In this document: piece after piece, positions 1 through 4,079 of the stretch | How the letters are laid out: the number at the start of each line of letters is the position of its first letter | How positions within the stretch are numbered: position 1 is the first letter of the stretch | Virus record (IMG/VR): IMGVR_UViG_2671180680_000011 | From: a virus | Taxonomy: Duplodnaviria; Heunggongvirae; Uroviricota; Caudoviricetes | Strand: one strand, 5' to 3' | DNA: 4,079 nt | Translations under genes and position numbers: made by a program | Notes under the pieces: model-generated | Told to the model about the DNA's origin: nothing | Seen by the model: the letters and a program-made list of their open reading frames with translations, nothing else | The model's database searches: none

Positions 1-47
1 AATATCTCCCCGGCAGCCTTCAGGGAAAAATATCATCAGATGGCTGC

Positions 48-401
48 TTAAAAAAAGAACAAATGGTAGTGTCCGCTATTGCCAGTACACCTCAATTGCT
101 CTGCGGCTTCGCTCAGAGCTGGCGTATGTTCCCGGCCTACTGATTCACACAGGTAATCAACGAAACCGGACACCAGTTTTCGTTCGCGAGGCGTGATCGC
201 CCCACCGACCGGAGTCCAGTAATCGAAACCCAGTTGCAGGAGTTTGAAAAAACGCTTGTGGAATGCGTAGTTACACACACGCTTAAAGTCTGCGTGTATC
301 CACTCACCTATTTTGATTTGATGCAGAAAATCGCAACTCTCCGGCGTCGCCGGGAGAAGTAATCCGGAAGAGGTTTGTTTGACCAGTTGTATATGTGCCA
401 T
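48..401 (-). CDS. Hypothetical protein, 117 aa from the ATG at 401 (alternative 131-aa form from a TTG at 443); second gene of a two-gene operon
   Basis: Long ORF on the minus strand. The internal ATG at 401 is preceded by GGAGA about 6-7 nt upstream; the ORF-track start at 443 is a TTG overlapping the upstream stop. No family recognised (sequence contains FDYWTPVGG and a Cys/His-rich C-terminus). Confidence 0.5.
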   Translation of the reverse strand: MAHIQLVKQTSSGLLLPATPESCDFLHQIKIGEWIHADFKRVCNYAFHKRFFKLLQLGFDYWTPVGGAITPRERKLVSGFVDYLCESVGREHTPALSEAAEQLRCTGNSGHYHLFFF

Positions 402-439
402 CGGCTTTCTCCGGTGGCACGGTGTTACACAGCAGGAGT

Positions 440-727
440 TCAATCCTGCTCAAGATTGTAGATGAGTTTATTCTTCAGCAAAAGCAGAAAACCAGCCTTA
501 AAACCAATCTCTTTCAAAACCCGTAATGATGTGACAAATTCGTCCTCACGCAAAATAAAACCGTCCGTCAGAAGTCCATTACAAAAATAAAATAACACAG
601 CACCGCTCTTCCTTTGTTGAGATTGCAAACATCTAATGCGGCAATGGCTGACAATCGCTCCATTCTCAACGCGCACAGCATAGAGGCCATTTTCACTAAA
701 AATTTCACGCAATTCTTCGATTTTCAT
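440..727 (-). CDS. Hypothetical protein, 95 aa; first gene of a two-gene operon
   Basis: ATG at 727 preceded by AAGGA about 8 nt upstream; stop TGA at 440-442; candidate promoter upstream at 809-836. No family recognised. Confidence 0.5.
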   Translation of the reverse strand: MKIEELREIFSENGLYAVRVENGAIVSHCRIRCLQSQQRKSGAVLFYFCNGLLTDGFILREDEFVTSLRVLKEIGFKAGFLLLLKNKLIYNLEQD

Positions 728-808
728 CTTCAGAATCCTTCCAGATAAATAGCTCTCCCCTGTTCGGGGTCCATCCCTCTTCTCCCTGCGCGCTACTTAA
801 GTGAGTCG

Positions 809-836
809 ATTCTATCTGCGAAGGTGCGCGAATCAA
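809..836 (-). promoter_or_regulatory. Putative sigma70 promoter for the 95-aa/117-aa operon (TTGATT, 16-nt spacer, TAGAAT)
   Basis: Read on the minus strand: -35 TTGATT (plus 831-836) and -10 TAGAAT (plus 809-814), placing the start about 75 nt upstream of the ATG at 727 and just downstream of the hok terminator. Confidence 0.3.
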
Positions 837-846
837 ATTCACCGGA

Positions 847-901
847 AATAAACAACAAAAAACCCGCCGAAACGCTGAGAGATCACAGCGATGGGCGGGT
901 T
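847..901 (-). terminator. Rho-independent terminator for the hok/mok transcript
   Basis: Minus-strand RNA forms an 8-bp outer stem (861-868 with 894-901) around an inner 5-bp stem (873-877 with 886-890), followed by a U-rich tract (complement of plus 847-860, AATAAACAACAAAA). Confidence 0.55.
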
Positions 902-940
902 AAGTGCGGGTGCGTTGAGGATGCCTGACACATCAGAGGT

Positions 941-968
941 GGGCGGGGATGGGATCAGCTCCCCGCCC
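941..968 (-). promoter_or_regulatory. GC-rich stem-loop just 3' of the hok stop; candidate hok mRNA 3' structural element (fbi/tac-like)
   Basis: Perfect 9-bp inverted repeat GGGCGGGGA (941-949) and TCCCCGCCC (960-968) with a 10-nt loop, 9 nt downstream of the hok stop codon; no U-tract follows, so not itself a terminator. Confidence 0.35.
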
Positions 969-976
969 GGTCACTC

Positions 977-1132
977 TTACTTCCTGGATTCGTAGTCTAC
1001 GAAGACAGCGACCTCCGTCTGGCCGGTTCGGATTCGTACCTCACAGAGGTCTTTCCTCGTTACCAGTGCCGTCACTATGACGGTTAAACAGATGACGATC
1101 AGGGCGATTAACATCGCCTTTTGCTGCTTCAT
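977..1132 (-). CDS. hok: Hok/Gef-family type I toxin, 51 aa, small membrane peptide
   Basis: Translation MKQQKAMLIALIVICLTVIVTALVTRKDLCEVRIRTGQTEVAVFVDYESRK closely matches chromosomal Hok/Gef/RelF toxins as recalled (single TM helix, conserved R-K-x-L-C-E motif); AAGGAG Shine-Dalgarno about 7 nt upstream of the ATG at 1132. Confidence 0.85.
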   Translation of the reverse strand: MKQQKAMLIALIVICLTVIVTALVTRKDLCEVRIRTGQTEVAVFVDYESRK

Positions 1133-1189
1133 AGCCTGCTTCTCCTTGCCTTTCGGCATGTAAGAGGCTAACCTACATGTGCAAAGCAT
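977..1189 (-). CDS. mok: mok-like reading frame (in-frame N-terminally extended ORF covering hok)
   Basis: ATG at 1189 with GAGG about 8 nt upstream; the extension MLCTCRLASYMPKGKEKQA resembles the extension of chromosomal mok frames as recalled. Confidence 0.5.
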   Translation of the reverse strand: MLCTCRLASYMPKGKEKQAMKQQKAMLIALIVICLTVIVTALVTRKDLCEVRIRTGQTEVAVFVDYESRK

Positions 1190-1245
1190 GAAATTGGCCT
1201 CAGATTAATGTTAAGCGTCTTGCCGGACGCGTAATGTTAACTGGG
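1175..1245 (+). ncRNA. sok: Putative sok-like antisense RNA covering the mok start; coordinates approximate
   Basis: Position inferred from hok/sok architecture. Weak plus-strand promoter candidate TTGCCT (1146-1151), 17-nt spacer, TAACCT (1169-1174); hairpin 1215-1230 downstream. No clean terminator seen. Confidence 0.2.
1206..1240. repeat. 9-bp direct repeat TAATGTTAA (1206-1214 and 1232-1240) flanking a hairpin (GCGTC 1215-1219 with GACGC 1226-1230) in the hok leader/sok region
   Basis: Exact repeat and inverted repeat read directly from the sequence; function unknown. Confidence 0.3.
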
Positions 1246-1308
1246 GCTTTTCTCTATCTGCCTTTTGGTGTTCATGCCTGAAGCAGATAGCCTCAAGCAC
1301 CCGCAGTC

Positions 1309-1338
1309 ATTCTACTTACCTCGCCAATATGAAATCAA
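1309..1338 (-). promoter_or_regulatory. Putative sigma70 promoter for hok/mok mRNA (TTGATT, 18-nt spacer, TAGAAT)
   Basis: Read on the minus strand: -35 at plus 1333-1338, -10 at plus 1309-1314; predicts a leader of about 110 nt before mok and a transcript of about 450 nt ending at the 847-901 terminator. Lies immediately 3' of the QueH-like stop. Confidence 0.35.
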
Positions 1339-1359
1339 TCAGAAAGGTGCCCCATAAAA

Positions 1360-2046
1360 TCACTCCTTCTCTTCTTTACCGTAGTGGAGTTGACCAATTT
1401 TGATAAGAGGGCGTCCCTGAGATTTGCGGTGTAGATTGGTATCGCGCAGAGAATACACACAGCCACAATATTCCTGCTGATAGAATTTTTCGCGCTTGCT
1501 GATTTCAATCATACGGGACGAGCCGCCCTGCTTGCGCCAGTTATAATCCCAGTACACCATGCCCGGATAATGCGCGACGGCTCGCCGCCCACAGTCGTTA
1601 ACCTGCTGCATATTTTTCCAGCGTGAAATGCCCAGTGAACTGCTGATCACACTGAAACCATTTTCAGCGGCGTACAGCGCTGTCCGCTCAAAACGCATGT
1701 CAAAACACATGGTGCAACGGATCCCTCGTTCGGGCTCCCATTCCATTCCTTTGGCTCGTTCAAACCAGTTGTCTGTGTCGTAATCAGCATCAATAAACGG
1801 CACGCCGTGTTGTTCAGCAAAGCGAATATTCTCATCCTTACGAATTAAATACTCTTTCTGAGGATGAATGTTCGGGTTGTAGAAAAAGATGGTGTAGTCG
1901 ATTCCCGAGGCCTGAAGCGCCTCCATCACCTCACCGGAACATGGAGCACAGCAAGAGTGCAGTAGTAGTTTGTTTGCCCCGTTTGGGAGCTCCAATTTGG
2001 GCCGTTTGAAATCAGCAACTGTCATAAATATGTTTATTGGGGTCAT
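1360..2046 (-). CDS. queH: DUF208/QueH-family protein (epoxyqueuosine reductase-like, Fe-S), 228 aa
   Basis: Contains the family-typical motifs [38 protein letters not shown] and YCGCVYS. Start is uncertain: ATG at 2046 or 2025, neither with a strong Shine-Dalgarno. Stop TGA at 1360-1362. Confidence 0.8.
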
Positions 2047-2107
2047 AAAAATATCAAAGAGTGTAGCATTAGAACGGGGCTATCGGAAACAGATGTGTGA
2101 CTGCTCC

Positions 2108-2123
2108 CCGCCCTTTCGGGTGG
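2108..2123. other. GC-rich hairpin in the intergenic region upstream of the QueH-like gene
   Basis: CCGCCC-TTTC-GGGTGG (6-bp stem with one G-U pair); on the minus strand the loop reads GAAA. No U-tract on either strand, so not a canonical terminator. Confidence 0.2.
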
Positions 2124-2193
2124 TCTCCTGATGATTTGAGGGTGCAGAAATCCCTCCGGTTAAGGATTAAATTTTTAACAGTGCTAAATTTAA

Positions 2194-2550
2194 TTATTCA
2201 GTTCTGGATTTTGTCGCCCTGCGTATCCGCGCTTTCGCGTTACGCTCAATCTGTATCAGCTTTTCTATATTTCTCCGCCTTTCCTGTTCCTCCTGGCGCA
2301 ATAGCCTTACATCATCTGCCAGTCTGGTTTCTCTTTTTGCCACAGAGAGCATCCAGTCAAACGGCTCCACAACCGCACCGCAGATTTTACAGCGGACCTG
2401 ACGCTCTTTTTCGTCAACCCGTACAGAGGCGTGATGGCAATATGGTCTTTCCGATGGCTCATAAAGAAAATTAACCTGATTACGAGGGTCATCCTCTTTT
2501 ACCGGAAATAAAACGATATTGCTTAACTCATCTTCTGGTTTTATTTCCAT
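2194..2550 (-). CDS. Hypothetical small protein, 118 aa, with a putative Cys/His zinc-ribbon-like motif and a charged C-terminal coiled-coil-like tail
   Basis: ATG at 2550 preceded by a strong AAGGAGAGGAG Shine-Dalgarno (AGGAG 6 nt upstream). An in-frame alternative ATG at 2607 directly abuts the upstream stop (TGAATG). Motif C-H-H, 12 residues, C-x2-C; tail rich in R/E/K. No family recognised. Confidence 0.6.
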   Translation of the reverse strand: MEIKPEDELSNIVLFPVKEDDPRNQVNFLYEPSERPYCHHASVRVDEKERQVRCKICGAVVEPFDWMLSVAKRETRLADDVRLLRQEEQERRRNIEKLIQIERNAKARIRRATKSRTE

Positions 2551-2607
2551 GCTCCTCTCCTTTGATGCGAATGCCAGCGGTAATTGAAGCCTGATAGCTA
2601 ATTTCAT

Positions 2608-2830
2608 TCACAGTATCGCCTCCTGAAAATTACCCTGATAGAAAGCCAGTACACGCTGCATAGCTTCGCTCTTCCGGCACTCGCGACAGATTATATTCAG
2701 GCGCCTGTCGTAGCGGCGTATTTCTCCGTCAGGTAATGACCAGATAAGGTCCGGATCAACAACAACCGGTTTCCTCACCTTTACTCTCGAGAGTTTTTTG
2801 CGGGCGCTTTGCCAGTCCTTGCGAGCCTGT
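2608..2830 (-). pseudogene. 3' fragment of a gene truncated by the IS911-like insertion (73 host-encoded codons)
   Basis: The reading frame is open right up to the IS boundary at 2830/2831 with no internal start; the ORF-track start is a GTG at 2856 inside the left inverted repeat. Stop TGA at 2608-2610 overlaps the next gene's alternative ATG. Confidence 0.45.
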
Positions 2831-2866
2831 TGAAGTGGCACACTGAATTTGGCCACCTGAACAGAG
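2831..2866. repeat. Left terminal inverted repeat (IRL) of the IS911-like element
   Basis: TGAAGTGGCACACTGAATTTGGCCACCTGAACAGAG; first 8 nt and the GGCCACC core match the reverse complement of the right end. Confidence 0.8.
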
Positions 2867-2902
2867 GTGATATGCTCACCTCAGAACAACACAGGTGCTC
2901 CA

Positions 2903-4079
<1,177 letters not shown>

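Follow-up and report, generated by a model that had tools for sequence, protein, structure and literature searches.

A stretch of DNA of 4,079 nucleotides from a Caudoviricetes virus (IMG/VR record IMGVR_UViG_2671180680_000011; the whole stretch is called the window below) carries two small reading frames of 95 and 117 aa downstream of a hok gene, which raises the question of what they encode and whether they belong together. The original prediction saw in them a compact two-gene operon of unrecognised proteins, of a kind typical of addiction, defence or prophage accessory modules. Both reading frames lie on the minus strand as described (440–727, 95 aa; 48–401, 117 aa), and as prophage genes of one orientation they do stand close together, with hok upstream of them and insertion sequences alongside. 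Neither, however, is unrecognised: the first is Rem (PF27490), from a characterised antirepressor family, and the second is DUF1367/IrsA. We consider it highly probable that positions 48–836 belong to the early-right (“nin-like”) region of a decayed lambdoid prophage of the Rac/Qin type, holding a rem antirepressor gene and a remnant of irsA truncated by IS600, and form no autonomous module.

Layout of the Window and Its Prophage

The window corresponds to a piece of a lambdoid prophage resembling Rac/Qin, probably from Shigella sonnei, with IS600 and IS911 at its borders. According to the ORF listing, all genes of positions 1–2860 are on the minus strand. The features are as follows:

1–94: terminal part of IS600; the element end TGAGGTGTAC..., read on the minus strand, sits at position 94
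48–401, minus: chimeric ORF of 117 aa, the 5' half of DUF1367/irsA plus IS600 read-out
402–439, minus: intergenic spacer of 38 nt with the GGAG ribosome-binding site of the DUF1367 gene
440–727, minus: rem-family gene, 95 aa, ATG start, putative antirepressor of a DicA-type prophage repressor
728–802, minus: conserved rem leader of about 75 nt with a short upstream ORF (730–774) and a predicted hairpin
809–836, minus (read 836–809): promoter-like site for rem, TTGATT, 16 nt, TAGAAT
857–901, minus: intrinsic terminator that closes the hok mRNA on its 3' side (GC-rich stem, then a U run)
977–1189, minus: hok/mok toxin gene (Pfam HOK_GEF)
1127–1302: sok antisense region (Rfam sok RF01794, 117 bits)
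977–1302: hok/mok plus sok locus overall, the constant upstream neighbour of rem
1360–2046, minus: QueH, epoxyqueuosine reductase (Pfam, E = 2e-65)
2194–2607, minus: zinc-ribbon protein of 137 aa (phrog_1621)
2608–2856, minus: C-terminal remnant of a DUF977 (Ren-like) gene
about 2840–4079: IS911, the right part of the window

At window positions 1–94, 100 nt match thousands of places annotated as “IS3-like element IS600 family transposase” at 98–100% identity. At the other border IS911 cuts the DUF977 gene at residue 65, and the resulting 82-aa ORF begins within IS911. The DUF977 gene is intact in other contigs with the same IS600 fusion, so the IS911 insertion of the window is specific to its strain. 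As IS911 cuts the prophage at about position 2839, the prophage repressor lies outside the window.

The gene order of the missing parts can be read from intact relatives. Their first part runs from a dicA-like repressor gene and a Cro-like gene through ydaT, replication genes, DUF977 and the zinc-ribbon gene to queH, and the rest comprises hok, rem, DUF1367, a ybcO-like nuclease gene, a DUF1133 Q-like antiterminator gene, tRNAs and lysis genes. The queH gene stands downstream of the replication genes and ahead of hok, and resembles a moron for tRNA modification. The 137-aa protein has a zinc-ribbon-like CxxC...CxxC region, and its RefSeq version is 118 aa long.

The 95-aa Gene Is rem

The 95-aa protein belongs to the Pfam family Rem (PF27490), to which P0001, a protein of identical sequence, has a precomputed assignment. 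Over residues 1–80 it shows 68% identity to Rem of E. coli K-12, with which it shares phrog_340, and its homologues are named rem in phage records. A Shine–Dalgarno-like GGAAGGA precedes its ATG at 727, and GGAG stands 8 nt before the ATG of the second reading frame at 401, as had been predicted for both genes. The dN/dS of rem is about 0.2 against three homologues, pointing to purifying selection, and that of the DUF1367 part of the second reading frame is 0.05–0.08; both sequences are thus real coding sequences.

A deep search of 1.8 billion proteins for the Rem family returned 57 representative clusters (50% identity), and the family is small and enterobacterial. Distant members retain only a C-terminal GFxLRxDEFVTSL core. 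AlphaFold modelled Rem poorly (pLDDT 61), and no solved fold was matched; sequence searches against solved structures returned nothing significant for Rem or DUF1367, and NCBIfam gave no significant match for either protein (a single sub-threshold one for the 117-aa ORF, E = 0.07, 12.7 bits against a cut-off of 45). Residues 81–95 of Rem (window 440–487) form the tail LLLLKNKLIYNLEQD; the common form, of 86 aa, has SAFEDE in its place. The KNKLIYNL tail also occurs in the family members P0044, P0045 and P0102, as would be expected had the usual stop codon been lost.

The identities of both reading frames are already known, and the discovery value is small. GenBank MN652886 (“Escherichia phage Rac”, E. 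coli 442/2) has the order dicA, dicC, ydaT, ydaU, ydaV, ..., mok/hok, rem, irsA, ybcO, q, and it names rem “prophage antirepressor” and the next gene irsA, so that the layout of the window has been annotated before. The two Rem proteins are 64% identical. MN652886 is intact, whereas the window has lost part of irsA to IS600 and part of the DUF977 gene to IS911. For annotation the assignment is of some use: two RefSeq E. coli records with the 95-aa form were examined, and both call it “hypothetical protein”.

Rem as a Candidate Antirepressor of a DicA-Type Repressor

In E. coli K-12, Rem relieves repression by DicA, the short, non-cleavable repressor of the Qin prophage (Ragunathan et al., 2023, J Bacteriol, PMC10448788). 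Ectopic K-12 Rem raised the activity of the DicA-repressed dicBp promoter 165-fold and caused dicBF-dependent filamentation (PMC10448788). The protein had been discovered via chained PSI-BLAST begun from Gifsy antirepressors, and according to Ragunathan et al. its inducing signal is unknown (PMC10448788).

The window resembles the Qin locus of K-12 (rem, b1561) in the PF27490 family, in the position of the gene immediately downstream of hok (hokD in K-12) and in the conserved –10 element and leader. A 135-aa DicA-type repressor with a Cro-like partner also belongs to the window’s prophage type, as seen in relatives. The two loci differ in the length of Rem (95 aa in the window, 83 aa in K-12), with a different C-terminal tail (residues 81–95) and a 4-residue insertion, and in the gene downstream of rem, which is DUF1367/irsA here and ydfU (DUF968) in Qin. 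The cognate repressor of the window’s prophage type is only 62% identical to DicA, and its operator sequence is different.

By analogy with these systems, Rem most likely binds the short, non-cleavable DicA-type repressor of its prophage; it would take the repressor off its operators and so turn on the repressed prophage promoters. This activity is assigned here by homology, from what has been shown for K-12 Rem with DicA and for GfoA and GftA, the antirepressors of Gifsy prophages; GfoA is seen in an A2B2 complex with its repressor GfoR. A candidate target is at hand in the relatives of the window. The 135-aa HTH repressor, of the WP_000787424 type and 62% identical to DicA, and its Cro-like partner lie 4–6 kb upstream in the intact E. 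coli FDAARGOS_944 (L001) and in the S. sonnei contig L019. The two relatives have the same DicA-like repressor (100% identity), and in L019 it stands about 6 kb upstream of rem. DicA/DicC-like genes were present in every rem locus with enough flanking sequence. The operator of the presumed target repressor reads TCCTTAG-N6-CTAAGGA, against TTGTTAG-N6-CTAACAA for DicA.

The Constant Unit Is hok–rem

The genes hok and rem were contiguous in 2783 of the 5426 complete E. coli genomes, rem and DUF1367 in 23 of them. In all full-length rem loci examined hok lay directly upstream. About eleven loci had ydfU (DUF968) after rem and ten had DUF1367; among these ten are several near-identical Shigella copies of the window’s prophage. 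DUF1367 was also found without rem in the nin-like region of phages of Vibrio, Pseudomonas, Klebsiella, Pectobacterium and Mannheimia. The commonness of hok–rem against the rarer rem–DUF1367 arrangement identifies hok–rem as the constant unit and the rem–DUF1367 junction as one mosaic variant. Homologues that occur only singly had been named beforehand as grounds for rejecting the two-gene reading; given that DUF1367 occurs without rem in other phages and that rem stands mostly before ydfU, this is largely the case.

The contig L011 (JAGZPX010000007.1, 22.9 kb), labelled “MAG: Veillonella parvula”, carries an E. coli Qin-like prophage segment and is probably a binning contaminant; its genes dicA, queH, hok, rem, ydfU and quuQ encode proteins at 98–99% identity to those of K-12. 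In a Salmonella Gifsy-like prophage (L024, 3141–3317) a degraded hok-like ORF (...LIVLIIICITVTVTAPVTRRD...) lies just upstream of an antirepressor-like ORF and irsA, and the linkage of hok to this region therefore extends past Escherichia.

The near-constant adjacency, in every full-length locus and in half of the genomes counted, could mean that rem works with hok, for instance as a regulator of the Hok protein or as its antidote. We hold this to be improbable. The hok locus has a complete RNA control of its own in mok and sok, and its own terminator ahead of rem; plasmid and other chromosomal hok loci (found as partial matches) have no rem. Short relatives of Rem are linked to dinI and LexA boxes instead of hok, and the measured activity of Rem is on DicA.

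The 117-aa Reading Frame Is irsA Truncated by IS600

The second gene had been taken for an intact one, which it is not. Its codons 1–102 (window 96–401) are the first 102 codons of the 199-aa DUF1367/irsA gene, and the remaining 15 codons (103–117) with the stop (48–95) are supplied by IS600. Pfam DUF1367 (PF07105, E = 1e-46) aligned residues 1–103 with profile positions 1–102 of 198, hence about half of the family’s length, and homology to the intact 199-aa gene stops at window position 95. The nearest intact relative, E. coli FDAARGOS_944, is 99.9% identical from position 95 on; the 117-aa product equals its DUF1367 protein up to residue 102 except for R43C and then diverges. IS600 inserted after codon 102 of DUF1367/irsA; in Gifsy-type prophages and some of the Rac type, this is the gene next after the one for the antirepressor. 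The start of the gene had been left open between an ATG, which gives a gap of 38 nt to rem (402–439), and a TTG. The gap holds: the TTG at 443 would give 131 aa, but all homologues start at the ATG at 401 (MAHIQL/MAHLQL).

The identical fusion ORF was found in 521 blocks of the assembly collection. Its attribution to S. sonnei follows the source names of the close relatives P0142 and P0172, the latter an S. sonnei “irsA domain protein” with the same IS-derived C-terminus. Beyond IS600, an integrase fragment and then the chromosomal modABC/gal region followed in three of the four contigs examined, which indicates that the distal prophage has been lost in those three and not merely displaced. 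The gene of the 117-aa ORF is a remnant and very probably without function.

In S. flexneri-type loci (L008/L009, 10327–12592) an IS3-family element interrupts the same DUF1367 gene, and the 3' part of DUF1367, ybcO and the start of DUF1133 are kept ahead of IS911; here insertion sequences have eroded the same prophage independently or step by step. The DUF1367 protein of “Actinobacillus phage vB_Apl-pPE4” (PP818812.1; H49/H90) is 96.5% identical to the E. coli one. Such closeness would not be expected of a Pasteurellaceae phage and points to an origin in an E. coli prophage or to a wrong label on the record.

The DUF1367 fragment might instead be the important part of the locus, as a NinB/Orf-like recombination mediator whose N-terminal half is still active. 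It matches phrog_319, labelled “NinB/Orf homologous recombination mediator”, and in many phages DUF1367 holds the position of NinB, with the replication genes ahead of it and the nucleases and Q behind. Lambda NinB and the NinB-like YbcN, however, belong to another family (phrog_72), the hhalign comparison of DUF1367 with NinB gave E = 0.64, and DUF1367 matches no solved structures in the PDB, its AlphaFold model (pLDDT 44) being unusable. Half of the protein is missing here, and induction of Gifsy prophages is unaffected by non-polar irsA deletions (PMC3121763). We therefore judge such a role very improbable and keep to the reading of the ORF as a remnant beside rem. YbcN was also considered as a DUF1367 protein in its own right and rejected on its NinB-like assignment.

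An addiction (toxin–antitoxin) or anti-phage defence cassette, for which speak the small, adjacent and co-oriented genes beside a type I toxin–antitoxin locus and insertion sequences and the name “Antitoxin Rem” in one phage record, has next to no probability left: PADLOC matched neither protein nor full-length DUF1367, the second gene is a remnant cut by IS600, intact relatives continue in the same direction of transcription through ybcO and the DUF1133 Q-like antiterminator gene instead of ending as a compact pair, the published Rem phenotypes (filamentation) are attributed to dicBF derepression and not to toxin neutralisation, and the co-occurrence counts, with each gene mostly found without the other, largely refute it.

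Comparison With the Gifsy Operon

In the Gifsy prophages a LexA-regulated operon consists of dinI, an antirepressor gene (gfoA, gftA or gfhA in Gifsy-1, -2 and -3) and irsA, with a terminator ahead of it and the replication genes upstream (Lemire, Figueroa-Bossi and Bossi, 2011, PLoS Genet, PMC3121763). In the window, too, irsA (DUF1367) comes straight after a small antirepressor gene, which follows a terminator and has the replication genes upstream. The targets are of one kind as well: short repressors that are not cleaved on induction, a group that includes DicA. As in Gifsy, irsA directly follows the antirepressor gene, yet in the window it is truncated by IS600. The Gifsy operon has a LexA box and begins with dinI, whereas the rem gene of the window has no LexA box and is preceded, in the place of dinI, by hok/sok and its terminator.

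The Gifsy-type layout was borne out in three loci. In phage mEp237 (L026, 1831–3100) a perfect LexA box is followed by dinI, an 82-aa ORF with a GTG start and DUF1367; in Citrobacter (L017, 9560–10141) a perfect LexA box and dinI precede a short, 60-aa member of the Rem family; and in Pluralibacter (L018, 9919–10581) a perfect LexA box precedes a short family member and DUF1367. The fetched loci, 407 kb in all, contained only 5 perfect LexA boxes, of which 3 were at the promoters just named. The short members behind LexA boxes were detected by HMM at E = 1e-15 to 1e-26. An hhalign comparison of the Rem profile with the ORFs between dinI and irsA of mEp237 and a Salmonella prophage was co-linear over 61 columns and not significant, at E = 0.05 and a probability of 1%. 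From the layouts of the three loci, the short form of Rem is linked to LexA boxes and the long form to hok.

Promoter, Leader and Control of rem

A promoter had been predicted ahead of rem. The hexamers are present at 836–809, forming a sigma-70-like site with 9 of 12 positions matched; as a count, such matches do not exceed chance (2 found, 1.5 expected in shuffles). The –10 element ATAGAAT was invariant in four aligned upstream sequences, TAGAAT was kept in 7 of 9 distinct sequences, and a TTGAnn –35 element at 16–18 nt recurred in three otherwise unrelated ones. The site lies just past the hok terminator, whose region (840–980) folds on the minus strand at –54 kcal/mol (z = –3.3) and is conserved in relatives. 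The rem gene appears to have a promoter of its own at 836–809, followed by a conserved leader of 75 nt.

The leader (about 75 nt) was nearly invariant among nine distinct upstream sequences, and its flanks were less conserved. It is also nearly invariant (CTTAAGTAGCGCGCAGGGAGAAGAGGGATGG...) across heteroimmune prophages in the alignments A1 and A6, in contrast to the –35 region farther upstream. RNAalifold predicted a helix, pairing 34–40 with 62–68 of alignment A6, with one compensatory change from A-U to U-A; as the sequences amount in effect to two haplotypes, the evidence for this helix is weak. A short upstream ORF (730–774) stops 2 nt before the ATG of rem; it has 14 codons in the window, 3 in K-12 and 8 in L002, and is therefore unconserved as a peptide.

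A LexA box (CTGT-N8-ACAG, one mismatch allowed) was absent from the window and from up to 400 nt upstream of the hok-linked rem genes; L017, L018 and L026, with their perfect boxes, served as positive controls. The leader contained neither the DicA operator of K-12 nor that of the heteroimmune relative, and the search upstream of rem for the operator of the prophage repressor found no shared 9-mers besides an A-rich run. Having no LexA box, the gene differs from Gifsy-type operons, and its trigger is not in any obvious way the SOS response.

Speculatively, the long, hok-linked rem of Escherichia and Shigella may have swapped the region of LexA box and dinI of an ancestral Gifsy-type antirepressor operon for a sigma-70 promoter and a structured leader (CTTAAGTAGCGCGCAGGGA...); this element would act as a sensor of a non-SOS signal for inducing DicA-type prophages, and it might be coupled to the adjacent hok/sok locus. 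We regard this as possible and rather unlikely.

Implications for Escherichia and Shigella Prophages

A LexA-free antirepressor of the Rem type adjoins hok in about half of the E. coli genomes. In S. sonnei, both the antirepressor and its presumed repressor persist in a prophage that has been heavily eroded by insertion sequences. With both surviving, Rem could still control the remaining prophage genes; alternatively, it could act in trans on other prophages, like the Gifsy antirepressors.

Follow-up and report, generated by a model that had tools for sequence, protein, structure and literature searches.

Does the minus strand of the viral record IMGVR_UViG_2671180680_000011 (IMG/VR; Caudoviricetes) carry a hok/mok/sok-type type I toxin-antitoxin locus with toxin, leader and antisense RNA all intact in sequence, as its letters suggest at first sight? 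A sequence-only reading of this DNA had described such a locus as apparently intact. Here, we follow up that reading element by element; "the window" denotes the whole stretch of DNA analyzed, 4,079 nt in length.

Positions 855–1338 of the window, minus strand, are a complete, sequence-intact hok/mok/sok cassette, and the match is far beyond chance. Every point examined agrees, from the toxin and leader families through mok, the hok and sok promoters, tac/fbi and the ucb and dcb sequences to the hairpin and terminator at the 3′ end, and every element listed in the sequence-only reading was found in its place on the minus strand. No difference from relatives was judged disruptive. By far the best explanation, and one we hold with high confidence, is that the nin region of what remains of a lambdoid prophage, most likely from Shigella flexneri or closely related E. 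coli, carries a sequence-intact type I toxin-antitoxin cassette. The cassette belongs to the hokW/hokD subgroup found in lambda-like prophages of E. coli and Shigella, a kind that is known, annotated and characterized by experiment. It is an ordinary representative with nothing new about it; RefSeq already contains an annotated copy of identical sequence.

The hok toxin gene and the mok reading frame

The coding part of the cassette comprises four features.

977–1132, minus strand: hok toxin gene, 51 aa, stop included (Pfam HOK_GEF match, identities to HokW and HokD)
1142–1147, minus strand: Shine-Dalgarno sequence of hok, AAGGAG, 9 nt before the hok ATG (read from the sequence)
977–1189, minus strand: mok frame, 70 aa, extends hok in frame at its N-terminus, stop included (ORF list)
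1198–1201, minus strand: Shine-Dalgarno sequence of mok (SD-mok), GAGG, transcript nt 102–105, 8 nt before the mok ATG (read from the sequence)

The last 51 codons of the 70-aa frame (977–1132) encode the Hok peptide MKQQKAMLIALIVICLTVIVTALVTRKDLCEVRIRTGQTEVAVFVDYESRK. It matches the Pfam profile HOK_GEF (PF01848) over its full length (profile positions 1–42 of 42; 79.9 bits with a cutoff of 22; E 9.8e-23), and with AAGGAG placed 9 nt upstream, the proposed Hok-family ORF with a good Shine-Dalgarno sequence is borne out. The peptide is identical to HokW at 50 of 51 positions, to K-12 HokD at 46/51, to HokC at 39/51 and to R1 Hok at 24/52; residue 50 is Arg here and Glu in HokW. These identities answer the question of subtype that the sequence-only reading had raised: toxin and locus are near-identical to hokW and hokD and lie in a prophage context, which places the cassette in the hokW/hokD subgroup. 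The hok Shine-Dalgarno sequence is kept in 14 of the 15 sequences of our alignment of relatives (alignment A1), the E. albertii copy having AAGGGG.

The in-frame mok-like extension with its own ribosome-binding site, also proposed earlier, is likewise present as the 70-aa frame at 977–1189 with GAGG 8 nt upstream. Mok shares 67 of 70 residues with MokW as annotated in phage 933W.

The hok promoter and the leader family

Transcription of hok is predicted from the following elements.

1333–1338, minus strand: hok promoter −35 hexamer, TTGATT (promoter scan)
1309–1314, minus strand: hok promoter −10 hexamer, TAGAAT (promoter scan)
855–1302, minus strand: predicted full-length hok mRNA, ~448 nt (+1 at G1302 from position 1 of the Rfam model; 3′ end in the T-run 855–860)

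A plausible hok promoter had been suspected, and the promoter scan returned TTGATT-18-TAGAAT at 1338→1309, a σ70-like site with 9 of 12 consensus matches. It is one of only two promoter-like sites in 780–1420, where shuffled sequences lead one to expect 0.6. Of the 12 intact hokD/hokW-type relatives in alignment A1, 8 share the −10 hexamer TAGAAT and the rest have variants such as TACAAT and TAAGAT. The −35 hexamer is not conserved in relatives; in the same alignment, homology to other loci begins near the −10 hexamer. Compared with the E. ruysiae and E. albertii copies, the window has a 10-bp deletion between the stop codon of the QueH-like gene and the −10 hexamer, and TTGATT replaces TTGGCG as the −35 element in register.

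The leader (1302→1127) matches the Rfam family RF01794 over the entire model (1–157 of 157; 117 bits, gathering threshold 59; E 3.5e-27). This is the sole Rfam match in the window; it reads in the direction of hok and stops at the hok AUG. An R1-type locus scores 87 bits with the same model. That the ORF and hairpins resemble a toxin-antitoxin locus by chance, with no such locus present, has next to no probability: nothing was found in its favor, and it is refuted by the Pfam match (E 1e-22), by the Rfam match (E 3.5e-27) and by thousands of homologous annotated loci.

The full-length mRNA is predicted to fold into a closed form

In characterized hok mRNAs, pairing of tac with fbi closes the full-length molecule, and ucb sequesters SD-mok in the closed form (PMC9841398). 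All three elements have counterparts here.

1291–1302, minus strand: tac element, GGGUGCUUGAGG, 5′ end of the hok mRNA (pairs with 908–920 in the minimum-energy fold; conserved in relatives)
908–920, minus strand: fbi element, CCUCAACGCACCC (12 bp with tac, one bulged C; minimum-energy fold)
1243–1249, minus strand: ucb, anti-SD of mok, AAGCCCC (SD-mok partner in the minimum-energy, closed fold; tac partner in the open form)

The minimum-energy fold was computed on the predicted 451-nt transcript (1302→852). Nucleotides 1–12 (1302–1291) pair with nucleotides 383–395 (908–920), forming 12 bp with one bulged C, and SD-mok is paired with the GCCCC box at nt 56–60. Folding of the transcript, which had been suggested as a check, thus yields a molecule closed by tac/fbi with ucb and SD-mok paired. 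An R1-type control locus has the same fold architecture, with the tac/fbi pairing seen in the whole-transcript fold. The tac/fbi duplex has an energy of −21.5 kcal/mol and lies at the family-typical position.

The other suggested check, conservation of the pairing elements, gave a concordant result for tac/fbi. We took the 5′ ends of 20 further loci from their Rfam matches and searched each locus for the best duplex partner of its first 14 nt. In 18 of the 21 loci this partner lies 45–56 nt past the hok stop, the same position as in the window. The loci span Escherichia, Photorhabdus, Pantoea, Erwinia, Kluyvera, Kalamiella and Pseudocitrobacter, and in most of them the duplex energies are far below those of shuffled controls. 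For two loci, L040 and L031, and for the R1-type locus run as a simple duplex, the search returned no fbi.

The pairing also covaries in distant relatives. Across 16 distinct sequences, the outer six tac/fbi pairs are 100% paired, as compared with 25–59% for slid partners; the formal count stops at these six because MAFFT aligned the short tac/fbi segments without opening a gap at the bulge. For the inner pairs, we tabulated the partners seen in the duplex predictions. Pair 4 occurs as U-A (9), C-G (5) and U-G (2), and pair 12, tabulated in this way, as G-C (10), A-U (4) and G-U (1).

Removal of the 3′ end is predicted to lower the cost of the open form

Trimming of the 3′ end of hok mRNA lets tac pair with ucb and SD-mok with dcb, which produces the translatable, Sok-sensitive form (PMC9841398). 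A dcb core can be assigned in the window.

1164–1168, minus strand: dcb core, GCCUC (predicted SD-mok partner in the open hairpin targeted by Sok; pairs checked, open fold modeled)

The complementarity that the open form would use is present base by base: tac and ucb can pair as G1-C60, G2-C59, G3-C58, G5-C57, C6-G56, U7-A55 and U8-A54, and SD-mok and dcb from G102-C139 through C106-G135. Unconstrained folding of the 3′-truncated RNA gave a local 5′ hairpin instead of the tac/ucb stem, and the R1-type control behaved likewise; we therefore used constrained folding and compared energies. The energy cost of the open form, with both tac/ucb and SD-mok/dcb enforced, is +19.7 kcal/mol for the full-length RNA and falls to +2.7 to +5.7 kcal/mol after removal of fbi. 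Truncation at the 3′ end thus makes the open form ~14–17 kcal/mol cheaper; in the truncated R1 control the cost is +3.5 kcal/mol. These modeled energies are consistent with opening after 3′ trimming, though not proof of it.

The 3′ hairpin and the terminator

Two further structures occupy the 3′ region of the transcript, and direct folding found both, in keeping with the GC-rich stem-loop and intrinsic terminator described in the sequence-only reading.

941–968, minus strand: GC-rich 3′ stem-loop, expected 3′ end protector of the processed mRNA (−20.9 kcal/mol, z −3.25)
855–901, minus strand: intrinsic terminator, interrupted hairpin 861–901 plus T6 at 855–860 (−22.8 kcal/mol, z −5.4)

The role of the stem-loop as a 3′ end protector is taken from PMC9841398. 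Relatives have a hairpin at the same position with different stem sequences. A simple terminator scan found nothing in 780–1420 because the stem of the terminator is interrupted by an internal loop, which the scan does not model. The terminator loop contains a 23-nt insertion relative to most sequences in alignment A1; this exact variant occurs in 27 IMG/VR contigs and in only two complete E. coli genomes.

The predicted Sok antisense RNA

The antitoxin RNA is predicted on the opposite strand.

1181–1252, plus strand: predicted Sok antisense RNA, about 71–76 nt (start by homology to annotated sokW and sokC)
1146–1151, plus strand: sok promoter −35 hexamer, TTGCCT (identical to annotated sokW of 933W)
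1169–1174, plus strand: sok promoter −10 hexamer, TAACCT (identical to 933W; 17-bp spacer)

Annotated sokW and sokC both begin opposite the ninth nucleotide of mok, which corresponds to plus-strand position 1181 in the window. The spacer of the sok promoter differs from that of 933W by one base. The promoter scan did not call this promoter, whose −10 hexamer TAACCT has only 3 of 6 consensus matches; since the scan missed the weak −10, we placed the promoter by homology to annotated sokW and sokC. The predicted RNA begins with a free, single-stranded 5′ tail, continues as a long hairpin and ends in a U-rich tail (fold energy −30.2 kcal/mol, z −4.8). Its last 55 nt are identical to SokW (55/71), and 7 of the first 16 nt, in the 5′ tail, differ.

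A Sok RNA on the minus strand, as the strand of the Rfam "sok" match might imply, was considered and rejected: the model is written for the hok leader itself, read in the hok direction as far as the hok AUG, and the genes annotated as sokW and sokC are encoded opposite hok.

Relationship to known hok loci

The 506-bp region is 100% identical in two complete E. coli genomes, where PGAP annotates the product as "type I toxin-antitoxin system toxin HokD" (WP_014532198.1). Copies at 90–95% identity with at least 80% of the region covered are present in 3823 of 5426 complete E. coli genomes, and 79 phage records carry the region, including 933W and VT2-Sakai (Sp5) with annotated hokW, mokW and sokW.

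The hokW/mokW/sokW loci of 933W and Sakai prophage 5 (AF125520, AP000422; PMC8621323) show ~91–92% DNA identity over 898–1325. They share with the window identical tac and fbi sequences, identical Sok promoter hexamers, an identical Sok hairpin and terminator, and an extra small leader hairpin relative to hokC. In contrast, the 933W sequence diverges after fbi, where the window has as its terminator the hairpin with the 23-nt insertion, and the 933W locus lies near attR whereas that of the window lies in the nin region, between the QueH-like and rem-like genes.

K-12 hokD (relF, in the Qin cryptic prophage) belongs to the same toxin subgroup, with a rem homologue downstream that is 68% identical, and has the same fbi and terminator core. 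Its homology to the window covers 395–1146, that is, from the rem-like gene to just upstream of the hok Shine-Dalgarno sequence. Beyond this point, relBE takes the place of tac, ucb, the mok start, sok and the hok promoter, whereas the window keeps a complete leader. Because the homology ends at 1146, the window holds the complete cassette and K-12 hokD is a 5′-truncated copy. The window therefore displays the complete form of the truncated K-12 gene, with leader, mok and sok, in a comparable prophage position.

The K-12 hokC/mokC/sokC locus (gef) follows the same cassette plan, with mok in frame and Sok starting opposite the ninth nucleotide of mok; DNA identity is 75% over 949–1304, and tac is identical. 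It differs in having no 18-nt GC hairpin in the leader/Sok stem and in its 3′ region, which does not align with the fbi of the window; IS186 lies directly downstream of hokC. The hok/mok/sok locus of plasmid R1, the reference system, resembles the window in its element set, in its predicted closed fold (tac/fbi, ucb/SD-mok, 3′ hairpin) and in the cost of the open form after truncation, but it is plasmid-borne and its leader has diverged.

A sequence-intact cassette in a prophage remnant

The window is a 2.7-kb prophage remnant between two insertion sequences.

1–92: end of IS600, cuts the DUF1367 gene
2832–4079: IS911, cuts the DUF977 gene

E. coli FDAARGOS_943 has a lambdoid prophage that matches window positions 95–2831 at 99.8% identity and in which the genes for DUF977, a hypothetical protein, the QueH-like protein, hokD, the rem-like protein, DUF1367, DUF1364 and DUF1133 follow each other on one strand. 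The nearest genome matches are S. flexneri SFBU1023 and an E. coli genome (Mok 100%; DNA 99.65% over 2595 bases).

The sequence-only reading had found an intact copy notable beside an IS911-like element. This emphasis does not stand. IS911 lies ~1.5 kb upstream of the hok promoter, inside the DUF977 gene; the same cassette occurs in the same gene context without IS911 in FDAARGOS_943, and its 90–95% identical copies are found in the 3823 E. coli genomes counted above. The IS neighborhood says nothing about hok because neither element touches the cassette. For similar reasons we rejected IS911 as an element that inactivates or drives hok: the gene that it interrupts is a different one, ~1.5 kb upstream, and the E. 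coli copy that is otherwise 99.8% identical lacks IS911.

Read-through from the QueH-like gene had also been raised. The stop codon of this gene (1360–1362) lies 21 nt upstream of the hok −35 hexamer, and the terminator scan predicted no terminator between the two, so that read-through into hok is possible on sequence grounds. It is not, however, predicted to activate Hok or unlock translation by itself: modeled transcripts with 5′ extensions of 60 or 148 nt keep the closed fold with tac/fbi and ucb/SD-mok.

Is a cassette in such surroundings still active? Despite its intact sequence, it could have no physiological activity left and ride along, decaying, in a defunct piece of prophage, neither killing nor stabilizing anything. 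The prophage around it is broken, with the DUF1367 gene cut by the IS600 end and the DUF977 gene by IS911, and the hok −35 hexamer is supplied by local context, shifted by the 10-bp deletion. Moreover, according to work cited in a recent catalogue of Hok homologues (bioRxiv 10.1101/2025.08.07.668861), some intact-looking chromosomal hok loci gave no post-segregational killing, which was reportedly absent for hokA, hokB and hokC. Against silence, every regulatory element is in place, 840–1345 is 100% identical to the FDAARGOS_943 copy with zero mismatches, a single residue separates the toxin from the experimentally toxic HokW, and toxicity was recorded for 42 of 45 diverse homologues assayed for the catalogue. 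We regard a silent cassette as unlikely.

As a sequence-intact hok/mok/sok cassette, the locus provides one more example of a toxin-antitoxin module that stays intact while insertion sequences erode the prophage around it. Earlier publications on hok loci of chromosomes and prophages already deal with both this point and the complete form of hokD, and the locus has little importance beyond its correct annotation.

Proposed mechanism and possible roles

Homology to R1 hok/sok and Sp5 hokW-sokW suggests how the cassette may work, a scheme that our analysis supports in silico only. The moderate promoter would produce a stable hok mRNA of ~448 nt. Pairing of tac at its 5′ end with the 3′ fbi would lock the mok ribosome-binding site against the upstream anti-SD ucb, so that neither Mok nor the translationally coupled Hok would be made. 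Slow 3′ exonucleolytic trimming would take off the terminator and fbi; tac/ucb would then form, and SD-mok would join the dcb hairpin, which would be both translatable and a target for Sok. Sok, an unstable antisense RNA from the opposite strand, would pair with the mok start region and lead to cleavage by RNase III. Once the supply of Sok stops, the 51-aa Hok would be made and would damage the inner membrane.

In Sp5, HokW is toxic, and sokW transcribed from its own promoter neutralizes it, an antitoxin activity aided by RNase III and Hfq (PMC8621323). Prophage induction removes the sokW RNA, HokW accumulates in the inner membrane, growth arrest is advanced and phage release is doubled (PMC8621323). 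More broadly, Hok is found in almost 80% of Enterobacteriaceae genomes and is enriched in prophages (bioRxiv 10.1101/2025.08.07.668861).

By analogy with Sp5, the locus might serve as a phage lysis aid rather than an addiction module, with loss of Sok upon induction allowing Hok to help lysis and phage release. Its orientation in the intact relative fits this role, being that of the early-right operon (replication genes, QueH-like, rem-like, DUF1367, DUF1364, DUF1133). However, IS911 upstream and IS600 downstream interrupt the prophage, which makes an induction-linked role unlikely for this copy, and the position near attR in 933W indicates that genomic location is not conserved. We consider a lysis role conceivable, with the balance of evidence tilting against it.

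The divergent 5′ tail of the predicted Sok bears on specificity. Since Sok is cis-encoded, it is automatically complementary to its own mRNA, and the differences from SokW in the tail could limit cross-talk with other copies. Carried further, they may mark off a specificity class of its own, so that several cassettes of the hokW type could share one genome without cross-protection, in which case this still-armed cassette could stabilize the IS-bounded remnant against deletion; we regard this extension, suggested by the sequence of the tail, as quite improbable. At least four hokW-type cassettes are present in the single genome of S. flexneri SFBU1023.

Sequence variation across the hok cassette

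Alignment of the hok cassette with those of its relatives (alignment A1, 15 sequences) revealed that the window has a 10-bp deletion between the QueH-like stop codon and the hok -10 element (1315-1345, minus strand) when compared with the copies of E. ruysiae and E. albertii. In the same alignment, hok cassettes residing in differing contexts share homology that begins only at about the -10 element; therefore, the -35 hexamer comes from the DNA flanking the cassette.

The predicted antisense RNA diverges at one end. In its 5' tail (1181-1196, plus strand), the predicted Sok departs from SokW, as annotated in 933W, at 7 of 16 positions, whereas the other 55 nt are identical. This divergence may reflect differing specificity among hok cassettes that share a genome.

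At the 3' end of the hok transcript, the terminator carries extra sequence:

861-901, minus strand: hok terminator hairpin with a 23-nt insertion, CCATCGCTGTGATCTCTCAGCGT

The insertion, which introduces a second helix, occupies the position at which most relatives have a TTCG tetraloop. Precisely this terminator variant is present in 27 contigs of IMG/VR, whereas just two of the 5426 complete E. coli genomes carry it.

Within the Hok reading frame, codon 47 is TAC and is followed by G, creating a UACG motif inside CUACGAA (991-994, minus strand). A-to-I editing by TadA, which changes Tyr to Cys, has been reported at this type of motif in the hokB, hokC, hokD, and hokE mRNAs. Local fold prediction places the motif of the window in a stem and not in a loop.

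The rem-like gene downstream of hok

Two further features lie downstream of hok:

440-727, minus strand: rem-like ORF, 68% identical to the K-12 Qin protein Rem
809-836, minus strand: promoter-like site TTGATT-16-TAGAAT ahead of the rem-like ORF

Both hexamers of this site (TTGATT and TAGAAT) are those of the hok promoter.

Insertion sequences at the ends of the window

Each end of the window is occupied by an insertion sequence:

1-92: terminal part of an IS600 that matches annotated copies of this element at 100% identity
2832-4079: IS911-type element, complete, carrying orfA and orfB together with a frameshift site (A AAA AAG) near 3147

The IS600 end truncates a DUF1367 gene; of the 198-position profile, the remaining ORF (48-401) matches positions 1-102 only. 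In S. flexneri SFBU1023, the same IS600 end is located 62 bp deeper in the DUF1367 gene than in the window; the window therefore carries either an adjacent 62-bp deletion or an independent insertion.

The IS911-type element begins with TGAAGTGGCACAC, and its last base coincides exactly with the end of the window. It cuts a DUF977 gene, of which the C-terminal part alone remains (2608-2856), whereas this gene is whole in E. coli FDAARGOS_943.

Hok cassettes in other loci

Loci from Photorhabdus temperata (L024) and Pseudocitrobacter faecalis (L043) contain two to three tandem matches to the hok leader family RF01794 inside ~1.3 kb:

L024: RF01794 matches at 1413, 2042, and 2660
L043: RF01794 matches at 1348 and 1866

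Both series resemble tandemly arrayed hok cassettes. In three Photorhabdus and Erwinia loci (L026, L031, and L045), matches to the Rfam family sRNA-Xcc1 (RF02221) lie 1-1.3 kb or less from hok cassettes.

What the first reader, a model, noticed from the sequence alone, without database searches (positions are those of the whole stretch)
1140..1250. sok antisense RNA is not clearly identifiable; unusual direct repeat flanks a hairpin where it should be
Where a Sok-like RNA is expected on the plus strand, the promoter candidate is weak (TTGCCT, 17 nt, TAACCT) and there is no clean intrinsic terminator. Instead there is a 9-bp direct repeat TAATGTTAA (1206-1214 and 1232-1240) flanking a 5-bp stem hairpin (1215-1230). 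This may be a degenerate or divergent antitoxin RNA, or a structural element of the hok leader.
Basis: seen in the sequence. Interest (0 to 1): 0.35.

Follow-up and report, generated by a model that had tools for sequence, protein, structure and literature searches.

The report
Ordinary Sok antitoxin RNA terminator hairpin
The repeat-flanked hairpin is the transcription-terminator stem-loop of a normal, readily identifiable Sok antitoxin RNA of the prophage hokW/hokD type, the same element found in a published, experimentally tested locus, so the finding is ordinary.

Summary
TAATGTTAA occurs at 1206-1214 and 1232-1240, flanking the hairpin GCGTC-TTGCCG-GACGC (1215-1230). The interpretation that sok cannot be identified is wrong.

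The interval aligns base-for-base with R1 Sok, K-12 SokC/SokB and SokW of Sakai prophage 5. The promoter TTGCCT-17-TAACCT is identical in Sp5, where mutating TAACCT abolished antitoxin activity and a northern probe detected the RNA (PMC8621323).

By homology, Sok runs from G1181 to about 1251-1257 (71-77 nt). The two repeat copies pair with each other, because TTAA-TG-TTAA is a quasi-palindrome closed by two G·U pairs. They form the middle 9 bp of a 22-bp interrupted hairpin (1197-1247, -26.5 kcal/mol) followed by CUUUUCUCU. That hairpin is the terminator.

The 52-nt hairpin is the majority form: 112 of 128 loci in my pattern-selected sample, and also present in Kluyvera. It is an elongated version of the 29-41-nt hairpins of SokB, SokC and R1. 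In Kluyvera ascorbata the repeat has decayed but the helix is kept through two compensatory pairs. No empty insertion site was found.

By-product: the Sok 5' tail (1175-1195) is about ten-fold more variable than the hairpin.

The parts
1146..1151 (+). Sok promoter -35 hexamer TTGCCT (overlaps the hok Shine-Dalgarno region on the other strand)
   Evidence: It aligns with TTGCGC of R1 Sok and is conserved in all relatives. Spacing to the -10 box is 17 nt.
1169..1174 (+). Sok promoter -10 hexamer TAACCT
   Evidence: It is identical in Sp5 sokW. Primer YO-421 of PMC8621323 changes TAACCT to GAGCCG in the 'pro-less' construct, which loses antitoxin activity. The hexamer is TAACCT or TAATCT in 39 of 39 unique relatives.
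1181..1257 (+). Predicted Sok antitoxin RNA (71-77 nt; 3' end between about 1251 and 1257)
   Evidence: Ends were transferred from the RefSeq sokC ncRNA feature (L005 453-511) by alignment. The paper gives 71 nt for sokW. Northern probe YO-592 is complementary to the Sp5 equivalent of window 1181-1210.
1181..1195 (+). Single-stranded 5' tail of Sok (target-recognition region); covers the mok start codon (1187-1189 on the - strand)
   Evidence: It is unpaired in the fold of 1181-1257. Column diversity is 0.30 over 1175-1195 against about 0.03 in the flanks.
1197..1247 (+). Sok terminator hairpin, 22 bp in three helical segments (7 + 9 + 6 bp) separated by single unpaired bases at 1204, 1214 and 1231. 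ViennaRNA also adds a G1196.U1248 pair that uses the first U of the tail.
   Evidence: Energy is -26.5 kcal/mol on the + strand (52 nt) or -28.1 (53 nt), against -17.6 to -17.8 for the complement. 96-98% of cells are paired in 22-39 unique relatives.
1206..1214 (+). Direct-repeat copy 1, TAATGTTAA; bases 1205-1213 form the 5' arm of the middle 9-bp helix
   Evidence: It pairs with 1232-1240 through U-A and A-U pairs plus a tandem U.G/G.U.
1215..1230 (+). Apical hairpin GCGUC(U)-UGCC-(G)GACGC, the lineage-specific tip of the terminator stem
   Evidence: It appears as a 16-nt insertion relative to the Rfam model. It is absent from hokC, hokB and PPompW. The G1215-C1230 pair becomes A-U in Kluyvera ascorbata.
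1232..1240 (+). Direct-repeat copy 2, TAATGTTAA; 3' arm of the middle helix
1248..1255 (+). U-rich tail UUUUCUCU after the hairpin (the intervening C1247 belongs to the basal stem, giving CUUUUCUCU)
   Evidence: The sequence after GGGG is the same as in annotated SokC...GGGGCUUUUCUCUAU.
977..1132 (-). hok toxin gene (51 aa plus stop), annotated hokD in RefSeq
   Evidence: Pfam PF01848 HOK_GEF, 81 bits. The RefSeq feature lies at the same position in NZ_CP065615.1.
977..1189 (-). mok reading frame (70 aa) overlapping hok. Its AUG (1189-1187) and GAGG Shine-Dalgarno (1201-1198) lie inside the Sok-complementary region.
   Evidence: ORF list; sequence read directly.
1127..1302 (-). hok mRNA 5' leader (tac hairpin, the hairpin complementary to the Sok terminator, the Sok-target hairpin, the hok SD hairpin)
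   Evidence: Rfam RF01794, 117 bits against a gathering score of 59, full length 1-157.
1309..1338 (-). hok promoter candidate TTGATT-18-TAGAAT
   Evidence: Consensus scan. It ends 7 nt upstream of the 5' end of the Rfam match.
908..920 (-). fbi element (CCUCAACGCACCC) complementary to the hok mRNA 5' end GGGUGCUUGAGG
   Evidence: RNAduplex of mRNA bases 1-30 against the 3' UTR gives -29.3 kcal/mol.
857..899 (-). hok mRNA terminator (CCCGCC...GGCGGG followed by UUUUUU)
   Evidence: Read from the sequence. The scanner did not list it.

Best explanation
The interval encodes a canonical Sok antisense RNA of the hokW/hokD (prophage) subfamily. Transcription starts about 7 nt after the -10 box TAACCT, near G1181, and runs antisense across the mok start codon (1187-1189) and the mok Shine-Dalgarno sequence (1198-1201). 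It stops at a long interrupted hairpin (1197-1247) followed by CUUUUCUCU. The two TAATGTTAA copies are the two arms of the middle 9-bp helix of that hairpin. TTAA is its own complement, and the central UG of one arm pairs with the central UG of the other through tandem G.U pairs, so an RNA inverted repeat reads as a DNA direct repeat. The 5-6-bp GC hairpin between the copies is the tip of the same stem. The about 15-nt unpaired 5' tail starts pairing with the hok mRNA. The duplex blocks mok translation, and therefore the coupled hok translation, and is a substrate for RNase III, as in R1 hok/sok. Shown here: the homology, the fold, the conservation and the full hok/mok/fbi architecture. Shown by others on a 93%-identical locus with the same promoter hexamers and the same hairpin: transcription, antitoxin activity and promoter dependence. 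[quoted passage not shown]
For: Position-for-position alignment with Sp5 sokW, K-12 sokC and sokB, and with R1 Sok by inspection; my recalled R1 sequence matches 2709 plasmid records at 99% identity or more. RefSeq sokC ends transfer to 1181-1257. PMC8621323 reports a 71-nt sokW, a -10 mutation (primer YO-421) that abolishes protection, rescue by a fragment equal to window 1129-1285 (primers YO-406 and YO-541), and northern detection with YO-592. Window 1198-1262 is identical to Sp5. The fold is -32.5 kcal/mol with z = -4.9. All 22 pairs are standard on the + strand, whereas 4 are non-standard on the - strand. The hairpin is conserved in 112 loci, with 96-98% of cells paired. Kluyvera ascorbata keeps the helix (-27.4 kcal/mol) through G-C to A-U and A-U to U-G double changes while the repeat decays to 6 of 9 identities. 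The locus is complete: Hok domain, mok, Rfam leader and tac/fbi pairing.
Against: There are no transcript data for this strain. The promoter matches only 4 of 6 and 3 of 6 consensus positions, and the scanner reports neither a promoter nor a terminator on this strand. The U tract is interrupted (UUUUCUCU). Within the extended class there is almost no covariation: 13 of 22 pairs and 12 of 22 never vary, and the 2 double changes come from a single sequence and are reached by 24 of 500 shuffles. Support for the helix therefore rests mainly on conservation and thermodynamics. The same DNA also encodes part of the hok leader, so conservation cannot be assigned to one strand only.
Confidence: 0.9

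Rival explanations
1. The hairpin is selected mainly as a structural element of the hok mRNA leader (- strand). It would be a spacer helix between the tac hairpin and the Sok-target hairpin whose basal stem sequesters the mok Shine-Dalgarno GAGG, and its presence in Sok would be a passive consequence of antisense overlap.
For: The Rfam model, which is in hok-sense orientation, includes this helix. The 3' arm of the - strand basal stem contains the mok SD (1201-1198; sequence). The G-to-A variant at window 1215 (4 of 39 unique sequences, 3 of 22) gives an A.C mismatch in Sok but a G.U pair in hok mRNA.
Against: On the - strand 4 of the 22 pairs are C.A or A.C mismatches (mean 4.5 across variants, against 0.9 on the + strand), and the helix is about 9-10 kcal/mol weaker. 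The same asymmetry holds for SokC, SokB, R1 and PPompW, which points to the Sok strand as the better-folded one. The two readings are not mutually exclusive; both RNAs probably use the helix.
Confidence: 0.3
2. The 9-bp direct repeat is a target-site duplication, and the 17-bp palindrome between the copies is the footprint of a small mobile element or palindromic insertion in the loop of an ancestral short Sok hairpin.
For: There is a perfect 9-bp repeat flanking a palindromic insert. Related loci have hairpins about 20 nt shorter. The Rfam alignment shows a clean 16-nt insertion. Another locus (L253) carries a 16-nt tandem duplication at the same site, so the site is prone to length change.
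Against: No empty site (CCTCAGATTAATGTTAACTGGGG) was found. The only 3 viral loci with the same basal stem and a shorter hairpin have different upper stems. Removing one repeat copy plus the insert would leave a 6-bp stem with an 11-nt loop, a poor terminator. The repeat arms pair with each other, which a target duplication would do only by accident. In Kluyvera the repeat decays while the helix is kept. No IS-like ends are evident.
Confidence: 0.05
3. The locus carries a degenerate, non-functional Sok (weak promoter, no terminator), like the decayed chromosomal hok loci of E. coli K-12.
For: The consensus scans are negative. RefSeq annotates only hokD here, with no mok or sok feature. K-12 hokD does lack this region: homology stops at about window 1146 (hits H27-H29).
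Against: Promoter hexamers and hairpin are identical to the functional Sp5 sokW. The hairpin is as conserved as the hok coding sequence (diversity 0.029 against 0.032). All hok mRNA elements are intact.
Confidence: 0.04

Closest known systems
sokW of the hokW-sokW type I toxin-antitoxin locus of Sakai prophage 5 / phage VT2-Sakai (Takada et al. 2021, PMC8621323)
   Same: Same position and strand relative to hok and mok. The -35 and -10 hexamers are identical, and the sequence is identical from window 1198 to 1262, which includes both repeat copies, the apical hairpin and the U tract. Overall identity is about 93% over the locus. The stated length of 71 nt fits 1181-1251.
   Different: 7 of the 23 bases between the -10 box and the hairpin (1175-1197, the recognition tail) differ. 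There is one difference in the promoter spacer (CATG against CACG). The Hok C-terminus differs, and the prophage context differs (Rac/lambdoid nin region next to queH here). The paper does not describe the secondary structure or the repeat.
SokC and SokB of E. coli K-12 (RefSeq ncRNA features b4413 and b4429)
   Same: Same architecture: a promoter overlapping the hok SD region, an unpaired 5' tail over the mok start, a terminator hairpin with a CCUC.../...GGGG base, and in SokC the same CUUUUCUCU tail. The Sok-strand hairpin is about 10 kcal/mol more stable than its complement, as here.
   Different: The hairpin is 31 nt against 52 nt. They have no TAATGTTAA repeat and no GC-rich apical hairpin.
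Sok RNA of plasmid R1 (parB hok/sok; Gerdes and co-workers)
   Same: The promoter TTGCGC-17-TATCCT aligns with TTGCCT-17-TAACCT. The hairpin CCUCGUGGUGGUUAAUGAAAAUUAACUUACUACGGGG contains the same UUAAU...AUUAA core and the same G.U-rich asymmetry. The mechanism (block of mok, RNase III cleavage) is taken from established knowledge of this system.
   Different: The sequence is only distantly similar outside the promoter and the stem base, and the hairpin is 37 nt without the apical GC hairpin. It is plasmid-borne with a post-segregational killing role, whereas the prophage copies are linked to phage release (PMC8621323).
hokD (relF) of E. coli K-12, the name RefSeq gives this gene
   Same: The Hok peptide and coding DNA are about 93% identical (hits H28-H29).
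   Different: The K-12 copy is truncated. Homology ends near window 1146, so it lacks the Sok -10 box, the Sok body, mok and the hok promoter. The window carries the complete regulatory region.

Membership tests
[quoted passage not shown] | Small hydrophobic toxin with a Hok/Gef domain | tested here: met
   PF01848, 81.1 bits against a cut-off of 22, residues 6-47 of the 51-aa product of 980-1132(-).
[quoted passage not shown] | An overlapping upstream reading frame (mok) whose SD and start codon lie in the antisense-covered region | tested here: met
   70-aa ORF at 977-1189(-) in frame with hok. Its AUG at 1189-1187 and GAGG at 1201-1198 lie inside predicted Sok 1181-1257.
[quoted passage not shown] | Conserved hok mRNA leader structure | tested here: met
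   Rfam RF01794, 117 bits (gathering score 59), model positions 1-157 of 157, on the hok strand.
[quoted passage not shown] | 5' end (tac) complementary to a 3' fold-back-inhibition (fbi) element | tested here: met
   GGGUGCUUGAGG (1302-1291) pairs with CCUCAACGCACCC (920-908). The duplex of the first 30 nt with the 3' UTR is -29.3 kcal/mol.
Sok antisense RNA | Antisense promoter at the conserved position (-35 in the hok SD region, -10 box 17 nt downstream) | tested here: met
   TTGCCT-17-TAACCT aligns with the R1, SokC, SokB and SokW promoters. The identical -10 box was validated by mutation in Sp5. The generic sigma-70 scan does not list it.
Sok antisense RNA | Unpaired 5' tail followed by one long terminator hairpin and a U-rich tail | tested here: met
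   In the fold of 1181-1257, at least the first 9 nt are unpaired (15 nt if the four A-U pairs ViennaRNA draws between 1190-1193 and the U tract are disregarded, as they must be for termination). A 22-bp interrupted hairpin follows, then UUUUCUCU. SokC, SokB and R1 fold to the same layout.
Sok antisense RNA | The RNA is transcribed, is short-lived, and represses hok through mok with RNase III cleavage | not testable with these tools
   Only indirect evidence: northern detection, rescue and partial RNase III/Hfq dependence were shown for the Sp5 homologue.
Rho-independent (intrinsic) terminator | A GC-rich stem directly followed by a run of U | tested here: inconclusive
   ViennaRNA gives a stable hairpin whose basal 7 bp hold 5 G-C pairs, followed by UUUUCUCU after the closing C1247. 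The simple scanner finds no terminator. I attribute that to the three single-base interruptions and the 51-nt length, but I did not test this.
Insertion footprint with target-site duplication | Related loci with an empty site carrying one copy of the duplicated 9-mer | tested here: not met
   The pattern scans of viral contigs returned no such site. The 3 loci with the same stem base have unrelated upper stems.

The most novel reading that the evidence does not exclude
Sok RNAs of this subfamily may evolve as two modules. One is a constant scaffold: the promoter plus the elongated 52-nt, G.U-rich terminator hairpin. The other is a hypervariable about 20-nt recognition tail, centred on the loop of the target hairpin, that diversifies so that the many hok/sok copies sharing one genome (up to 9 places per E. 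coli genome) do not cross-neutralise. The lineage-specific apical extension brings the stem to 22 bp, which I recall as roughly the minimal length of an RNase III substrate. It could give these prophage Soks a distinct decay or protein-binding property (RNase III, Hfq or ProQ) that ties antitoxin loss to prophage induction.
Probability: 0.3. Interest if true: 0.4.

Novelty: already known. Interest (0 to 1): 0.14.

Why it matters
It matters little as a discovery. The element is the antitoxin RNA of a well-known toxin-antitoxin family, and the identical hairpin sits in the experimentally studied hokW-sokW locus.

Its practical value lies in annotation:
- RefSeq labels this complete locus only 'hokD' and lists neither mok nor sok.
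- The Rfam family named 'sok' actually models the hok-sense leader, so its hit falls on the strand opposite to Sok.
- Consensus promoter and terminator scanners miss both Sok signals.

The contrast between the invariant hairpin and the hypervariable recognition tail is a tidy, testable lead on how multiple co-resident hok/sok copies might avoid cross-talk.

Tried and rejected
- **Target-site-duplication or insertion origin.** I scanned viral contigs for the same stem base with a shorter interior. One search was too unspecific: 120 mostly unrelated terminators, none in a hok context. With hok context added, the scan gave 3 loci whose upper stems are unrelated. No empty site was found, so I rejected this origin as unsupported.
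- **Covariation within the extended class**. The helix is almost invariant. Only 2 double changes occur, both from one Kluyvera sequence, and 24 of 500 shuffles reach that count. Covariation therefore cannot carry the argument.
- **RNAalifold on the Sok-target hairpin of hok mRNA**. It predicted only the 5 basal pairs. A named 12-pair structure is 92% paired but shows only one-sided (wobble) changes, so there is no compensatory evidence.
- **The family pattern on genome contigs**. It returned many chance hits in unrelated phyla, because 16 specified bases are too few for 596 Gb. Only 34 segments passed the hok-context filter, four of which (L266, L276, L351, L268) are artefacts of the hairpin regex, leaving about 30 enterobacterial loci.
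- **Chance.** A 9-mer repeat alone is not significant, but conservation and the fold exclude chance as the explanation.
- **My own notebook error.** I first called the insertion sequence IS150.

Full report
**What is in the window.**
The window is part of a lambdoid or Rac-like prophage of E. coli. Region 940-1345 is 100% identical to strain FDAARGOS_943, where the gene is annotated hokD.
- On the minus strand lie a 51-aa Hok/Gef toxin gene (977-1132; Pfam PF01848, 81 bits) and the overlapping 70-aa mok frame (977-1189).
- Also on the minus strand is a full-length match to Rfam RF01794 at 1302-1127 (117 bits).
- A promoter-like TTGATT-18-TAGAAT lies at 1338-1309.
- The mRNA 5' end GGGUGCUUGAGG is complementary to CCUCAACGCACCC at 920-908, the fold-back-inhibition (fbi) element.
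The locus therefore has every element of a complete hok mRNA. K-12 hokD does not: its homology stops near window 1146 (hits H27-H29).

**Checking the observation.**
All the stated features are there.
- TAATGTTAA occurs at 1206-1214 and 1232-1240.
- GCGTCTTGCCGGACGC lies at 1215-1230.
- TTGCCT (1146-1151) and TAACCT (1169-1174) are separated by 17 nt.
- The simple scanner indeed reports neither a promoter nor a terminator on the plus strand.
A 9-mer direct repeat within 40 nt is not rare by itself: 31% of dinucleotide-preserving shuffles have one, and the window has a second at 552/584. What lifts this one above chance is its structure and conservation.

**Sok is identifiable.**
The plus strand from 1142 onward aligns position-for-position with several known Sok regions:
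- SokC and SokB of K-12, which RefSeq annotates as ncRNAs on the strand opposite hok.
- The Sok region of Sakai prophage 5 (VT2-Sakai).
- The Sok region of plasmid R1, by inspection. My recalled R1 sequence matched 2709 plasmid records at 99% identity or more.
Transferring the annotated SokC ends gives Sok = G1181 to about T1257.

The hokW-sokW paper (PMC8621323) supports this on the Sp5 homologue.
- It states that sokW has 71 nt complementary to the hok leader, which fits 1181-1251.
- Its primers place its experiments on this sequence. YO-421 changes the -10 box TAACCT to GAGCCG in the 'pro-less' construct, which loses protection.
- YO-406 and YO-541 delimit a rescuing fragment equal to window 1129-1285.
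- Probe YO-592 is complementary to the Sp5 equivalent of 1181-1210 and detects the RNA on northern blots.
Sp5 and the window are identical in both promoter hexamers and from 1198 to 1262. The promoter that looks weak by consensus is thus the functional Sok promoter.

**What the repeat and hairpin are.**
RNA 1178-1262 of the plus strand folds into one long interrupted hairpin (-32.5 kcal/mol, z = -4.9). It has three helical segments:
- a basal helix GCCUCAG/CUGGGGC, 7 bp (1197-1203 with 1241-1247);
- a middle helix UUAAUGUUA/UAAUGUUAA, 9 bp (1205-1213 with 1232-1240);
- an apical helix GCGUCU/GGACGC, 6 bp (1215-1220 with 1225-1230) around the loop UGCC.
ViennaRNA also adds a G1196.U1248 pair that uses the first U of the tail. 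Single unpaired bases lie at 1204, 1214 and 1231, and UUUUCUCU follows the stem. SokC ends in the same GGGGCUUUUCUCUAU.

The two direct-repeat copies are the two arms of the middle helix. UUAA is its own complement, and the central UG of one arm pairs with the central UG of the other through tandem U.G/G.U. An RNA inverted repeat therefore reads as a DNA direct repeat. The missing terminator is this whole hairpin. I think the scanner misses it because of the three single-base interruptions, but I did not test that.

**Strand asymmetry.**
On the Sok strand all 22 pairs are standard. On the hok strand four of them become C.A or A.C mismatches, and the hairpin drops from -26.5 to -17.6 kcal/mol. 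An asymmetry of about 10-14 kcal/mol is also seen for SokC, SokB, R1 Sok and the PPompW prophage Sok. It is therefore a family trait rather than a peculiarity of this locus. The hok-strand version of the helix is nevertheless part of the Rfam leader model, and its basal stem contains the mok Shine-Dalgarno sequence, so both RNAs probably use it.

**Distribution.**
I collected loci with the pattern CTCCTTG-N(9-12)-GTAAGAGGC.
- 128 loci were pooled, almost all from viral contigs. 112 carry the 52-nt hairpin and about 16 carry short hairpins of 28-31 nt.
- In GTDB genomes the long form also occurs in three Kluyvera species. Other enterobacteria have 29-41-nt hairpins at the same place.
- Spans of the BLAST matches show the extension in the listed E. 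coli chromosomal and P1-like hits. It is missing from PPompW, where the matched stretch is 337 nt against 362 nt of query.
The arrangement is thus a lineage-specific elongation of a conserved hairpin, and it is the commonest form among the phage-borne hok loci I sampled.

**Helix or repeat?**
Within the long class the hairpin is nearly invariant: 96-98% of cells are paired and 12-13 of 22 pairs never vary. Covariation is accordingly weak. The most divergent copy, from Kluyvera ascorbata (L329), changes G1215-C1230 to A-U and A1213-U1232 to U-G. It keeps a hairpin of -27.4 kcal/mol while the repeat decays to 6 of 9 identities. This points to selection on the helix rather than on the repeat, but it rests on a single sequence, and 24 of 500 shuffles reach two double changes.

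**Origin.**
An insertion with a target-site duplication is not supported.
- No empty site was found.
- The three loci with the same stem base have unrelated upper stems.
- Removing one repeat copy plus the palindrome would leave a poor hairpin.
One metagenomic Enterobacteriaceae locus (L253) has a 16-nt tandem duplication at the same site, so local duplication or slippage is a plausible source of length change. The origin remains unresolved.

**By-product.**
Across 92 unique long-class loci, column diversity differs sharply by segment:

| Segment | Window coordinates | Mean column diversity |
|---|---|---|
| Sok 5' tail | 1175-1195 | 0.30 |
| Repeat plus apical hairpin | 1205-1240 | 0.029 |
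| hok coding sequence | 977-1131 | 0.032 |

The most variable bases (1178-1186) form the loop of the Sok-target hairpin of hok mRNA. That hairpin's stem stays 92% paired through one-sided wobble changes. Photorhabdus carries four tandem hok loci with near-identical hairpins (one differs at a single base) and four different tails. This fits diversification of the recognition region among co-resident copies. E. coli genomes hold a median of 2 and up to 9 matching places. A recent Hok survey states that it did not analyse Sok or mok.

**Verdict.**
The element is already known as SokW-type Sok, so interest is low.

Noticed in passing
window 1175-1195 (core 1178-1186): The stretch between the Sok -10 box and the hairpin (the Sok 5' tail, the mok start and the loop of the Sok-target hairpin) is about ten-fold more variable among 92 otherwise 90-95% identical loci than the hairpin, the promoter or the hok coding sequence (0.30 against about 0.03). 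Photorhabdus tandem hok copies show the same pattern. This suggests diversification of the recognition region among co-resident copies.
   Followed up: partly
window 1127-1302 (- strand); L005 402-554; L006 367-518: Rfam family RF01794, named 'sok antitoxin', matches the hok-sense strand. In K-12 this is the strand opposite to the RefSeq sokC and sokB ncRNA features, and the match spans 157 positions ending at the hok AUG. The model therefore describes the hok mRNA leader, not the 57-77-nt Sok RNA. A hit tells you where Sok is, but on the wrong strand and with the wrong ends.
   Followed up: yes
window 1197-1247, and SokC, SokB, R1 and PPompW equivalents: In all five Sok RNAs examined, the terminator hairpin is about 10-14 kcal/mol more stable on the Sok strand than on the hok strand. 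G.U pairs in Sok become C.A mismatches in hok mRNA.
   Followed up: yes
window 2831-4079: An IS3-family insertion sequence of 1249 bp (HTH_Tnp_1 and rve ORFs with a frameshift layout; terminal inverted repeats TGAAGTGG...; I recall it as IS911-like) interrupts a DUF977 prophage gene. Strain FDAARGOS_943 has the uninterrupted gene, and its sequence diverges from the window exactly at 2831. The window ends exactly at the IS end.
   Followed up: partly
window 1360-2046 (- strand): A prophage-borne epoxyqueuosine reductase QueH gene (Pfam PF02677, 220 bits) lies immediately upstream of the hok promoter.
   Followed up: no
L001 6001-6406 (NZ_CP065615.1): RefSeq annotates this complete locus only as 'hokD', with no mok CDS and no sok ncRNA. 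K-12 hokD proper is a truncated copy lacking the Sok and mok region (homology ends near window 1146). The shared name hides a functional difference.
   Followed up: partly
L253 (uncultured Enterobacteriaceae MAG), Sok hairpin; L261 3467-6578 (Photorhabdus luminescens): L253 has a 16-nt tandem duplication (CTCAGGTTGATGTTAA twice) inside the Sok hairpin, at the position where the window has its extension. L261 has four hok/sok loci in tandem at about 1-kb spacing.
   Followed up: no
window 1-50: The left end of the window also differs from FDAARGOS_943 (mismatches from position 4 onward). The window therefore comes from a related but different prophage or strain. Only 2 of 5126 matching E. coli records are at least 99% identical over 940-1345.
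   Followed up: no

Follow-up and report, generated by a model that had tools for sequence, protein, structure and literature searches.

Why a prophage of E. coli or Shigella should carry queH, when its hosts already complete queuosine (Q) with QueG, and whether this gene acts alone or with the genes beside it, are the questions raised by a 4,079-nt stretch of Caudoviricetes DNA (IMG/VR record IMGVR_UViG_2671180680_000011; the whole stretch is called the window). The original prediction saw an undescribed operon interrupted by an insertion sequence, made of a truncated gene, a zinc-ribbon-like protein and a QueH-family (DUF208) gene, all located close to a hok locus. The analysis points instead, with good confidence, to an IS-cut piece of lambdoid prophage in which queH is self-contained cargo, encodes an ordinary QueH and likely serves as a B12-independent back-up, the neighbouring genes being unrelated to it.

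Positions 95-2830 hold 2.7 kb from the early-right (nin-like) region of a lambdoid prophage; this fragment is cut by the end of an IS600 on one side and by a full IS911 on the other, and all its prophage genes are on the minus strand. The features of the window are:

1-94, strand not given: end of an IS600 (IS3 family) that bounds the prophage remnant on the left
95-401, minus: 5' half of a DUF1367 gene (PHROG: NinB/Orf-like; phrog_319), truncated by IS600; PF07105 profile positions 1-102 of 198
440-727, minus: phage ORF of 95 aa, function unknown (phrog_340)
977-1302, minus: hok/sok type I toxin-antitoxin locus (Pfam, Rfam, PGAP hokD)
1360-2025, minus: queH, 221 aa, intact (Pfam, PDB match, AF2 model, dN/dS)
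2060-2068, minus: putative extended -10 promoter of queH, with conserved TG (2068-2067), c and TACACT (2065-2060)
2194-2550, minus: zinc-ribbon protein gene, 118 aa, function unknown (phrog_1621), an optional mosaic insert in the DUF977/queH interval
2608-2830, minus: 3' remnant, 74 codons, of a DUF977/Ren-like winged-helix gene truncated by IS911 (Pfam, PHROG, end of homology)
2831-4079, plus: complete IS911 (IS3 family), from direct reading of the sequence, Pfam and PGAP naming

As for the left boundary, megablast matched positions 1-94/123 in some 3000 E. coli genomes to the ends of copies named "IS3-like element IS600 family transposase", and prophage homology began at 95 in every case; the DUF1367 protein cut at this point is 199 aa long in the intact prophage L001. 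On the right, the element has terminal inverted repeats (TGAAGTGG...), with the IRL reading TGAAGTGGCA... and the IRR ending at 4079, the end of the window; orfA (2903-3205) and orfB (to 4071) come with an A6G -1 frameshift site (3154-3160) and a DDE (rve) domain. Its proteins matched HTH_Tnp_1 and rve in Pfam, and PGAP names them "IS3-like element IS911 family transposase" in matching genomes.

An uninterrupted copy of the locus was retrieved from NZ_CP065613.1, in a prophage at ybhA/modC; it is 99.9% identical over 95-2831, and its homology to the window stops exactly at 2831. The gene order in the intact prophage is cro - ydaT - O-like - ydaV - DUF977 - Zn-ribbon - queH - hokD - hyp - DUF1367 - DUF1364 - DUF1133 - tRNAs - lysis - terminase, and the fragment corresponds to the interval that separates the replication genes from the late antiterminator. 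The hok locus noted beside queH is intact: hok (977-1132) has an in-frame mok-like extension to 1189, its peptide matched HOK_GEF (PF01848, E = 9.8e-23), and the sok/hok RNA element (RF01794, sok match at 1127-1302) covered the full Rfam model with 117 bits (gathering score 59).

Identity and start codon of queH

The assignment to DUF208/QueH held in the profile search, which returned a full-length match to PF02677 with 220.6 bits (gathering score 23.5; E = 1.9e-65; profile positions 1-174 of 175); the T. maritima QueH in the PDB was matched with E = 5e-22. The cysteine set CCxxC ... RCxxC ... YCGC is present, and in alignments with T. maritima QueH (TmQueH) and with homologues down to 36% identity C25, C26, C104, C107, C187 and C189 are invariant, and C29 nearly so; the PDB holds C9S and D13N mutants at positions equivalent to conserved residues. 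We take these cysteines to bind the [4Fe-4S] cluster and the extra iron, with the ligand roles presumably those of Li et al. 2021. The AF2 model (pLDDT 94.8) has an adenine-nucleotide alpha-hydrolase-like fold; its best PDB matches are 9d86 and 7lc5 (the latter T. maritima QueH, TM 0.93, rmsd 1.2 Å), with a target-normalised TM score of 0.92-0.93 and an rmsd of 1.2-1.3 Å over 180 columns, followed by TtuA-type enzymes with E ~1e-5. Judged on family score, cysteines and predicted fold, the 221-aa protein is a bona fide, ordinary QueH, predicted to be a cobalamin-independent epoxyqueuosine reductase of the [4Fe-4S]/Fe type.

The locus had been thought undescribed; that does not hold for this gene, which PGAP names "epoxyqueuosine reductase QueH" in all copies among the matches listed. 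This name rests on other evidence than NCBIfam, since NCBIfam gave no family for QueH or for any of the four proteins searched. PHROGs labels the family (phrog_3217) "unknown function", though it is plainly QueH.

Regarding its start, the 228 aa of the original prediction are likely an overestimate: translation most likely begins at ATG 2025 (221 aa, the PGAP call) and not at ATG 2046, because orthologues are 217-222 aa long and because, in phage HannyBb, 3 of 6 codons in the 7-codon extension specify another amino acid, against 97.7% identity over the rest of the protein. No Shine-Dalgarno sequence was present upstream of either ATG.

queH as a cargo cassette and its possible role

That queH would be an accessory gene in E. 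coli-type genomes was borne out: all 5426 complete E. coli genomes have queG, and 995 of them (~18%) have queH. Its position is unchanged in prophages of O157:H7 and APEC O1 and in HannyBb, a phage whose genome has been sequenced; the conserved cassette extends from ~80 nt upstream to ~10 nt downstream of the ORF in all prophage contexts. Variable presence, a fixed site between conserved phage modules and sharp homology boundaries are together what a cargo cassette displays, and other cargo near queH in these loci includes hok/sok, Doc toxins and R-M systems. Base composition across the cassette is unremarkable. At the protein level, QueH is 80-92% identical to chromosomal copies of Scandinavium, Kluyvera, Enterobacter, Erwinia, Photorhabdus (where queH is chromosomal too) and Providencia; identity is 89-92% for the first three, and their loci have non-phage neighbours.

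Upstream of the gene, TGnTACA(A/C)T, which reads TGcTACACT in the window, is the sole invariant block shared by the prophage copies and the orthologues of Scandinavium, Kluyvera, Enterobacter and Symbiopectobacterium; it lies at -37 to -44 from the start codon (in the window about 35 nt before ATG 2025), inside the ~80 nt that travel with queH, and is a putative extended -10 promoter. The proposal rests on comparative conservation: TACACT fits four of the six -10 positions, and a generic promoter scan made no minus-strand call in 2046-2194 and did not flag the motif. The generic scan likewise found no terminator-like site on the minus strand after queH (1190-1360), and an Rfam search of the whole window gave only sok, with no cobalamin or preQ1 riboswitch or other regulatory RNA.

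Pairs of prophage queH copies differ at 12-20 synonymous and 1-3 non-synonymous positions, with dN/dS of 0.02-0.04, and therefore the protein is under constraint within the phage lineage; the Photorhabdus gene was left out of this calculation because an indel shifts its frame. Among sister loci, three different IS911 junctions occur (2120, 2257 and 2831), and queH is spared by all.

E. coli and Shigella have a complete Q pathway of their own, and they cannot make vitamin B12 de novo; QueG needs B12, so the phage copy most likely gives B12 independence. In the favoured reading, a temperate phage would have picked up queH, native promoter included, from a chromosome within the Enterobacteriaceae, and the gene would now circulate as a self-contained cargo gene (moron) in ~18% of E. 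coli genomes; the window would hold a decayed piece of such a prophage, most likely in Shigella sonnei, a source suggested by exact protein matches. The exact IS911/DUF977 junction had no counterpart among species-representative genomes, and no record exists of the chimeric 82-aa ORF. The phage QueH would convert oQ34 (epoxyqueuosine) into Q34 (queuosine) in the tRNAs for Asp, Asn, His and Tyr by means of a [4Fe-4S] cluster and an adjacent iron, without cobalamin, and would act as a back-up to the universal QueG that frees the last Q step from the B12 supply. Since the gut normally supplies corrinoids, the B12-related benefit may be small. The pathway is summarised in PMC9508795, and when cells grow without B12 their tRNA retains oQ (Frey 1988, cited through PMC6850298). 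A stronger form of this proposal is tentative and somewhat doubtful: QueH made from its own promoter would be a lysogenic conversion that uncouples the oQ-to-Q step from the supply of B12 (and from BtuB), with a benefit strong enough that repeated IS911-mediated deletions in S. sonnei would have taken away everything upstream of queH while always sparing the gene itself.

The position of queH, on the same strand and inside the rightward early transcription unit, and its presence in a sequenced phage genome (HannyBb) suggest another role, in lytic growth: expressed from the pR delayed-early transcript, with no terminator-like site found between DUF977 and queH, the enzyme would place Q34 on host tRNAs and so tune phage translation, or would manipulate a Q-dependent host response to infection. 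In Shewanella, according to a 2026 preprint (10.64898/2026.03.05.709803), Q rises upon phage infection because queG is induced; the same study connects Q with phage resistance. However, NAU codons are not enriched in the prophage (fraction 0.52 overall, 0.49 in structural genes), the phage tRNA genes (Ile, Arg, Thr and Gly) are not Q substrates, and queH is intact and identical in IS-bracketed remnants incapable of lytic growth; a lytic role is compatible with the favoured reading, not exclusive of it, and is in itself unlikely.

Much less probable is that queH is a neutral passenger, kept by linkage to hok/sok, a post-segregational killing locus that lies 230 nt downstream and would penalise deletions of the segment. 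It is true that hok/sok is intact, that it follows queH in 64 of 80 IMG/VR loci, and that the remnant coincides exactly with the prophage segment surrounding it; however, the dN/dS values given above reflect a constraint on the protein, and linkage is no shield against point mutations or IS insertions within queH. Moreover, the gene occurs without hok in 14 of the 80 IMG/VR loci and, for example, in O157:H7 (Z1626), with an NgoMIV-type R-M system next to it on the downstream side.

The genes beside queH

The idea of a three-gene module started from three co-oriented minus-strand ORFs, and these are present as first called (1360-2046, 2194-2607 and 2608-2856). The distance of about 150 bp to the QueH-like gene is 147 nt when counted from the zinc-ribbon stop (2194) to the first ATG of the queH ORF (2046). 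The TGAATG string also exists, at 2605-2610 on the minus strand, but the tight junction read from it is probably an artefact of ORF calling: for the zinc-ribbon gene the most likely start is ATG 2550 (118 aa), with AGGAGAGGAG ahead of it, and the spacer to the DUF977 stop is then 57 nt. Homology of this gene in other prophage contexts ends at ~2579.

The middle protein is zinc-ribbon-like, as anticipated, with C38, H40, C54 and C57 invariant and the C-terminal helix conserved among 27 homologues; its AF2 model, of moderate pLDDT (73.5), consists of a small ribbon and a long basic helix (63-117). The model had no significant PDB match, the best being the N-terminal ribbon of TFIIB (E = 0.24, 27 columns), and the match to Zn_Ribbon_TF in Pfam was sub-threshold. 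As for the gene upstream, its truncation by an insertion sequence was correctly read, as DUF977 homology ends where IS911 starts; the ORF is the C-terminal part (profile positions 81-134 of 134) of a protein that has 140 aa in NZ_CP065613.1. Both partners had been described as unrecognised, which fails for DUF977, a recognised Pfam family that PHROG labels "Ren-like exclusion protein".

A functional operon of DUF977, zinc-ribbon protein and QueH, with QueH in a different or accessory role, is extremely improbable. The three genes are close together on one strand in the window and in NZ_CP065613.1, and DUF977 is directly upstream of queH in 62 of the 80 IMG/VR loci; however, their common strand is explained by their place in a lambdoid prophage's rightward early transcription unit, and the supposed overlap hangs on a start codon that is probably unused. 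Co-occurrence and adjacency across genomes were not found: the contiguous trio occurs in only 2 of the 5426 complete genomes and in 10-13 of the 80 IMG/VR loci, all of the window's own lineage. The zinc-ribbon gene is present in 13 of these 80 loci and in 1680 of the 5426 genomes, mostly without queH, and DUF977 sequence in ~3900, against 995 for queH; most prophages that carry queH have it immediately after DUF977 and lack a zinc-ribbon gene in between. Both neighbours are absent from the chromosomal loci of the orthologues that are 89-92% identical. The DUF977 remnant and the zinc-ribbon gene are therefore most likely unrelated mosaic neighbours of queH and not its partners.

Least probable of all is action on a non-tRNA substrate (such as 7-deazaguanine modification of phage DNA) or in defence or anti-defence: phages do use Q-pathway enzymes for DNA modification (PMC6884629) and nin-region cargo often consists of defence genes, but the 26.7 kb of intact prophage contain no DpdA/TGT-like or preQ0-synthesis gene, PADLOC gave no match for QueH, the zinc-ribbon protein or the 95-aa ORF and only sub-threshold HTH-type matches for DUF977, and a new specificity is hard to reconcile with such close identity (89-92%) to queH of the chromosomal, housekeeping type.

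Comparison with known systems

The QueH family, its chemistry and the QueG/QueH redundancy are already known and the gene is automatically annotated, which makes the advance incremental; the literature search found no paper on phage- or prophage-borne queH. Should the phage enzyme prove active, roughly a fifth of E. coli strains would finish queuosine without B12, as apparently would Shigella sonnei, while the others depend on it, and strain differences in the Q/oQ status of tRNA would be a prophage-encoded trait, relevant to the links of Q with NAU codon translation, biofilm, virulence and phage resistance.

The closest structural counterpart is T. maritima QueH (PDB 7lc5), by the full-length family match, the invariant cysteines and the predicted fold (1.2 Å); T. 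maritima QueH has Asp13 where the window protein, like nearly all family members, has Cys. The chromosomal queH genes of Enterobacterales share 80-92% identity and the TGnTACA(A/C)T motif with the window gene, and differ in being stand-alone chromosomal loci whereas queH here lies in a lambdoid prophage. The QueG (YjeS) of E. coli performs the same last step, oQ34 to Q34, on the same tRNAs and in the same cells; it has an unrelated fold and different cofactors (cobalamin and two [4Fe-4S] clusters), and is a core gene whereas the phage queH is accessory.

Lambdoid morons and nin-region cargo are exemplified by lambda bor and lom and by the variable genes between P/ren and Q. queH resembles them in presence or absence at a fixed position and in its sharp homology boundaries, and it may have a promoter of its own; it differs in that no terminator-like site of its own was found and in that its cargo is a housekeeping-type tRNA-modification enzyme instead of a surface, toxin or defence protein.

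Phage-borne queuosine-pathway genes are also found in the 7-deazaguanine DNA-modification clusters (DpdA with FolE/QueD/QueE/QueC; PMC6884629), which put preQ0-derived bases into DNA, whereas the window has a lone QueH and no transglycosylase. The survey of Hutinet et al. 2019 reported no QueA, QueG or QueH in the viruses analysed (PMC6884629); if the present reading is right, a queuosine-specific class of tRNA-modification gene, absent from the viruses of that survey, is carried by temperate lambdoid phages that infect E. coli and Shigella, and the belief that phages are limited to the early (preQ0) steps of the pathway would be corrected.

Finally, two redundant oQ reductases with different cofactors coexist in one cell in S. 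aureus, where the cobalamin-dependent QueG and the iron-dependent QueH are differently expressed (PMC13443448); both are chromosomal in that species, whereas in the present case a prophage contributes the second enzyme.

Layout of the prophage fragment and gene starts

Two different IS3-family elements, IS600 and IS911, bracket the prophage fragment carried by the window.

Features of the window
1-94: end of IS600, left boundary of the prophage fragment
95-2830: lambdoid prophage fragment, all genes on the minus strand
401-95, minus: first half of a DUF1367 gene (NinB/Orf-like), cut by IS600
727-440, minus: 95-aa ORF
1302-977, minus: hok/sok locus (Pfam Hok, E=9.8e-23; Rfam sok, 117 bits)
2025-1360, minus: queH (most likely start)
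2550-2194, minus: gene of a 118-aa zinc-ribbon protein (most likely start)
2830-2608, minus: 3'-terminal 74 codons of a DUF977 gene
2831-4079: complete IS911 (orfA 2903-3205, A6G frameshift site 3154-3160, orfB to 4071); its right inverted repeat and the window share their last base

An uninterrupted copy of 95-2831 (99.9% identity) was found in a prophage of E. coli FDAARGOS_944, adjoining ybhA/modC; its gene order is cro, ydaT, O-like, ydaV (DnaC-like), DUF977 (140 aa), the zinc-ribbon gene and queH, followed by hokD, the 95-aa ORF, DUF1367, DUF1364, DUF1133, four tRNA genes, lysis and head genes. The tRNA genes, located 5' of the lysis genes (10367-10677 of the extracted locus), are Ile, Arg, Thr and Gly, and there is no queuosine substrate among them. 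The three ORFs of the window thus lie on one strand because, in a lambda-like phage, they belong to the rightward early transcription unit, at the position of the lambda ren/nin region. The exact QueH and zinc-ribbon proteins carry the database name Shigella sonnei (and "MULTISPECIES Enterobacteriaceae"), and each occurs on at least 1000 contigs. These exact matches and the two flanking elements, IS600 and IS911, point to S. sonnei as the likely origin of the window.

The co-oriented ORFs, the TGAATG at 2605-2610, the gap of about 150 nt and the IS truncation on which the original prediction rested are all real; the "tight" stop-start overlap between DUF977 and the zinc-ribbon gene is instead probably a longest-ORF artefact, since the latter most likely starts at 2550, preceded by AGGAGAGGAG. 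PGAP agrees with this start, and beside other neighbours the homology ends at about 2579. As for queH, the most likely start is 2025, giving a 221-aa product, because PGAP calls it there, orthologues are 217-222 aa long, and the seven codons of 2046-2025 have three amino-acid changes in the sequenced phage HannyBb, the remaining protein being 97.7% identical. Neither candidate ATG (2046, 2025) is preceded by a Shine-Dalgarno sequence.

Identity of the QueH protein

By every test available, the protein is QueH. The DUF208/QueH assignment, made on a 228-aa ORF, holds for the corrected 221-aa product (Pfam QueH, 220.6 bits, full length); phmmer against the solved Thermotoga maritima QueH gave E=5e-22, and the AlphaFold model (pLDDT 94.8) superposes on the T. 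maritima structure 7lc5 with a TM of 0.93 and an rmsd of 1.2 Å. The family-invariant C25, C26, C104, C107, C187 and C189 are all kept in the alignment, down to 36% identity. C29 (window 1939-1941) is also kept; among the homologues examined, only T. maritima QueH departs from Cys here (Asp13), so that the enzyme with the solved structure is the exception at a probable metal or catalytic site. Asp13 is changed to Asn in PDB 9dco.

Identity is 89-92% to the orthologues of Scandinavium, Kluyvera and Enterobacter, and 80-86% to those of Erwinia, Photorhabdus, Providencia, Pantoea and others; in these genomes, queH is surrounded by ordinary chromosomal genes rather than phage genes. In four cluster representatives, P0245 (1398 aa), P0258 (824 aa), P0248 (761 aa) and P0255 (719 aa), the QueH domain is C-terminal in a much longer protein; such proteins may be true fusions or products of merged gene calls.

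The QueH family, its chemistry and the QueG/QueH redundancy are already known, and in roughly a thousand complete genomes the gene carries the PGAP name QueH, despite NCBIfam release 20 returning no family for the protein. Regarding phages, no discussion of phage-borne queH was found in the searchable literature, and a survey of viral Q-pathway genes from 2019 reported no QueA, QueG or QueH homologues (PMC6884629). The gene is present on at least 212 IMG/VR contigs and on HannyBb; PHROGs places it in phrog_3217 (E=1.7e-138) under the label "unknown function" and the HannyBb copy is annotated as hypothetical, an annotation gap that affects anyone annotating phage genomes.

queH as a separate cargo gene

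The three-gene module of the original prediction did not survive the comparison of 5426 complete E. coli genomes: queH occurs in 995, single-copy in each, the zinc-ribbon gene in 1680 and DUF977-like sequence in about 3900, but the contiguous trio in only two. The usual arrangement has queH directly after DUF977, as in O157:H7 Z1626 and APEC O1. Among the best 80 of at least 212 queH-bearing viral contigs in IMG/VR, DUF977 lies 193-199 nt 5' of queH in 62 and hok 231-245 nt 3' of it in 64, the zinc-ribbon gene being present in only 13; elsewhere this gene adjoins ead/Ea22-like or other genes. Mosaicism of this kind typifies the cargo regions of lambdoid phages, and a lack of co-occurrence in other genomes is what the original prediction had named as its refutation. 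The window queH is a lambdoid-phage cargo gene encoding a housekeeping-type tRNA-modification enzyme.

Of the two partners described as unrecognised, DUF977 is a named winged-helix family (PHROGs label "Ren-like exclusion protein"); the zinc-ribbon protein belongs to a narrow family, phrog_1621, confined to Enterobacterales prophages and phages. This family has an invariant C-x-H...C-x-x-C site and an almost invariant basic C-terminal helix, EEKxRRxNIEKLIQIERNAKARIRR; in the predicted structure, one long helix comes after a small ribbon resembling that of TFIIB, and no significant structural neighbour of the model was found. In some database entries, an ead/Ea22-like, DUF977 or DUF1133 ORF is fused to the protein or merged with it.

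In four different prophage contexts, the homology block of queH extends from about 80 nt 5' of the start codon to about 10 nt past the stop. Within its upstream part, TGcTACACT (minus strand, 2068-2060) is the only block also invariant 5' of chromosomal queH orthologues, whose flanks are otherwise unalignable, and it lies equally far from the start codon in the prophage copies and in the chromosomal orthologues of several Enterobacteriaceae genera; other Enterobacterales have related TGnTAnnnT motifs at -37 to -44. From this conservation we infer a putative native extended -10 promoter, taken along when a phage captured queH; a generic promoter scan made no call at 2068-2060.

Sister loci of one remnant lineage have three independent IS911 junctions, all 5' of queH.

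IS911 junctions (window-equivalent positions)
2120/2121: L091, L093 and L101 (IMG/VR loci)
2257/2258, inside the zinc-ribbon gene: L095 (IMG/VR locus)
2830/2831: the window itself

The DNA beyond each junction is unrelated, hence these are IS-mediated deletions or rearrangements; they spare queH, about 95 nt 5' of it, and hok/sok, and QueH is 100% identical across the sister loci. Two further IMG/VR loci, L090 and L092, have the exact IS600 junction of the window and an intact DUF977 gene.

Proposed function and retention

QueH enzymes reportedly reduce epoxyqueuosine (oQ) to queuosine (Q) independently of cobalamin, at position 34 of four GUN-anticodon tRNAs, and the prophage enzyme is predicted to do the same. 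The cobalamin-dependent QueG is encoded in all 5426 E. coli genomes, and oQ stays in the tRNA of cells grown without B12 (Frey 1988, as cited in PMC6850298). In the simplest reading, the prophage would supply a B12-independent isozyme; the putative promoter of queH would drive its expression both in lysogens and in defunct remnants like that of the window, with additional expression by pR read-through during lytic growth of intact prophages.

The benefit may fall to the lysogen or to the phage. For Shewanella, a recent preprint reports a connection between phage infection and the oQ-to-Q step (10.64898/2026.03.05.709803); codon usage, with a prophage NAU fraction of 0.52, gives no hint on which of the two profits. 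A role in DNA modification or defence is unlikely: the intact prophage lacks transglycosylase and preQ0 genes, and a PADLOC search gave no match.

Finally, the hok/sok locus 230 nt 3' of queH is intact, with a 51-aa HokD-like toxin, an in-frame mok-like extension and a full-length Rfam sok match, and could on its own account for the resistance of this prophage piece to deletion; that queH is a pure hitch-hiker on it is contradicted both by queH copies without hok, such as O157:H7 Z1626, and by the 12-20 synonymous versus 1-3 non-synonymous differences among prophage copies, whose dN/dS of 0.02-0.04 places queH under strong purifying selection in the phage lineage. In O157:H7 Z1626 (2806-4816 of the extracted locus), the hok/sok position is taken by a restriction endonuclease of the NgoMIV family and a cytosine methyltransferase, and queH has kept a remnant of the sequence 5' of hok/sok; in APEC O1, a Doc-family toxin is found in the region 3' of queH.

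The supply of a B12-independent isozyme by the prophage would resemble the situation of Staphylococcus aureus, which has a B12-independent QueH alongside QueG; there, however, the gene is chromosomal, whereas here it would be prophage-supplied (PMC13443448).

Follow-up and report, generated by a model that had tools for sequence, protein, structure and literature searches.

Expansion of the insertion sequences IS1, IS2, IS4, IS600 and IS911 has taken place in every Shigella species, and the greatest recent IS activity, together with substantial strain-to-strain variation, has been reported in Shigella sonnei (Hawkey et al., 2020; PMC7373316). IS911 is a member of the IS3 family, the elements of which are flanked by direct repeats of 2-4 bp (PMC3299598). 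In the gene family considered here, an IS3-family insertion is found in E. coli CFSAN029787 (NZ_CP011416.1, 4706784-4708512; positions 1285-3013 of locus L013), wherein a homologous DUF977 gene, occupying the same prophage slot and lying upstream of the same gene for a 118-aa zinc-ribbon protein, is divided by IS2 into N-terminal and C-terminal fragments that are both annotated as pseudogenes by PGAP. Intact DUF977 loci are present in FDAARGOS_943 and in S. sonnei 866, and in the Rac prophage of E. coli K-12 the same slot, directly after ydaV in the racR/ydaS-ydaT-ydaU-ydaV operon, is taken by ydaW. An equation of the DUF977 gene with K-12 ydaW was considered and rejected, as no convincing homology was found and the sole match covers 37 residues in the HTH region (E 0.037).

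Here, we analysed a stretch of DNA of 4,079 nucleotides, referred to as the window throughout, which is composed of three parts:

1-94: end of an IS600
95-2830: prophage DNA, with all genes on the minus strand
2831-4079: a complete IS911

We propose that the window is very probably a segment of a defective Rac-like lambdoid prophage from an S. sonnei-type chromosome, flanked by IS600 at its left end and by IS911 at its right, and that the IS911 entered the DUF977 gene by simple insertion. The locus shares with the known Shigella IS911 insertions (PMC7373316) the same element (99.8% identity), the same host background and the same strain-specific inactivation of a gene, whereas none of the genome and contig collections searched contained an insertion at its site, which follows codon 67 of the DUF977 gene. 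It resembles the split gene of CFSAN029787 in the family of the element, in the neighbouring zinc-ribbon gene and in the division into N-terminal and C-terminal fragments, but the element there is IS2, it is inserted in the opposite orientation and at another position (homology to the window ends at 2736), and both halves of the gene are visible. The intact loci of FDAARGOS_943 and S. sonnei 866 carry DNA that is 99.8-100% identical to window 95-2830 in the same gene order, but have no IS at this place.

Results

Full-length IS911 and its left junction

The right-hand part of the window, 2831-4079, is 99.8% identical over its full length to copies annotated by PGAP as 'IS3-like element IS911 family transposase', these copies serving as the reference. 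The following features were located in and next to it:

2831-4079, plus strand: complete IS911 (IS3 family), 1249 bp, in opposite orientation to the prophage genes
about 2831-2866: left inverted repeat (IRL), TGAAGTGGCACACTGAATTTGGCCACC
about 4044-4079: right inverted repeat (IRR), reverse complement TGAAGTGGTCAACAAAAACTGGCCACC
2903-3205, plus strand: orfA, Pfam HTH_Tnp_1
stop at 4069-4071, plus strand: orfB, in the -1 frame, Pfam rve/rve_3
2828-2830: TGT, presumed left copy of a target duplication of 3 bp, the typical length for IS911; the other copy would lie past the window end

The matching IS911 copies reside in many unrelated chromosomal and plasmid contexts, the start of the match is constant at window 2831, and the final base of the window is the last base of IS911. 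The termini, TGAAGTGG...CCACTTCA, are imperfect inverted repeats with TG...CA ends, and IRL and IRR are identical in their first 8 bases and conserve a GGCCACC block. An A-AAA-AAG slippery site (A6G) is present at 3154-3160, and a simulated -1 frameshift results in a stop-free OrfAB of 389 aa. The T at 3663, which is a G in the copy of locus L008, changes a Trp of OrfB to Cys (VGWAMS to VGCAMS) shortly past the region of the first catalytic Asp, and the transposase of this IS911 copy may be impaired by the substitution. The same T at 3663 also occurs in a truncated resident IS911 copy of locus L005.

The boundary between host and element at 2830/2831 is set by the conserved TG...CA termini, the T at 2831 being common to both by chance, and the plus-strand sequence of the empty site is ...GAGCCTGT/TCAGACGG.... 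The first-pass annotation had placed an IS911-like element directly against the host reading frame at this position, which is confirmed both by the 99.8% match to IS911 and by the alignment to IS-free alleles, which breaks there. As the junction coincides precisely with the TG at the IS end, it bears the signature of transposition and not that of a random chimera.

IS911 is attracted to target sequences that resemble its own inverted repeats. The target site at 2823-2835 (sense strand CCGTCTGAACAGGC) and positions 27-34 of the IRL (2857-2864) have the 8-mer CTGAACAG in common, in inverted orientation; this match could be due to chance, or it could be tied to the preference of the element for IR-like targets.

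Position of the split gene in the prophage operon

Five NCBI chromosomes of 4.8-4.9 Mb (L003, L005 and L010-L012), retrieved through a look-up of the zinc-ribbon protein, match window 1-2831 with 100% identity, which extends across the IS600/DUF1367 junction at 94/95. One of the five, CP022672, is that of S. sonnei strain 866 (PMC6128377). The DUF977 gene is intact, encoding 140 aa, in all five of them. Intact alleles in E. coli genomes were also found with the host flank 2050-2830, the best being that of FDAARGOS_943 (99.7%), wherein a 423-bp gene encodes a 'DUF977 family protein' (WP_001118169.1) and the alignment with the window departs exactly at the IS end. These alignments indicate that the window is an S. 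sonnei-type locus with one extra IS911. Of the interrupted gene the window retains:

2608-2830, minus strand: 3' part of a DUF977-family gene, comprising the last base of codon 67, codons 68-140 and the stop, without the N-terminal winged helix

This part is 100% identical to the intact genes of the five chromosomes and 99.8% identical to that of locus L001. It matches Pfam DUF977 (PF06163) at positions 81-134 of 134 with 51.1 bits (cut-off 22.1; E 1.9e-13), and the intact allele matches positions 1-134 with 116.6 bits. The intact protein has an HTH_24 winged helix at residues 11-54 (E 8.9e-7); residues 1-67, including this domain and the native start, are missing from the window, and in the intact alleles the native start lies 200 nt further upstream. 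A natural gene start near 2830, which homologues might have revealed, was thus not found, as the intact protein measures 140 aa and the window holds residues 68-140 only. The domain assignments therefore indicate that the insertion splits the putative DNA-binding domain from the C-terminal half of the protein.

The DUF977 gene is also a mosaic, in that the alleles of CFT073 and FDAARGOS_943 agree at about 95% of positions over the 3' half and differ strongly over the 5' half (alignment of 2560-2900 with L001 and L002), with the transition located no more than a few tens of bases from where IS911 inserted.

In the IS-free alleles, a cI-like gene stands opposite a cro-like gene, which is followed by ydaT, a replication gene, ydaV, the DUF977 gene, the zinc-ribbon gene, the QueH gene, hok, the Rem gene and the DUF1367 gene, and K-12 Rac is syntenic with it over the stretch that begins at the repressor gene and ends with ydaV. 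In every IS-free allele, 14 bp separate the stop of ydaV, which encodes a DnaC/IstB-like ATPase, from the start of the DUF977 gene. The interrupted gene had been taken for the first gene of its operon, but the co-directional ydaV, replication gene, ydaT and cro-like gene upstream of it constitute the early-right operon of a Rac-like prophage. Nor is it supported that the insertion removed a native 5' end and promoter, as had been supposed: an insertion separates the 5' part of a gene from the remainder, and the operon promoter lies several kb upstream, already cut off by IS600 in the parental S. sonnei lineage. The S. sonnei chromosomes carry one IS600 within the replication gene, about 1.5 kb upstream of here, and a further one that truncates the DUF1367 gene downstream; the prophage is thus regarded as a decayed, IS-riddled remnant, the early operon of which was already disconnected from its promoter. 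The IS911 is antisense to the operon, and an upstream transcript would have to cross 1.25 kb of IS.

Leftward of the DUF977 fragment, the window carries these features:

2194-2550, minus strand: hypothetical zinc-ribbon protein, 118 aa, annotated by PGAP in L001, with a weak Zn_Ribbon_TF match
1360-2025, minus strand: prophage-borne QueH (epoxyqueuosine reductase family), 221 aa, Pfam QueH E 1.9e-65, annotated by PGAP in L001
977-1132, minus strand: hokD-type type I toxin gene, Pfam HOK_GEF E 9.8e-23, annotated as hokD by PGAP in L001
440-727, minus strand: prophage gene of 95 aa, Pfam Rem (PF27490, a precomputed Pfam family), a hypothetical protein in L001
48-401, minus strand: DUF1367 gene cut after about codon 102 by IS600, Pfam DUF1367 positions 1-102 of 198
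1-94, plus strand: last 94 bp of IS600, with the orfB stop at 49-51 and a right terminal repeat that ends ...CACCTCA at 94; 100% identical to IS600-family copies

A strong RBS of its own, AGGAGAGGAGC, precedes the ATG of the zinc-ribbon gene, the translation of which is therefore independent of the DUF977 reading frame; the identical 118-aa protein is encoded in many Shigella and E. coli genomes. A QueH homologue, flanked by the zinc-ribbon gene and hokD, is thus part of the early genes of a lambdoid prophage, and its role in a phage is not obvious. In locus L008 (CP180015.1, 6406-7670) an IS600 lies between the zinc-ribbon gene and queH, at the equivalent of window 2145-2149, a further case of strain-to-strain IS variation. 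At the left end of the window, homology to L001 ends at 95, and the truncated DUF1367 gene takes its last 15 or so codons and its stop from IS600, which makes it a second IS-host chimeric ORF; the same truncated gene, of 117 aa, is called in L010. Since the IS600/DUF1367 junction is common to S. sonnei 866 and the related chromosomes, it is older than the IS911 insertion.

An IS-host open reading frame at the junction

Reading leftward across the junction, one open frame joins the end of IS911 to the remaining DUF977 codons:

2608-2856, minus strand: chimeric ORF of 82 codons, with a GTG start at 2854-2856 within the IRL and the stop at 2608, encoding MAKFSVPLQ followed by residues 68-140

It is made up of 8 2/3 IS-derived codons and then DUF977 residues 68-140, and is bounded upstream by an in-frame stop at 2881-2883. 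The GTG at 2856, which the first-pass annotation had named as the only available start, does exist within the IRL; it is not the only one, since in-frame starts are also present at GTG 2841 in the IS and at GTG 2778 and ATG 2661 in the host part, and none of the four is the native start. By our estimate, such an ORF is statistically unremarkable, as about 17 codons are open from the junction to the upstream stop and a start codon would be expected in such a stretch about half the time.

Signals for the expression of the ORF were looked for in the same region. In the 20 nt before GTG 2856 (AGCATATCACCTCTGTTCAG) there is no Shine-Dalgarno sequence, and a simple consensus scan detected no minus-strand sigma-70-like promoter in 2000-4079, a result with which weak expression is still compatible; the sole minus-strand promoter-like sites in the scan are located upstream of hok and of the Rem gene. 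Crude consensus scans for an outward promoter or a terminator in IS911 gave nothing above shuffled expectation. Because neither a Shine-Dalgarno sequence nor a predicted promoter accompanies it, the chimeric ORF is most likely incidental, that is, an accidental by-product of the insertion that would not be expressed.

Search for the junction in other genomes

The IS911/DUF977 junction has no megablast match in 5426 complete E. coli genomes. In exact-pattern scans, the left junction and the predicted right junction (with a gap of 0-6 bp) were absent from the GTDB representative genomes, and the junction was likewise absent from metagenome contigs. At the protein level, exact look-up of the 82-aa chimeric product and of 9 alternative N-termini found none of them in the protein collections, and the predicted N-terminal fusion products, assuming duplications of 0-5 bp and the N-termini of either FDAARGOS or S. 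sonnei, gave no match there that would support the junction.

DUF977 fragments of 67 or 68 aa from the N-terminal side, on contigs that end at the insertion site, were examined as candidates for the other half of the gene and were rejected: their ends are native (...TCTGAA to ...TCTGAACAGGC) and carry no IS911 end, and they fall within a graded series of truncations at contig ends, 58-122 aa in length, in draft Shigella assemblies. Two DUF977 paralogues, CIELVAS...QARKDWQS and CMELVAS...QAHKDWQN, with common 3' halves, are present in Shigella genomes, and the contig breaks within the gene are likely caused by these paralogues. A 62-aa DUF977 fragment, P0007, has a non-native tail at its end and is grouped with the independent IS insertions in this gene family.

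Discussion

Based on these comparisons, we propose that a full-length IS911 would have arrived by the ordinary copy-out/paste-in transposition of the IS3 family, after codon 67 of the 140 codons of the DUF977 gene, and that the insertion would part the N-terminal winged-helix domain from the C-terminal half, leaving two pseudogene fragments. The 5' fragment of the gene and the second TGT would then be found directly past position 4079, and a simple insertion predicts a right junction of the form ...GTTGACCACTTCA + TGT + TCAGACGGGAATAAGCC..., followed by the remaining DUF977 gene and ydaV. The functional consequence would probably be small, the operon presumably being repressed in the lysogen and already severed from its promoter by the IS600 in the replication gene.

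A true left junction could also be combined with a right side that was later rearranged, through recombination with another IS911 or through an intramolecular inversion or deletion, such that the element no longer borders the 5' half of the DUF977 gene, ydaV and the remaining operon, and the 5' end would in effect be gone from this locus. In related S. sonnei chromosomes, the same remnant does contain a further IS911, located about 5.3 kb upstream and in opposite relative orientation, and this resident copy is flanked by CAA on the left and GGT on the right and so has no target duplication (L008, 2092-3340; IRR ends in L003, L007, L010 and L011), which suggests that IS911 copies in this region undergo secondary rearrangements. 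IS copies without duplications are linked to large rearrangements (PMC11708052), and IS-associated strain differences exist in this region (L005, L008). However, nothing in the window needs a rearrangement, simple insertion is the default outcome, and in CFSAN029787 both halves of the IS2-split DUF977 gene still flank the IS; a rearranged right side is accordingly considered unlikely. An assembly artefact, in which a unique prophage segment was joined to an IS911 repeat that had been collapsed or built as a consensus, the actual genome lacking IS911 here, would fit the draft-contig appearance of the window, which starts 94 bp inside one IS and stops on the last base of another, as well as the absence of the junction from all collections searched and the breaks that draft Shigella assemblies do show in the DUF977 gene. 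Yet the join coincides with the first base of the IS terminus, which a random chimera would hit in only about 1 in 1250 cases, and the draft contigs that break here (L015-L021) run into native sequence (...TCTGAACAGGC) and not into an IS end, suggesting that assemblers stop at this place and do not invent IS junctions, and we therefore hold an artefact to be extremely unlikely.

It is very unlikely, though slightly less so than an artefact, that the locus holds something beyond an ordinary disruption, be it a DUF977 fragment without the winged helix that is expressed from GTG 2856 or 2841, or an antisense read-out from IS911 into the zinc-ribbon, QueH and hok genes, the latter giving the strain a new regulatory state for its prophage-borne QueH, or, as a second possibility, a choice of the site by attraction to IR-like sequence. 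In the version of the first-pass annotation, the first gene of an operon would probably have lost its 5' end and promoter, and the zinc-ribbon and QueH genes might rely on read-through from the IS or be silenced; a functional chimera starting at GTG 2856 could conceivably be added to it. The chimeric ORF does exist, and no minus-strand promoter-like site is found from the IS to queH, so that the zinc-ribbon and QueH genes depend on upstream transcription. On the other hand, the DUF977 gene is the fifth or a later gene of the early-right operon in all IS-free alleles, 14 bp past ydaV; the zinc-ribbon gene is supplied with its own strong RBS and GTG 2856 has no Shine-Dalgarno sequence; and no outward IS911 promoter is predicted on the minus strand. 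The -10 element in the IRL, moreover, reportedly faces inward. Hardly any credence is left for that version of events, the least probable of those considered here.

Simple insertion of IS911 into the DUF977 gene thus remains the preferred reading, and the event, a strain-specific IS insertion of an ordinary kind within a defective prophage, belongs to a phenomenon already known, in view of the IS expansion in Shigella (Hawkey et al., 2020) and of the independent IS insertions in the same gene family and locus. For annotation, it illustrates that ORFs formed at IS termini can mislead gene callers, and the appropriate annotation for 2608-2856 is that of a DUF977 pseudogene, 3' fragment, and not that of a new protein. 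Beyond this the locus is of little importance, being one more strain-specific IS911 in an IS-riddled prophage remnant of the S. sonnei type, and the IS911 insertion at the DUF977 gene could serve as a lineage marker for typing.
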